64,000 nt of DNA from an uncultured Acidobacteriota bacterium (GTDB taxonomy: Bacteria; Acidobacteriota; Blastocatellia; RBC074): assembly GCA_963796275.1 (NCBI GenBank), contig CAWCKY010000002.1, positions 704,001 to 768,000 on the forward strand. Direction: 5' to 3'. The position numbers were made by a program, and so were the translations under genes. Under the pieces are notes generated by a model that saw only the letters and a program-made list of their open reading frames with translations, had not been told where the DNA came from and did not search any database. This document shows positions 1 to 64,000 of the stretch, piece by piece; within the stretch, counting starts at the first letter, position 1, and each line of letters starts with the position of its first letter.

Positions 1-3000
1 AGATCGGGATCAAAACGACCCATACCACGAGCCGCCGCATGGCAAGGCGGGCTGGCTCTCGAAATACAGCCAATGGCTGCGTGATGACTACGAACGGGGG
101 ACCGTCATCAAGGAACAGGTCCTGGTCATTCCCGCCGAAGGGCATGAGCTGAATCCGGATATCCATGACCGCGGGCTTTTTATTCATGAGCTTCGTTACG
201 CTCTCAAGGAGATTCAAGATCCGGAGAAAGCGTCCGAGTTTCATCGACTCGCAACAATAATCGCCGGAAGAAACGCCGGCGCCGATGGACGGGCCGGATT
301 CTTCTCCTCCTATTACGGGCTGCTTAAGAGGGAGGGAGGAGACGAGATGGGGCGCGAGCTCGCCCCCCACGAAACCGAGGCCCGCGCCGAAGCCCTGGAG
401 ATAACTCTCGGCAAAATGCGTGAGTTGGCCCCACTGATGGAAGAACTGGAGACAGAGGTGAGTATCGAGACCCACAGACCCGATATGCTCGTCTCCCTGG
501 AACAGGTTCGAGAGTCGAAACTGGCGTCCATCTCCGCCGAGCCGGCCTTTGGCGACCATGAAGACGGAGAAAAAGAGCTTGAAAACAGGCCAAAGGACGG
601 CTCTTATGTCTTCAATACCGCCGCGCGCAAAGTGAATTTGCGAGACGAGAGCCTGCGCTTTCCGGCAGGACTCAGCCAGGAGACCAGGGAGCGGCTCGTG
701 GCTAATACCCTGCCCTGGATCGACCAACAGATCGAGAGCGGCGTTAATCGGTCCGAGATATTGGTAGAGATCAACCGGTTCTACTATGAGTGGGCCGACT
801 CCTCCAGGCTCACACTCACCGAAGGATTGAAGAAGGAGAAGGACGCCTATCATCGGATCGGATACTTCATCAAGGCCTACGCCGATGAGCGCATCAAGGC
901 GCTGGACCAAAGCGGCAGGGGGGAGACACCGCGCTCCTTCCGCATCATAGCCGATGAGCCGCCTCCAGGACTGACCAAAGAAGCCCGGGCGCGGTTGGCG
1001 GAGGAGATACTGCCCTGGATCGATAAACAGATCGAGTCCGGCGCCAGCCGAACGGAGATATACAGGCGGGTCAAGCAGCAATTTCATCAAGTCGAAGTGA
1101 CGGTGGAGGATCTCGTCCGCCGTCCGGTGGCGGTTCCCGGCCTCTCTCGAGAGGCGGCTGCGGAGCGCTCCGGGATAGTTCGCTTCTGCCGTGAATATCT
1201 CTACGAGCGGCTCAAAGACCTGGAGACGCGGGAGATCAATCGCTCTGAAACTTTCCGTGAGGTCCATCGACGAATGATGGAGGCCAACTCCGTCAAGGAG
1301 ATGAACCAGGCGGCAGGATATGCCTTCAAGGAGGGACACTTCGATTGGGATAGGCGGACGCTGATCTTCTCCGGACTTGCCCCGGATCACCATACGCCGG
1401 AGATGCGGATACTGCGGACCTCCTTCGCACTCAGCCGTGAGGACCGGGCCAAATACGTGAAACAGATCGAAGCCGGAAAGCGCGAGCCTTCCCCGGTTCT
1501 CCAGCAGTTGCTCGTTGAGTTGAATAGCCGGAATAAACCGGAGAGCATCGCTCACTACCGGGCCTCAATCAAAAACGAAAAGATGAGAAACCCCGGCAAG
1601 CTCAAGATCTACGAGCTGCATAAGCAATTGCCGACCTGGGAACGGGACTACCTGTATCTCAAGATCGGAGAGCAGGAAGAAAGAGTTTTAAGCAGACGGG
1701 CCGCCCTGAGTGAGCCCCCAGCCGCCGTCGAGGTTTCCAGCAGGTTCCCTGCCCCGCACGACAACGAGTCGCTTCGGCAATACCTGGAGGAACGAAAAGT
1801 AAAAGAAGCGGAGCTGATCAAAGCCGCTGCCTCGCGTTCGCTGGGAAAGCGCGATGAGATCGCGCAGCCGGAAGGAACAGAGAAAGAGCTGTTCAAGGCC
1901 TCCGACTCTCTCTCGCCGGAAGAGCTCGCCGCGATCCGCGAACGGGCTCGTCTTCAGGCCTGGGACTCGCTCGTGGCGGAGGAGGTGTTTGATGAGAACC
2001 CGAGCAGGGAGGCACAGGAACTGAGCGACGCCATCGCAGAGATGCAGGAGGAGATACAGCCTGAAGCCCGGCGCGCCGTCACGATGCTTGATGAGTTCAG
2101 CCTGAGGACGACCGGTCATCCGTACCACGAAATCCCCCAGAAGGCGTTTAACGAACTCTCTCCCGAGAATACCAGTTGGCTGGAAGAGCACAAGCAATTC
2201 GCCGATCGGAATCTGAAGCGCCTTTATGACGGCTTTGAGAAGATCGACGGTCTACGGCAGGAGATCGAACGCGCACGTGGTGGTAGCGCACAGATGGCCG
2301 CGGAGATATCCGGCATTCCGGCCGAGGCTCAAACGCTCGTTCAGCCATTGCCGCCTGGGAGAGAACCGGAGGCCGCCGCTCCCGTTGCTTCCGTCGAGAA
2401 GGGGACGGGCGAACCACAGAAACCGCATCCTGTCCGCCGCACATTCGGCGAGCCTTCACGCGAAAGCCGGTCCTACCGTGAATACACGGCGGCGGCGGCG
2501 GAGATCGAGCGGCAGTTGATCGAAGAAGCAATTCGGGAAAAACGGACCATGACGAAAGACCAGCCGGAGATCACGACGGCCGATATTCTGCTCGCCCGCG
2601 AAGAGAAGCTCAGGATCCGCGCCGCCGCCACCAGGCGTGCCCTGACGCGCCTGGAGCCGCAAAGGATCCTGGGAAACGACCCGGCGGCGATACCGCTTCT
2701 CAAACTGCAAGGGACGGTGATACTCCTGCGGGACGAGGCGCAATCACGAGCGCGGGAGTCTGCACGAGAAGTCGACGCATTCATTCGGTCGCGGGGGCTT
2801 GAGCGTTTCATTGAGAAAAAGACCGATTACTACTATCGCGGCGACCACTTGCCGGAGAGTGCGCTTAAAGAATTGACGGCCGATGAGAAGCAGGCTTTCG
2901 CGACTCTTGAAAAACAGGCGAGCGCGACCTTTCGGGAGTTCAAAGCCGGGTTCTGGACCATCGATCGGCTCAGGACGGAGATCGACCAGTCCCGCAATGG

Positions 3001-5578
3001 ACATGCAACTCCGGCGGTGTCGAAGAGCCGGGGAGAGCCGGGCGCGCCGGGAAGCAACAGACCGCCGGAAACGCGAAGCAGCCTGAACGGATTCTGGAGA
3101 GGGTCTTCGCCGCGACACGCCGGACAAGCGAACGCGGAGATCGCCGTCAAAGTGACTGAAGCGCCAACCCCGGCGCAAACGATGAAAGAGACCGGCGGGA
3201 GACAGATACCGCCCGCTTTTCCCCTTGGTGAGTCTCCAGGGGAAAGCCGGTCCTACCGCGAATATGTGACGGCGGTTGCGGAGACCGAGCAGCGGCTCCT
3301 CGGGGAGCTTGAGCGGCAGTCGATCGAAGCGGCTGCTCGGGGCAGACATGGCATCGATCAAGCCGGGCCGGAAGCCGCGTCGACCGATATATCCCTCGAT
3401 CGCGAAGAGATGCTCAGGATCCGCTCCCACGCCAGCCATCTCGCCTGGGAGCAGTTGGAGCCGCGACCGATGTCGGCCAATGATCCGGCGAAGGCGCCGG
3501 TTCGATCCCTGCGGGAGGCTATTGCGCATCTCCGCGATGAGGCGCAGCCGCGGGCGTGGATGGAGGCCTGGAAGCTGGACGTCTTCATCAGGACAAAGGG
3601 CCTGGACGAATCAGCCGCGGAAAAAACCGACTATTTCTATCGCGCCGATCAGATACCCAAAGGCAAGCTGGCGAAACTAACTCCCGCCGAGCGACAAGAA
3701 TTTGCAAACCGTGAAAATAACGCGGCCGCGGCTCTCCGAGAGTTCAAAACTGGCTTCGACGCAATCGATCGGCTCAGGGAAGAGATCGAGCGGATAGATG
3801 ATCGCGTCATTCTGGGCAGGGACATCATTGCACATGCGCATTCGGACGCCGCCACCCTCGATTTCGAGATCGCCGACCGCTTTGGACACACATTCCGCTT
3901 CGAGATCAAGGATGCGAGTGTGGGAACCAAGCGCAGGATATCCGACCTCGACATCAGGCGGCGGGCCAATGCTCACGGCGACCGCGCCGCCGATGAGGGC
4001 GGTCTTGAGCGTTATGACGAGCGCCTCGAAATACGCACCCGGGTATCCGGAGCGGATATCCTTGACCATTCAACGACCCTCGACGAACACGGCAGAAAAC
4101 TCGATCGGCTCACCGGGGAGCTGAAGGCCGAGACCAGGCAGGCATTGGCTTCTCATCTCCACGCTCAGAGCCTGGCAAGAGAGGTGGCGGAGAAGTACCG
4201 GATACTGGGAAAACCGCTCCCGACGCCGCTGGTTGAGCGCGGAGTTCTGGTCGAGGCCCAGGACGAAGCCATCGAGCACCGCCTCGCCGGTCACACGGAA
4301 AAGCTCGAATGGCTGCGCGGCGCGCTCGTTGAGGAGCATGGCCAACCGATGCGTTCGGATACTGAAATGGCGCGGCTCTCGGCGCAGGTCTTCACTGCCC
4401 GGACGGAGTTGCGGGCACAGGAGACCCACGCAAGGCGATTCGACGAGACGCGCCATCTCAGGCAGTGGGAGATCGTGATTGACCGGCAAGGGCAGATCGT
4501 AACGGACAGGCAAGAGGAGATTGCGGCTGATAAGCAGGAGGAGACCAGGGTTGAAAAGTATTCCCTGGCCCACATCGACCGTGAGATGAAGCGCCTCAAA
4601 GATGAGGCGCGGATAGGTGGGGACCGCGTGCTTCATCTCGATCCTGTCCAATGCAGAAACGCGAAGGCGGAGCTCGAACGCTTCGGCCGGATCAGAGACG
4701 CGGTGATCGAGAAGATCGAGGAACGGCAGGGAGAGCTTCGGGAAAGAGTAGCCGAAGCCCGCCAGCTTCACGATACGCTCGTTCGCGCCTACGAACGCGA
4801 AGCCATATTCCGTGAGCAGATGGGCCTCGAAATGCCTGCGCGCCAGTTCACCCGCAGTGAGTTGGAGCGCGCCGCCAAAAACATCGAGACGGCCCGCGAT
4901 GCCGAGGGATTGCGGGACCTCACTCGGGAAGAGCGGCGATTCAATGAATACGCCGATCCCAAGGAGCGGTTTAAGCCGGTCGAGGAGTGGGGCCGAGCTC
5001 CGGGCCGTGCACTGATGGCGGTGATGTTCTACCGCGAAAGCGCCGGGAGGCTCGAGGCATCAGAGCAACGTGGCGAGCGGCAACCGATGTTGATTGAGAA
5101 ACCCGGCGGCGCTCTACAGGTTGAGAGATTGAGCGATACATACCCGAAGTCGGCGGCCGAGTGGGCGCTGCGCCCGCTCCTCGTGTTGGTGAGCGCAAAG
5201 GCGAAGGCAGACCGTGACGCCCGGGTGAGCGTGCAGGAGGCATATGCCCAACATGAGGCCCGGCTGCAAGGTGACGTCGAACTGCATCGAGATTACCTGG
5301 AGACGGCGAGGGGGATCGCTTCCGAACAAGTTGCTGAAAGGGCGCGAATCCCTGGATTGGAGTTGCCGGAGTCTCCGCTGTCTCTGACCGCGGAGCAGGC
5401 CATGAAGCTTGAGATATACGCGACTAGACAGACCGATCCTGAGGTGAGAAGAGAGCTGCTGAGCCTGGCGCGAGGAAGCGCCCAGAGCCACTTCGATCCT
5501 TATTCACAGTCGCAGACGCATCCGGACGAATCGGAACGAGTACACGAAAAGACGCCCGAAGTGGGGCGCATGCGATGA
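1..5578 (+). CDS. 3' part of a giant (>1850 aa) repeat-containing protein, probably a conjugative relaxase/mobilisation protein; 5' end lies outside the window
   Basis: The frame of ORF 347..5578 stays open back to position 2. Charged helical composition, internal repeats and a C-terminal tail (ERVHEKTPEVGRMR) like relaxase tails. No HUH motif is visible here, so the function is inferred. Confidence 0.5.
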   Translation, partial: DRDQNDPYHEPPHGKAGWLSKYSQWLRDDYERGTVIKEQVLVIPAEGHELNPDIHDRGLFIHELRYALKEIQDPEKASEFHRLATIIAGRNAGADGRAGFFSSYYGLLKREGGDEMGRELAPHETEARAEALEITLGKMRELAPLMEELETEVSIETHRPDMLVSLEQVRESKLASISAEPAFGDHEDGEKELENRPKDGSYVFNTAARKVNLRDESLRFPAGLSQETRERLVANTLPWIDQQIESGVNRSEILVEINRFYYEWADSSRLTLTEGLKKEKDAYHRIGYFIKAYADERIKALDQSGRGETPRSFRIIADEPPPGLTKEARARLAEEILPWIDKQIESGASRTEIYRRVKQQFHQVEVTVEDLVRRPVAVPGLSREAAAERSGIVRFCREYLYERLKDLETREINRSETFREVHRRMMEANSVKEMNQAAGYAFKEGHFDWDRRTLIFSGLAPDHHTPEMRILRTSFALSREDRAKYVKQIEAGKREPSPVLQQLLVELNSRNKPESIAHYRASIKNEKMRNPGKLKIYELHKQLPTWERDYLYLKIGEQEERVLSRRAALSEPPAAVEVSSRFPAPHDNESLRQYLEERKVKEAELIKAAASRSLGKRDEIAQPEGTEKELFKASDSLSPEELAAIRERARLQAWDSLVAEEVFDENPSREAQELSDAIAEMQEEIQPEARRAVTMLDEFSLRTTGHPYHEIPQKAFNELSPENTSWLEEHKQFADRNLKRLYDGFEKIDGLRQEIERARGGSAQMAAEISGIPAEAQTLVQPLPPGREPEAAAPVASVEKGTGEPQKPHPVRRTFGEPSRESRSYREYTAAAAEIERQLIEEAIREKRTMTKDQPEITTADILLAREEKLRIRAAATRRALTRLEPQRILGNDPAAIPLLKLQGTVILLRDEAQSRARESAREVDAFIRSRGLERFIEKKTDYYYRGDHLPESALKELTADEKQAFATLEKQASATFREFKAGFWTIDRLRTEIDQSRNGHATPAVSKSRGEPGAPGSNRPPETRSSLNGFWRGSSPRHAGQANAEIAVKVTEAPTPAQTMKETGGRQIPPAFPLGESPGESRSYREYVTAVAETEQRLLGELERQSIEAAARGRHGIDQAGPEAASTDISLDREEMLRIRSHASHLAWEQLEPRPMSANDPAKAPVRSLREAIAHLRDEAQPRAWMEAWKLDVFIRTKGLDESAAEKTDYFYRADQIPKGKLAKLTPAERQEFANRENNAAAALREFKTGFDAIDRLREEIERIDDRVILGRDIIAHAHSDAATLDFEIADRFGHTFRFEIKDASVGTKRRISDLDIRRRANAHGDRAADEGGLERYDERLEIRTRVSGADILDHSTTLDEHGRKLDRLTGELKAETRQALASHLHAQSLAREVAEKYRILGKPLPTPLVERGVLVEAQDEAIEHRLAGHTEKLEWLRGALVEEHGQPMRSDTEMARLSAQVFTARTELRAQETHARRFDETRHLRQWEIVIDRQGQIVTDRQEEIAADKQEETRVEKYSLAHIDREMKRLKDEARIGGDRVLHLDPVQCRNAKAELERFGRIRDAVIEKIEERQGELRERVAEARQLHDTLVRAYEREAIFREQMGLEMPARQFTRSELERAAKNIETARDAEGLRDLTREERRFNEYADPKERFKPVEEWGRAPGRALMAVMFYRESAGRLEASEQRGERQPMLIEKPGGALQVERLSDTYPKSAAEWALRPLLVLVSAKAKADRDARVSVQEAYAQHEARLQGDVELHRDYLETARGIASEQVAERARIPGLELPESPLSLTAEQAMKLEIYATRQTDPEVRRELLSLARGSAQSHFDPYSQSQTHPDESERVHEKTPEVGRMR

Positions 5579-5629
5579 CCTGCAAACTGCAAGGATCATC
5601 GATGATGACGTTTAACCTGAGGAAATAGA

Positions 5630-6184
5630 ATGAAAAAAAACAATTCACTCAATCGCCCACTGGCCGCGCATTCGTCTTCGCTACGTCTTTATGAAGACAA
5701 TTATGAAGAGATTACGAAAATGATCCAGAACACAGACCGCACACATGCTGAGGAGGTTCGAGATCTGGTCGACGAAGGACTGCGCGCTCGTCGAATGGGA
5801 TTCGGGGGCGGCATTGGAGAGATCATCGGCAGATATGAGCAGTTGCTCGACCGGAATACCAGGGAGAAACAGTCCCTCACGCTAAACATGCGCGAGTTCT
5901 ACGGCTTGCTGCTCGAAACGCTTGCAGCATCGATCAGCGCGCGGCGAATGTCCTGGAACTACGTCGCGCGCACGGTGCTCAATCAGTCCGGATACTCCGA
6001 TAAACAGATCAAGGAACGGTACGAAGCAGAGATGCAGGCGTGTATCGACGAGCGCAATTTGATAGCCGACGAGTTGGAGCAAGAGATTGATGGACTACCG
6101 TCCGGCGATCAACAACCTGGTGACGCCCGGACTGCCTCGCCGGCGACGCCGGAACTTACGATTCGAGAAGAGAAGAAATCATGA
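5630..6184 (+). CDS. hypothetical protein, possible ribbon-helix-helix relaxosome accessory factor
   Basis: RBS GAGG before ATG; N-terminal SLRLYEDNYEEI...AEEVRDLVDEGL resembles a beta-alpha-alpha RHH; ATGA overlap with the next gene. Confidence 0.5.
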   Translation: MKKNNSLNRPLAAHSSSLRLYEDNYEEITKMIQNTDRTHAEEVRDLVDEGLRARRMGFGGGIGEIIGRYEQLLDRNTREKQSLTLNMREFYGLLLETLAASISARRMSWNYVARTVLNQSGYSDKQIKERYEAEMQACIDERNLIADELEQEIDGLPSGDQQPGDARTASPATPELTIREEKKS

Positions 6185-6972
6185 TCAGACTCGACCTCGA
6201 CCGGCGCGACGATCAGTCCGGCATCCGCTCCCATATGGTCAATCTTTATCGCCGGATCGCCGGCGGCGGCAATGATTACGAACACAACGAGAGGAGCCTG
6301 GGGCAGATCCAACTTTGCGTAATCACGCTCTCGGCCATCGCCACGGGAGGGGTGAACGCCTTTGCACACCATCGTAGGATCGGTTGGATTGGTGCTAGTG
6401 TGTTGGCGATCCTCATTACAGGATTCGTCGAAAGGTTCTATTTTGCCCTCAGGCATGGACTGATGACAGTCTACAAATCAAGAGGGCAACGATTCGCAGC
6501 CAGGCTATGCTATAGAACAATACAGGGGTCGATGTGCATGAACGCCATGATCCTCTGCGCCTGGTTGACCGGGATTGCGATGCCGGAGTTCTTGAAACTC
6601 TGGAACCACTGGGCCCTTGCCGTCCACTTCGGTCTGGCTCTCGTGGGAGTTTCGGCGGTGCGGGATAAAGACGCATTAGCAGCCAGTCGTATCCGGGAAA
6701 TGCAGGCGGATGCCGCCGAACATGATATCCTTTCCATCCGGAGAGCCGCCGCCGGCAACCATCCGCTTCTGCTCCTGGCAGCCCGAATCAGAGGCTGGCT
6801 CGACGGAATGGAACTCGCCTACAATTTGCTCCGGGATAAACCAGGGTTCTCCGGCAAATATACAAATGAAATCACCGGCAGTCCACGAAATCTTTATTTG
6901 CCGGAAGGCGTCGAAGATGCTCCTCCACTTAATAGAGTGACAGACATCTCGGGAAAACGTCCGCGCCGGTGA
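6181..6972 (+). CDS. hypothetical membrane protein (about 4 hydrophobic segments)
   Basis: 263-aa ORF coupled to its neighbours by ATGA and GTGA overlaps. Confidence 0.7.
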   Translation: MIRLDLDRRDDQSGIRSHMVNLYRRIAGGGNDYEHNERSLGQIQLCVITLSAIATGGVNAFAHHRRIGWIGASVLAILITGFVERFYFALRHGLMTVYKSRGQRFAARLCYRTIQGSMCMNAMILCAWLTGIAMPEFLKLWNHWALAVHFGLALVGVSAVRDKDALAASRIREMQADAAEHDILSIRRAAAGNHPLLLLAARIRGWLDGMELAYNLLRDKPGFSGKYTNEITGSPRNLYLPEGVEDAPPLNRVTDISGKRPRR

Positions 6973-7862
6973 AAGGGGAGCCTGAGCTTGAGGCCAACCT
7001 TCAGTCTCAACTCAGTTCACTGGCGCAAGGAAATCAATCTGAAGGAAGAGCGCGGGATGGTATCGAGCCGGGGAGACCTTCGACACGGGTTCTTCATGAT
7101 GAGGATGAGGAGTCAGACAGTGTGAATGAGACAGAAAGGCCGAAGGAACCTGGAAGATGGGATGAGGATACTGTGACAGTAACCGGAGAACAGAACCTGG
7201 AACACGGTGATGGCTATGAGACGTCCGGACAAACCGCTCAACATCCACTCTTGGATGGCGTCATCAATGATTGTGTCTGGCCTGGAGGAGCGAAACCGGA
7301 AGCACAACAGGCTGTGACGAAGTTGAGACACCGCGGCCGAGGGAAAGGGGCGCAAGAGATGGAGATTGGGGACGCACTCTCTCAGGAGGTGCACTCTCTC
7401 AGTGGGCGCATCTCTTCAGGAGCGCAGGAAACAGATTCTGCAGTTAAGCCGGGGCGCGATGACGGACAATCGGGGGCGCAGGAAACGGAGATTGGGGGCG
7501 CATTCTCTCAGGGAGCGCAACCGATTCGGGAAAACGGCCAGGTCGGGCAATGGCTTAAACTCAAGGACATTTTGCCCAAGGCGTCGAGCGCCTGGTGGAA
7601 TGCGCGTATTGGTCACGAGGGATTTACCATTAAATTGCGCTGGCGGGAAACCGACGGACAAAATCCAACTCTGACCTTCCCTCGGTTCATGTGGGAGCAA
7701 TTCGACATCAATAATAGAAGCGACGAAGAGGCAAAGAGAATTATCCTGGAGTGGATCGCCGGACACCTTAATGAACTCGTTTTGGATCCGGAAAAGCGCA
7801 CCAAAGCCCTGATTGCTGCAGAAAAACTTGGGATCGATCTTAATAACCGTCCGCCTGACTAG
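6969..7862 (+). CDS. hypothetical protein with disordered N-terminus and GAQE(M/T)EIG repeats
   Basis: GTGA overlap; repeats GAQEMEIGDALSQ, GAQETD and GAQETEIGGAFSQ. Confidence 0.65.
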   Translation: MKGEPELEANLQSQLSSLAQGNQSEGRARDGIEPGRPSTRVLHDEDEESDSVNETERPKEPGRWDEDTVTVTGEQNLEHGDGYETSGQTAQHPLLDGVINDCVWPGGAKPEAQQAVTKLRHRGRGKGAQEMEIGDALSQEVHSLSGRISSGAQETDSAVKPGRDDGQSGAQETEIGGAFSQGAQPIRENGQVGQWLKLKDILPKASSAWWNARIGHEGFTIKLRWRETDGQNPTLTFPRFMWEQFDINNRSDEEAKRIILEWIAGHLNELVLDPEKRTKALIAAEKLGIDLNNRPPD

Positions 7863-8650
7863 CCATAACCCCTTTCATACTAACCAGTAACACAAAACCG
7901 GAATTAACATCGGAAGAGTCCTGCTACTTTTCCTTTGTTATCGGACCCACCTTTTTTCTTCATCCACAAATCAGCTTCAATCAAAAAGACATCGATTCCA
8001 TCTACTGTCTAGCCATAACCCCTTGCTTTTCAAATAATAACATAACATAACATCTGCCGGTATCTGAGATAGGCGGTCTTAGTCTGTCTGGCGGTTTGTT
8101 GTTGATTCCATAATTGAATGAGACTGTCCAAAAGCTGATGAGACTATACAGAAGTATATAAGCCCGAAGTAGGGGAGGGCTATTCGAGGGCAGCGCTGGA
8201 GTTACTGTCAATCCAGTCGCACCGACTTCTGTAAAAACGTCACCCAGTCTCTCTCACTTCTGTGAATAGTCGCGCCCACTTCTGTGTATAAAGGCGAAAA
8301 TCTGCCGATACCGTCTCATTATCTTTTGGAAGTCACACCTGTTCCCTCGTTCACCCTCTTCAACCTATAAACTTCTTATTCGCAATACGATAGCATTTTA
8401 CGCATTCTTCCTGTCTGCCCATAACCTCTTGTCTATCATCTACCAACACACAATTGGCGGGGTATAAAATCAATTTCCTCAAAACCGCGATCCTCTCGAT
8501 TCAATAAATAGCCTAAATTCAGTCACATACACAAACACCGGGTTTCTGTCGGGCCATAAGCCATCTGCTGTCAACTACATACACAAGTGCATCAGGTGCC
8601 CCCATTTTCCCGTCTGTCCTGTAAGTCATTATTGCTCAATACGAAACACG
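7854..8650 (+). repeat. seven degenerate direct repeats with core TAA-N4-TT-N6-CAA-N4-(A/T)(A/T)A-CAC
   Basis: Cores start at 7866, 8016, 8368, 8422, 8505, 8557 and 8622; most are preceded by CTG(T/A)C..(GCCA). Confidence 0.75.
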
Positions 8651-9091
8651 TATATATCGGTCAACAGACGTCCCTATCCTGTGTGCTCAAAATTTTGCTT
8701 TTTGTCTGGCAATTAGGCCGTTTTGTCTGGGGGTAATTTTGAGCGCTAGAGCCGTAATGTCACCGCGCTTCTGAAACGTAGGAATCTGGATAGGCGCCGC
8801 ACATTAGAGACATCATCATCATCGCCGCAGGCGCGTATGTATCGAGTAAATAAAGTTGTGACTGCCAGTCGTCTCAGAGATCTGCCAAGCGGCATCAATC
8901 AAGCGCATCGGGTGAGTCTTTTCTCGCTGAAAAACATCTTGGCAATCGTCGTAGAGGACGTCCGCCGTCTCCACCTTTTCTCTTAAAACACCGGTTAAAG
9001 CGCTCAAGTTCTAAGATCGTGATGCCGCGCGAAGGTAAGATGGCAGTCTCGATCATGTCCAGCAGCCCGGCGATTTTTCAGCCGAGATAAT

Positions 9092-9439
9092 CTACGAACC
9101 CCGACCTTTCCCGTACCACCGTTCGGCGATCCGGTCGAGTTCGATCATCACGCCGTCTAACTCCAGCACCTTTTTTGTAATGGCATAAGTAACCTCCGGC
9201 GGGATAGTAGGCTTGTAGTCCCGTGACACCCATCCCTCGGCTTCGAGCATCCGTAGCCGCTCGGTCAGCGTTTTGGTCGAGATTGCCCCGAGCCGCCGCT
9301 TGAGTTCGCCAAATCGCATCGGGCCTTCCGTGTGCAGCCGGTGCAGAAGCAGCATCGTCCACGGACTCGACAAGATCCCAAGCAGCTTCGCGAGAGGTTG
9401 GTGAGTGTTTTCGTCTTCGGTCTGTCTCCTACGTGCCAT
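9092..9439 (-). CDS. HxlR-family winged-helix transcriptional regulator
   Basis: W..LLL..L...GPMRFGELKRRL..ISTKTLTERLRMLE..G.V.R....PPEVTY.IT. Confidence 0.92.
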   Translation of the reverse strand: MARRRQTEDENTHQPLAKLLGILSSPWTMLLLHRLHTEGPMRFGELKRRLGAISTKTLTERLRMLEAEGWVSRDYKPTIPPEVTYAITKKVLELDGVMIELDRIAERWYGKGRGS

Positions 9440-9584
9440 GGTTTCCTTATGTGAAGTAGCTTTAGAATAAGAACTTACTTTACTTTAGAAAGCATGCCGT
9501 GTAAAGTGCAATCCGGTGGTCGGAAGTCTGATGCCACCCGAAGAGCATTTTACAAGTGAATTACCCGATACAAAGGAGCTGAAC

Positions 9585-9912
9585 ATGCAACTCGATCTGC
9601 CAGAACCCATCGCCGCCTACTTCACTGCTGACAAGGAGGACGAGCGAGGCCGTTTCTCAGTGCTTTACCGAAACTGCCGTCGTGAAGGACGAGGGGCACA
9701 CCTACCACGGCCGGGCCGCCATCAAGCAATGGAAGGCGGAGGCCTCGGCCAAGTACCAGTACACGAGCGAGCCTTTCGCGTGCGAGCGGAAGGACGGAAA
9801 GATCGTCGTCACCAGCCGGCTCACCGGCAACTTTCCCGGCAGCCCCGTGAATCTTCGGTTCTGCTTCGGACTGGAAGGGGACAAGATCGCGTCGTTGGAA
9901 ATCATCCCGTGA
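9585..9912 (+). CDS. SnoaL/NTF2-like protein, frameshifted near 9640
   Basis: RBS AAGGAG; MQLDLPEPIAAYF continues in another frame as CFTETAVVKDEGHTYHGRAAI...GNFPGSPVNLRF. Confidence 0.8.
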
Positions 9913-9944
9913 GTAACAGTTTCCGGTGAAAGGAGTCAAAGCAG

Positions 9945-10918
9945 ATGTTCGCAGTTTACGCCACGCACGCTGCTCCCGACGATCCACTTTCGGCGCTGAA
10001 GATCGGCGAGCGGCCCGAGCCGGACAGTGCCCGAAGGATGGGTCCGCGTGAAGGTCAGCCATGCCAGCCTGAATCGCCACGACCTTTTCACGCTGCTCGG
10101 GATAAGTGGGCATCCCGAAGGCATCACCTACCCCATCATCCTGGGCAACGACGCCGCCGGCACCCTGGACGACGGCACGCCCGTCGTCATTTACCCGTTG
10201 ATGGGGAGCGACGATTGGCGCGGTGACGAGACGCTCGATCCCGGGTGGCACATCCCCAGCGAATTTATCCACGGCACGTTTGCGGACTACGTCGTCGTGC
10301 CGAGGCGAAACGCGATCCCTTTGCCCGAGAACTTGTCGCCCCTTCACGCCTCGGTCCTCGGCACGGCCTGGCTGACCGCCTACCGCACGCTCTTTACCAA
10401 GTCGGGACTTCAGGCTGGCGAGACAGTGCTGGTCCAAGGTGCGACAGGGGGCATGGCGACTGCGCTCATCCAGCTTGGCCGGGCGGCCGGCTTCGAGGTC
10501 TGGGCGACAAGCCGCTCGGAAGAAGGCCGAGCGCAGGCCATAGCGCTTGGCGCCCATCAGAGCTTTCCTTCCAATGAGCCTCTGCCACGAAAGGTGCCGG
10601 CAATTATTGATAACGTCGGGTCGGACTCTTGGGCACACAGCATGTCGTCGCTTGCCCGCGGCGGTACGCTGGTGACGGTCGGAGGCACAACGGGGCTTGA
10701 AGTGGCGCTGAATCTTCTTCCGGTGATTGCTGACCAACTCACCATCACAGGTTCGATCATGGGCACGCTTAAAGATATGGAGAACATGATACGACCTGAT
10801 TGCCCAGACCGGGATCGCGCCAGAGATCGGTGTCGTTCTGCCGATGGATAGGGCCGAAGAAGGATTCCGTGCGATGTGGCAAGGCAAGACGCGCGGCAAG
10901 ACGGTATTCACCCGCTGA
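9945..10918 (+). CDS. MDR-family zinc-binding dehydrogenase/quinone oxidoreductase, two frameshifts
   Basis: MFAVYATHA... joins VRVKVSHASLNRHD and VLVQGATGGMA; C-terminus GKTRGKTVFTR is in a shifted frame. Confidence 0.85.
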
Positions 10919-11069
10919 AACGCCGAACTTCAGATTGATGTGAAACGCAGCCGGACAGTTCATGGAACGATGAGGTGCTGATAAGGGTGCCGCGATTTCC
11001 AAGATAGCAGGCTATTGAAGCTGGGAAGGAATCAGAAGTGGTGGCATGAACGAAGGGAGCAGAGGGATG

Positions 11070-11251
11070 TTCCAGACAGAGGCAAGGAATGATCTGGCGG
11101 GAGCGATGATGAAAACCTGGAACAATGGAACAAAGGGCCGCTCACGCAATTCGAATGGCTGGAATCACACGGCAAGATTGATCATTTGCTGGCGGGTCTG
11201 CCCCCGCTCAAGCTGAAGCACTTCGCCGCCGAAGCCTGGGCGCTCGATGCC
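11070..11251 (+). pseudogene. short Tn3-family transposase remnant
   Basis: 11141-11251 reads LTQFEWLESHGKIDHLLAGLPPLKLKHFAAEAWALDA, matching the Tn3 TnpA K.KHFAAEA.ALDA motif. Confidence 0.65.
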
Positions 11252-11300
11252 GTGCCGGACTGGATAGCTTCACCTGCGATCCGTTCGACTTGGCCTCCCA

Positions 11301-12740
11301 CTAGAATTTATAAGTCACCCATGCCGCCGCATATTCTACTGATCGCCTCGGCAGCGTCGCCTTAACCAGGAATGGGCCCGCGAAGAAATGGTTATATGCG
11401 GCAGACACTGAAAGATGACGATTGATCCGCCAATAGACGCCCACCGATGGCTGAGTGCCCACGTAGCGTTCGAGGTTCCCTTGCCCGGAGACTAATAAGT
11501 TACTGGCCAATCCATAAACGCCGTCGCGCAGGCTTGTCCGCCAGAAGACATCGTTATCAACGATGACCCCAACCGATTTCGTAACCTGCAACCCCACGCG
11601 CGAACCGAACTGGATAAGATTAGTAGGCCCATTCAGATTTATCGCTCCCTGGCCATAGTAGAGACTGGTCGGGAACAGCGGACTGAAAGTCCCCAACGGC
11701 GACTTTGGATCACCACCATCACCGCTCGTGACAGAGATCGTCGTTCCGATTCGAGGCTGAAAACGCGCGGATCGAAAAGTGTATCCCGTGGTGTGGGCAG
11801 TGCCCCAGGCGAGTAGCCCGCGATCGCCGAAGGCCCCAAATTGAAGCGCCGCCTCACTGTTATAATCCCATCCTCCCCGTCTGCCCCAGAAACGCGTTCC
11901 TACCGTATGGCGCAACTCGCGGCCCACGCCTTTGTCAAATATTGCCTGCTTTCGGTCCAAGCCAAGATAATAAAGGTCGACGTTCCCTCCCTCGGTCTTG
12001 GGCAACGACCGAACGGCGTATATCCCCCAGAAGGTCGTGCCAGGCTCGGGCGGCGCGTCGAAAAAACCGGTTCCATTCCGCACGGGCTTCGTGGCGATCC
12101 CGGTCACGTCCCACGGAGCCTTTTTCCACCTGAGAGCGATTCCATCGAATGACCGGTGAACATTGGGCCCTTCTCTGAAGTCCACAAACCGGCCCGATCC
12201 GAAGCGGAACTGTTGCCGCCCAAGCCGGACGACGAGCGGGGGGTCTTTCCCCTCGGCGCCTTCCACCAATGCCCAATCCGCGAACGCCTGCTCGAACCAA
12301 AGCTTGGACTCATCAATGACAGGCCGCGGGCCGCCGTTTCTCCCTGCTTCGATATCGCTCGTGAGTTGCGCAAAGAACCGAATGCGACTGTTCACATGAA
12401 AATCGCCAAAAGCTGAGAGCCGCTGTAAGAGATATCCATTGTCATCCTGGGGACCCACGCCCCAATTGGCATTGCGGAATCCTTCATACCACTCCCGCGC
12501 TTCACCGCCGATTGTCAGAAAGCTGTCGCCGCTCGATCCGAGTCGCACATATTTCAGAGAGTCCCAGCGATCCCGTTTGCAGGCGCCGTCGCGAAGGTAG
12601 ATGTAATCTTCGTCTTGCCGGAGTGGCTTATAGTCCGGTGGATTGGGGCATGTCGGCTGGGCTTGCAAACTCATCCGGCCCGGTCCCCCTAGAAACATGG
12701 AAAGCCAAAGCGCCGTTGTAACCAGTCGCCTTGCAGTCAT
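11301..12740 (-). CDS. alginate export (AlgE)-family outer-membrane beta-barrel
   Basis: Signal peptide; R.GRQ.F.FGSGR.V..REGPNV..SFDG; C-terminal aromatic YKF. Confidence 0.88.
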   Translation of the reverse strand: MTARRLVTTALWLSMFLGGPGRMSLQAQPTCPNPPDYKPLRQDEDYIYLRDGACKRDRWDSLKYVRLGSSGDSFLTIGGEAREWYEGFRNANWGVGPQDDNGYLLQRLSAFGDFHVNSRIRFFAQLTSDIEAGRNGGPRPVIDESKLWFEQAFADWALVEGAEGKDPPLVVRLGRQQFRFGSGRFVDFREGPNVHRSFDGIALRWKKAPWDVTGIATKPVRNGTGFFDAPPEPGTTFWGIYAVRSLPKTEGGNVDLYYLGLDRKQAIFDKGVGRELRHTVGTRFWGRRGGWDYNSEAALQFGAFGDRGLLAWGTAHTTGYTFRSARFQPRIGTTISVTSGDGGDPKSPLGTFSPLFPTSLYYGQGAINLNGPTNLIQFGSRVGLQVTKSVGVIVDNDVFWRTSLRDGVYGLASNLLVSGQGNLERYVGTQPSVGVYWRINRHLSVSAAYNHFFAGPFLVKATLPRRSVEYAAAWVTYKF

Positions 12741-12751
12741 CTCATGCACTA

Positions 12752-14134
12752 CTACTCGACAACGGTAAGCTTGTCGGGCGCCCATCCCCCGTGGAAGGTG
12801 AACGGCACGCGAACAGGCAGGTGGATTGTCGCGATTGGATCCCCGGTGAAGTCCTGGGCATCGAGGATGACGATGTCGCTGAGATCACGTTCCGGATCGT
12901 AGACAGAAGAAATTATCCAGCCTTCGTCTTCGGCGACGGCTCCCGGCTTCCGCACGAAGACCGGCTCCGTTGTCATATGGCCCCGCCCATAATCGTGAAC
13001 CTCGGTCGTCTGGCGTTGCACGTCGTGTTTCATTGCCGGACCGAAAGTCACATCGTCGCCCCAGTGCGCAGTGTAGATATAGCGATGCGCTTGCCCGCCG
13101 TGGCGACCATTGATCCGCGGAAATTCGTTTCCACGGTCGTCCAGCGCCGTCTCCGTCAGTTTTCCGGTCGGGCGATGGAGCGTCCACCGGACAAGGACGG
13201 GCGCGCCTTCGTTGGGACCGTTCTGATCGGTGAAAAACATTCGCCGATGCTTAGGCAGGTCGATGATGGTGAGATCGCCGTCGTCGTAGGCGTTAGCGAA
13301 GTGAAAAGCGAAGCAGCGCGGCGCTTCGAACCACTGGATGCTAGACACATCGCCGTTGCGCGGCAGCAGGCCGATGCGTGAGTCCCGGCGCTCGTCCCAG
13401 AGCCACGGGAAGTCCGTGTGAGCAAGTTCCGGCTGAAACGTCACCGGAAAGTCGGGGACGATGATGAAGGACTGCGTGAACGCCATGTCGTGGATCATCG
13501 GAATGTGCGGCAGGTCGATCCGCGCCTTGGTCGTGGCGCGCCCGTCGCGGTCGACCGAGATGTAGCGGACTGGCTGGAACGGTTCATAGGCCAGGGCGTG
13601 GTATTCGCCCGTAATCGGATCGAGATGCGCGTGACCCGTGAACCCAGCTTCGAGCGTGCCGTCGAAATCGGTCCGGCGGACGTTCGTCAACTCGTAGTCA
13701 AGCTCGACCGGAAGGGGTCCCGCTTCGACGATGGCGCACAACTTCCCACCGACGTTTATGAGGTTCGTATTGACGTTGGCGTCGCGGACGCCTTCGCCCG
13801 GCCCAGGGAGCGGTTTGCGGTTCAAGACTCTGGCGGCGTTCCGATCGAGAATGAAGCGGCTGCGGAACCATTCCGCCTTGCCCTCATGCAACCGCAAGCC
13901 GTGCGCCATGCCCGTGCCCGCGAACCAGTGATAGCGCATCAGGCGCCCCCGATCCAGATCTTCGACCGGATTTGGACCGATTCGAAGAAAGCGGCCGGTC
14001 AGTTCCTCCGGAACTCGGCCGATCACCTCTAAATCGAAGGCCGTGACCTCGTTCTTGAGAGGTGCAAAGTTCCCGGCGACATACGGCGCGCCGGTACTGT
14101 TCGCCGAAGGGATTTTTTCCGTTGTCGGGTTCAT
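12752..14134 (-). CDS. carotenoid/lignostilbene cleavage dioxygenase family protein
   Basis: GNFAP, RIGPNP, HWF.G.GM, four Fe-ligand His (TGHAH, IHD, FHF, FHG), EFPRI, EPVFV; RBS AAAGGAG. Confidence 0.93.
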   Translation of the reverse strand: MNPTTEKIPSANSTGAPYVAGNFAPLKNEVTAFDLEVIGRVPEELTGRFLRIGPNPVEDLDRGRLMRYHWFAGTGMAHGLRLHEGKAEWFRSRFILDRNAARVLNRKPLPGPGEGVRDANVNTNLINVGGKLCAIVEAGPLPVELDYELTNVRRTDFDGTLEAGFTGHAHLDPITGEYHALAYEPFQPVRYISVDRDGRATTKARIDLPHIPMIHDMAFTQSFIIVPDFPVTFQPELAHTDFPWLWDERRDSRIGLLPRNGDVSSIQWFEAPRCFAFHFANAYDDGDLTIIDLPKHRRMFFTDQNGPNEGAPVLVRWTLHRPTGKLTETALDDRGNEFPRINGRHGGQAHRYIYTAHWGDDVTFGPAMKHDVQRQTTEVHDYGRGHMTTEPVFVRKPGAVAEDEGWIISSVYDPERDLSDIVILDAQDFTGDPIATIHLPVRVPFTFHGGWAPDKLTVVE

Positions 14135-14530
14135 GATCATCTCCTTTGTGTTATAGGTAGACCTTGCGATCTCCCTGTTGTCGGAAGTGGGGGGCGCCAT
14201 GCTTAGAGCGTGCCGACCGTCTCTCTCATGACCGGGCGAAAGCCAGCAGGTCGGCCTTGAGTTGATCCTTTTGAGCGTTGTAGCTGACTGCTGCAGTACT
14301 CGCCCACGGGTTTCCTACGCATTGGTTGCCGCCTTTCATTGGCCTCGCGACGCTCGCACTATGCAGGATCGCCGCAAGAGATACATCACGAGATCAAGTA
14401 GTTTGTGCTACCACATTTTAGCGGTCTATGAAATATCTCTAATGTAGTATACTGGAGGATGTTAGCAGGGAGCAAACCTGGGGTCTCGCTGGCTTATCGT
14501 CATAACGATCGCTATCGGTCGACCGGCGAA

Positions 14531-14881
14531 TCAAGGCAGAATCAGCATGACGTGGCGCATAATTCTTTGTAGCTGGGGCTCTTTTGCTCCGAGTCTGACG
14601 GCCATGGCTCCAAGAGCGCCGATTCGTTCTTTGTCAATGAATTCGATTTCAAGCCTCGCCAATTCACCGTTCACCTCATGCATAATCCAGATCAGCCCCG
14701 AGTTGTTGCCGAATAGTTCCAGGTCTTGCTCCATCTGGGCGATACATGACGCGATCATCCCCATCTCTGGTTCCCCTTTCAGATAGACCGATTTCGGATC
14801 GTTGCCGAAAAAGGCTATGTCTTCCTCCATCTGGCGAGTCAACATAGCCCCCAATTCAACGCGTTCCTGTTGAGATATCAT
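14531..14881 (-). CDS. hypothetical protein with duplicated QME.D...FGN motif
   Basis: 116-aa ORF with RBS; QMEEDIAFFGND and QMEQDLELFGNN. Confidence 0.65.
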   Translation of the reverse strand: MISQQERVELGAMLTRQMEEDIAFFGNDPKSVYLKGEPEMGMIASCIAQMEQDLELFGNNSGLIWIMHEVNGELARLEIEFIDKERIGALGAMAVRLGAKEPQLQRIMRHVMLILP

Positions 14882-15014
14882 GTTCTCTCGATCTCCTTTC
14901 GTGGAGTTTTAGGCGGGCCAACTGCGTTGGGCCAGTTATCGCGTTGTTACGGCCCGCCTAAATCTTGGACCTGCGATGAACGGGGAGTTGGAAAACAGAA
15001 GAGGCACTATCAAG

Positions 15015-15470
15015 CTAGGAAAGCGGGAGGGCTTCGGTGTAACTGATGGTATGGAAGGACTGATCGGGAGAGAAAAAGACCACGACCGGTTTGCTTCGGT
15101 GCGCTAAATTGCGGATGTTGTTCAAGGTTCCCCGGCTCTTCCCGTCCCAGAGCATCAGGCCATAATCCGCCTCTTCAGCCATCGCAGCATCTTTTACCGA
15201 ATAGAACTCGACCCCTCTCAGGCCGGGGCTCGCCGGCACAGGCATGGGTTGCCATCCACCGAGATTGTTTCGGCAGCGTGTGCCGGTATGAAAGACGAGG
15301 ACCCGCCGATACCGCTTCTCAGACAGATAGCGCTGGACGCACCTGTCGGCTCCATCTGCGTCACCGATCAACACGGTGAGATCGCCTTCAATGATCCTGT
15401 CGATCCTGGCGGCTACCGACGACGGTAGTTTTGCGATCGATCTCGATCCACCGATAAATACCTTGCTCAT
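15015..15470 (-). CDS. SLOG-superfamily (YspA/DUF2493-like) protein
   Basis: VFIGGSR...IGDADGAD...KD..MAEEADYGLMLWDGKSRGT. Confidence 0.7.
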   Translation of the reverse strand: MSKVFIGGSRSIAKLPSSVAARIDRIIEGDLTVLIGDADGADRCVQRYLSEKRYRRVLVFHTGTRCRNNLGGWQPMPVPASPGLRGVEFYSVKDAAMAEEADYGLMLWDGKSRGTLNNIRNLAHRSKPVVVFFSPDQSFHTISYTEALPLS

Positions 15471-15833
15471 TAAGCGATCCTCCTCATCAATATTTGCCTA
15501 TATCCGCAGCGCCCGTCATTGTTTGATTGGGAAGAGGTGTCTGGCAGAGATGCAGACCTGGAATTCCCGCTTAAGACAGTAGTCATCATCTCTACCCACT
15601 TTTTCAGGCAGCCCAAATCTTGGACCCGAAGAGGGCGAGTGATTGAGAACAGGCAGCGGGGAAGATAGAAGCGGTGAGATGAGATTAGTGCGAAGAATGC
15701 CGGTGAGATGCGTATGACGAGATGGGCGAGATCGACGGGGGACTGTTGGGCTATGGCTAAAATTGTGTGAGAGGAGACCTCGTAGTAAGTGGCCTCCCCT
15801 CGCTATGCAAACGGTCGAATATCCATTCCAAGC

Positions 15834-16502
15834 TTAAAACGCCAGATCATCGTCCGCCAGTGTGTGAATGATCTCTTCGTCCGGCACACTGAGCAAATCT
15901 TCGAGGCCCGACTCGGCAGGCTTTTTCCTCGACCTGCGAGTTGAAGGCGGATTCCTGTTTGCCCTAGCTGCTTTTTCGGTCCCTGTCGCCACTTCGGCTG
16001 GGACGTTATTTTGTATCTCGGCTTCACCCTGGTGTGAAGAGCGATTGCGGTCGTCGCCGCTGTTACCAAAAGACTGGAGATCGGCCGCTATTTCGGTCCC
16101 TGCCGCCATTTTAGCCAGGCCGTTATCCTGTACATCGGCTTCAACGTAGCGTGAAGAAACATTATGGTTGTTGCCGTTATTGCCCACAAACTGGAGATCG
16201 GTGGCTGTGACCTCGGGGCTATACCGTGTGCGGCCTTCACGATCGGTATACTCTTCGAGGCGGAACCTTCCCTCGAGATAGATCTGGCGGCCTTTGGCCA
16301 GATACTCATTCGCCAGCTCGCCCTGCCGCCCCCAAATCGTTACGCGAAACCATGTAGTATGCTCTTCGCGTTGTCCGGCCGCGTTCTTGCGCCTCTCCGT
16401 GGTCGCAACCGACAACTTGCAAACCGCAGTTCCCTGCGGCGTGTACCTGAGCTCTGGATCCCTTCCAAGGTATCCGATGATGGTGATCTTGTTAAAAGAC
16501 AT
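15834..16502 (-). CDS. ssb: single-stranded DNA-binding protein
   Basis: MSFNKITIIGYLGRDPELRYTPQGTAV...TTWFRVTIWG..; acidic C-terminus DDDLAF; RBS AAAGGAG. Confidence 0.96.
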   Translation of the reverse strand: MSFNKITIIGYLGRDPELRYTPQGTAVCKLSVATTERRKNAAGQREEHTTWFRVTIWGRQGELANEYLAKGRQIYLEGRFRLEEYTDREGRTRYSPEVTATDLQFVGNNGNNHNVSSRYVEADVQDNGLAKMAAGTEIAADLQSFGNSGDDRNRSSHQGEAEIQNNVPAEVATGTEKAARANRNPPSTRRSRKKPAESGLEDLLSVPDEEIIHTLADDDLAF

Positions 16503-16573
16503 GGTTGTCTCCTTTGATTGAAATTGAAATTGAAGGAATGTACAGAGCGCAGTGCTCCGTACTGTCACGATAT

Positions 16574-17167
16574 CTACTGTCCGCCCCAACCTTTGAATCT
16601 CTTCACTCGTCGGACAAAGAGTTTTCGGAACTCCCGGAAGATGAAATGGATACCGCCAGCACTGACAGAGATTGGTCGTGCTTCCGCCGGGATCGTTTCT
16701 TCCTCGGATGTATCGACCTCCTCCGCCCACTTTTCGATGCGTTGGAGGACCACCATTTTTCTCTCTTCTCCCGTCCGACTGTTGCGATAGGATTCTCTCT
16801 CCGCTTTCGGCCAATACTCGAGATAGAAGAGATATCGACAAGCTGCCCTGGCCTTCTTCACGCCTTTGGCCCCATCGATCAGCAATGCCGATGCGATGGT
16901 AAACGCATCGTCCACTTCAGCACCCGACAGCCCGTAGGTATTGATCGCACGCGCCATATCCTTTGGAGTAGCCAGAAAGCAAATCCATCCGCCTGGGCAG
17001 GCGAATGCGTCGTTATTCCAAAATAGAGGAAGGCTTCGGATTTCTCCGACCCAGGTAGCTGCGACTGGGGCCTGCGCATATGCCCAGGACCACATATCGA
17101 CACGGCCGGTGGCGTTAATGATCTCCGCTACGCGACTGAGTAAACCGCGGTTCACTTTGAGCGGCAT
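16574..17167 (-). CDS. hypothetical protein
   Basis: Co-oriented with ssb; start estimated at MPLKVNRG. Confidence 0.6.
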   Translation of the reverse strand: MPLKVNRGLLSRVAEIINATGRVDMWSWAYAQAPVAATWVGEIRSLPLFWNNDAFACPGGWICFLATPKDMARAINTYGLSGAEVDDAFTIASALLIDGAKGVKKARAACRYLFYLEYWPKAERESYRNSRTGEERKMVVLQRIEKWAEEVDTSEEETIPAEARPISVSAGGIHFIFREFRKLFVRRVKRFKGWGGQ

Positions 17168-17360
17168 AGATATCCTCCCGAGCGGTTGAACTGAAATCGG
17201 AGTTGCGCGTTGGGGCTTCCCATCCGCCGTCACGTTCCCGCTTACAGCATTAATCTTCGATCCACGACCGGGAGAGTGCCGGCGCCGGACGCGCCGAGGC
17301 GGGAACGGGTCGCAATCACGAAGGCAAGCCACCATGAACGCGACCCGGCGCAATCGAGTA

Positions 17361-19334
17361 TTATCTCGGGTTGCGTGGATTTGACGGGAACTTCCTCGGC
17401 AACCTCGAAGCGCGATGGTAGATGGCGGACAAAGTGAACAGGGCGAGCAGATTCGTGAGCGCTTCGGACTTTGTGATAAGGTGGTTCGTCATAACGAGTG
17501 CGGCCCCTTTCTCCGCAAAGAACTGCTTGCGCTCCTTGAGTGCATCCCACAAACGCGATTGCTCCTGCGTCGAGAGGCTATGGATCTGATGACCCGGCTC
17601 GTTATCACCATAGAATGCCCAGGAAAGAGATCTCAGATCGCGGAGGGACGCGGTCCGGATCTGCTGCATGAGCCTATAGGCTTCCGGCGAAAGCCTCGCA
17701 TTCATCAGCCTCCCACGCTTGAGCTCCGAGACCGTGTTTAGCAGCGTGAAGTATTTGAGAGGCAGTTCACCTGACTCTTTGGCAGCGTATGCCGCCTGCA
17801 TTACTCCTCCGACGACCTTCGTATCTTCTGCTTTTTGGACGGCCGTGTAGAAACGGCGATAAGTGCGATTGTGACGCATCGCCATCAGATGAACGTCCTG
17901 ATAACAGTCGTCGAGCATCGCTTTGAGTACCTGGCGGGTAAGGATTTGAAGCTCGATGTTGGCCTTAGAGGTGAACCTTGGCCGGCGTTCGATCGCCTCC
18001 AGATCAACGCGGCCGGTCGTCCGATTGGACGGGAAGTAGTCTTTAGGCAGGCTGGATTCGACGCTGACCGGGAAGATGGTCTTGAGCTCGGCATCGATCT
18101 CTTCCCACATTTCATTGAGGTCCAAGCCGCCGGCATAAGCGCGGCGCAGGTAACCGGCGAGGTGGCGCGCCTCTTCGGGGAGGTCGTCGGCTGCGAACTC
18201 GGGATCCAGGCTGCCGCAGGCGATGGTGCGGTCGTAACTCGACATTGTAATGTCTGACCCACTTTCATCATACTGAGCCGTTGCTTCGAAGCGGTTAAAG
18301 GCAGCACACAACTCTTTGATTGTCGCGCCGTTCGATTTGAGCTCGTTCAACGATTCAACAAATTCAGCGGTTATCGTGATGGGCGCCGCCGAAGAAGCAT
18401 CATAAGCAAAGCCCGCAACCTTACGGCAGCCGCGGAGTCTCCTCTTAACCGACGCCAATTCCTCGTCAAAAAGTGAGCGCCTCATTTTTGGATCAGGGCC
18501 GTGATTCGAAATGAGGACGGACCCCGAGTTTGAATGATCGCCGTCAACCGGCTCCTCGCCGGCCGCTTTCACCTTGACTTCGGAATTGAGTCTGGCGAGT
18601 CGCGTCGCAAGCAGCATCATTTCCTTGAGCACTACGCCTTCGCCGCGATACTCCATTTCGTTGTAGTAAAAAGCGGCAGACCTTTGAATATCGCGACCAC
18701 TGCAATCTCTCCCACAAATCGTTTCCAAACACAGAATAAATGCGATAGCGTCATCGTCGTTACCAAGTCTCTTCCTCGCATAGGACAGTGTCGCGAACTC
18801 CACGTCTTCGCTCTGAAGGCCGACCTCCATTATGTGGTCTTCGATTTCGGTCTCCGTCTCTTCGACTACTGGGTTGAGACTGGCGAGTTGCATCGATAGT
18901 AACGCCATCTCCTTGAGCACTTCCCTGATGCCGCGGCGCGCGATTTCCCTGTACCAATAAGAGGCAACCATTTTCCGACCGAAAGAGTCACAGTCTTCCC
19001 CGCAGATCGTGTCCAAACACACGATGAACTCGACGGCATCTTCAACGGCGCCCAATCTCTTGATCCCATAGGCCAGTGTCCCCAGGCGGGCTTCTTCATC
19101 CTGCTGGCTGACTGGTGTTGAATCGCCATCAATCTTGTAAAGGACCTTGCCTATGACCGAGAAAAATTCAAAATCGAGGCGATTTAAGCCGAGGCCTCCG
19201 TCTCGATCCTTCGGCTTATCAGACAGGAGGCGGCCAGAGATGTGGTGAATCAGGTCGTGCGTGGGCGAGCCGGTGCTGGAATACGTGAATAGCGCGCGGT
19301 TTGAACGGGCGGCGTTCTCAAATCCAGTTAACAT
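17361..19334 (-). CDS. hypothetical protein with a duplicated Cys-containing domain
   Basis: 657-aa ORF, RBS AAAAGGAG; repeats ...CLDTICGEDC...VLKEMALL and ...CLETICGRDC...VLKEMMLL. Confidence 0.8.
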   Translation of the reverse strand: MLTGFENAARSNRALFTYSSTGSPTHDLIHHISGRLLSDKPKDRDGGLGLNRLDFEFFSVIGKVLYKIDGDSTPVSQQDEEARLGTLAYGIKRLGAVEDAVEFIVCLDTICGEDCDSFGRKMVASYWYREIARRGIREVLKEMALLSMQLASLNPVVEETETEIEDHIMEVGLQSEDVEFATLSYARKRLGNDDDAIAFILCLETICGRDCSGRDIQRSAAFYYNEMEYRGEGVVLKEMMLLATRLARLNSEVKVKAAGEEPVDGDHSNSGSVLISNHGPDPKMRRSLFDEELASVKRRLRGCRKVAGFAYDASSAAPITITAEFVESLNELKSNGATIKELCAAFNRFEATAQYDESGSDITMSSYDRTIACGSLDPEFAADDLPEEARHLAGYLRRAYAGGLDLNEMWEEIDAELKTIFPVSVESSLPKDYFPSNRTTGRVDLEAIERRPRFTSKANIELQILTRQVLKAMLDDCYQDVHLMAMRHNRTYRRFYTAVQKAEDTKVVGGVMQAAYAAKESGELPLKYFTLLNTVSELKRGRLMNARLSPEAYRLMQQIRTASLRDLRSLSWAFYGDNEPGHQIHSLSTQEQSRLWDALKERKQFFAEKGAALVMTNHLITKSEALTNLLALFTLSAIYHRASRLPRKFPSNPRNPR

Positions 19335-19817
19335 GTGTTATTCTCCTTTTGTAGTTTTTGTATTTCGAATATGAGCGCGGCAAGGTGGCCTACCTACGCG
19401 CTCATTTTTCTTTACCGCCAGCTCAAACCTCTGACCGGCAACAAGAACTGACGCAGGAAAGCTGGGAAGATGCGGAAGGGAGTTCGTTGTTCTTTCAGGC
19501 GATTAGGAAAGCCCTGAAATCACGGATTGCGGGAAAGATCGTGGATAAGGCTCTGCAAGCAATTCGAAAAATGGATCGAGGAGAGGATGGCGAGATGATC
19601 CGCCCCGGCGGCAATAGAAACCAGACAACGTGCTTGATTTCATCTTGAACAGCGCTCTCACCGGGCGGCTGTTTTCTTTTCGAAGGATCATGGCGCCGGC
19701 GCAAAGATCGAATAGAATGCCGCTGACCTACTATCTCCTGTGATTTCGGGCCGCGGGCGCGGGCGTAAAATCGATCATTCCCGGAGGCACCCGCACCGGT
19801 CCGGATGTGGACACAGG

Positions 19818-20135
19818 TCAATCCAGTGGGATAGTTCGCGAGACGACGCTTATAAGCTCATCCACGAATTTCAGCCCTTTCTTGATAACTCCCTGAGCGC
19901 CTGCCCTCTTAATTTCTTTTATCGTGATTGAATAAGTGGATGTACAGAAGAAGATGGGAGTATCAGGATCGAACGTGCGGATCAGAAGACAGAGTTCAAG
20001 TCCGGTGCCGTCTGGCAAATGATAGTCGAGTAAATAAAGATCGAAGCTTCCACTCATGGCCTTCGTAAGAGCATCAGCCTTACTGTAAGTCCCAACCACC
20101 TCATAACCCTTCAGAAGGTCAACTCTTCGACACAC
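19818..20135 (-). pseudogene. response-regulator receiver domain, N-terminally truncated
   Basis: FDLYLLDYHLPDGTGLELC..IR..DPDTPIFF...AGAQGVIKK; beta1 acidic motif absent. Confidence 0.75.
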
Positions 20136-20223
20136 AAGATTTTCTTTTTTGACTCAGGCATAAGTTTCCGCCGTGACGAACTCAATCAGGCTGGTTGTGG
20201 AGCCAGGGCAATTTAGCGGTAAA

Positions 20224-20425
20224 AGTTCGCGAGACGACGCCCCTAAGTTCATCCACGAAATCTTGATAAGTGCTTGAGCGTCTGCTGCCTTAATTTCATT
20301 CATCGTGATTGAATAAGTGCACGTACAAAAGAAAATGGGTGTATTAAGGTCAACGTGCGGATCAGAAGACAGAGTTCAAGCCCGGTGCCGTCTGGCAAAT
20401 GATGGTCGAGTAAATAAAGGTCGAA
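20224..20425 (-). pseudogene. degenerate second copy of the receiver-domain gene
   Basis: Direct repeat of about 19833-20045, e.g. AACGTGCGGATCAGAAGACAGAGTTCAAG in both; contains deletions. Confidence 0.8.
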
Positions 20426-20971
20426 TTCTTGCGCGTCTGTTGCAGTTTGAAATCATCTGCTCACACAAGCGTTCGGGAAATTCTTGGCACTCTGTCTTAG
20501 TTGGTGCTTCTCCCATAACAACAGATCGATGCTAGGTCAAAAGCCATAAAAATGACGTAAAGGGTCCATAAAAAATTCATAAATGCCAGCCGCCGCCACA
20601 CAAAAGAACCAGAGACTTCGGGCCGGAAGTATTGATGAAATGAACAACGGGTTCCGCTTCATCTGGACTGCTTTCGTCAAACTTCATCGAGCAATCTCCC
20701 GTTTGGTAGAAAAATCCATGGGAGCAGCGGAATATTCCTCGCCGGTATCGCCAAAATCCTCATCCTCAGCCTAAAGGGTCTTGGTATGTGTGATCCGCAC
20801 CGCTCTTTACTTGCAAAATAGAGTCCTAAGAAAACAGGGGGATCCCCGTAATAGATGGGGAAATCCCGATAACCGTATGCTTCTATAACAAAACAGTGGG
20901 TATTTATTTGATCCGTACTACTGCGGATCATTGGCTGAATCGCTAGTGGATTCAAATGGTTTAAATGAACT

Positions 20972-21256
20972 TCAGACTTTCAACTGCAGGTATATTCGCA
21001 CAGCCCCACTACTCATTGGATAAATTGGAAACGCGCGCACCACGACGTCGCCTGCAGCGTGGCTCGGGTAAAGGATGGGGAATTCTTCGAAGAGGCCGGG
21101 CGTGTCGTCGAGAACGACTATGCCGTCGGATTCGCGGTGCCCGGCGCGGGCGACTTGAACATAGCGAATACCATGAGCGCGCAGCCGAGGCAGGATGTGT
21201 TTCTCCACCTGGATTCTTACATCGATCGGTTCGTCACCGGTTTGAGCTGTGAACAC
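20972..21256 (-). pseudogene. fragment of a PP-loop/PAPS-reductase-like protein of mobile elements
   Basis: TAQTGDE...VEKHILPRLRAHGIRYVQVARAG..ESDGIVVLDDT recalls such proteins; truncated. Confidence 0.45.
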
Positions 21257-21433
21257 AATCAGGTCTTCGGCCAGATCGAAATCAAGTCGCGCACCTGGTT
21301 GACTCCATGCTGCTAGAACGGCAGTTATGTGGAATTAAAAGTCAACAGATGTACCACATTGCCTTCACCTGCATGGTAATTGAATCTCATGCAATCAAAC
21401 TTGGCTAGTATACTACTTAGTGGGATACTTCTT

Positions 21434-21812
21434 GTGGGCGATGAGGCGCAAAAACTATACACATTCATTGAACTGCCAGTATTCACGCGGCAGCTCGAGG
21501 CGTTGGCCTCATTCGAGACGCTCTATGCTATCCAGGCTGATCTATTTGGCCGACCCGGAGCGATAGCCAGTGATCAAAGGCACGGGCGGCGCACGCAAAG
21601 GGCGCGTCGGCGACCCACAGGATTCACGCGGTAAGAGCGGAAGCTTTCGCTACATCTATCTCTATCTGGAGCACCGCGGCAGAATTTTCCTGCTGCTATT
21701 CTTCAGCAAGAATCAACAGGCCAATCTCTCACCGGAGCAGGTCAAACAGGTCGCGGTTGCGGTTGAGAGGGTAAAAGAAGCAAACAAAGGCAACGAGGAG
21801 GAGAGGTCATGA
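21434..21812 (+). pseudogene. RelE/HigB-family toxin, inactivated by a frameshift and an in-frame TAG
   Basis: YTFIELPVFTRQL, then LADPER*PVIKGTGGARKGR...RGKSGSFRYIYLY...FSKNQQANLS. Confidence 0.85.
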
Positions 21813-22147
21813 AGACCGGCAAGAAGAAACAAAAAAAGCAGAAGTACATGAGTGATGAACTATTCGGCGAGTTGACGCTGTCTCTTGACCAAGCTCTGCA
21901 GTACTCACACGGCGGACAGGTCAATGCGCGCACGACCGTGCTTCCGGCTCCGCCGAAGCCGATGTCGCAGAAAGAAATCATCAAGCTCCGCGAGCAGTTC
22001 AATTGCTCGCAAGCAGTTTTCGCGCGGCTGCTCAACGTCAGTGTCAAAACCTTACAGGCCTGGGTGCAAGGTGTGCGAGTACCAAGCGACGCCGCGTTGA
22101 AATTGCTGACATTGCCAAAGCATCACCCTAAGGTCTTGCTTTTCTGA
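21809..22147 (+). CDS. XRE/HigA-like antitoxin
   Basis: [41 protein letters not shown]; ATGA overlap with the toxin gene. Confidence 0.9.
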
Positions 22148-22601
22148 CGAGGTTGCCGGATAGAAGTATTGGGGCGAATGAATCGCCCTGGCCAAGGAGA
22201 TGATGGACACCAAGGGATCATTTTCCAATGAGTGGATGCTCACAGACGACCGTAATAAATTGTAGCCGTCCCCCGCCCACCTGACTTGAGGTGGGCTCAC
22301 TGTAATGGACCTGAGTCTGATCCGTGCTGTGGTGCAAAGCTGCGATTGATACCCATAATCTCGGCCCCCCAAATAACACTCATTCCATCTGGTTTCGTGC
22401 TATACTCCCGTTGTCTCAGTTCTCCTACTCTCCAGCATCAACGGTGATGCCTTGTTCGTCGGTTCGGACTTACGTGGTCGGTTGCTTCGAGAGCAGGTAA
22501 ATGATAATGCTACGAAGCCGCTCTGTAGTCTGAGTGCCGCTGCCGCCAGCCGAGAACCGTTCCCGCCTCGCGCCCGCCTGCTTCACTTTCTTAAAGAAAA
22601 C

Positions 22602-22889
22602 ATGCCAATTAAATTGTATGTCGGAAATCTGTCGTTCAGCACGACAGCACAACAGCTAGAAGATTTGTTCGCACAATCAGGACAGGTTGAGTCCGCAAGA
22701 ATCGCAACTAATCGTGACAGAGGTCGCTCACGCGGGTTTGCCTTTGTTGAGATGACGACCTCGGAGGAGGCACTAGCGGCGATTCAGGCGCTGGACGGAC
22801 AAGATGTCGATGGCCATATGCTCAAAGTCAACCAGGTCAGGCCCAAAGAGGACAGCAGAGGCCATACAGCACACAAACGCAACATCTGA
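22602..22889 (+). CDS. RRM (RNP) RNA-binding protein
   Basis: RNP2 KLYVGNL and RNP1 RGFAFVEM. Confidence 0.94.
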   Translation: MPIKLYVGNLSFSTTAQQLEDLFAQSGQVESARIATNRDRGRSRGFAFVEMTTSEEALAAIQALDGQDVDGHMLKVNQVRPKEDSRGHTAHKRNI

Positions 22890-22927
22890 TGCGAAATCTG
22901 TTTTCCGCAGAATGTGGTTCGCCTTCG

Positions 22928-24163
22928 CTATGGGAGCCTAACTAAATTAGATAGGAGTGACGGCGCGTGTATGAACGACTCTGAGATATAGTCCGTGCAG
23001 TTAAGAATGTCATTGACGAGTTCCGTTACCGCAGATTCATCAATTCGCTCGGCACTGACATCGATGATGAGAGATGCCGGTTGCAGCAACGGATCACTGT
23101 GCCGCGTGATTGCAATCACACTGGCCTGACATTCGAACCATTCCGCGATCGCTCGAGCAATGGTCTTCGTGAAGTAAGCGTAAACTTTTCCGGCATGATA
23201 AACCGGATTCTTACCGAAGGCGGCTTCCATCGAATGCGGGCGGTAGACTGAGATCACGCCGCTGACCGGGTTCCCGCGCCCGACCAAGCCCTCCTCGCCG
23301 CACTCGATACAACTCCCCGTGCCGAGTAGATAAATCTTTTTCGGACCGTACGGATTGCCGGAACTGGTGTTGACATTCAATCGAACCCGATGAGTGTCGC
23401 CGATCAGTTCGTCCGCGCGGCGTTGAAGTTCGAGCGACAACCAGGCCAGACTTTCGTCATAGGCACTCCGCGTTGCGATTTGTCTCGACAGCAGGGGCAC
23501 ATTCATCGTGATCTCGACTTCTGCGCCGCGGCGCATCGCCAGAATCTTGAGGTCTTCACCGAAACAAGCGCCCGCCGGCGATCTGTCCGAACAACGCTCG
23601 ACCTGGCGCTCCAATTCAATGGCCAGATTCTCGAGCGGAGAGAGCGGCCAATATCCGACGGCGATCATTGAGTCGCTTGCCGTGGCCGAGGCGTATTCCG
23701 GCAGGTCGTCCATCGTTCGTGGTTTGAACCAGGCATCGTATTTCGAATAATTGCTGGTCATGCGAGAAAAGCGAAGCCAGGAGTCCGGATCGAAATTCCG
23801 GAGCCGGTCACGCAGCACTCTCCGAACGGCCTCCTCCTGAATGGCCCAGATGTCTATCTCCTGATCTCCGAAGGATGTGCTCATCCGGCCCGACAAGCTG
23901 ACAGTGACGGGCTTTCTGAATTCAGAGACCCCGAAATCGGTCCTAAAATGCCCGCCGATAATCGCAAGCTTGTCGACATTATGATGGAGAACTGCGCGAA
24001 AGTTTTGCAGGCAATAGCTGGCGTATGTACATGAGATTTCTTCGGCCATCGCGTCGGCCAGGGAATCAGGATGCCCTTTCCCCTTTCGCTCAACGACCTC
24101 AAACTCTGAGGCGTTCGGAAAGCTGATGTTCGTCCGCACATTAAGAGATTGATAGTAGTCCAT
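22928..24163 (-). CDS. archaeal-type S-adenosylmethionine synthetase (methionine adenosyltransferase)
   Basis: EVVERKGKGHPDSLAD, HHNVDK, GEDLKI..MR, G.VGRGN...G.I...RP.SMEA..GKNPVYHAGKVY; RBS GAGGAG. Confidence 0.9.
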   Translation of the reverse strand: MDYYQSLNVRTNISFPNASEFEVVERKGKGHPDSLADAMAEEISCTYASYCLQNFRAVLHHNVDKLAIIGGHFRTDFGVSEFRKPVTVSLSGRMSTSFGDQEIDIWAIQEEAVRRVLRDRLRNFDPDSWLRFSRMTSNYSKYDAWFKPRTMDDLPEYASATASDSMIAVGYWPLSPLENLAIELERQVERCSDRSPAGACFGEDLKILAMRRGAEVEITMNVPLLSRQIATRSAYDESLAWLSLELQRRADELIGDTHRVRLNVNTSSGNPYGPKKIYLLGTGSCIECGEEGLVGRGNPVSGVISVYRPHSMEAAFGKNPVYHAGKVYAYFTKTIARAIAEWFECQASVIAITRHSDPLLQPASLIIDVSAERIDESAVTELVNDILNCTDYISESFIHAPSLLSNLVRLP

Positions 24164-24367
24164 GCGATCTCCTCAATCGTTCAAGAACAGGTTGACGCCC
24201 AAACTAAAACAGCCCCTCGCCTGAGCAAGGAGCTGGATTTAGCGTTTCTATGAAAATGGCGCTTGCCGCCAGCCGCGCGGAAAACCCGAGCACTTGTGGT
24301 AGCAATGCAGGACTCTACGGCCGCGCCGCCACGAAGTAAGATTTCCGCCGCCTCAGCGACGTGAGTG

Positions 24368-25138
24368 TCATTCAATTAACAACCGCTTGATTGAGGCATC
24401 CTCGTCCTGGGTATATTCGATACCACGGACGACCACCACCGGACGGCTCTCGTTCGCCTGCCCCATGATCAGAGAAGCGGCGGCCGCCAGTTCGTCGACC
24501 AGCGCAATCGATGAATTCGCTTGGTTCCCGAAGAGGTCATGCTGCCGTCGTTCTTCGAGATGTCTGATGCCCGCGATTCCGATGGCGATCCCGATGGAGC
24601 CCTCCCGGTCCGGTTTTCCGAAACTGTCCGAGATGATAACGCCCACATCGGCCCGGATCATTTCTTTGATCTTCTGACGGATTTGTCTTGCGCTGCGATC
24701 CGGGTCGCGCGGGAGAAGGACCACCACTCCTTCATCATGCAGAGCGATATTCGATCTATCGACGCCTGCCCCGGTGCAGATGAACCCAAGGCGATGTCGG
24801 GTGATCACCATTCGTCCTTTCGTCCCCAGTATTTCATCGCTCTCCCGGAGATAGACTTCACAAAGTCGCGGGTCACGGCCGGTCGACTCGGCCAGTTCGA
24901 CGGCCCGCGGAGAAGGCTCCACATCCGCTAGACGGACAACCGCGCCCTCGGCTTTACTGACTATCTTCTGGGCAACGACAAGAACGTCTCGCTCGGCAAT
25001 GGTGAATCCGTCCTTCAGGGCAGCCTCGACGATCAGTTCGCCAAGATCAGCGCCCCGAGTAATCAACGGCAGGTTCGGAACCCCATACAGCCCCGCGGAC
25101 CAACGTCCGAGGTTATGTGGACTGCCTTCGCTCGTCAT
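24368..25138 (-). CDS. cofE: CofE-like F420-0:gamma-glutamyl ligase
   Basis: DVLVVAQKIVSKAEG, AGVDRSN, LLPRDPDRSA, GVIISDSFG, DELAAAASLIMGQ..E..PVVVVRG; RBS GAGGAGG. Confidence 0.9.
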   Translation of the reverse strand: MTSEGSPHNLGRWSAGLYGVPNLPLITRGADLGELIVEAALKDGFTIAERDVLVVAQKIVSKAEGAVVRLADVEPSPRAVELAESTGRDPRLCEVYLRESDEILGTKGRMVITRHRLGFICTGAGVDRSNIALHDEGVVVLLPRDPDRSARQIRQKIKEMIRADVGVIISDSFGKPDREGSIGIAIGIAGIRHLEERRQHDLFGNQANSSIALVDELAAAASLIMGQANESRPVVVVRGIEYTQDEDASIKRLLIE

Positions 25139-25194
25139 AGATACCTCCTCACGCACTTTCAAACTAAAGATCGGTCGAAATCTGCCCGAAAGAC

Positions 25195-26151
25195 TCATCT
25201 GGCAACCTGATCCGAAATGTGCGCGGCCACATCTTCCAGGGTTCCGGAGATATATTTGATCTTGAGATCGCCAAGCAGGTAGCGGATAAGTTCGCGCCGC
25301 GCAAAATATGCCTCCGGACAGTCTAGAGGAGGCATATAATCACCGAAATCGAACTTCGCGCCAAGGAGCATCGGCGTGGTCGTCGCTCGAATATACCGAG
25401 AGAAATTTTCATTGAGATAGAGCCGGGGAATCAACCCATCATAATCTTCGATGTAGAACCTCTGTTGTGCCTGGTCGATATGAACAAAGAACGCGCCAGC
25501 TACATTTAAGGGCAGCGATGCCTCCTCTATTCCCAAGCGACGAGGAGAAACATTCACTTTCTGCAGCCAGGCGTCCCGCTGCGGCTCAGGGAAATGACAG
25601 AGCAAGTCCTGGCAGTTTCGTTCAATCGATGCGCGACGTAAAAGCACGTTTCTCGAACCGGCGATGACTGACGCCGATCGCTTCTGAGACGAGACACCGC
25701 CGAAGACGCAAAGATCGTTGGCGGCAAGTCGAAAACCGTGCCGGAGACAGAGGCGGATCGCCGTTGTGGTCTTCCCAGCCCCGACGTTTCCTAACAAAAG
25801 CGCCGCTTTATCGTCACGCGCGACGGCGGCGCAATGCGCGGTGACATATCCCTGCAATTGCATTTCTCGCTCAAGCAGGAGATGGGCGAAATGGAGCAAA
25901 CTGGCTCCGTCATCCAGCGATTCTGATGGACATTCAATCTGCAAATGTCTCCGGTCGGCCGAAAGACGGAGAGCGCAGGATCCTGACGTCGCGGTATGCT
26001 CGAGCAGCGGCTCGGCAATCGCTTCCGACCGCGTGATGCTGATCAATGGCGGAGCGACGGATATACCGAGCCGCTCATACCTGGCTGACAAATCTGCCGG
26101 CGAGACCACAGACACGGAAAATCGACCGATGCTTGCGGTGAAAATACCCAT
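25195..26151 (-). CDS. HPr-kinase-like P-loop kinase
   Basis: HCAAV...ALLLGNVGAGKTT...GFRLAAND matches the HprK-family His, Walker A and (D/N)D pattern. Confidence 0.75.
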   Translation of the reverse strand: MGIFTASIGRFSVSVVSPADLSARYERLGISVAPPLISITRSEAIAEPLLEHTATSGSCALRLSADRRHLQIECPSESLDDGASLLHFAHLLLEREMQLQGYVTAHCAAVARDDKAALLLGNVGAGKTTTAIRLCLRHGFRLAANDLCVFGGVSSQKRSASVIAGSRNVLLRRASIERNCQDLLCHFPEPQRDAWLQKVNVSPRRLGIEEASLPLNVAGAFFVHIDQAQQRFYIEDYDGLIPRLYLNENFSRYIRATTTPMLLGAKFDFGDYMPPLDCPEAYFARRELIRYLLGDLKIKYISGTLEDVAAHISDQVAR

Positions 26152-26170
26152 ATTAATTATCCCACTTCTT

Positions 26171-27487
26171 TCAGTCCATGCCGGCGGTGGTGGATTCGGC
26201 ATCCCAAGGCCCTGGGCGCAGTTCGAAAGGTATGGACTCCCACTCGTAGATGCGGCCAAGAGGCCGTCGCCTGAGGAAGGACTCGCGCAGCAGCGAAGCC
26301 TGGAGATAGAGAGATTGTTCGATTTCAGCGGGAGTCGCAGCATTGATCTCTCCCCAATAAGTCATGACTCGGCACAAGTAGATCGCGACTAACTGGTCTC
26401 GGACCTGGAAGAAGTTTCCGGGCGTCAACATTCCGAGTGCGGAGATTAAGGCGTTGCACCATGTCTCGGCGTCGATCGCCGGCAGATTCGGAGCGGAAGG
26501 GTTGCCAATGTAACCTGGCGTACCGGTAACGATTCCCGGAATGATCGCAGCCATACTGTCATGCTGAGTTAAATACCGACGCACTCTTTCAAGAACCTCG
26601 TTGACGGCTTGCTCTTTCGGCGTCTCCGCAACGGCGTCGATGGAAGTATGATCGGCCAGCCGAAAATCCTGACTTCCCGATTGTGATTCCTCGCCGCCGA
26701 CCCGGCCGGCTTGTGAGGTGAGAAGTATTCGCATCAAGGTGTCGAGGACCTGCTGCGACATATGTAATATTTTGGGGAATCCCGGGTTGTGGAGTTTTCG
26801 TGACAGCCGGACTTCGGCGACGTTCAAGCCCCGCGCGAGCGCGTTCGCTGTCAGAAAAATGTCGATCCCATAGAGGAGAGCGCTCTCGGCGGACGGCCAG
26901 TCGAGAGCCATTCTTATGAATTCCCGATTCATGGCGAATTCTCCGGCAATCGGCTGCCGGATGTGCCGGCCGAAGACGGCGTAGAGCAACGGCACGACGA
27001 TGTGGTTGGTGGTATTGCCTTCGTATTTGTTGCGCGTGTAAATCGGAGAGATCAAAGCGGGCCTGGATTCGCCCAGAGCAGGAGATAACAGCTTATCCAC
27101 CCAATCAGGAGAGATCGTTCGCACATCCGCGTCAAAAAGGCACGCGGCTTTTGCGAGCGTCGCCCTCGCGAATCGCAGAACGGCGAAGATATTCCTTCCC
27201 TTCCCCTTCTTGAGGCTGCCCGTATCTATTGCGATCTTTTCGGCCGTTGTCGGAGTCGATAGAAAACAGGCGGAGGTTCCGTCATCGCTGCCACTGTCGG
27301 CATTGACGATCGCTGCGGTCAGATGCGGGAAGAATGTTCGCAAACCGGCGTCTATAGTCTCCACTACCTGCCGGATTGTGCGAGCTTCATTGTATGAGGG
27401 AATGCCCACTACGATGTCTCGAACTCGCCCGGCATTATCGATGGTCGCGACGTCTATGCTCTCGAAGCCTTTAGTCATGCTATCCAT
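26171..27487 (-). CDS. GT-A glycosyltransferase, glucosylglycerate/mannosylglycerate synthase-like
   Basis: DIVVGIPSYNEA.TI, NADSGSDDGT, GKG, FDADVR, P.YTRNKYEG..TN, IRQPIAGEF, YGIDIFLT, KLH. Confidence 0.85.
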   Translation of the reverse strand: MDSMTKGFESIDVATIDNAGRVRDIVVGIPSYNEARTIRQVVETIDAGLRTFFPHLTAAIVNADSGSDDGTSACFLSTPTTAEKIAIDTGSLKKGKGRNIFAVLRFARATLAKAACLFDADVRTISPDWVDKLLSPALGESRPALISPIYTRNKYEGNTTNHIVVPLLYAVFGRHIRQPIAGEFAMNREFIRMALDWPSAESALLYGIDIFLTANALARGLNVAEVRLSRKLHNPGFPKILHMSQQVLDTLMRILLTSQAGRVGGEESQSGSQDFRLADHTSIDAVAETPKEQAVNEVLERVRRYLTQHDSMAAIIPGIVTGTPGYIGNPSAPNLPAIDAETWCNALISALGMLTPGNFFQVRDQLVAIYLCRVMTYWGEINAATPAEIEQSLYLQASLLRESFLRRRPLGRIYEWESIPFELRPGPWDAESTTAGMD

Positions 27488-27696
27488 ACTCAATCTCCTG
27501 AAATTCGAGTTATCTGCAGCCCTGATCGATAAACCGCGCAATGAACGGATCGGTCACAAATCGCTCCCCGCACCAATAGATTGTCCGATCGCTTATTTGT
27601 TGAAAGGCGAGGCGTGATCATCCGGCGGCCACCTGACTTATGTTTCGACCCGGACCCGGCGTTCTCATCTGGCTGTCGAGTTGCAGGCTTGCTGGC

Positions 27697-28167
27697 TTAT
27701 GGAATGATCGGTAAATTGACGAGGATGAATCGCCCCTCCAATTCCACATATCTGCTGATCACTTCATAACCTTGACAGGCCTGGCGCATGGCATCCTGCG
27801 CGTTTTCCCCGGTTCTGATGCGAAACACATTTCCGACTCCGTGGCCGCTTCCGGCGTCACGGACACGAACCGTTACCAGGAACTTGACAGGCATCCCGAG
27901 TATTTCCCGGCGCATCTTCTTGAACTGTCTCGCAGACACGATCTTGACCGGCTGAGACGTGGTCCCTATCGATGGATACAAGGCCAGGGCAGACCTACGG
28001 TTTCCTGTGTCCCCCTTATATTCTTCAGGAATCCCTTTCCACTGTTTTAAAGTCATCGGGATATAGCCGTACTTCTCGACGTATTCCCACTTTTGCGGCT
28101 CCTTGCTCGATCTACATAACTTCCGGCGCGGTTTCCCGCCTCGAACTTTTTCCATGCTCTCCTCCAT
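27697..28167 (-). CDS. hypothetical basic protein
   Basis: 156-aa ORF; no recognised motif. Confidence 0.5.
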   Translation of the reverse strand: MEESMEKVRGGKPRRKLCRSSKEPQKWEYVEKYGYIPMTLKQWKGIPEEYKGDTGNRRSALALYPSIGTTSQPVKIVSARQFKKMRREILGMPVKFLVTVRVRDAGSGHGVGNVFRIRTGENAQDAMRQACQGYEVISRYVELEGRFILVNLPIIP

Positions 28168-28369
28168 CGATCAGTTATGCGCAAAATGATTTCTACAAAT
28201 GAACGATCATGAAGCTGTCCGGAAGCGCCGCCAGTGACCGCCCGGCATGGGTTGGAAGAAGACGTAATCCGCCGGCTGATATCAGGATTCGTGTGAAATG
28301 GTGAGGGACCGAGAATCGTAGCTGTTCCGACCGAGTGGAGAGCGATCGGCGTATCTGGACTCCGAGCAA

Positions 28370-28951
28370 CTAACTTCCGTTGATCCAGCCTTCCGGAATA
28401 TGCGCCAACTGATTTCGAAGAAGCGTCTGTTCCACCAAGCCGACGAGCGGTGGTGGAGATTCCCGCTCGCCCCTCTTCATCAGAGTCCAGACGCCATGTA
28501 ACTCATTACGGGTCCCCCAGACTCTGTCTCGTAAACACTCGAGCAGATCGATCCTGTTATACAAAGCAAGTACGTCTGAGTTGACCAGTAAAAGAGTCTT
28601 GTCCGACCGCGAAAACTCTCGTTCAACCCCAGGCATTGAACGTCCTACCAGGATCATCAAATTTTTCCAGTCGGGACCGCCGTGCTGAGCGTTGTGAGCT
28701 TCAAGCACGACATTCCAGTCAGCGTTAGCTATGTTCGCCTGCTCGCGCATGATGCGGATGAATACCTCACTGAGATCTCGGCGCTCCAGGTCAAAGCGGT
28801 TGAGCAGTTTCGATTCCGCCGCTTCCAGATGCGTCTCCGGGGCAGTCAGGATCAAGAATGCGCCTTCGCGCGTAGCTCGCCGCAATCGATCGTCTAAAAT
28901 TCGGGCATCCACTTCTTCTGGTGTAAGCATTGCTATCTCCTTTCGACGCAT
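28370..28951 (-). CDS. stand-alone copy or fragment of the C-terminal domain of BREX-2 kinase PglW
   Basis: TPEEVDAR....RLRRA.REGAFL.LT, DWNVVLEA......DWKNL..LV, LA.Y...DLLE.LRD, HGVW.L, Q.A.IPEGW; no kinase domain. Confidence 0.6.
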   Translation of the reverse strand: MRRKEIAMLTPEEVDARILDDRLRRATREGAFLILTAPETHLEAAESKLLNRFDLERRDLSEVFIRIMREQANIANADWNVVLEAHNAQHGGPDWKNLMILVGRSMPGVEREFSRSDKTLLLVNSDVLALYNRIDLLECLRDRVWGTRNELHGVWTLMKRGERESPPPLVGLVEQTLLRNQLAHIPEGWINGS

Positions 28952-29139
28952 TTCCGCCCGCCTTGTTTTAGTCCGGCGCCGGATTCAAGCTGATTTATCG
29001 GTTCAAATCCTTTTTCGAGAACCAGGATTAGTAGGCAATGCTCAAAATCGGCAGTTCTGGTCAAGAAATGACTCCACAAATGGCTATTTTTCTGGAGCTG
29101 TAGTCTAAGCTGGCTTCCCCATCCACCAAACCATTGTTT

Positions 29140-29490
29140 TCGTCGGTTCGGCCTCAGCAGCACCTCGTCGATGCGGTATCGATCCAGATCAAGGACTTCA
29201 AGGTAGAACCCACTCTACTCAAAGTGTTCTCCTGGTACCGGAATTCTACTTATTCGCATCAGGATCAAACCGGCAAACGTGTGGTAATTGTCTCGCTCTA
29301 CTCCGGACAATTTCAGATGTCCAGCAGTTGTTTGAACTCATCAATCGGTAATACGTAATACTCCATCGATCCGCCACAGTCTGTCCTCACGCTGCACAGC
29401 AGGAGGTTCTTCTGACAAATCGGAAGACCGGATGTCACCGACAATCGGTTCTATGATGTTGTGATGTGTGAGCATCCCTTGGGTGCCGTA
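29140..29490 (-). pseudogene. hemolysin/CorC (TlyC-like) C-terminal remnant
   Basis: IIEPIVGDI...AVQREDRLWRIDG...YHTFAGLILMRISRIP..GEHFE*SGFYLEVLDLDRYRIDEVL, with a stop and frameshifts. Confidence 0.7.
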
Positions 29491-29536
29491 GATACTCTTC
29501 CTCCCTACTCGCATTGAACGCGGCGGGATCGAGCCT

Positions 29537-30293
<757 letters not shown>

Positions 30294-30360
30294 AACATCC
30301 ATAACTGCTGGCCTTATTCTCCAGAAAAGAAAACCACTACCAAAAATCCTTACGGACTCG

Positions 30361-30412
30361 GTAGGAGTCATCAACTGCACTCAAGCAGTGGTTGCGGGGA
30401 ACCCCATCCCCA
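30361..30412 (-). ncRNA. fluoride riboswitch (crcB motif)
   Basis: Minus strand GGGGATGGGGTTCCCC-GCAACCACTGC...GCAGTTGATGACTCCTAC fits the consensus, about 70 nt upstream of crcB. Confidence 0.92.
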
Positions 30413-30496
30413 CGATTTAAGCATACAAGTTTTTTTTAGGGCAAAAGACGGAGCAGCAGCAAACAAGTAATACTCAAATACGCTTTGCGATTGCGG

Positions 30497-30651
30497 TCAT
30501 AACGAATGACAGGGTTTCAGGGTGTTGGCGAGTAACGCGATAGCCATATTACCGCCGGCCAGCCGTTCGCCCATAATCCCGGAACCGATCACCGTCGACA
30601 GTAGCAGTGCCGCCCCACAGCCTCGGCGACACTTCGTCGAATAAGACTCAT
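30497..30651 (-). pseudogene. truncated MIP/aquaporin, 5' part only
   Basis: RRSVAEAVG/ALLLSTVIGSGIMGERLAGGNMAIALLANTL, nearly identical to the start of 41432..42184. Confidence 0.85.
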
Positions 30652-31124
30652 CGCTCGATCCTGTGCGCCTCAGGCTGAATATCAATCTTCATCAAAACCG
30701 CCGTGGAGCAACGCGGCAGCCGCCATTCCGGCGATTGCGCGAGGCGTTCATCATAGCCCTCACGAACCGCTACTGTGAAGCCGAATTTCTTCTCGAAGAA
30801 ATCTCTCGCGGTAGTCGTCAGCAGTAGCGCTTCGCTAATGCCTTGCCGCGCAGCATCCTGAAGAATCGCCTCTGTCAGTCGAGTTCCGAGCCCAGACCGC
30901 TGAAGCTCTGGCGTGACGGCGGCCGACCGCAGCAGGCCAAGCCTGCCATGCCGCTCCATCCCGACGCAGCCGACCAGACGACCCGTATCGTCCCTGGCGA
31001 CGAGGAAGCCGTCGAGGTGCTCGGCTACTCCGTCAGAAGGCAGATCGACGGTATTAAGCAGCGAAAGAATTTCCTCCAAAGCTGAAGATTCAGCCCTGGA
31101 GATCACGACTTGTGGTGATTCCAT
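30648..31124 (-). CDS. arsN2: ArsN2-type GNAT N-acetyltransferase
   Basis: LVGCVGME..G..GLLRSAAV.P...RSGLG..L, LLTTTA.DFF, C.TAVLM; ars context. Confidence 0.82.
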   Translation of the reverse strand: MESPQVVISRAESSALEEILSLLNTVDLPSDGVAEHLDGFLVARDDTGRLVGCVGMERHGRLGLLRSAAVTPELQRSGLGTRLTEAILQDAARQGISEALLLTTTARDFFEKKFGFTVAVREGYDERLAQSPEWRLPRCSTAVLMKIDIQPEAHRIER

Positions 31125-31202
31125 TGCATTAAGTGGCTAACCAGCGATCTGTACGCGCGCCTGGCCGCATCCTGCCGGTTTCTTTCTCGAGTGCGAGGGC
31201 GT

Positions 31203-32228
31203 TTACTTTAGCTTGTTGTCCAAATCCAGACGACGACGAGCCTGCATCAAGACACTGAGCATGAAGCGTCCGATGTCATCGCGCCTCTCAGCATATTTCG
31301 CAGCTTCAAATGCAGCGCCGTCATACTCCTTCGGGTCAGCGTATGGCGCCGAGATTCGCTTGCCAGCTCCCTTGACCACTGGACATTCGGCGTCCGCTTG
31401 AGTGCAAACCATAATGGCCGCGAAACCACTCTGGGGGTTATGAGGGTCGGAGTAAGACTTGGAGAACTCCAAGGTCTCCAGTCCCATCCCCCAACGTACC
31501 CGGTAGATCGGATTTGCATCGCCGGAACTACCACGGGGAGCTTCCTTCCCTGATGGCTCTATCTCGACGCCGATCTCCTTGAGGGTCGCAATCGTCCTCG
31601 AATTGAAGGCGCTGGGCGTCGTGCCGCCGCTGTAGAAGCGAATGTCCGGCAGCCCATAATAGGCGGCGGCGATGTTGCCCATCGTCGAGCCCAGGATGCT
31701 TCGCCGCGAGTTGCCGGTGCAGACGACAATGACAGCCAGGGGCTTGCCGGGCTGGTAGTTCGTGCTGATCCAGGTCACCAATTCATCGGCGGCTACGCGA
31801 TGTGGCTCTTCGATCAGGTCGAACTGAGTGGTGAGCAGGTCGGCATGACGACGGACCTTGGGAAACATGTCGTCGCGGGAGCGAGGTTTTTTTTCATCTA
31901 ACATACGTTCCATCTCCAGCAGGCTGATGTAGTCATTGGCGCCGGCGAGGGGTTGGAAAACACGTTTCTCGAACACCCCGCTGACCAGATTCCATGGCAG
32001 TCTCGACTTCTTGGCGCGGAGGGCTTCGCCCAAAGTGGTCTTGAGCTGGCGGTCCTTGCTCGGAGTAAGCGCCTGTGGCTCCGCATACAGATGCGAAAAC
32101 CATAAAGCCGAGACCAGCGGGTTGCCAGGCTTAACTGCTGATTGAGTTTTTACCGCCCGAGCCGGCATTTGTGTGGCGAGAATACAGAGCGCAACAGCGC
32201 CCGCAAAGATAACTGATCGTCGTACCAT
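31203..32228 (-). CDS. LMW-PTP/ArsC-like protein with signal peptide and N-terminal extension
   Basis: P-loop VCTGNSRRS, MVCTQADAECP, YADPK; N-terminal MVRRSVIFAGAVALCILA...ARA. Confidence 0.8.
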   Translation of the reverse strand: MVRRSVIFAGAVALCILATQMPARAVKTQSAVKPGNPLVSALWFSHLYAEPQALTPSKDRQLKTTLGEALRAKKSRLPWNLVSGVFEKRVFQPLAGANDYISLLEMERMLDEKKPRSRDDMFPKVRRHADLLTTQFDLIEEPHRVAADELVTWISTNYQPGKPLAVIVVCTGNSRRSILGSTMGNIAAAYYGLPDIRFYSGGTTPSAFNSRTIATLKEIGVEIEPSGKEAPRGSSGDANPIYRVRWGMGLETLEFSKSYSDPHNPQSGFAAIMVCTQADAECPVVKGAGKRISAPYADPKEYDGAAFEAAKYAERRDDIGRFMLSVLMQARRRLDLDNKLK

Positions 32229-32352
32229 GCTGTGGGTTACTCCAATTGACAGAGTCTTTTGCCGTCTGGCGTCAAGCGGGCCGCAGCCGCTCTGATTCAC
32301 GCCGTGAGACCGCTTCGCGTCTTCGATGATGGCCTTGTTTTGGAAACAGTCT

Positions 32353-32829
32353 TTATCCCCTCGCGATACTGACGAAGGTAGGTATCGATACACCGCAGCA
32401 ATCGCCATCCCCCGCGCAGCTCCCTTCGGGAAGGTTGTCTTCCAGGACGACGAAGACCTCCCATTCGTTGCCGTCGGGGTCACTGACCCAGGTCTTGTCC
32501 TGGATCGCGTAACAGCAGTTGGTCTGCATCTCGTCGCGGGTATCAAGCCCCGCTTGTGCCCATTGCTCCCTCATTGCAAGGACGTCGTCGGTCGAAGCTA
32601 CCTGAATCCCCATGTGCGAAAGCGCGCCGCGATCGTTGAAAGATATTTCATTCAGAGCGAGGTTGAGCGGCGGATTCTGCACGTCAAACTTCGCGTAACC
32701 CGTCCTGACCTTGCTCGGCCCGATCCCCAGCATCTTTTTGTAAAACTCCACGCTCCGCTCGACGTTTCGGACGTTGAGCGAGACATGAGCCTTGATCGTC
32801 TGCACAGTTCTGGTATTTTTAGCGTTCAC
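32353..32829 (-). CDS. arsI: ArsI/CadI-family VOC protein
   Basis: HVSLNV..., GYAKF....PPLNLALNE, LSHMGIQV, TNCCYAIQDKTWV.DPDGNEWE. Confidence 0.9.
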   Translation of the reverse strand: MNAKNTRTVQTIKAHVSLNVRNVERSVEFYKKMLGIGPSKVRTGYAKFDVQNPPLNLALNEISFNDRGALSHMGIQVASTDDVLAMREQWAQAGLDTRDEMQTNCCYAIQDKTWVSDPDGNEWEVFVVLEDNLPEGSCAGDGDCCGVSIPTFVSIARG

Positions 32830-32884
32830 CTCAATCTCCTTCTAAGCTCGATCATTGAGCGTATTCTCAGACTAACAGCGAAAA

Positions 32885-32908
32885 ATATATCCGTCAAGGC
32901 GTATATGT
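32885..32908. promoter_or_regulatory. ArsR operator-like palindrome
   Basis: ATATATCCG-TCAAGG-CGTATATGT between divergent arsI and arsR; related sites at 39482, 39567, 41214, 41257 and 42264. Confidence 0.75.
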
Positions 32909-32943
32909 TCTTCGCGATTTCTTCGTGGTATCATGGTTATGTT

Positions 32944-33342
32944 ATGAGCCGATCAAATAAGGGTTTCGACCTCGAAAAATTCTTCGTCGCGCTTTCCGAC
33001 CGCAATCGTCTACGCCTGATTAACCTAATGGGGGATGATGAGGTTTGTGTGTGCTTCTTCACCGAAATCTTGAAGATGCCGCAGCCGAAGGTCTCGCGGC
33101 ATCTCGCCTACCTGCGCCGTGCGAGAATAGTAACGGCTCGTCGGGAAGGTAAATGGATGCACTATCGCCTCATTCCTCCGACCGACGAACACGCCTCGCT
33201 TATCCTTCGAAACGTGCGTGAATATCTCGCGGGTAATCGAGAGATGCAGCAAGATCGGGCGCGGCTGGTCAAGATTTGCTGCGCGCAGACGCTTCCGGTG
33301 CAGTTGCAAGGCGCGCCCCTCCCCGCCAGTTTACAGGTCTGA
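32944..33342 (+). CDS. arsR: ArsR/SmtB repressor, copy 1
   Basis: FVALSD.NRLRL...EVCVCFF....PQPKVSRHLAYLR...REGKWMHY; C-terminal CC. Confidence 0.94.
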   Translation: MSRSNKGFDLEKFFVALSDRNRLRLINLMGDDEVCVCFFTEILKMPQPKVSRHLAYLRRARIVTARREGKWMHYRLIPPTDEHASLILRNVREYLAGNREMQQDRARLVKICCAQTLPVQLQGAPLPASLQV

Positions 33343-33406
33343 GCGGACATTTATTTCGGCATGGAGACCAGCCGCCGTGCGGCTGGAGAATTCGAGGTGG
33401 AAGAAA

Positions 33407-33949
33407 TTGTTGGATCAAATCTGGCATGAGTATCACACTAGTCTACTGAGCTTTATCCGGCGCCGTGTCGATGTCGCTGATCTGGCCGAGGATATCCTTC
33501 AAGACGTTTTCATCAAGGCCCATTCACGGTTGGACACGCTGGCGCATGCGGATCGGGTGCAGAGCTGGATCTACCAGATCGCGCGCAACACGATCATTGA
33601 TTATTACCGCACCCGGAAAAGTACTGAGCCACTTACCGATGAGGTTCCGGAGCGGCCGGAGCAGGGCGATCATGAGTGGCAGGAGTTGGGAGAGTGCGTT
33701 CTGCCCATGCTCGAGATGCTTCCGAAAGGTTATCGTGACGCACTGATGCTCTCCGAGATCAATGGCCTACCTCTCATGGAGGTGGCGAAGCGGTTGAATC
33801 TCTCGCCTCCCGGCGCGAAGTCGCGTGTTCAGCGTGGTCGAGAGAAGCTTAAGAAAGTATTTCTGGATTGCTGCCATTTCGAGTTCGATTGTCGCGGGAA
33901 GCCGATCGACTGGTCGCCCAAAAAGGATTGCAATCGCATCTCCTGCTAA
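33407..33949 (+). CDS. sigZ: ECF sigma factor, SigZ-like
   Basis: AEDILQDVFIK, WIYQIARNTIIDYYR, KSRVQRGREKL...DCCHFEFD.RG. Confidence 0.88.
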   Translation: MLDQIWHEYHTSLLSFIRRRVDVADLAEDILQDVFIKAHSRLDTLAHADRVQSWIYQIARNTIIDYYRTRKSTEPLTDEVPERPEQGDHEWQELGECVLPMLEMLPKGYRDALMLSEINGLPLMEVAKRLNLSPPGAKSRVQRGREKLKKVFLDCCHFEFDCRGKPIDWSPKKDCNRISC

Positions 33950-34042
33950 ATTTTTTCCTCGGATTTTGCATCTTCTTCCGATCTCTTTCGTCTCTCTGAG
34001 TGACGGGCGGTCAAGCCCGGTTACATCGAAGTACAAAAGGAA

Positions 34043-34819
34043 ATGGATATGAAGGTTTTGTTCAGTTCAGCAATGTTTCTATGTCTATTTGCGCCAGTCT
34101 TCTTCGCGCAAGATCCACTGAAGGTGGCTCCGCAGGCGTATAAGCTCGCGTTCGAGAACGAGTGGGTGAGAGTTATGCATGTCCACTACGGTCCGCGCGA
34201 GAAAATCCCGGCTCACGATCACACTCAGCTGGCGGCCATTTACGTCTATCTGAACGACGGCGGCCCAGTCATTTTCAAACACATCGGGCTAGACTATGGC
34301 CCTATAACCAGACCGGCGACCAAAGCCGGAAGCTTCCGCATCTACAAGGCCGTTAAAGAAGTTCACGAGGTAGAAAATACGTCCGACATGCCGAGTGATT
34401 TTCTGCGGGTTGAATTCAAGACCAGGATCGTTGACGAGAAGACCTTACGCGGCCGTTTCTATCGGGAGTCATGGCCTGCCGGCGAAAATTTCGAGAGGAC
34501 GCAGTTTGAGGACGAGCAAATTCGAGTTACTCGACTGGCCTGCGCGCCGGGTAAAAAGCTCGACATCCCATCGAGTCCGACCGGTCCGGCTTTGCTGGTC
34601 CCCTTTTCCAAGGTGCGTCTCGACGTGGTCGGGCAGAAAGGCAATGCCATGAGGGCCGATCTTGAGCCCGGGAAGACAGGTTGGCAACAGGCCGGCCAGC
34701 AGCTGCGGCTTGAAAGCCCGGGCAATGCGCCGGCGGAGTTGCTGCGCTTCGAGTTTAAGACCGAACCGGTAAAGGGTGTTGATAGGAAGGGAACAGCCCA
34801 TGAACATCCGCGTGAATAG
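34043..34819 (+). CDS. secreted bicupin-like protein
   Basis: Signal peptide; QDPLKVAP..YK..FENE.VRV....YGP.EK...HDH. Confidence 0.75.
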   Translation: MDMKVLFSSAMFLCLFAPVFFAQDPLKVAPQAYKLAFENEWVRVMHVHYGPREKIPAHDHTQLAAIYVYLNDGGPVIFKHIGLDYGPITRPATKAGSFRIYKAVKEVHEVENTSDMPSDFLRVEFKTRIVDEKTLRGRFYRESWPAGENFERTQFEDEQIRVTRLACAPGKKLDIPSSPTGPALLVPFSKVRLDVVGQKGNAMRADLEPGKTGWQQAGQQLRLESPGNAPAELLRFEFKTEPVKGVDRKGTAHEHPRE

Positions 34820-34997
34820 ATAAGGAGCAGAAGCGCAATCTCTCTTAACCGGGTACAGTGACACTTAAACTCTCGCGCAATCCCTCTCAAAAGGCTTACC
34901 TGAGGCAAGACCCGTATTCTCTAGCAACCGGAGTCATCAACGTATTGCGCCAACGCATCATTCCCTCAGCCTGAGTAAGGCTGGACTTACAATGTTC

Positions 34998-35384
34998 TCA
35001 CTGGCCTGTCGGATGATTCTGGTCGGATGAGAGACATATGCAGTCGATTGTGGTGAGAGTGTAACCTATATTCGGTTTGGTCAGGATGTGGACGCCGAAG
35101 AGCCTTAGCTTACGCCGTAGGGTGGAGATGTGCACCTTCAACAAATTCGACGCGCCTTGATCGAATACTTGATTCTCACCCCATACCGAAGCCCAGATAT
35201 CCGATTGCGGCACGGGGCGTCCGATCTCTCGCACCAGACGTGAAAGAATCAGAAACTCCTTGGCTGTCAGGCTGTAGATCGGCCTGTTGGCGCAGGCCAC
35301 ATAGAACTTATTGTGCTCAACCCGCAAACAGCCGTCGTCATATACGTCCTGCTCTGTAATTCGCTTTTCTTCTTTTCGTGACAT
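34998..35384 (-). CDS. stand-alone OmpR/PhoB-type winged-helix DNA-binding protein
   Basis: LTAKEFLIL..L....GRPV....I...VWG......L.VHIS.LRRKL.......T....GY; no receiver domain. Confidence 0.85.
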   Translation of the reverse strand: MSRKEEKRITEQDVYDDGCLRVEHNKFYVACANRPIYSLTAKEFLILSRLVREIGRPVPQSDIWASVWGENQVFDQGASNLLKVHISTLRRKLRLFGVHILTKPNIGYTLTTIDCICLSSDQNHPTGQ

Positions 35385-35450
35385 ACCAAGTCCTGTGTGA
35401 ATCGTGTTTGTGAGTTTCGACGTGTTTTAATTCCGCGGGTGTCAATAGGG

Positions 35451-35483
35451 CAGCGCCCGCGATTGAGGAGATCGCGAGCGCTG
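35451..35483 (-). terminator. GC-rich hairpin downstream of the TonB receptor gene
   Basis: CAGCGCCCGCGAT...ATCGCGAGCGCTG. Confidence 0.45.
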
Positions 35484-35518
35484 TTGAGTGAATGCCTCAG
35501 ACCCCAGGAAATCTCTTC

Positions 35519-38500
35519 CTAGAATTTAAGCTTGAGACCAAATTGCATCACGCGCGGCCCACCGATCGTGTTAAGGATCGTACCGAGTTCGGTTGGATCC
35601 AACAGGTCGTTACCGGGATTGGCGAAGTTGACAGTGTTGAAGATATTGAAAATATCCCAACGGAACTCAAGACCTAGCCTTTCTTTAAGTTGCGTGTCCT
35701 TCGCAACTCCGAAATCGAAGCGCTTCTGCGAAGGCCCGCGCAAGATATTGCGTCCCAGGCTGCCGAAGCCAAGATTGCCCGGATAACCGCCAGCCAATGA
35801 AGTTGCTGAGCAGAGCACGGAAGGATTGAAGTAACCCTCGGTGATGTCATCACTCTGTTGCCGTAACTGGTCCATCGTGCCGCAGAGGCTTGGCCGGCCA
35901 AATCCCAGGCGATACAACCCACCTGAACCACGGAACGGATCATTGTATTGCGATGCGTTCCCGATCTCAGGCTCTGACGCAAAGATGCTGAATGGCGAGC
36001 CTGACTGGATTTGTGCAAATCCGGAGACCTGCCACCCCTTCACCAAACGCGATCTGGAGAATGGCAATTCGTACACGAAGCTGGCGCTGAAGCGATGCGT
36101 GCGGTCAAAGTCCGAAACTCCCCGGTTGCTCCTCAGGTCGCGTTGATTGCCTTGAACCACGAAACCTGTGTTCGGAACGTCGGGTTTACCAGCGCCCGCC
36201 GTGCTCCCAGGATCTGACGAGAGGTAATCCATCGACTTCGACCAGGTGTAGAAGCCGTTGAATTGCAATCCCCTCGAGAAACGCTGGGTGACACCGAACT
36301 GCAATCCGTGATAGATCGAATTGCCAGATGACTGCAGCAAGAGCGCCTCGGGAATGTTGAACCCGAGGATGGGTCCGCGAGCCTCAAACCCGATCAACGC
36401 GCCAGCAGCATTGCTCAGATTGTAGTCAAGCAGCCCTGTCGTGGTGTTGGTGAATCCGAATGCTCTGCCAAGCCCTCGCGCGCGAGCTGTCGCTCCGGGG
36501 TTGAGCGCCCCGTTCGGGCTGCCCGCCGCGACATATGCCTGGTTGAAACGTTCGAGAATGAAATCCGGCGTGTTCGGATCGTTCAGATCGTAGCCTTGGT
36601 TGAAGGCGATAGACTGAAGAAGCTTGGTGCCCTTCGTGCCGACATATCGCCCTTCAAGCATCATATTTTTGGTCAATTCGTACTGGAACCCAAAGTTCCA
36701 CTGTTGAACATAAGGTGTTCGCAGATTGCGATCGACCGAGCGGAACTCAAACGTCTCGGCGACGTTACCGCGTGCAGGCAGCCCGGTCGCCAGGTCTATA
36801 GGGTTGTTAGTTCCATTGGACTGTCTCGTCACATTCGTACCATCGCGGATCACGTATGTACCGCCAGTCTGGTAGACGATTCGGTTGGGAAGATAATTAT
36901 TGAATCCAAGCGTCGGATCCTGCTGTGAGAAGGCCTGGTCAAACGGTACAGCTCGTGTCGGCGCCGTCACCTCGACTTCACGCAGGAACGGATAGTTGGA
37001 GAAGACAGTGTTCATGAAGGCCGCCGACGGACGGTCGAAGAAGAAGCCGTAACCACCGCGGACCACCAGGCGGTTGCTGTTCAACGGCGTGAAAGCAAAA
37101 CCGAAGCGAGGGGCAAAATTGTTCAAGTCCTGCCCCTTGAGCGTGTGCTTGTTATCGGCCCTGATCGAAGTAGCAATCGCATCGTTGATTGCCGAGAACT
37201 GCGTTGTCTGTACGTTGCTCGGTACAATGAAACCATTGACGGGGTTGTTGACGTTGGTCAAACTCTCGAAGTCGAAGTTCCCGATCCGCCCGTTCTTCTC
37301 CGTCGGCCAACCGAACCAATCCCAGCGGAGCCCGAGATTTAAGGTTAATTTCTGGCTCGCCTTCCAGTCGGTTGCGATGTACGCGCTGACGTCGTTCATC
37401 CGGAAGCTCTTATCGGTGATGCCGAACTGTGTGTCTCCTTCGGTCGCCAGTCCAGTCAGGAACTGGGTGAAGTTCTCAAACTTCTCGAATTCCGTCGCCT
37501 GCTCCTCAGGCAGATTGGTGTCGTAGAGGTGACGTTTGAACTCTCCGCCGAATCTGAACGTATTGGCGCCGCGTGTCCATGTCACATTATCCCCAAAGCT
37601 GAAAGTTTGTTGCTTGCGTTTGTTGAAGACATCGTTTGGACCGCCGAACGATAGTCTCGAAGTGTTATTTCTGAAGATGTAGTGCCCGAGACGTTGCGTG
37701 CCAGGACTGTTATCGAAGAATGTCGCCGGATTGGGGATGCCAAATTGAGCATTGGTGATCCCCAGAAACTCGTCAGTCAAACTACGGGTGTTGTCCAGAT
37801 TAAAATACCCGAAGCGAGCTTCATTGATCAGCGTCGGGCTGATCGTGTGAATATCGGAAAGCGCGAGCGTGCGGTTGCGGTCATTGCGATCCAATGTGAA
37901 TGGCGAGGCCAGGGTCGACGGGTCCGGAAATGGATCATTGGCCGGGAAGTTGGCGAAGAAGAACGTTCCGCTCAACCGGTTCGACTCTCTTATTTGATAA
38001 TCGAGCTTGGTGGTGAACTGATTTTGTTCGAACTGCGCGGGGACGACATTACGCTGGAGAATGAGCGGGTTAAGACCGCGGAAATCGCCGAGCAAATCGT
38101 TATTGCGGACTGTATTGCCAATGGGGGTGTCAAAGGTGCGCCTTCCTCCTGGACGTGGCGCAGGTATGATGAAGTCTCCGGTTACTGGGTTTCTCTGGTT
38201 GAGTAGCGCAACTGCAAGTGGCGATATCTGGCCCGCAGTCAGACCGAGTCCCGGATTGGCCGCGTTAAAGGCGGCGGCGAGATTTGCTGCAGTGCGATCT
38301 CCGCTGATCAACCCTAACGCTTCCGGCAGGACCGTCAGGCTGCTGGCCGTCGGCACAAACGCGGTATCTGCATTCGTGTATTGATAACCGCCGAAGAAGA
38401 ACAGCTTATCCTTCTTGATCGGGCCGCCGACCGTGAACCCGCCTTCGTTGCGACGCGCTTTCGGGCGGTCGATCCCATCGCGGTTGAAGAAGTAGTCGTT

Positions 38501-39337
38501 GGCATTGAGCGCTTCATTCTGCAGGTAGTAGTACCCTGACCCGTGGAAGGCGTTGCCGCCGCTCTTGGTAACGATCTGGAAATTGCCCCCGCCGGAGCGT
38601 CCGGTCGACGCGTCGTAGAGGCTGGTTTGCAACTTCACTTCTTGCAGCGTTTCAGGCGCGGGCGAGATGTTATCGTTGAATGAGCCCTCGTTGGTCGTGA
38701 AGTTGGTCGCATCGACACCGTTGAATGTAAGGCTGGTCGATGTCGTGCGCGTTCCATTGACTGACGGCGAAATGTTACCGGTGCCGTTGGTCAATACCGG
38801 CGGCAGATCCGCGCTGACGCCAGCCTCGGCTGAAAGCAATGTCGTAAAGCTTCGCGTCGCCGTCGGCACCTGAACCAGCTCATCACCGCTCAACTGGCGG
38901 AAGGTGGTTGCCGTGGTAGGCGTAGCAAGCGGGGCCGTGTCTGTGATGTTTACCTCAACGCTCACCTCGCCGATCTCGAGTTTCGTGTCGAGGACACGTG
39001 GTACAGCCGCTTCGACGGGCACACTCTCCCAGTTCGCTTTCTTGAAACTCTGGGCTTCGATTGTGATTTTGTATGAGCCGACCGGCAGCACATTAATCGT
39101 CCAGCGGCCCTGAGCATCAGTTATCGCGGTGCGATTCAATCCGGTTTCAGTGTTTGTCGCGGTGACCTTAGCGCCTAAAACGGCGGCGCCACCCTGGTCT
39201 ACAACCGTGCCCGATAAACTTCCAGTCGGGCCCGATTGCCCCAGGGCAGATAGGGGGATCATAAAAACGATGCCGAGAAACAGGGCTGAGAGGGCAGTGA
39301 CCGTAGCTCCTGTCGCTCGGACCTTGATAGGTTGCAT
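35519..39337 (-). CDS. TonB-dependent receptor with carboxypeptidase-regulatory-like N-domain (Oar type)
   Basis: GSLSGTVVDQGGA.V.GAKVT, EVKLQTSLYDA..GRSGGG....VTKSG.N.FHGS.Y, NNFAPRFGFA, C-terminal PRVMQFGLKLKF. Confidence 0.93.
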   Translation of the reverse strand: MQPIKVRATGATVTALSALFLGIVFMIPLSALGQSGPTGSLSGTVVDQGGAAVLGAKVTATNTETGLNRTAITDAQGRWTINVLPVGSYKITIEAQSFKKANWESVPVEAAVPRVLDTKLEIGEVSVEVNITDTAPLATPTTATTFRQLSGDELVQVPTATRSFTTLLSAEAGVSADLPPVLTNGTGNISPSVNGTRTTSTSLTFNGVDATNFTTNEGSFNDNISPAPETLQEVKLQTSLYDASTGRSGGGNFQIVTKSGGNAFHGSGYYYLQNEALNANDYFFNRDGIDRPKARRNEGGFTVGGPIKKDKLFFFGGYQYTNADTAFVPTASSLTVLPEALGLISGDRTAANLAAAFNAANPGLGLTAGQISPLAVALLNQRNPVTGDFIIPAPRPGGRRTFDTPIGNTVRNNDLLGDFRGLNPLILQRNVVPAQFEQNQFTTKLDYQIRESNRLSGTFFFANFPANDPFPDPSTLASPFTLDRNDRNRTLALSDIHTISPTLINEARFGYFNLDNTRSLTDEFLGITNAQFGIPNPATFFDNSPGTQRLGHYIFRNNTSRLSFGGPNDVFNKRKQQTFSFGDNVTWTRGANTFRFGGEFKRHLYDTNLPEEQATEFEKFENFTQFLTGLATEGDTQFGITDKSFRMNDVSAYIATDWKASQKLTLNLGLRWDWFGWPTEKNGRIGNFDFESLTNVNNPVNGFIVPSNVQTTQFSAINDAIATSIRADNKHTLKGQDLNNFAPRFGFAFTPLNSNRLVVRGGYGFFFDRPSAAFMNTVFSNYPFLREVEVTAPTRAVPFDQAFSQQDPTLGFNNYLPNRIVYQTGGTYVIRDGTNVTRQSNGTNNPIDLATGLPARGNVAETFEFRSVDRNLRTPYVQQWNFGFQYELTKNMMLEGRYVGTKGTKLLQSIAFNQGYDLNDPNTPDFILERFNQAYVAAGSPNGALNPGATARARGLGRAFGFTNTTTGLLDYNLSNAAGALIGFEARGPILGFNIPEALLLQSSGNSIYHGLQFGVTQRFSRGLQFNGFYTWSKSMDYLSSDPGSTAGAGKPDVPNTGFVVQGNQRDLRSNRGVSDFDRTHRFSASFVYELPFSRSRLVKGWQVSGFAQIQSGSPFSIFASEPEIGNASQYNDPFRGSGGLYRLGFGRPSLCGTMDQLRQQSDDITEGYFNPSVLCSATSLAGGYPGNLGFGSLGRNILRGPSQKRFDFGVAKDTQLKERLGLEFRWDIFNIFNTVNFANPGNDLLDPTELGTILNTIGGPRVMQFGLKLKF

Positions 39338-39741
39338 AACTATCTCCTTAATTCTTCGTTGCGAGCTCAACGGTGGCGTAGTCCTACCCACTAGTCGCAA
39401 CGTTGTTGTGACTACTTCGTGAAAAAAAACAGCTTGTGACCGAAGACATACGGGCAGATCTGCCGGCTAACGAGCCCTACCTTATATTCCTCTATATGAA
39501 TATGAAATTTCAGTCTATTCCCCGGAGTTTAAAAAAAGATAAAGACAAAGTTAATTCCATGTTAATTCATATATGCTTTAGCGTATTTGAAATGGGGTAA
39601 GCTGAAAGAGTGAAACCCTGGTTGAGCTAGTGGCCCCTTTCGGGATCGGCATAGGATCAAGGGCTAACTCCTTCCTTTTCAATCCGGGTTAATACGAGGA
39701 TTTAACATCGCTTTAACCTGGCATTGTTAAAATCGCTACCC

Positions 39742-40248
39742 ATGAAGAGGGCTGACAGAGATTTCGACACCGAAAAATTCTTTACCGCATTGTCGGATAA
39801 TACACGGCTGCGATTGCTCAATTTGATGGGCGAAGATGAGGTTTGCGTCTGCTTTTTCGTCGAAATCCTTGAAGCGAATCAGCCGAAAATCTCCCGCCAT
39901 CTCGCTTACCTGCGTAAGGCTGGATTAGTGGCCTCACGTAGGGAAGGCAAATGGATGCACTATCGGATTACCACTCCGGCGGAACCTCACGCCGCCCGGA
40001 TCTTACGCAACGTGAGGAACTGGCTTGAGGAGAATCCGGAGATGCGTCTTGAGCGAGAGCGTCTCGCCACTCTTTGCTGCTCACCGGAACTCTCCGATGG
40101 CTTACAGGATGCGCCGCGCCCGGCCAGGCTCGGCCCAATCCGGTCTCCCTCTGGGGTAAATGGAAATGGCCACTATCGTGGGCGTTCCTGGATAGGCAAC
40201 CACAATGATCGAAGCACGGAAGAGAGGCATTGCGGCGCGCATTTGTAA
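39742..40248 (+). CDS. arsR: ArsR repressor, copy 2
   Basis: FTALSD.TRLRLL..., EVCVCFF, QPKISRHLAYLR, LCC. Confidence 0.92.
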   Translation: MKRADRDFDTEKFFTALSDNTRLRLLNLMGEDEVCVCFFVEILEANQPKISRHLAYLRKAGLVASRREGKWMHYRITTPAEPHAARILRNVRNWLEENPEMRLERERLATLCCSPELSDGLQDAPRPARLGPIRSPSGVNGNGHYRGRSWIGNHNDRSTEERHCGAHL

Positions 40249-40270
40249 GGTAGCGCGCAGGTAAACAGGA

Positions 40271-41158
40271 TCAGAAATCGTAAGGCGTAGACGCTATCTT
40301 ATTCAGTAGCTCTTTGGCCTGTTTTTCCAACAGTGGCCTGCTCCCATTGCTTGATTTCAGAAAGTGGTTAAGGTCTTGCGCCGCTCTGGATGGATCATTT
40401 TTGAGCTGCAGGATCTGCCCGCGACAGGAATATGCCTCGGCCATATTCGCGTTTAGCTCTATTGCCCGGTTGCAATCCGCAAACGCTTCATCCAGGCTCC
40501 CTCGTAATTTATGGGCGAGTCCGCGATTAAAATAGGCGGTGGCATAGTTCGGATCGAACCGGACGGCGGATGAGTAATCGGCTATGGCTCCATTCAAATC
40601 GCCTTTGACCTTCTTCGCATTGCCCCGGTTGTTATATGCCGCGGTGAAATGCGAGTCGAGTTCGATGGCTCTGTCGTAGTCGTCGATGGCTCCGTTCAGA
40701 TCGCCCAAGACTTTCTTTATATTCCCACGATTATTCCAAACCTCTTTCAGACGTGAGTCGAGCGAAATCGCGCGATCGTAGTCTGAGAGCGCTCCTCCAG
40801 GATCATTATTCCTCTGCCGGATCAGACCTCGGTTGTAAAAAGCCTCGGGGAACCTGGGGGTCAGCTCGATAGCTCTGTCGATGTCCGCCGCCGCTTTATC
40901 AAGGTCTCCCTTATCAAACAGGACCACGCCACGGCAGTAGAAATTCATCGCTGACGTCGGGTCGAAAGTAATTGCAATTTCGAAGTCTTTCAGCGCCAGA
41001 TCGAGCCGATCCTTCGACAACCAGTCGAGTCCGCGCGCCCGATAAGAGGACGCAGAGTCTGAACGCGATGTCTGTGCCCTGGCGACGAGCGACACCATCA
41101 GAAGGGACACTCCAAAAGCCAATCCGGCAAACCTCGTCAGATTTCCGATTCGGTTCAT
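40271..41158 (-). CDS. secreted TPR-repeat protein
   Basis: Signal peptide; about 7 repeats of AY.NRG......GDL..AI.DY.RAIEL. Confidence 0.9.
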   Translation of the reverse strand: MNRIGNLTRFAGLAFGVSLLMVSLVARAQTSRSDSASSYRARGLDWLSKDRLDLALKDFEIAITFDPTSAMNFYCRGVVLFDKGDLDKAAADIDRAIELTPRFPEAFYNRGLIRQRNNDPGGALSDYDRAISLDSRLKEVWNNRGNIKKVLGDLNGAIDDYDRAIELDSHFTAAYNNRGNAKKVKGDLNGAIADYSSAVRFDPNYATAYFNRGLAHKLRGSLDEAFADCNRAIELNANMAEAYSCRGQILQLKNDPSRAAQDLNHFLKSSNGSRPLLEKQAKELLNKIASTPYDF

Positions 41159-41431
41159 AGCGGGCCTCCTTTTACAGATCGCCGGAGATGGTTGACTTCC
41201 GATCAACCAAAATACATATTCCTATGAGCGTATGTGTCGCAAGGTAGCGCCAATGATCAAATATGTCAAGGCGAATATATCTGGCCGGATTTTCGTATGG
41301 AGTACGGTTGAGAAGTTTCACTCAGAGCCGAACTCTCAAGATCAGCAGGGCGCGTCGGATGGGGCTTGGTGAAAAAGGTATAAGGTCAATACAAAAATAG
41401 ACACGGCGAATTCGTGCTGTATCCTGGAATG

Positions 41432-42184
41432 TCAAGAGCGAGTTCTCGCATCGCCACCTTCGGGTCTAATGCTGAATACCTCGTGTCCTTCCGGATGCGG
41501 GACCAAAACGGATGGAGCGTCTTTGGGAAGTGATGGGACGAGCCAGCGAAATAGCGCTGTCGCGGCCGCCGCGCCCAGAAGCTGGGCGAGTATAAATCCG
41601 GGGACGTTTGCCGGCCGAATGCCTGCGAACGTATTGCTGGCGGCCCGCGCGAGCGTTACCGCGGGGTTGGCGAACGACGTGGATGAAGTGAACCAATAGG
41701 CGGCAGTGATGTAGGCGCCAACCGCAATGGGCACGGAATCCGGGCGTCGTCGCACACAGCCCCAGATGACGGACAATAGCCCGAATGTAGCTACGAACTC
41801 GCTGAAGAGTTGTGCTGCGCCCGACCTGTCGTGATGTGACGCAGAGAACACAGGCTCGCCGAACATCAGGTGCGCGACGGCTACTCCGAAGAAGGCGCCG
41901 ATCACCTGAGCGGTGACGTAGACCGGAACTTCTCGCCACGGAATCCCGCCCTGTGAGGCGTCAGCGATTGTGACGGCGGGGTTGAAATGCGCTCCTGAAA
42001 TTGGACCGAATGTCAGGATGAGTGTGACCAGTACGGCTCCGGTTGCCAGAGTGTTAGCAAGCAGTGCGATGGCGACGTTGCCGCCCGAGAGTCGGTCCCC
42101 CATAATCCCCGAGCCGATTACCGTTGCCAGTAACAGCGCCGTTCCCACCGCTTCGCCGACGCCGCGTCGAACTATATTCATCAT
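41432..42184 (-). CDS. MIP/aquaglyceroporin of the ars-operon type
   Basis: ISGAHFNPAVT and SFANPAVT; divergent from arsR copy 3. Confidence 0.92.
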   Translation of the reverse strand: MMNIVRRGVGEAVGTALLLATVIGSGIMGDRLSGGNVAIALLANTLATGAVLVTLILTFGPISGAHFNPAVTIADASQGGIPWREVPVYVTAQVIGAFFGVAVAHLMFGEPVFSASHHDRSGAAQLFSEFVATFGLLSVIWGCVRRRPDSVPIAVGAYITAAYWFTSSTSFANPAVTLARAASNTFAGIRPANVPGFILAQLLGAAAATALFRWLVPSLPKDAPSVLVPHPEGHEVFSIRPEGGDARTRS

Positions 42185-42309
42185 TCGGTTCTTTTTACCT
42201 CTTCTTTTTTACTTCTCCTTTACGCCTTCACGGGTAAGCCTGAGATCAATGTAGCGGTGAAATATATATTCGTCAAGACGAATGTGACTTATGGTATGAT
42301 ATCTGTGTT

Positions 42310-42593
42310 ATGAGCAGGGCTAATAGAAAATTCGGCCTTGAAAAACTCCTCGTTGCACTTTCCGATCGTAACCGCCTCCGTCTGATCAATCTGATGGGGG
42401 AGGATGAGGTCTGCGTGTGCTTCTTCGTAGAGATACTGAAGATGCCGCAGTCGAGGGTTTCCCGGCATCTCGCTTTTTTGCGCCGGGCGGGCATCGTGTC
42501 GGCCCGGCGAGAAGGCAAGTGGTTCCGCTACCGGATCGTCCCTCCTTCCGACGCACGCGCTGCTCGTATCTTTCATGATGTGCGTGAATATCT
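42310..42593 (+). pseudogene. arsR: ArsR copy 3, C-terminally truncated at a deletion junction
   Basis: Highly similar to copy 1 up to VREYL, then unrelated sequence. Confidence 0.82.
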
Positions 42594-42814
42594 TGTTCGG
42601 CACCACTTTCTACTCGCTGGTTGGACTGCACGCGACCCACGTGGTGATTGGATTGGTTCTCTTAACGCTGGTCCTGATCTTGAGCCTTCGAGGTCGGGTG
42701 AAGAGGGAGCATCACGAACACGTCGAGATGATCTCCTGGTACTGGCATTTTGTGGATGCGGTCTGGGTCGTCGTCTTCACTGTGGTTTATGTCATCAGCC
42801 GCCAAGCGGCATAA
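42590..42814 (+). pseudogene. cytochrome c oxidase subunit III, 3' fragment
   Basis: LFGTTFYSLVGLHATHV..G...WYWHFVDAVWVVVFTVVYV. Confidence 0.9.
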
Positions 42815-42820
42815 GTAAGA

Positions 42821-43414
42821 ATGGCACGCGAGAGGAATCGGATGAGTGCTCTTGATAAGATGCAAATCATCGCTCAGATATTAGGTTCTATGGCGTTATT
42901 CATCACACTGGTCATCAACTATCGGCAGATGCGAACGATGGCCGAGCAAGTTATGGAGGTGCGGCGGAGCACAAATGCGCAACAAATCCTCTCCCTGCTG
43001 AGCTTCATCGAGTCGGACGAGATGCGTGCGGCTTTGGTGGTCGTCTACACGACATTACATCGGAAGCATTTCAGTGAATGGACCGAAAGCGAGTTACAGG
43101 CCGCTTCCAGAATATGCGCCGGCTTCGCGACCGTTGGGGAGATTGTTAGATCGGGCCTGGTTCCAGTCGAGCCGCTGCTCCAAGGTTGGGAGCCGAGTCT
43201 CCGGCGGTGCTATCAGATATTGGAACCGTTCCTGCGGGAGATGCAGAAGCCGGAGAACGGTGGAGCGCAATATTGGATCGGGTTTGACTGGCTTCACGGT
43301 CAGCTCGATAGAGAAATGGCTATGGGGCGAAAGAAATTACGCCGCGACAGTCGCGGCTCTGATAATCAAGCAAAGCCCAAACATCGGACGGCGGAGGGGA
43401 ACAATGTCGGATGA
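42821..43414 (+). CDS. hypothetical protein with N-terminal membrane anchor (DUF4760-like)
   Basis: One TM segment, then a helical domain ending YW.GFDWL. Confidence 0.6.
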   Translation: MARERNRMSALDKMQIIAQILGSMALFITLVINYRQMRTMAEQVMEVRRSTNAQQILSLLSFIESDEMRAALVVVYTTLHRKHFSEWTESELQAASRICAGFATVGEIVRSGLVPVEPLLQGWEPSLRRCYQILEPFLREMQKPENGGAQYWIGFDWLHGQLDREMAMGRKKLRRDSRGSDNQAKPKHRTAEGNNVG

Positions 43415-44276
43415 AGAGAAGAGAGAACAATACCAGGGAATGATCATGCTGCCGGCGCCGACCGCCTGGCCGATGATCACCGCGTTAGGCATCACGATGC
43501 TCTGTGCGGGGTTGGTCACACACGTGGCGGTCAGTCTGGTCGGCCTGGTTCTGGCCCTGCGCGGCGCGGTGGGCTGGTTTCGGGAAGTCCTACCGGTGGA
43601 GAGGCATGAACTGGTACGCGTGCGCCCACAGACCGAACGAGCCCAGGCCGTCAAGGTCTCTCCGCGCACGACGACCCATCTCAGGGCCGGCGTAGCAGGA
43701 CACCGCGTACGGATCCCGGCGGAGATCCATCCGTATTCGTCCGGCATCAAGGGAGGCCTCCTCGGCGGAGCCGTGATGGCAATCGTGGCCTGCGCTTATG
43801 GCCTCATCGCTTACCACAGCGTGTGGTACCCGATCAACCTGCTGGCTGCGGCGGCGCTGCCTTCGATGACGTATGCCGATCTGGCGCAGTTGAAGGCCTT
43901 CAACGGTATGGCTTTCCTCGTAGCTTTGATCAGCCACGGGGTGATCTCGATTCTCGTCGGCCTGCTCTTTGCGGTGTTGCTACCGATGCTCCCATCACGC
44001 CGCGCGGCCTTCTGGGGCAGTTTTGCGGCCCCGCTCATTTGGTCGGCGCTGCTGTGGTCGACACTGAGGCTCGTCAACCCGGCGCTCGACGCTCGGATCG
44101 ACTGGGGTTGGTTCATTGCCTCACAGGTTGTCTTCGGTCTCGTGGCTGGTTATGTGGTCCATCACACGAAGACAGTGGAGACAATGCAGACCTGGCCGTT
44201 GGCGGCGAGGGCGGGGATAGAAGCCCCTGGCCTGTTGCAGGACAAGACGCAACCAGAGAAAGGAGAGGGGCAATGA
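43404..44276 (+). CDS. multi-pass membrane protein of the oxidase/bc1 cluster (subunit-IV-like N-terminus)
   Basis: LPAPTAWP, HPYSSGIKGGL.GG, WYPINLLAA; ATGA overlap with the next gene. Confidence 0.7.
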   Translation: MSDEEKREQYQGMIMLPAPTAWPMITALGITMLCAGLVTHVAVSLVGLVLALRGAVGWFREVLPVERHELVRVRPQTERAQAVKVSPRTTTHLRAGVAGHRVRIPAEIHPYSSGIKGGLLGGAVMAIVACAYGLIAYHSVWYPINLLAAAALPSMTYADLAQLKAFNGMAFLVALISHGVISILVGLLFAVLLPMLPSRRAAFWGSFAAPLIWSALLWSTLRLVNPALDARIDWGWFIASQVVFGLVAGYVVHHTKTVETMQTWPLAARAGIEAPGLLQDKTQPEKGEGQ

Positions 44277-45073
44277 ATACGAAGCGTTGCGCCGTTGCCG
44301 CGCTGGTGACACTGACCACCTTTGGCCTGGCCGCCATGGCTGGCCCTCTCTGTAGGATGCAGCCGGCTGCCCGGCAAGCCTAAAGAAGAGGAGCGATGGG
44401 TGGCGCCAGCCCAGGTCACGGATTTCAATCAGCTCTATGCGCAGAACTGCGCCGGTTGTCACGGCAGCGAAGGACGCTTTGGATCCGCGCGGCCGTTGAA
44501 CGATCCGCTCTACCTGGCTGTGGCCAACGCGGATGTGTTGCGCCAGGTCACCGCGAAAGGCGTGCCCGGCACCGCCATGCCGGCCTTTGCCAAACAAGCC
44601 GGGGGCAGTCTCACCGACAAGCAGATCGATGCGCTGGTCGAAGGGATGAGATCAAGATGGGGGCGCCCGAAGGATTTAAAGATGTGGCGCTTCCGCCCTA
44701 CAGCCTGCAAGATGCCATTACCAGTGGCTCAGGTCCTGGTGACCCACCGCGTGGAGCGGAGGTTTTCAGAGTTAACTGTGCCCGGTGTCATGGCGCGGAT
44801 GGCCGCGGCGGCGCGAATGGCGGCTCCGTCGTGGATCCGAACTTCCTGGCGCTCACGAGCAACCAGTCATTGCGCACGACGACGATCACCGGCAGACAGG
44901 ACCTCGGGAAGCCTGACTGGCGGGCTAACGTGCCTAACCAGCCGATGTCGCCGCAAGACATCTCCGATGTGGTGGCCTGGCTCGTAGCGCAGCGTGGAAA
45001 CAATCTCGCGTCGAAGCTTTTCCAAGCCAATGGTCGTGTTTCTTCGGTCGTCAAAAGCACTGACGAGCGTTAA
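44273..45073 (+). CDS. di-heme cytochrome c lipoprotein, two frameshifts
   Basis: CAGCH...MPAF and CARCH in successive frames; lipobox-like LSVGC. Confidence 0.82.
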
Positions 45074-45101
45074 ACGGAATAACAAGGAGGCGAAGTACAT
45101 C

Positions 45102-45666
45102 ATGGCTGTAAAAGAAACTGAATCGAAGTCGATAGTCATCAAAGAAGGCGAGGTTCGTCAGCCAGGCCACGCAGGGAGATCACGGCGCGCTTTCCTGTTC
45201 AGATTCGGCGCGGCTCTCAATGTGGTGGCCGCAACGCTGCTGGGCATTCCAGTCATCGGGTTTGTCTTCTCCAGTTTTCGCAGCAAAGGGCCGCACGAAT
45301 CGTGGATCACGTCTCGGCGCGCTCGATGGCTTCCCTGAAGGGCAGACGCGGCTGGCGACTTACCGCAACCCGTACACGCGACCCTGGGATGGGGCGACGG
45401 CCGACATCCCGTGCTGGGTGCGACGGATCGAGGGTGAGAAGTTTCAAGTATTCGCCATCAACTGCACTCATCTCGGCTGCCCGGTGCGCTGGTTCCAGGA
45501 TTCGCACCTGTTTATGTGCCCCTGTCACGGCGGCGCATTTTACGAGGATGGCTCACACGCATCGGGGCCGCCGCCGCGCGGACTGTATGAGTATCAGTAC
45601 AAGGTTGAGCGGGGCCAGCTCCTTGTGAGAGGCGGTATACTCCCGACGTTGTCCGAGCCGTTGTAG
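45102..45666 (+). CDS. Rieske Fe-S subunit of a bc complex, frameshift near 45312
   Basis: Tat motif SRRAFL; CTHLGC and CPCHG. Confidence 0.9.
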
Positions 45667-45687
45667 CACTCTCCCTAGGAGGATGAC

Positions 45688-47251
45688 ATGCTGAGAAAGA
45701 TCGCACTGTGGATTGACGAGCGGCTCTGCGTGAGTAAGCTCTACGCCTCGACCGCGGGGCACAGCGTCCCGGCCAATGCCGAGAGCTGGTTCTATGTCTT
45801 TGGCAGCGGAACGCTCCTCTGTTTCATCATCCAGGTTATCACGGGAACCTGTCTGGCATTCGTCTACGTCCCGTCTGCCAGCGAGGCCTACACCAGCCTG
45901 GAATACCTGAACTACCAGCAGTCGCTAGGCTGGCTCCTTCGCGCGATCCACAACTGGGGCTCCAACTTCATGGTCGGGATCATGATACTGCACATGACGC
46001 AGGTGTTTCTCTTCGGAGCCTTCAAGTATCCCCGCGAGATGACCTGGATCTCCGGCGTCATCCTGTTGCTATGCACGCTCGGGATGGCCTTCACGGGACA
46101 GGTCTTGCGCTTTGACCAGGACGCCTACTGGGGGCTGGGGATCGGGGCGGCAATGATGGGCCGTGTCCCAGTAATCGGGCCGAACCTGGTGCACCTGATG
46201 CTCGCCGGCCCGATCATCGCGGGCGAGACGCTCTCGCGCTTCTTCACGCTGCACGTCTTCATCATCCCCGGCACAATCATCGCGCTCGTCAGCCTGCACC
46301 TGCGCCTGGTGCTGACCAAAGGCATCAACGAATACCCGGTGCCCGGCAAGCCGGTCGAGAAAGAGACCTACGTGAAAGAGTACGAGACGTTGATCAAGAA
46401 AGATGGCGTGCCTTTCTTTCCCAAAGCGATCAGCAAAGACCTGGTCTTCAGCGGGCTTGTGATGCTGGGCATACTCGGCTGCGCGCTCTACTTCGGCCCC
46501 GAAGGCCCACACGGAGTGCCGGACCCGACGCAGATCAATACCGTTCCGAAACCGGATTTCTTCTTTCTGTGGCTATATGCGGTGTTGGCTCTGCTGCCGG
46601 AGTATCTGGAGACGATTTTGATCCTGACCGTCCCGGTGATTGCCATCGGATTGCTCTTCGCCTTGCCGTTTATTTCAGGCACGGGGGAAAAGAGCGCGCG
46701 GCGGCGGCCCGTAGCAGTGCTCAGCGTGATCATCATCTTCCTCGCGCTCGGCACATTCAATTACCTGGGCACTTATTCGCCGTGGTCTCCTAAGATGAGC
46801 GCGTGGAGCGGCGAGGCGACGCCGGTCAAATATGTCAAAGGGCGCTCGCCCTTAGAACGGCAAGGTGCGCTCGGTGTTACAAAGCAAACAATGCCGGAAT
46901 TGTCATAGCCTGGGCGGCAGTGGCGGCCTGCGTGGCCCGGCGCTCGACGGCGTTGCGACGCGACTGACCGGCGATCAATTGGTGCGGCAAGTGATTCAGG
47001 GCGGGGGCAATATGCCGGCATATGGCAAGAACCTGAGCCCGGCGGAGGTCACTGCACTAGTGGCGTTCATGCAGACTCTGCATGGGCCGAATGACTCTCC
47101 GGCCCGCGATATGACAGCTCCGGAGAGTCGGGCGAGAAGGAGAAAACGACCCCCGGTGTTGGGCGTTAATTCAATAACATTGCGCAGGATCTGTGGATCA
47201 CAACGCGGGAGTCTGGAGGGTAAATATGAATCTGAGCAACGAGGTTATTAA
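45688..47251 (+). CDS. cytochrome b with fused C-terminal cytochrome c, frameshift near 46870
   Basis: GWLLRAIHNW, LHM..VF..GAFK.PRE.TW.SG, RFFTLHVF, PDFF; CRNCH...MPAY in the next frame. Confidence 0.9.
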
Positions 47252-48233
47252 ACCAGAAACTGCTGCGGCGAGCAGTATCCCAATCGGCCTGGTGAGAGTG
47301 GACGATGGTAGTACCACCCCACATCCAGTGGCGGCCACGGCGAGACCGGTCAATCGACGTTCACGATTGGAAGTCTTCATCAGCCTCACCAAGCCCGAAG
47401 TCCTGTTTCTGGTCCTGATCGCCACCAGCCTCGGGTGTGTCATGGCTTCGGAGTCGCTCAACCTGCTCGCCCTGTTTCATGCCCTGATCGGGACCGCGCT
47501 CGTGGCGGGCGGGACGGCCGCCCTCAACCATTACATTGAGCGGGAGCCCGACGCCCAGATGCGCCGCACCGCCCGTCGTCCCTTACCATCCGGGCGATTA
47601 AAGCCGCAGGAAGCGCTCCTATTTGGAACGGGGCTGTCCCTCGCAGGCACAGCCTATCTGGCGTTGACGCTAAACCTCCTGACGAGTCTGATTGGGCTGG
47701 CGGCGCTCCTCAGTTACCTCCTGCTATATACCCCGCTCAAACGCCGCTCCCGCCTCTGCACGCTCATCGGTGCATTCCCCGGGGCTGCGCCGGTGTTGAT
47801 GGGTTGGACGGCAGTGCGCGGGGACCTGGCGCCTGAAGCCTGGGTCCTGTATGCCATCCTTTTCCTCTGGCAGTTCCCGCACTTTCTGGCTATCGGCTGG
47901 ATGTATCGGGAAGACTACGCGCGCGCTGGCATGCTGATGATCCCCGAAGTGGACGGGAGCGGCAGGGTGACCTTTGGCCTGATCCGACTCACGGCTCAGG
48001 CACTGGTCGTGGTGAGCTTCCTTCCCACAGTGATGGGGATGGCGGAGAGGGTTTATCTGTGCTCGGCTTTTCTGCTGGGACTGGGACTCTTATTCGTCGT
48101 CAATCGCGCCGCCGCTGAGAGGTCAGGGGCGGCGGCCAAGCACCTGCTTCACGCGACGGTGATTTATCTCCCGCTGCTTTTTCTCATCCTGGCAGTTTAC
48201 CGGACCGACCCGGTTGACGGTTGGCCAATATGA
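47226..48233 (+). CDS. cyoE: heme O synthase (protoheme IX farnesyltransferase)
   Basis: LTKP, N...E...D..MRRT..RPLPSG, YTPLKR, LWQFPHF.A......DY..AG. Confidence 0.95.
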   Translation: MNLSNEVIKPETAAASSIPIGLVRVDDGSTTPHPVAATARPVNRRSRLEVFISLTKPEVLFLVLIATSLGCVMASESLNLLALFHALIGTALVAGGTAALNHYIEREPDAQMRRTARRPLPSGRLKPQEALLFGTGLSLAGTAYLALTLNLLTSLIGLAALLSYLLLYTPLKRRSRLCTLIGAFPGAAPVLMGWTAVRGDLAPEAWVLYAILFLWQFPHFLAIGWMYREDYARAGMLMIPEVDGSGRVTFGLIRLTAQALVVVSFLPTVMGMAERVYLCSAFLLGLGLLFVVNRAAAERSGAAAKHLLHATVIYLPLLFLILAVYRTDPVDGWPI

Positions 48234-50623
48234 ATGCCAGGAAGTGTGATCCGATGAATCAAGTGGCGGAAGCAGTACTGAAGTCCATGGCAGTTCGACC
48301 CCTGGTCGCTCGCGCTGATACTCCTGACAGGCATCATCTATGCGTGCGGCTGGCGGAAATTGCGTCGACAGATGCCGCGGCGGTTCGACGCCTCGCGCCT
48401 GGCCGCTTTCCTGTCAGGGTTGGCGGTTATCGTCATCGCCATCGCCTCACCTCTCGATGCATTCGCGAACCTGTTACTCGTGGCGCATATGATTCAGCAC
48501 CTACTGCTGTTGATGGTTGCGCCGCCACTGATCCTTTACGGAGCGCCTTATCTGCCGATCTTGCGGGGCCTGCCGTCGCGCGTGTTGAAGCATGGCGCAG
48601 GGCCGTTTCTCGCTTCTCCCGGATTGCAGAAGTTTGGCCGCTGGCTGACGCATCCGCTGGTCTGCTGGCTCGGGTTTAGCCATCACGAGTTTGACGTGGC
48701 ATGCTGCCGAAGTTCTATGAACTGGCGCTGCGTTCGCCTTTCTGGCACGAAGTGGAGCACCTGTGCTTTCTCGGCGCGGCGCTGCTCTTCTGGTGGCCGG
48801 TGATTCAACCGTGGCCGAGCCAGCCGCAGTGGCCGCGCTGGGCGATGATCCCGTACTTGTTTCTCGCCGACTTTCAGAACACGGCCCTGGCGGCCTTTCT
48901 GATCTTCTGCGAACGCGTGGTTTATCCCAGCTATGCGGTCGCGCCGAGATTGCTCGAACCTCTCGCCGCTGGAGGACCAGGCTGCCGCTGGCGCAGTGAT
49001 GTGGGTTCCCGGCTCGGTGGTGTATCTCATCCCCATCGGGCTGATAGCCATCCAAGCGCTGAGTTCACGGCGGGCGTGTCCGCCCATCAAGCTGGCGCAA
49101 TGAATTACCTGTCATTCAACCCAGACGCTCTCCAACTTCTTTTTCCGCCGGTCGCCGGAAAAGTTGGGACCTCTTATCTGTTCCAATCATCGGAACGGCA
49201 CTCGGTTGGCCGCGATTTCGGCGGGTGGTCCAATCGGCCATGTTCGTCCTGGCGCTCCTCGTCATTGCCGATGGCCTGTTTGGCCATCAGATGAGTTCGA
49301 TGAACCTGGCGGGAGTGCTTCCGTGGACGCACTGGCGAGGGCTGGTGGTGATCTCCCTCCTGGTTGCCGGCAATTTCTTCTGTATGGCCTGCCCCTTCAC
49401 CCTGGCGCGCGATTACGGGCGGCGCTGGTTGCCCGCGCGTTGGCGCTGGCCGAAACGGCTGCGTTCCAAATGGCTCGCGGTCGGATTGCTGGCGATTTAC
49501 TTATGGGCCTATGAAGCGTTCAGTCTTTGGGACTAGCCCGTGGTGGACGGCGTGGATTGTGATCGGATATTTCAGCGCGTCGTTCTTGATTGACGGCCTG
49601 TTCCAGGGCGCGAGCTTCTGCAAATACGTCTGCCCCATCGGTCAGTTCAACTTTGTTCAGTCGCTCGTCTCGCCGCTCGAAGTGAAGGTTCGCAATCCGG
49701 ACATCTGCCGCACCTGCACGACCTACGACTGCATCCGCGGCAACGAGGCGCAGCGTGGCTGTGAGTTGGCGCTCTTCCAGCCGAAGAAGTCGGGGAACCT
49801 GGATTGCACTTTCTGCCTGGACTGCGTTCACGCCTGCCCGCATCAGAACGTGGGAATCATTGCCACCACGCCCGGCAGCCAACTCATTCATGACGGCTAC
49901 CGTTCCGCGCTCGGCCGTTTATCGCAGCGGACGGACGTGGCGGTGCTCGTGTTGTTGCTCGTCTTCGGAGCGTTTGTGAATGCCGCCGGGATGACTGGGG
50001 CAGTGGCGGAGCTGGAGCGTACGCTGCAGCTCCGCTTAGATCTTGAGTCAGTACTGCCCGTGACCTCAGCTCTTTTTGTGCTGGCTTTGCTCGTCGTGCC
50101 GTTATTACTGATGACATTGTGCAGCATCGTTTGGCGCGCGCTGTCCAGTGGTGGTGTGCGCTGGAAAGAGTTGTTCTGCAGCTTCGCGCTGGCGCTGGCG
50201 CCGTTGGGCTTCAGCATGTGGGTGGCACATCTGACATACCAATTTCTGACCGGCGCCGCCGTGATGATTCCGGTGTCGCAACGCGTGGCGATTGATCTTG
50301 GCAGTTCGCTGCTTGGCCACCCAAATTGGGCAGGCGCAGCGATGCTCTTACCGCTCGATTGGTTGCCGTCGCTGCAAATCTTGCTGCTCGACGGCGGGCT
50401 GTTGCTGACGCTATATGCCGGCTGGCGTGTGGCGCAACGGTTCTCGGCGCGCGGCAGAGGGACGCTGCGCTTGCTCGCACCGTGGGCCGGCCTGGCCGTG
50501 CTGCTTTACGCGGCAGGAGTGTGGATTGTGTTTCAACCGATGGAAATGCGTGGCCTGACGCCCGGAATGCAGGATTGCCCGATGTCGAGCCGAATGCCGG
50601 GGATGCAACATAGAGAACGATGA
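48230..50623 (+). CDS. CtaG (caa3 assembly) domain fused to a polyferredoxin membrane domain, about 5 frameshifts
   Basis: ASPLD...AHMIQHLLL...APPL, EH..F....LFWWPV, DQ..AG..MW; GNFFCMACP, FCKYVCP.G, CTFCLDCVHACP. Confidence 0.75.
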
Positions 50624-51233
50624 AGAAGCAGCAATTCAAGTTAATCGCCCAATTATGGCGCCGCAGTTTGTTGTTGGCGGTCGCACTGTTGGCGCTCGAT
50701 TTGCGAGCGCAGCATTTGGCGGAATCGTCGTACTACATCACGTAACCGACCTATTCGTCGTTACTATATTTACTGCGTCCGTCCCGCTGCGCGCTGGCCC
50801 GGTTGACATCAGCGTTTTGGTACAAGATCGCGCAAGCGGGCAGCCGGTGCTTGACGGAGAAGTGTTTATTAGGCTGCGCAGGGAAGGCGGGATGACTGTG
50901 GACGAGCGGGCGACGCGAGAAGTGGCGCAGAATATGCTCCTCTACTGTGCCCAGATGACTTTGCCTGAGGCAGGGCGCTGGGAGCTGGAGGCGACAATTA
51001 AACGAGGGAAGGAGGCAGCCAGCGTTCTTGGGCAAGTGTCGGCGGCAGCGCCTAGGCCGTTATTGCTCTCCTACTGGCGAAGTTTGTCGCTGCCGCCGGT
51101 TGTTATTGCGCTGTTCGCTTTGAACCAATGGTTAAAGCGGCGCGCGGCTCGTCAGGGTAAGACAGAAATATATCGTCACAAGGAACATCAAGATTTACTG
51201 GAACGAGAGAAAGTAGCTGGAGACCTGCATTGA
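50620..51233 (+). CDS. hypothetical FixH/YtkA-like accessory protein, frameshifted
   Basis: VTIFT..PLRAGPVDISVLVQD..., LPEAGRWEL; C-terminal TM segment. Confidence 0.6.
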
Positions 51234-51260
51234 TAAACTCGCAGACCGCTGCTTGCGCCT

Positions 51261-51935
51261 ATGGCCATACATCACGACATCTTATTGGTCCTCGCGCTGC
51301 AGTTCGCGATGATTCTGCTGTATATGCTGAGCCAGGAATTGAATGTCTCCTATCCGATTTTTCTGATGATCGGCGGGTTGTTGATCGGCATTCTTCCGGG
51401 CGTCCCGCGAACCGCACTCCATCCGGATATTGCCTTTCTTGACGCTGACCAACGGCGAGGCCTTCCCACACCGCAACCTGATCCTGTTCATTACCTTCAT
51501 CGTCATTCTCATCACGCTTGTCTTCCAGGGACTGTCGATGCCGCTTCTCATCCGATGGCTGAAGGTAAAAAAGATCATGATGAACACATTCCCGAAGAAC
51601 AACAGCTTGCAGAAATCCGCCTGCGAATGGCGAAATTGTCGCTGAACCATTTAAACTCGCGATACGCCAATGACGTCGTCGCCAACGCCAGGCTCAACGG
51701 CTTCTATAGATACCTTCAATCCATCGTCGGAAACGCGCAACTATCGTTGTCCGATGAGGCCCAGGCAAAAGAGTACGCGGAGATGAAAGAGCATTTCAAC
51801 CGCATCTATCGCGACCTGACTACCGAGCGTCGTAATGAATTGGAGCGGATCCGGAGAGAAAATGTCTATGACTCCGAGATCCTGCGCGAATACGAATACC
51901 TGCTCGATCTGGAAGAGGCGCGGATGAGAATCTGA
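51261..51935 (+). pseudogene. CPA1 Na+/H+ antiporter with a large internal deletion
   Basis: N-terminal VSYPIFLMIGGL...L.PD joined directly to AFPHRNLILFITF.VILITLV.QGL and the C-terminal ...LDLEEAR. Confidence 0.8.
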
Positions 51936-51938
51936 AGC

Positions 51939-52283
51939 TTGGAGCGAAAGAATCGGCTAACCAATATCTGCCCAAAATTAGCAATTGCTCAAATCGAGTA
52001 CAAACTACGGATGGAGCACGAATTCTCCTTGCAGGCGGAGCTCGATCCCGCGTGGGCCGGGCGGCATCTCGCCCTCATACAATATCAGGGTCGGACCCTG
52101 CTCCTGTTTGACGATCCTGGAGGAGAATCTCTCGATCTACTTCTCGCAGAGCCAATGGAGTTGAGACAGGTTTTGCGCTTGGCCATTGGCCTCGCTGAAG
52201 CACTCACCCAGTTACACGGACGCTGCGAAGTCCTGCCTGAATATGCTGAAAATCAGCAATTGCTGAAGTCGGGCACGAATTGA
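51939..52283 (+). pseudogene. N-terminal fragment of a Ser/Thr kinase-AAA-histidine kinase hybrid
   Basis: R.EHEFSL..ELD.AWA...L...GRTLL..DPGGE.LD.LL..PMEL...LRLAI..A.AL.QLH; ends before HKD. Confidence 0.7.
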
Positions 52284-52605
52284 GGCCGCAGGCCCTAGAG
52301 GATTCAACCATTTGCAGGCGGCACGGGACGTGCGTTTACAAGCGATGACACCTGTGAGATTGGGTTGAGTTTCACAGACCGGAGTACTGCTCTCCGACTG
52401 ATTGGCCGCATCCGATTCAATCAGTGCCTCGCGCCAACAAAGCCTCCGGACAGGAGAGTTGAACAGGAAGCGCAATCTGGTCTATTTCTCCTTCTCTCGC
52501 AGTTTCTAAGTTCCTGGGAAGACTGAGCGTGGCTTCTTGACTGACAAGAGGTGCACCAACAGAGGGGAAGCGATGACGAATGCGAAACAGCATTAAGCAG
52601 TATCC

Positions 52606-52901
52606 ATGAATAGGAATGTCGTATCCATTCGAGGTCGGATCAACATCGACAATTCAGGCGAGATGCGCCGCACACTCAGCAATGCCTTGCGCTCGAAGCC
52701 AGCGGAGGTGACGGTAGATATGTCTCAAGTAACCTATATTGACGTCTCGGGGTTGGCGACGCTGGTGGAGGCGGCTCGGACGCGCGTGAGCAAGGCACAC
52801 GAATGATCCTGGGAGGTATTCAAGGTCAGGCGCTTTACCTTCTCGAGATCACGCATCTCGATCAGCTCTTTGAGATTGAGAGACGGGAGGCAAGCTCGTG
52901 A
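52606..52901 (+). CDS. STAS-domain protein (MlaB/anti-anti-sigma-like), frameshifted
   Basis: VDMSQVTYIDVSGLATLV; shifted tail LLEITHLDQLFEI; GTGA overlap with mlaE. Confidence 0.8.
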
Positions 52902-53698
52902 AAGTTCTCGAAGCCGTCGGCAGCGGCGTGATCCGGCAACTTGCATACGTCGGCGGGTTGACCATGCAGTTCTGGGCGGGTCTGCGCGCTTCACGCCGCG
53001 TCTTGCCGGTCGTGGGCAAACGCGGGCGCTGGCAAACGTCCATGCGGCAGATGGTCGCAATCGGGATAGAAGCATTGCCGATGATCGGGATCGTGTCCGC
53101 CTCCGTGGGATTCATCCTCGCCATACAGGTCGCCTCCGAGCTACGTCGGTTCGGAGCGCTGAATTTAGTCGTCAACATCGTGGCGGTCGGGTTCACGCGC
53201 GAACTCGGTCCGCTGGTGACGGCCATCGTCGTGAGCGGCCGTTCAGGCTCGGCGATTTCGGCCGAGATCGGAACGATGGTGGTGACCAACGAGATCGACG
53301 CGCTACGGACGATGGCAGTCGACCCTGTCGAGTTCGTGCTGGCGCCTAAGTACATCGCGGCGATGATCGCGGTCCCATGCCTGACGATTATGAGCAACGC
53401 GTTCGGCATCCTGGCTGGCGCAGGATTCATGTATCTCAGCCTGGACATGCCGCTCACGGTTTATTTGAAGTCCGTCGCAGACTCGATTCTACTGCGTGAC
53501 ATCTTCTGGGGGCTGCTCAAGAGCGGCCTGTTCGCCACAATCATCGTGCACGTCGGGTGCAGAGAGGGTTTCAAAGTGCGCGGGGGACCGGAAGCGGTGG
53601 GGCGATCGACGACATCGGCTGTCGTGAGGTCTACCTTCCTGGTGATCCTCACGGACCTGCTCATCACGGCGATCCTCTATATGGTGGATGCGAAGTAG
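52898..53698 (+). CDS. mlaE: MlaE-family ABC permease
   Basis: RELGPLVTAIVVSGRSGSAISAEIGTM....EIDAL. Confidence 0.93.
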   Translation: MKVLEAVGSGVIRQLAYVGGLTMQFWAGLRASRRVLPVVGKRGRWQTSMRQMVAIGIEALPMIGIVSASVGFILAIQVASELRRFGALNLVVNIVAVGFTRELGPLVTAIVVSGRSGSAISAEIGTMVVTNEIDALRTMAVDPVEFVLAPKYIAAMIAVPCLTIMSNAFGILAGAGFMYLSLDMPLTVYLKSVADSILLRDIFWGLLKSGLFATIIVHVGCREGFKVRGGPEAVGRSTTSAVVRSTFLVILTDLLITAILYMVDAK

Positions 53699-53701
53699 CG
53701 T

Positions 53702-54511
53702 ATGGAGACACCAATCATATCTGTCCGCGACTTGACGGTTTGCTACGGCAGCCGCCGTGTGCTGGATGGTGTGAACCTTGATGTCGAGCGCGGGGAAGTG
53801 ATGGTGCTGCTCGGAGGCAGCGGTTCGGGCAAGAGTACATTGCTGCGCCAGATTATCGGTCTCGAGCTGCCTTACTCGGGCACGGTTCGCGTGCAGGGCG
53901 TCGATATCAACCGGTGCTCGGCGCGGGAACTAAAGGCTATCCGGCGTACTATGGGTGTGGCTTTCCAGGAGTCAGCGCTCTTCAATTCACTCACCATCGA
54001 AGAGAACGTGGCTCTCCCGCTGCGCGAACTGACAACGCTCGCAGATCCCGTGATCGAGATCATGGTTTACATAAAACTCGCGGCCGTGGGCCTGGGCGAT
54101 GCCGGCAAATTACGGCCGCAGGAGTTATCGGGAGGCATGAAGAAGCGTGCTGCCGTTGCACGGGCGATCGCGCTCGACCCGAAGATCCTGGTCTTCGACG
54201 AACCGTCCGCGGGCCTCGATCCGATCGTCGCGGCGGAACTGGACGAACTGATTCTGTTACTAAAGCGCACGTTCCAGATGACCATTCTGGTAGTGACCCA
54301 TGAGATGGCCAGCGCATTCCGCATCGCCGACCGTGTAGCCATGCTCTACCAGGGCTCGCTCATCGCAATAGACGAAAAGGATTCGTTCCAGGCGAGTACG
54401 GATCCGCGAATCCGGCAGTTTCTCGATCGGGTGCCCGATCGGATAGCCGAAAACATAGAAGTTCAGCAGCGCATGCGCGAACTGGCCGGTATGACAGGAA
54501 GAGGATTATGA
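53702..54511 (+). CDS. mlaF: MlaF-family ABC ATPase
   Basis: GGSGSGKS, LSGGMKKR, FDEPSAGLDP, VTH. Confidence 0.93.
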   Translation: METPIISVRDLTVCYGSRRVLDGVNLDVERGEVMVLLGGSGSGKSTLLRQIIGLELPYSGTVRVQGVDINRCSARELKAIRRTMGVAFQESALFNSLTIEENVALPLRELTTLADPVIEIMVYIKLAAVGLGDAGKLRPQELSGGMKKRAAVARAIALDPKILVFDEPSAGLDPIVAAELDELILLLKRTFQMTILVVTHEMASAFRIADRVAMLYQGSLIAIDEKDSFQASTDPRIRQFLDRVPDRIAENIEVQQRMRELAGMTGRGL

Positions 54512-55473
54512 ACACCGAAGCAAAGGTAGGCGCCTTCGTGCTGATTTGTGTGGCGATCCTGTGTGCGACCGTTTATTACGTGAGCAACATGGAGTTCGGG
54601 GCCACTCACATTCCGTATAAGACATACCTGCGGTACGCAGGCGGGTTGGAGTCCGGGACCGAGGTCCTGTTCGGCGGGATCAAGGTGGGTAAGGTGACCG
54701 CCGTCCGACCGGACGCGTCCGACCCGACACGGATCGAGATTGCGTTCGACGTGAAGCAAGGCACGCAGTTGAATGAGAAGTCAGTGGCGAAGCTCGGATC
54801 GGTAAATCTGATGGGCAGTTCGGTGCTCTCCATCAGCACTGGCGCGAACGACGCGCCTCGATTGCCGGGGGGCGCGGTGATCGCATCGGAAGAGACGGTC
54901 AGCCTGGACGATCTGCAGCGCAAGATAGTGACGCTCACCGATTCCGCACAGACATTGCTTGCCTCGGTGCAGACAGACCTGAACGAGATCACAGGCGATG
55001 CCCGGCGTCTGTTGGGAAATCTGAACGATGTCACCAGCGAGGCGAATCAGAAGCGCCTGGCGAACATTCTGGCGAACGCAGATGGGATGGTCGCGCGAAT
55101 GGCGCCGAAGATGGATCAGATCAGCGAAGAGGCGCTGAAGCTGACCAGAGATACGAACGGCGTTATGGCCAAGATCGGGCCGACCGTAGACAATGTAAAC
55201 GCAACCGTGTCGAACGCCAACGAAACTATTACGGGGCTCCGCAAGCCGATTCAGTCTAATCTCGACGAACTAACCAAGACGCTCACGGATGCGCGCGCCT
55301 TGATCAACAATCTGCAAGCAATTGTTCAGTCGAACAACCAAAACATTACCTATACGCTCGAGAACGTCCGGATGGCGACCGAGAACCTGAACGACCTGAC
55401 GCAATCAGTAAAGGAGCGGCCGTGGAGCTTGATTCGAGTCAAGCAGCCGAAAGATCGGAAAGTCCCCCAGTAA
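54508..55473 (+). CDS. MlaD/MCE-domain protein with long helical tail
   Basis: EAKVGAFV, GGL..G..V..GG.KVG.V; C-terminal PWSL. Confidence 0.9.
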   Translation: MNTEAKVGAFVLICVAILCATVYYVSNMEFGATHIPYKTYLRYAGGLESGTEVLFGGIKVGKVTAVRPDASDPTRIEIAFDVKQGTQLNEKSVAKLGSVNLMGSSVLSISTGANDAPRLPGGAVIASEETVSLDDLQRKIVTLTDSAQTLLASVQTDLNEITGDARRLLGNLNDVTSEANQKRLANILANADGMVARMAPKMDQISEEALKLTRDTNGVMAKIGPTVDNVNATVSNANETITGLRKPIQSNLDELTKTLTDARALINNLQAIVQSNNQNITYTLENVRMATENLNDLTQSVKERPWSLIRVKQPKDRKVPQ

Positions 55474-55482
55474 CAGGACCCG

Positions 55483-56124
55483 ATGATGAAAAAGATGATA
55501 AAAATCCTGGTGATGATAATCGCTTTCATAGTGGCGCTAGTAATGGCCGGCTGCATGGGCAAGGTCCGCTATCCGAAATACTACACGCTGGAAATTGCAC
55601 CGGCGACAAAACCAGCGGTCAACGATGCGCGTCTGCCTGCCGCAGTGGCGGTCCGCCGGTTCGAAACTCCGGCGTACCTGCGCCAGGGGCGGATCGTCTA
55701 CCGGGAAGCTCCGGAAGAGGTCGGTTTCTACGACTATCACCGTTGGGCTGCCGACCCGGGGGCAACAGTCACGGCGGCAGTGATCGCATCGCTTCGCTCC
55801 GCAGGGCTATTTTCGCTCGTTAAGCCGTATGACAGTCATGACAAGCCCGAGTATCTCTTGAGCGGGCGGCTGGAACGGCTGGACGAAATAGACTACGGCG
55901 GCGCGGTTCGGGTGGAGGCGAAGCTATCCGCCGAATTGGTGAATCTGCGAACCGGTGCGACGGTGTGGGCTGGAGAGGCGACTGAGACCTCGAAAGTCGA
56001 CCCCCGTAACATCAACTCTGTGGTCGCCGCGATGAGTCAGGCAGTACAGAGGAATATCAATCGGCTCGTGGCGGGAATGGGTGAGCAAATCTCCAAATCT
56101 GAGGCAACGTCCCGGAGGCAGTAA
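55483..56124 (+). CDS. PqiC-like ABC auxiliary lipoprotein
   Basis: Lipobox MAGC; YYTL, IVYR....V.FY.YHRWA..P. Confidence 0.85.
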   Translation: MMKKMIKILVMIIAFIVALVMAGCMGKVRYPKYYTLEIAPATKPAVNDARLPAAVAVRRFETPAYLRQGRIVYREAPEEVGFYDYHRWAADPGATVTAAVIASLRSAGLFSLVKPYDSHDKPEYLLSGRLERLDEIDYGGAVRVEAKLSAELVNLRTGATVWAGEATETSKVDPRNINSVVAAMSQAVQRNINRLVAGMGEQISKSEATSRRQ

Positions 56125-56204
56125 CTAACGTCGTGGAAAAGCAGGGCACCGAATGAGTTTGAGAGTCGAGGAGAGCTGAAGAATTGAAAGCATAGGAGAC
56201 ATTT

Positions 56205-57302
56205 ATGAACTTATTACATTCAACCATCAAGGAAAGAAATACCGGTGTAATTGTGCAATCAGCAGCCTGCGTGCTCGTCATATTCTGCCTGGCGAGCGGA
56301 GCCGTCGGCTCGAACCGCGCAAATGCGGGTAGCGTTATGCCGATGGCTCAAAAACCTGACGGCCAGCAGAAACCCAAAGTGGGGGAAACAGCCGATAAGG
56401 TGAAGGATGGTTCGGCGGTGTTGTGGCAAGAACCAACCGACATTGAGAGCCGCGATCTATTCTACGGCATTGGCGGGCGAGAAGGCGCACCTGATCCAGC
56501 AGGCAAATTCACTTTCCTGGCCGACAAAGGCTCGCCCAAAGATTCGAATCCGAAGATCGATGTCAAGGACGAGCAGGGGCGCACCTGGACAGTGAAGTTC
56601 GGACCTGAAGTCAAGTCGGAAACTGCCGCTACCCGCATCGTCTGGGCGGCCGGTTATCACGTCGATCAGGTTTACTTTGTGGAGAGCGCGACTATTGAGG
56701 GATTTACGCGACTGGAAGCGAGGAATATGCGGTTTGAACGCGAAGACGATGGCTGGAAGAATCTGGGTCGCTGGGACTGGAAAACCAACCCATTTGTCGG
56801 CACGCGTGAACTCGATGGTCTCAAGACCCTCATGGCGCTCATTCAAAATGTCGATCTCTCAGAGTTGAATAACAAGATCGTGCGACCCAAGAAGCAGGCC
56901 AGCGGCGTAGAGAATGATATCTACTACGTGAATGATCTGGGAGCATCGCTCGGTTCGACCGGGGCCTGGTTCACCAAATTACCGTGGTTAACGAAGGCCA
57001 GAAGCGAGAGTAAAGGCGTTCCGAAGGATTATGTCAAAAACGGATTCATCGCGGGAGTCAAGAACGGCGAGGTTAAATTTCGTATGACCCGCAGGCTAGC
57101 CGGACAGATACTCGATGGAGTCAAGATTGAGCACGCCCGGTGGATGGGAAACCTGTTGGCTCGTCTCTCGGAGAAACAGTTGAATGACGCCTTCCGATGC
57201 GCCGGTTTCACCGAGTCTGAAGTGGTCATCTACATGAACGAAATCAGAAACCGCATCAAGCAACTACAGAATTTGGAGTCAGCGACCGTAACGTCTCGCT
57301 GA
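56205..57302 (+). CDS. exported atypical kinase-like hypothetical protein
   Basis: VKFGPE...E.AATR, N.DL...NN and YYVNDLGASLG resemble kinase-fold motifs; N-terminal signal. Confidence 0.6.
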   Translation: MNLLHSTIKERNTGVIVQSAACVLVIFCLASGAVGSNRANAGSVMPMAQKPDGQQKPKVGETADKVKDGSAVLWQEPTDIESRDLFYGIGGREGAPDPAGKFTFLADKGSPKDSNPKIDVKDEQGRTWTVKFGPEVKSETAATRIVWAAGYHVDQVYFVESATIEGFTRLEARNMRFEREDDGWKNLGRWDWKTNPFVGTRELDGLKTLMALIQNVDLSELNNKIVRPKKQASGVENDIYYVNDLGASLGSTGAWFTKLPWLTKARSESKGVPKDYVKNGFIAGVKNGEVKFRMTRRLAGQILDGVKIEHARWMGNLLARLSEKQLNDAFRCAGFTESEVVIYMNEIRNRIKQLQNLESATVTSR

Positions 57303-57785
57303 TGGCTTGAAATTGATCTGAGCAATGTCCGGTGGAATGAAGTGAGTGTACGGAAGAGAATGAACGGTGAAGTATATACCGGTGCAGCCACGGTTGCCCG
57401 AGAGGCCGCCGCTATTGTCGCTGGCGGGGCCATAACTGCATCGCCGCGCGTAGCACCTTCGTTTTGGCAGTGAGCGGCAACTGAGGACAAGTACGATCGC
57501 CACTCGATTTGATTTTCGGTGGGCACGCGATCGCCGATACCGACTACGGAGCGCGCAGGCCACAATCAGCAGTGAATGCGCAAATCTTATTGCCGACAGG
57601 CGCCGACACGTCGGCCTAGCACGATGAGCGTCAACAGCGGAGGTCCTCAATATGAACCAGTGGTTAAAGCGGCGCGCTGCTCGTCGGAAAACGGCGGAAC
57701 CTAATCTGCGGTACTGATTCCACGGCCTACGTGGAAGGGATACAGGCGGGAGAGGTGTCTGCTACACTATCAACCGAGTTGTCCC

Positions 57786-60290
57786 ATGACTCAGAGGACG
57801 ATTTCTCATTATTCGATTCTCAAAAGGCTCGGCGCCGGCGGGATGGGCGAAGTTTATCTCGCTCAGGATACCAGGCTCGATCGCAAAGTCGCGCTCAAGT
57901 TGCTGCTCGCCGAGTTCGTCAGCAATGAAGACCGCCTAAGACGATTCGTTCAAGAAGCAAAGGCTACTGCTGCTTTGAGCCACCCCAACATCGCGCACAT
58001 CTATGAAGTCGGCGAAGCAGATGGCACTCATTTCATCGCGATGGAGTTTATCGATGGCGACACGCTGACCGCCAAGATACGACGCGACGATTATCCGCTC
58101 ATCACTCTTCTGAAGTATCTCTCGCAGGTAGCTGAGGGGCTGGCGAAGGCCCACGCTGCGGGAATCGTTCATCGCGACCTCAAGCCGGACAACATCATGA
58201 TCACTCGGGACGGGTACGCAAAGGTTCTCGATTTCGGTATCGCTAAGCTCATTGTACCCACGAGCTCGCACGCTGCAACCGGCGAAGAGCTGACCGAAGT
58301 AGAGACAGCCTCGCTGCTCGCGCAGCCGCTATCCGCCCCTGGAATGGTGATTGGAACAGCCGGTTACATGTCGCCCGAACAAGTGCAAGGGAGATCTGTA
58401 GATCAGCGCTCGGACATATTCTCATTCGGATGCATTCTCTTCGAAGCCGCCACCCGCCGACGCGCCTTTGAAGGCGACTCCGTCATAGACACTTTGCACA
58501 AGATAATATACGCGGCTGCGCCTTCGATCACCGACCTCAATCCCTCAGCACCGGTTGACTTGCAGCGGATAGTCCGGCGCTGCCTGGCTAAAGATCCCGA
58601 GAAGCGCTACCAGACAATCAGAGATGTGGCTAACGAGCTGGAGGATCTTCGGCGAGAGATGGACAGCTATTCGGAAGCCATGGACACTGTTGTGCTGGAT
58701 GACACATTTATCACCGGCGGCAGCGTCTCACAGACGGAAAGACGCAAAACCGACGCTAGTGAAAGTGACCGTCAAACTCGTTCGACATCAAGCGCCGAAT
58801 ATCTAGTCGGTGAAATCAAGCGACACAAACTCGCGGCCATCCTTGTCTTACTGATCGCTACCAGCGCCGCGGTCGGTCTCACTTTCTATCACTACGGTCG
58901 AAATAAAGAAGTCGCAATCGAATCGATTGCGGTCCTGCCATTTGTCAATCAGAACGACCAGCAAGACATGGATTACCGCTCGGATGGTTTGACTGAAGGC
59001 ATCATCAACAGCCTCACTCATCTTCCAAATCTTAAAGTAATCGCCCGCAGCTCTGTCTTTCGCTACAAGGACAAAGAGACGGATCCTTTGACTGCCGGCA
59101 AGGAACTGGGCGTGCGAGCCGTCTTGACAGGACGGATTGCGCAGCGTGGCGACGCGTTACTGATCAGCACGGAGTTGGTAGACGTGAGTGATAACAAACA
59201 GCTATGGGGCGAACAATACAGCACGAGCGTTTCTGATTTGCTTACGGTACAGCGTGTAATTGCGAGTGAGATTACGAACAGTTTGAAGTTGAAGCTCTCT
59301 GGTGAGCAACACACGTGTATGACGAAGCATTACACCGACAACCCCGAGGCTTATCAGCTTTATTTGAGAGGGCGCTTCTACTGGAACAAACGTACTGGTG
59401 AAGCGCTGAAGAAATCGATCGAGTATTTCAACCAGGCAGTCGAGAAAGACCCGGGCTACGCCTTGGCCTATGCGGGATTAGCCGATGCATATGGCTTGCT
59501 TCCCAGCTACGCGGCCAGCTCACCCCAGGAGGCCTTTCCAAAAGCGAAAGCCGCAGCAAGGAAAGCAATCGAGCTGGATGATTCTCTGGCAGAGGCTCAT
59601 ACGTCGCTTGCGAACGCACTGTTCAATTACGATTGGAACCTCTCGGAAGCGACTAAGGAGTTTCAGCGGGCAATTGAATTGAATCCGAATTATGCAACCA
59701 CGCATCATTGGTATGGTAACGGGCCTTTGTTGGCGATGGAGCGCTTTGATGATGCGATCGTGGAGATGAAACGCGCCCAAGAGCTTGATCCGCTCTCGTT
59801 GATTATCAATGCCGAAATTGGTGTCAGCTACACATTCGCGGGCCAGTATGATCGGAGTATCGAACAGTTTCGAAAAACTCTCGAGATGGACCCGGGCTTT
59901 TACTTCGCTCATCGGACCCTGGGTGTTGCCTATGAGATGAAAGGACATTTTCGCGAAGCATTGTTGGAATACCAAACGGCAAGACGTTTGGCCGATGACC
60001 CATCCTTGCTGGGGGATATCGGACATGTACTGGCTATGTCGGGCAACAGAGATGAAGCATTGAAAACACTCGCCCAAATGAAAGAGATTTCCAAAGAACG
60101 ATACGTCCCGGCTTACGTCTTCGCCCTGATTTATTTAGGTCTTGGCAACAAGGATCAAGCGTTTCAATGGCTGGAAAAGAGTTATCAAGACCGTGAGGCC
60201 AATCTGTGTTTTTTTAAGATCGACCCACAAATGAAATCCCTCCGCAGTGACCCGCGCTTCTCAGACCTCGTGCGTCGGATTGGACTTTGA
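57786..60290 (+). CDS. Hanks-type Ser/Thr kinase with TM, TolB-like and TPR domains
   Basis: LGAGGMGEVY, VALK, HRDLKPDN, DFG, GTAGYMSPEQ; SIAVLPF; TPR tail. Confidence 0.95.
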   Translation: MTQRTISHYSILKRLGAGGMGEVYLAQDTRLDRKVALKLLLAEFVSNEDRLRRFVQEAKATAALSHPNIAHIYEVGEADGTHFIAMEFIDGDTLTAKIRRDDYPLITLLKYLSQVAEGLAKAHAAGIVHRDLKPDNIMITRDGYAKVLDFGIAKLIVPTSSHAATGEELTEVETASLLAQPLSAPGMVIGTAGYMSPEQVQGRSVDQRSDIFSFGCILFEAATRRRAFEGDSVIDTLHKIIYAAAPSITDLNPSAPVDLQRIVRRCLAKDPEKRYQTIRDVANELEDLRREMDSYSEAMDTVVLDDTFITGGSVSQTERRKTDASESDRQTRSTSSAEYLVGEIKRHKLAAILVLLIATSAAVGLTFYHYGRNKEVAIESIAVLPFVNQNDQQDMDYRSDGLTEGIINSLTHLPNLKVIARSSVFRYKDKETDPLTAGKELGVRAVLTGRIAQRGDALLISTELVDVSDNKQLWGEQYSTSVSDLLTVQRVIASEITNSLKLKLSGEQHTCMTKHYTDNPEAYQLYLRGRFYWNKRTGEALKKSIEYFNQAVEKDPGYALAYAGLADAYGLLPSYAASSPQEAFPKAKAAARKAIELDDSLAEAHTSLANALFNYDWNLSEATKEFQRAIELNPNYATTHHWYGNGPLLAMERFDDAIVEMKRAQELDPLSLIINAEIGVSYTFAGQYDRSIEQFRKTLEMDPGFYFAHRTLGVAYEMKGHFREALLEYQTARRLADDPSLLGDIGHVLAMSGNRDEALKTLAQMKEISKERYVPAYVFALIYLGLGNKDQAFQWLEKSYQDREANLCFFKIDPQMKSLRSDPRFSDLVRRIGL

Positions 60291-60616
60291 GTTGGCCGAA
60301 CTACCAGGGATGTTGAATCGGAACTTTGGCTCATATGGCGCGGGCTTGAATCGTAAAGCTTCGATAACGGCGCATGACTTCTAAAAGGTTAGAGGCAAGG
60401 AGAATTCGAGGCGCCGCGGCTGAATCAGATATCGGTCAATGTCTTCAATCTCATACGACTCAAGCGCTTAAGAAGGAAGAAGTTGTGCTCAAAAGCCATA
60501 ATAGTGCGTTTGGGGCCACATTGAACTGAACAAGTCAAATGACCAGCACCGGGTTGCTAACTACCTGTATTTTAAATAGTTTGACAAGACTTCATATGAA
60601 AAACGAAAGGTCAATT

Positions 60617-61721
60617 ATGAAGATCGTGGTTATTGGCGGTAGCGGACTCATCGGGTCAAAGCTTGTAACGAAACTCGGCGAGCACGGACATGAGGCTGTG
60701 GCGGCGTCACCCAATTCCGGCGTCAACACACTTACCGGCGAGGGATTGGCCGAAGTACTGAAGGGCGCCCGGGTTGTCGTCGACGTATCGAACTCGCCCT
60801 CCTTCGAGGATGCGGCGGTCATGAAGTTCTTCGAGACGTCAACTCGCAACCTCCTCACCTATGAAGCGGCTGCGGGTGTGGGCCATCACGTGGCGTTGTC
60901 AGTCGTCGGAACCGAGCGTCTGTCCGAAAGCGGCTACCTCCGCGCGAAGCTCGCTCAGGAGAAGCTAATCAAGGAGTCCTCGATCCCCTACTCGATCGTC
61001 CACGCGACGCAGTTCTTCGAGTTCGTCAAAAGCATCGCCGATGCGGCAACCGACGGCAACACGGTTCGCCTGCCGCCTGTCGGTTTCCAGCCCATGGCGG
61101 CCGACGATGTCGCCAGTGCGGTGGCCAAGAGTCGCGATTGGATCGCCGTTGAATGGAATCGTTGAGGTGGCGGGGCCCGAGCAGTTCCGCTTCGATGAAC
61201 TCATTCGCCGGGGCCTCAGCGCCCGCAAGGATCCGCGCGAGGTTATCGCTGACCCGCACGCGCGCTACTTCGGCACGGAGCTGAGCGAGCGCTCACTTGT
61301 TCCGGGCGATGACGCGCAGCTCGGCGAGACGCGTTTCGAAGACTGGCTTAGCCGCTCAACAAACCAGGCGCCGCCACCGACTCCTCGACCCGCAACCGCC
61401 TCGATCAATGCTTCTACCCGTAAGGAAAATGAATTTCGTGTAAGCGAAGTGCCGCCTGGATCAGCCTTGCTGGTGGGCGAGGCGGCTGTCTTTAACGTCG
61501 GTGGGACCTTTTGTGCGACGCAGGCCAAATGCACGCACCGGCAAGGTCCATTGAGCAAAGGCAAACTCGATGGATCGACGGTGACGTGTCCGCTTCACGG
61601 CTCGCAATTCAACGTAAGCACGGGTGAGGTGTTGCGCGGCCCCGCGACAGATCCGCTCAAAACTTACCGAGTGATTGTTGATGGCGACATTGGGCGGGTA
61701 GAGGCTGAATTGGGCGGGTAG
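60617..61721 (+). CDS. NmrA/SDR-like NAD(P)-binding protein fused to a C-terminal Rieske ferredoxin, frameshift near 61130
   Basis: MKIVVIGGSGLIG; CTHRQG...CPLHGSQF in frame with the SDR C-terminus. Confidence 0.82.
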
Positions 61722-61728
61722 AGGCTGA
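61689..61728 (+). repeat. perfect 20-bp tandem duplication
   Basis: ATTGGGCGGGTAGAGGCTGA x2. Confidence 0.95.
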
Positions 61729-61880
61729 CGCTGCCGCGGTCGCGAAGACGATCTCGCAGCTCGCGTGATGCTCAAGAGTAGCAGCAGTGGCAGTTAAGCC
61801 GGCGGCAACAATTACCGCACAAAGTAAATTCAGCCAAACTTGAAGTTACGAGAGCGGCACAACAAAAAAAGGAGAGTGTC

Positions 61881-62726
61881 ATGAGTACTATCACAACGAA
61901 AGATGGAACGCAGATTTACTACAAAGACTGGGGCGCTGGCCCGGCAGTTACGTTCTCGCACGGCTGGCCCTTGAATGCCGACATGTGGGATGGACAAATG
62001 CTCTTCCTCGCACAGAACGGCTTCCGCGTGGTCGCGCACGACCGGCGTGGCCACGGCCGGTCCAGCCAGGCCTCTTCCGGCAATGACATGGACGGCTATG
62101 CCGACGATCTTGCGGCCGTGATCGAAGCCCTCGATCTCAAGCAAGTCACCCTGGTGGGCCACTCCACCGGAGGCGGAGAAGTCGCGCGCTACATCGGCCG
62201 CTACGGAACGAGCCGAGTCGCCAGGGCAATCCTGATCGCCGCAGTGCCACCGCTTATGCTGAAGACCGCTGGAAATCCTGAGGGTCTTCCAATTGAGCTT
62301 TTCGACGACCTGCGCGCGAGCCTTATGAAGGACCGCTCGCAGGCTTACAGGGATTTTGCAGCCCCCTTCTATGGTGCCAATAGACCTGGAGCTAAAGTCT
62401 CTCAGGGCATTCTCGATCAGTTCTGGAGCTGGAGCATGCAGTCGGGTCTTAAGAATGCCTACGAGAGTATCAAAGCCTTCTCTGAGACCGACTTCACCGA
62501 GGACTTAAAGAGTTTCGATATACCGACATTGGTACTTCACGGCGAGGACGACCAGATCGTTCCAGTGAAGAACTCTGCCAGAAAGTCGGCTCAACTCATT
62601 AAGGGCGCGAAGGAGATTTACTATCCAGGCGCGCCACACGGCATCACTGCTACACATCAGGATCAGATCAACGCGGATCTGCTTGCCTTCATCGCGGGGC
62701 AAAAGTCGGCGGGGGGTGATAGATGA
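61881..62726 (+). CDS. non-heme chloroperoxidase / alpha-beta hydrolase
   Basis: [39 protein letters not shown]. Confidence 0.94.
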
Positions 62727-62826
62727 CCTTGTTCGGGTGGCCGAGGATGTGACGGAGCCCGTGATTGCGTTTGCGGCCCGGGCCCCGTTTTTAAAGCAAC
62801 GCCCAAACGACAGAGGAGAGCGTGAA

Positions 62827-63498
62827 ATGACTGCAATTGACCTGAAAGCACAACCGGACATCGCGACACGTTTACTGGCAGGCGTCTCGGTGCCCGACAC
62901 GCCATTGATTTCCCGGGCGATAGATTTCGCACGCGAGCGGTCTGAGCCTTACTTGTTCAATCACGTCATGCGATCGTGGCTTTTTGCGGCGATCCTCGCG
63001 CAACGCAAACAGCTTGCGCATGACGGCGAAGTTCTGGCCGTGACTACAATCCTGCACGACCTGGGTCTGACGGAAGGATTCGACGGGCCACTGCGATTTG
63101 AAGTGGAAGGGGCGAATGCCGCACGGACCTTCGCCCGCAACGAGGGTATGGACGATCGTCGGGCACAGTTGATCTGGGACGGAGTTGCGCTCAACTCGAC
63201 GCCTTCCATAAGCCTTTACAAGGAGGCAGAGGTTGCGTTGGCGACGATGGGCATCGGCCTGGACTGGGGTGGCTGGGGTTACGAGGCGCTGACCGATGAT
63301 GAGGTGGCGGCGATCAGGGAAGCGTTTCCCCGGCTGGGAATGAAGGAACGATTCACGCAAGCCGTCTGCCGGATTGTCGAGACCCACCCGACGACGACGT
63401 ACGATAACTTCGCTCGAGATTTTGGCGAGCGCTTTGTGCCTGGTTACAAGCCGGCGTCGACGGTGGATTATTTGCTGAACTCCCCGTTCAAGGAGTGA
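62827..63498 (+). CDS. HD-domain protein (cyanamide-hydratase-like)
   Basis: LFNHVMRSW, LHDLGL, RFEVEGANAA. Confidence 0.88.
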   Translation: MTAIDLKAQPDIATRLLAGVSVPDTPLISRAIDFARERSEPYLFNHVMRSWLFAAILAQRKQLAHDGEVLAVTTILHDLGLTEGFDGPLRFEVEGANAARTFARNEGMDDRRAQLIWDGVALNSTPSISLYKEAEVALATMGIGLDWGGWGYEALTDDEVAAIREAFPRLGMKERFTQAVCRIVETHPTTTYDNFARDFGERFVPGYKPASTVDYLLNSPFKE

Positions 63499-63536
63499 TG
63501 CCGTATGTGGCCGGTTTACCAAACGAGAGGTTAATC

Positions 63537-63822
63537 ATGAAGAACAAGGAATTAATGCTCGTCCTGCTGTTTCTGATGCCAGGCGCGTTGATGGCCCAAC
63601 AGCCCGCGCCAGTCAGGCCCCACAGGCCTCGGTAAAATCGCTGACTTCGAAAGATCTGCACGAGTTTCCTGGCAAAGAGGCCTTGATGATCCTGGTGGAA
63701 TATCCGCCGGGTGGCGTAGATCCCATCCACCGGCACAATGCGCACGCATTCGTCTATGTGTTGGAGGCTCAATAATCATGCAGGTGAAAGGTGGAAACGA
63801 GGTGACGCTGACACCGGGCACC
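63537..63822 (+). pseudogene. secreted cupin protein, frameshifted and truncated
   Basis: PGKEALMILVEYPPGG.DPIHRHNAHAFVYVLE..I.MQVKGG.EVTLTPG. Confidence 0.8.
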
Positions 63823-64000
63823 ATCATCCAAACGCCTGCCACGCGCGCCGCGATAGCCCAAGCGAATGATGGGCGGCGAAAGGCTTTTATCAAGCGGGGA
63901 AAAGCGGCGCTTGAAAAGGAGTTACGTTTGATGTGACCGATACCATTAACATTAATGCACTAGTGAAAGGAGATTCTCATGAACGACCAGAACATGACAA

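Follow-up and report, generated by a model that had tools for sequence, protein, structure and literature searches.

The four genes at positions 22928-27487 of the minus strand of the window (the whole stretch of 64,000 nucleotides that was analyzed) appear to constitute a trimmed gene cassette of the type found in CPR/Patescibacteria, which was horizontally acquired by a soil acidobacterium and encodes a small-molecule pathway, for which a chemistry is proposed below. We give this reading as a whole a probability of about 0.5. Judging from the sequence comparisons, it is very probable that the genes belong to a conserved cassette and were acquired horizontally; the specific four-step chemistry that we infer is tentative, at somewhat less than even odds.

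An ORF analysis of the window revealed four uninterrupted, co-oriented open reading frames occupying exactly 22928-27487, as had been claimed in a preliminary description of this DNA. The first gene (26171..27487, minus strand, as are all features mentioned here) encodes a retaining GT-A glycosyltransferase (GT) of the mannosylglycerate-synthase (MGS) / glucosyl-3-phosphoglycerate-synthase (GpgS) type, 438 aa long with a C-terminal helical domain. It starts with an ATG with AGGAG 8 nt upstream, and an alternative, longer form starting from a TTG at 27541 is possible. The second gene (25195..26151), which starts with an ATG 20 nt past the GT stop codon, encodes a P-loop kinase of 318 aa that belongs to the PEPCK/HprK fold superfamily and, within it, to a rare, cassette-specific family. 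The third gene (24368..25138) encodes an amide ligase of the CofE family (F420-0:gamma-glutamyl-ligase-like), 256 aa long when counted from an ATG preceded by GAGGAGG; the reading frame is open to 25198. The last gene (22928..24163), with GAGGAG upstream, encodes a 411-aa paralog of the archaeal-type methionine adenosyltransferases (MATs). Thus, the three clear ribosome-binding sites reported earlier are those of the GT, CofE-like and MAT-like genes, whilst that of the kinase gene is weak. The 204-nt spacer between the CofE-like and MAT-like genes (24164..24367) contains two terminator-like hairpins (24271-24257 and 24235-24210), detected in a terminator scan, each followed by a T run and located just before the MAT ribosome-binding site. 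No Rfam family was found in this spacer at E ≤ 1, and its overall fold was not better than that of shuffled sequences (z -1.17). From their sequence, the hairpins are candidate terminators or attenuators, which may make the transcription of MAT independent of the remaining three genes.

The same families are found together in 18 other loci, every named one of which belongs to CPR/Patescibacteria. This recurrence, which the preliminary description had proposed as a test of its reading, indicates that their grouping in the window is not due to chance. The usual CPR cassette contains six genes, for a CofE-like ligase, a MAT-like protein, the kinase, an HD_4 hydrolase, the GT and an AroE-like protein, which lie close together, just a few nucleotides apart. 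The MAT-like gene lies beside the kinase gene in 16 of the 18 other loci, the two exceptions being contigs of 1139 and 1855 nt; the other partners are the HD_4 hydrolase (11/18) and the CofE-like ligase, the MGS-like GT and the AroE-like protein (10/18 each), and a HAD or MBL hydrolase is found alongside the kinase in others. Of the 201 Patescibacteria genomes sampled, 6 have the kinase and 11 an archaeal-type MAT, and each of the six kinase genes has a MAT gene at a distance of about 1 kb or less. In a variant of the cassette with the order Kin-HAD-MAT-GT4 (loci L043 and L044), the phosphatase and the GT have been swapped for proteins of unrelated folds with the same predicted activities, i.e., by non-homologous replacement. 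The gene order is GT-Kin-CofE-MAT in the window but CofE-MAT-Kin-HD-GT-AroE in loci L020, L024 and L045. This rearrangement, together with identities of only 28-63%, indicates an ancient linkage that has been preserved.

The window copy has the four core families of the CPR cassettes, i.e., a kinase with the Walker A and E-N-F-S-x-Y-I-R motifs, a CofE of the cassette subgroup, an MGS/GpgS-like GT-A enzyme and, 1 kb downstream of the kinase with CofE in between, a MAT with GEEG and the W-F-x-P loop. However, it lacks the adjacent HD_4 and AroE-like genes; when both proteins were searched against the window by tblastn, nothing better than E 3.1 was obtained. Hence, the set of four genes described earlier is intact gene by gene, but it represents a reduced form of the usual six. 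A search of the literature found no description of the cassette and no matching characterized cluster or pathway, in agreement with the earlier remark that no pathway combining the four families was known.

Whereas the CPR hosts are tiny, the window copy resides in a soil acidobacterium with a genome of 9.46 Mb, Blastocatellia-like as judged by its MetK. Elsewhere, this genome encodes its own MetK, a second CofE (contig C3) and a CofD that is split by a frameshift; its two HD_4 genes are located on another contig than the cassette. No full-length match to the kinase was found in 400 other genomes of the same phylum, including the unpublished genome G092, with a best score of 39 bits vs. 376 for the host. 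The cassette was, therefore, probably horizontally acquired. The MAT-like protein was likewise not found in 24 genomes of the same family, and the absence of the cassette from the sampled relatives of the host is counted here among the observed facts. As reported before, many genes around the locus are broken: the flanks contain a truncated and tandemly duplicated piece of a response regulator, a RelE-like toxin whose coding sequence is divided between two overlapping frames, half a DUF190 gene, and a 193-aa C-terminal stump of PglW. The pathway had also been called mobile, for which its patchy distribution is the sole basis; the locus showed neither an integrase or transposase nor a tRNA or att-like repeat.

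The kinase had no Pfam match at E ≤ 0.01, with PF07475 not among the families listed, and reached 26 bits against HprK_rel_A (TIGR04352; cut-off 200). A word-index search of a database of 5.8 billion proteins yielded 20 relatives, two of which carry PF07475 in the precomputed annotation, and HMMER, run against the full set of 1.84 billion cluster representatives, detected 61 relatives at E ≤ 1e-30 and 175 at E ≤ 1e-10. In an alignment of 19 sequences, the Walker A motif (G121-x2-G124-x-G126-K127), N145 and E248-N-F-S-x-Y-I-R255 are invariant and D146 nearly so; the window kinase has all 29 invariant columns and, with the profile of the family, a score of 376 bits. The Asn-Asp pair after the Walker A motif presumably occupies the position of the Asp-Asp of HprK. 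An AF2 model of the kinase (pLDDT 90.8) matched PEPCK with Z 11.1 over 260 residues and HprK/P with Z 10.8-11.0 over 130 residues (rmsd 2.6-3.1 Å), where only residues 100-318 align. As the next unrelated fold follows at Z about 4.8, the kinase is assigned to the HprK/PEPCK superfamily of P-loop folds. By sequence, the family profile matched HprK/P at E about 1e-3. Still, the protein does not qualify as an HPr kinase/phosphorylase, as neither the Hpr_kinase_C profile nor an HprK-type N-terminal domain was found in it: it shares the Walker A motif with HprK, but its N-terminal domain is different. It shares its fold with ATP-dependent PEPCK but is far smaller (318 vs. about 530 aa), and the E-N-F-S-x-Y-I-R motif sets the cassette family apart from both.

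The GT scored 29.9 bits against PF00535, but remained below the thresholds of PF21969 (MGS_GT; 25.1 bits vs. 27) and of the curated GpgS equivalog NF010496 (70.6 bits vs. 262). By sequence, its matches in the PDB included GpgS (1.9e-10) and MGS (1.9e-5). The best Foldseek match of its AF2 model (pLDDT 79.6) was the MGS of Rhodothermus, to which it aligned along its entire length (E 6.6e-12, TMq 0.62, TMt 0.71); GpgS and MpgS came next. Approximately the top 45 among the PDB matches listed were MGS, GpgS or MpgS, and an unrelated GT, ArnC, first appeared at rank 47. MGS, GpgS and MpgS glycosylate glycerate, 3-phosphoglycerate or lactate. The window GT is 26-33% identical to the other cassette GTs, with 56 invariant columns in common, and D119-x-D121, G95-K96-G97, H233 and RQPI-G-F are invariant in nine out of nine. 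For this GT type, PMC2581804 describes the roles of the DxD motif, of the Lys and of the His that binds the metal. Thus, sequence and model point to a GT-A fold with these elements, as in the GpgS/GpgP, MpgS/MpgP and MGS (GT78) systems, and, in the model, to the full-length architecture of MGS including its C-terminal helical domain. Like in GpgS/GpgP and MpgS/MpgP, a phosphatase is encoded beside the GT in most cassettes, but it is of the HD_4, HAD or MBL type rather than GpgP- or MpgP-like, and none is present in the window. Beyond the enzymes of glycosyl-glycerate synthesis, the cassette has a kinase of its own, a ligase resembling CofE and a paralog of MAT, and we know of no described solute pathway with these three.

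The CofE-like protein matched PF01996 with 233 bits and the CofE entries 2phn and 7uld of the PDB at about 1e-40. It exceeded the cut-off of one curated F420 equivalog (TIGR01916; 245.1 vs. 180.65) but not that of another (NF009809; 232.8 vs. 274). Cassette CofE shares the family and the conserved catalytic motifs with CofE and the N-domain of FbiB, but it constitutes a separate, tightly conserved subgroup with motifs of its own, e.g., ITRHRLGF and DLFGN: the window protein is 50-63% identical to nine cassette CofEs and 40% to the host's own CofE. Also the genomic context is different, as cofC, cofD and cofGH (fbiC) were absent from every cassette locus examined. CofE acts on the phospholactyl carboxylate of F420-0. 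By analogy, cassette CofE is expected to catalyze GTP-dependent amide formation at a carboxylate whose neighboring carbon is O-substituted.

The MAT paralog matched PF01941 over its full length (254.5 bits) and archaeal MATs in the PDB at about 1e-53, with about 34-38% identity to solved MATs. It belongs to this family also by its core residues, since it retains the catalytic His31, the carboxylate-binding His60/Asn62, the ribose-binding Asp204 and the adenine-stacking Tyr278 (roles according to PMC3853416 and PMC9298006). However, it remained below all five NCBIfam MAT cut-offs (best equivalog NF003362; 345.3 bits vs. 481) and differs from MjMAT, PfMAT, TkMAT and SsMAT in the GEEG motif, the pocket, the gating loop and the linkage to a kinase. 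The GDDG sequence has become GEEG in the cassette MATs, and the gating loop is rewritten as W145-F146-x-P148; both features are invariant in 10 out of 10 sequences. Leu147, Ile351 and Asp146 are pocket and gating residues of MjMAT according to PMC9298006. In the window MAT, Asp146 and Leu147 of the gating loop are replaced by Tyr and Asp, in an alignment that is gapless but in a flexible region, and Ile351 of the hydrophobic pocket corresponds to His (Asn or Cys in relatives). These altered positions fit the earlier suggestion that the protein may use a non-canonical substrate, which had been prompted by the absence of a SAM-using enzyme; indeed, none is present in the window. The cassette MAT is a second MAT in at least three genomes, those of the host, G041 and G465. 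A point against the present reading is that, in a quick tree, the window MAT was found in a clade of 9 rows with metagenomic proteins and not with the MATs of the six-gene cassettes, which make up a clade of 21 rows.

In the proposed pathway, the kinase would phosphorylate a small α-hydroxy carboxylic acid of the glycerate/lactate type, or possibly a cyclitol carboxylate such as shikimate, and the GT would then move a sugar from an NDP-sugar onto the phospho-acid. A phosphatase, elsewhere of the HD_4, HAD or MBL type, would remove the phosphate, after which the CofE-like ligase would use GTP to couple the free carboxylate with L-glutamate or a different amino acid. The MAT paralog, the invariant partner of the kinase, may be dedicated to supplying SAM for a methylation step that varies or, as its altered side-chain pocket and gating loop suggest, an adenosyltransferase acting on a pathway substrate other than methionine. 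The presence of HD_4 in 11 of the 18 loci, or of HAD or MBL, beside the kinase suggests that the phospho-intermediate is transient, and the phosphorylated product envisaged in the preliminary description is, therefore, unlikely. As the window contains no phosphatase gene, dephosphorylation would fall to a host enzyme, and since the AroE-like gene, like the phosphatase gene present in most cassettes, is missing as well, the pathway may be incomplete or altered here.

A rather unlikely alternative is that two unrelated functions are linked: the GT, kinase and phosphatase would make a compatible solute of the glucosyl- or mannosyl-glycerate type, and the MAT would be an ordinary SAM synthetase with a housekeeping role in CPR. 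The closest structures of the GT are indeed compatible-solute synthases, and the residues for catalysis (His), carboxylate binding (His/Asn) and adenine stacking (Tyr) are retained in the MAT. Furthermore, MetK was found in 1 out of 5 and 0 out of 6 cassette-bearing CPR genomes in two sets that share G042 and G044; with MetK in only one of the nine distinct carriers, as compared to 75 of the 201 CPR genomes overall, the cassette MAT could be their SAM synthetase. However, neither type of MAT was seen in about 115 of these 201 genomes, and the absence of MetK therefore says little. Moreover, the MAT stays by the kinase despite changes in gene order, even in the variant with another GT and phosphatase; it is a second MAT in the three genomes mentioned above; the equivalents of the three MjMAT pocket and gating residues are not conserved; and CofE and the AroE-like protein would be left unexplained. 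Tailoring of a protein or peptide, in which an HprK-like kinase would phosphorylate Ser on a protein or RiPP prior to glycosylation or glutamylation, is improbable. HprK-like kinases occur in lasso-peptide clusters, and the catalytic domain of the window kinase aligns to HprK/P about as well as to PEPCK (Z 11.0 vs. 11.1), so that the substrate might be a protein; the weak sequence matches to HprK/P and HprK_rel_A point in the same direction. On the other hand, the N-terminal domain and overall architecture of the kinase match PEPCK rather than HprK, and small molecules are the substrates of the GT and CofE families. Also, a search that was systematic only above 60-80 aa revealed neither a precursor gene nor any conserved small ORF, the CPR genes being tightly packed, and no PqqD/RRE, protease or cyclase emerged as a conserved neighbor from the clustering of 11 loci plus the window and a scan of the Pfam matches of flanking ORFs. 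Considering the PEPCK-likeness of the kinase over its whole length and the small hydroxy-acid glycosyltransferases that best match the GT, the tailoring of peptides or macromolecules, entertained earlier, is the weaker branch.

An F420-related locus, where the CofE-like protein would glutamylate F420-0 and the other genes would serve to synthesize or modify a variant of F420, as in 3PG-F420, is very improbable. The TIGR01916 score, the second CofE and split CofD of the host, and the fact that 3-phosphoglycerate, from which 3PG-F420 is made, is bound by GpgS-type enzymes are in its favor. However, CofD and CofH were above their cut-offs in none of five CPR carrier genomes, the cofC, cofD and fbiC genes are missing from the loci, and cassette CofE is closer to the CPR copies than to the host CofE. 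An F420 locus was, therefore, rejected and, with no matching cluster found either, the earlier view that the genes are not a fragment of an F420 locus or a characterized cluster holds. Equally doubtful is a nucleotide-based conflict or defense module in a defense island. The PglW stump and the RelE/HTH pair flank the locus, an AbiEii gene adjoins L044, the GT4 of which weakly matches 'GT4-conflict' (23.9 bits vs. 26), and HD_4 hydrolases act on nucleotide 3'-pyrophosphates. Yet, the four proteins and the cassette HD protein matched none of 5027 PADLOC models at E ≤ 0.01, and no effector-like gene is present. Furthermore, the cassette occurs frequently in the tiny genomes of CPR bacteria, where it adjoins housekeeping genes.

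Thus, the CPR/Patescibacteria harbor a conserved but as yet undescribed cassette that probably builds an unknown small molecule, and its acidobacterial copy represents a new element.

Between 22928 and 27541, the minus strand carries four uninterrupted reading frames, which confirms the intact four-gene set noticed in the preliminary description. The gene for the glycosyltransferase (GT; 26171-27487) has AGGAG 8 nt ahead of its ATG. The kinase gene (25195-26151) starts 20 nt past the GT stop codon and has a weak ribosome-binding site (RBS), the gene for the CofE-like ligase (24368-25138) is preceded by GAGGAGG ahead of its ATG, and that for an archaeal-type paralog of methionine adenosyltransferase (MAT-like; 22928-24163) has GAGGAG upstream. 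The CofE-like frame is open to 25198, where an alternative start overlaps with the kinase stop codon in an ATGA. In G+C content, the four genes (0.55-0.57) match the window as a whole (mean 0.558). Between the CofE-like and MAT-like genes, two hairpins with T-runs (24210-24271, minus strand) may act as a terminator or attenuator; the second ends ~40 nt upstream of the MAT start. The 204-nt spacer ahead of the MAT gene folds no better than shuffled sequences (z -1.17), and a riboswitch at this position was rejected, as an Rfam scan of 19000-31000 at E ≤ 1 matched only a fluoride riboswitch at 30355-30420. No RNA run containing the stretch is listed; one soil-metagenome DNA run contains 0.22 of the stretch's words.

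The kinase is the most specific marker of the cassette and was used to collect loci elsewhere. A word-index search yielded 20 relatives. When 1.84 billion cluster representatives were scanned in full with HMMER, 61 passed E ≤ 1e-30 and 175 passed E ≤ 1e-10; identity to the window protein exceeded 50% in none of these. With a profile of 19 kinase sequences, six loci were found in species genomes, each bearing a CPR/Patescibacteria title (Berkel-, Buchanan-, Falkow- and Saccharibacteria and 'Patescibacteria group'), together with eight metagenome contigs and four more loci from a sample of 201 Patescibacteria genomes. These 18 other loci were compared by tblastn and all-against-all clustering. 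A MAT-like gene lies beside the kinase gene in 16 of them, the two loci without it being contigs of 1139 and 1855 nt. An HD_4 hydrolase of ~190 aa is present beside the kinase at 11 of the 18 loci, and the CofE-like ligase, an MGS-like GT and an AroE-like dehydrogenase at 10 of the 18 each. The commonest order is CofE-MAT-kinase-HD-GT, with AroE on either side (L020, L024, and L045). The GT gene is divergent in L009 and L012, L021 reads GT-MAT-kinase-AroE with CofE 4 kb away, and the order in the window is GT-kinase-CofE-MAT. In the sample of 201 genomes, an archaeal-type MAT was detected in 11 and the kinase in six, and each of the six kinase genes has a MAT gene on its own contig, ~1 kb away at most.

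A variant arrangement, kinase-HAD hydrolase-MAT, exists in two Patescibacteria genomes at L043 (1089-4071) and L044 (4796-8912), followed in L044 by a GT4 gene; at the corresponding position, the L043 contig holds no ORF of at least 110 aa. CofE, HD and AroE-like genes are absent from this variant, in which the phosphatase and glycosyltransferase roles are filled by unrelated folds. The linkage outlasts rearrangement, sequence divergence of 28-63% and non-homologous replacement, which is good evidence that the cassette genes serve one function, with the kinase and the MAT as its core. No paper describing this gene combination was found in full-text literature searches.

Several further genes were observed around these loci. 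An AbiEii toxin gene is located ~1.2 kb past the GT4 gene in L044. In L024 (1177-2994) and L045 (2776-4620), the AroE-like gene is adjoined by a gene for a fusion of ~610 aa between AP_endonuc_2, a xylose-isomerase-like TIM barrel, and a GFO/IDH/MocA oxidoreductase, which fits processing of a cyclitol or sugar acid. A second GT, of the GT2 type, is present in L020, L024, and L045. L021 (1429-11704) represents a low-GC (27%) metagenome version with an MBL-fold hydrolase in place of HD, and an adenosine-deaminase-like gene, a small P-loop kinase, an APH-type kinase, a PHP phosphoesterase and a PRK/uridine-kinase-like gene in its surroundings; these neighbors hint at nucleoside chemistry.

The host genome (9.46 Mb, seven contigs, with the window in a 783-kb contig) encodes a usual bacterial MetK on contig C7 (595.5 bits), of which the named relatives at 93-94% identity are from Blastocatellia/Acidobacteriota. 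The window protein is the sole archaeal-type MAT in this genome and is thus a second, extra MAT. In the host's family, 24 genomes were searched and none yielded a MAT-like gene. Three small genomes (G032, G040, and G036; 3.0-3.2 Mb) of another family of the host's class carry, at L006, L007, and L008, an archaeal-type MAT of a different kind, 34% identical to that of the window, without kinase, CofE and GT partners. Likewise, across 400 other genomes from the phylum of the host, including the unpublished genome G092, the kinase profile matched no protein over its full length; the best score was 39 bits, over the P-loop region only, vs. 376 bits for the host. MAT relatives at E ≤ 1e-30 number 585, and those with names are all from CPR, except one labeled just 'bacterium'; the closest is 51% identical to the window protein. 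Since neither marker turned up in the sampled relatives of the host and the named kin of its MAT are nearly all from CPR, horizontal acquisition is the simplest reading. As a caveat, in a quick maximum-likelihood tree of 46 rows, from which the row other_L006 (branch length 8.25, probably a wrong ORF) should be disregarded, the window MAT falls in a clade of nine rows (SH-aLRT 95) with the metagenomic proteins P0142-P0149, beside and not within the 21-row clade of six-gene cassettes. The database proteins P0142, P0144, and P0002 are the nearest MAT and kinase relatives of the window proteins, P0142 being the MAT at 51% identity and P0002 a kinase at 48%. Among everything searched, the window holds the first copy outside CPR, in a reduced four-gene form.

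The preliminary description had also called the locus mobile and its flanks decayed. The former found no support: among the flanking ORFs scanned there is no integrase or transposase, the window contains no tRNA, the direct repeats bracketing the cassette (D5-D7 only, 16-21 nt) are taken as chance matches, and the composition is ameliorated. Decay in the flanks was borne out by a response-regulator piece, a RelE-like toxin in two frames, half a DUF190 gene and a PglW-like remnant. The response-regulator receiver fragment (19818-20535) occurs as two tandem copies ~380 bp apart and 81-96% identical, the first being a 105-aa ORF without the N-terminal 20 profile positions. The RelE-family toxin seems to be distributed over two frames that overlap (21380-21634 and 21570-21812, plus strand), with an HTH_3 antitoxin-like gene (21809-22147, plus strand) after it. 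A gene for an RRM_1 RNA-binding protein (22452-22889, plus strand; 78 bits) is convergent with the MAT-like gene and 39 nt from its end. Directly upstream of the cassette region, a 193-aa ORF (28370-28951, minus strand) has a match to the PADLOC PglW model (E 3e-32) that is confined to the model's final 180 positions (1214-1393 of 1403); judged by this match, the ORF is the stump of a Pgl/BREX-type defense kinase. An intact crcB (29919-30380, minus strand) follows the fluoride riboswitch (minus strand; 52.5 bits, E 2e-12), and the DUF190 gene behind it (29695-30006, minus strand), matching profile positions 2-45 of 97 only, looks truncated or frameshifted. Elsewhere in the genome, a CofD homolog (C1:543614-544521; L015/L016) is split by a frameshift into two pieces (164 and 149 bits) separated by a TGA. 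It is either a pseudogene or the product of an indel error in the assembly; an error of that kind would likewise matter for the many 'broken' genes of the window.

Two of the four predicted family assignments are solid at the sequence level, i.e., those of the MAT-like protein (PF01941, 254.5 bits) and the CofE-like protein (PF01996, 233 bits; TIGR01916, 245.1 bits vs. a cut-off of 180.65). Those of the GT (PF00535, 29.9 bits; GpgS model, 70.6 bits vs. a cut-off of 262) and the kinase (no Pfam match; HprK_rel_A, just 26 bits) are weaker. The AF2 model of the GT (pLDDT 79.6) best matches mannosylglycerate synthase of Rhodothermus from end to end, the C-terminal helical domain included (E 6.6e-12, TMq 0.62, TMt 0.71), followed by mycobacterial GpgS and Rubrobacter MpgS, and the top ~45 structure matches all glycosylate the 2-OH of glycerate, 3-phosphoglycerate or lactate. 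D119-x-D121, the lysine of GKG and His233 are invariant in nine of nine cassette GTs; in the GpgS study, these positions serve nucleotide-sugar and metal binding (PMC2581804).

For the kinase model (pLDDT 90.8), the top-ranked Foldseek match is ATP-dependent PEPCK (E 3e-7, TMq ~0.5), with HprK/P further down the list (TMq 0.25). With VIA-align, the two tie: PEPCK reaches Z 11.1 across the entire model (260 residues aligned), and HprK/P reaches Z 11.0 on the C-terminal domain (130 residues aligned); hence, the fold alone does not decide between a protein and a small-molecule substrate. The PEPCK-like overall build of the model, together with the gene company, would favor a small carboxylic acid. 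An ESM Atlas search returned unnamed clusters only, and PF27840 is a precomputed annotation on some kinase relatives.

The CofE-like protein retains the catalytic motifs common to the host's canonical CofE, a second copy on contig C3 that is 40% identical to it; the cassette subgroup differs from the latter by additional conserved motifs of its own. An F420 locus was rejected, as CofD and CofH exceeded cut-offs in none of five CPR carrier genomes and no locus contains an F420 gene. A known defense system was also rejected, since neither the four proteins nor the cassette HD protein has a PADLOC match. The AroE-like gene retains what we take to be the shikimate-dehydrogenase motifs. Chorismate synthase was detected in none of the five CPR carriers vs. 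14 of 14 control genomes; the AroE-like gene is, therefore, an orphan in CPR and probably serves the cassette. The acidobacterium may dispense with it, presumably having its own aromatic pathway.

Together, these enzymes suggest a pathway in which the kinase would provide a phosphorylated α-hydroxy acid, to which the GT would transfer a sugar from an NDP-sugar. A phosphatase (HD_4, HAD or MBL, none of which is encoded in the window) would then take the phosphate off, comparable to the GpgS/GpgP pair, and the CofE-like ligase may couple the carboxylate that is left with glutamate or another amino acid. Glycosylated glycerate or lactate exposes the O-substituted propionate by which CofE also recognizes F420-0. 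The initial interpretation is right in outline as to a new combined pathway distinct from F420 and with a possibly non-canonical MAT, but too broad as to tailoring of macromolecules or peptides.

The residues of the MAT-like protein were mapped via alignments with PfMAT and MjMAT onto those named in two MAT studies (PMC3853416; PMC9298006). The catalytic His is kept, and so are the His/Asn pair for the carboxylate of methionine, the Asp for the ribose and the Tyr that stacks on adenine. In the same studies, the Asp in GDDG contacts the ribose and the methionine amine, Ile351 lies in the hydrophobic S-methyl pocket, and a gating loop contains Asp146/Leu147 (PMC3853416; PMC9298006). In 10 of 10 sequences, GDDG is GEEG (Asp to Glu); the Ile351 position is occupied by Asn, Cys or His, and in place of the gating loop stands a conserved T-Q-H-T-K-V-P-x-W-F-T-P-R, with S-N-Y-S-K-Y-D-A-W-F-K-P-R as the version of the window protein. 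PF01941 scores are 223-254 bits for cassette MATs vs. 308-550 bits for other archaeal-type MATs of CPR genomes.

The paralog may either plainly supply SAM or act as a pathway-specific adenosyltransferase. Supply of SAM would agree with the detection of MetK in only one of nine cassette-bearing CPR genomes vs. 75 of 201 overall, and with SAM users that occur sporadically beside the cassette, e.g., a methyltransferase-like gene at L043. A pathway-specific adenosyltransferase is suggested by the alteration of the pocket, by the strict linkage to the kinase and by a second MAT in the host as well as in genomes G041 and G465. Perhaps, with a probability of roughly 0.2, the paralog is no SAM synthetase but transfers an adenosyl or other nucleosyl group to a non-methionine thioether or an N-acylated amino acid made by the neighboring enzymes. 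In that case, the product would be a new sulfonium or nucleoside conjugate, i.e., a glycosyl-hydroxyacyl-amino-acid-adenosyl compound, serving as a specialized cofactor or signaling metabolite of CPR, whose pathway was captured by an acidobacterium.

Most CPR/Patescibacteria have not been cultured, and the conserved gene sets without known function in their genomes are difficult to investigate. The cassette is one such set, coupling a divergent SAM-synthetase paralog with a kinase family seen nowhere else. The copy in the window resides on the chromosome of a large-genome, free-living soil acidobacterium, with host-like G+C content, four intact genes and RBSs. It constitutes a natural reduced four-gene version in a background of normal metabolism, including MetK and presumably the shikimate pathway, and, compared with a CPR genome, is a far better start for expression in a foreign host and for finding metabolites. 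We know of no earlier natural functional divergence in the archaeal MAT family; if the paralog does take a non-methionine substrate, it would be the first.
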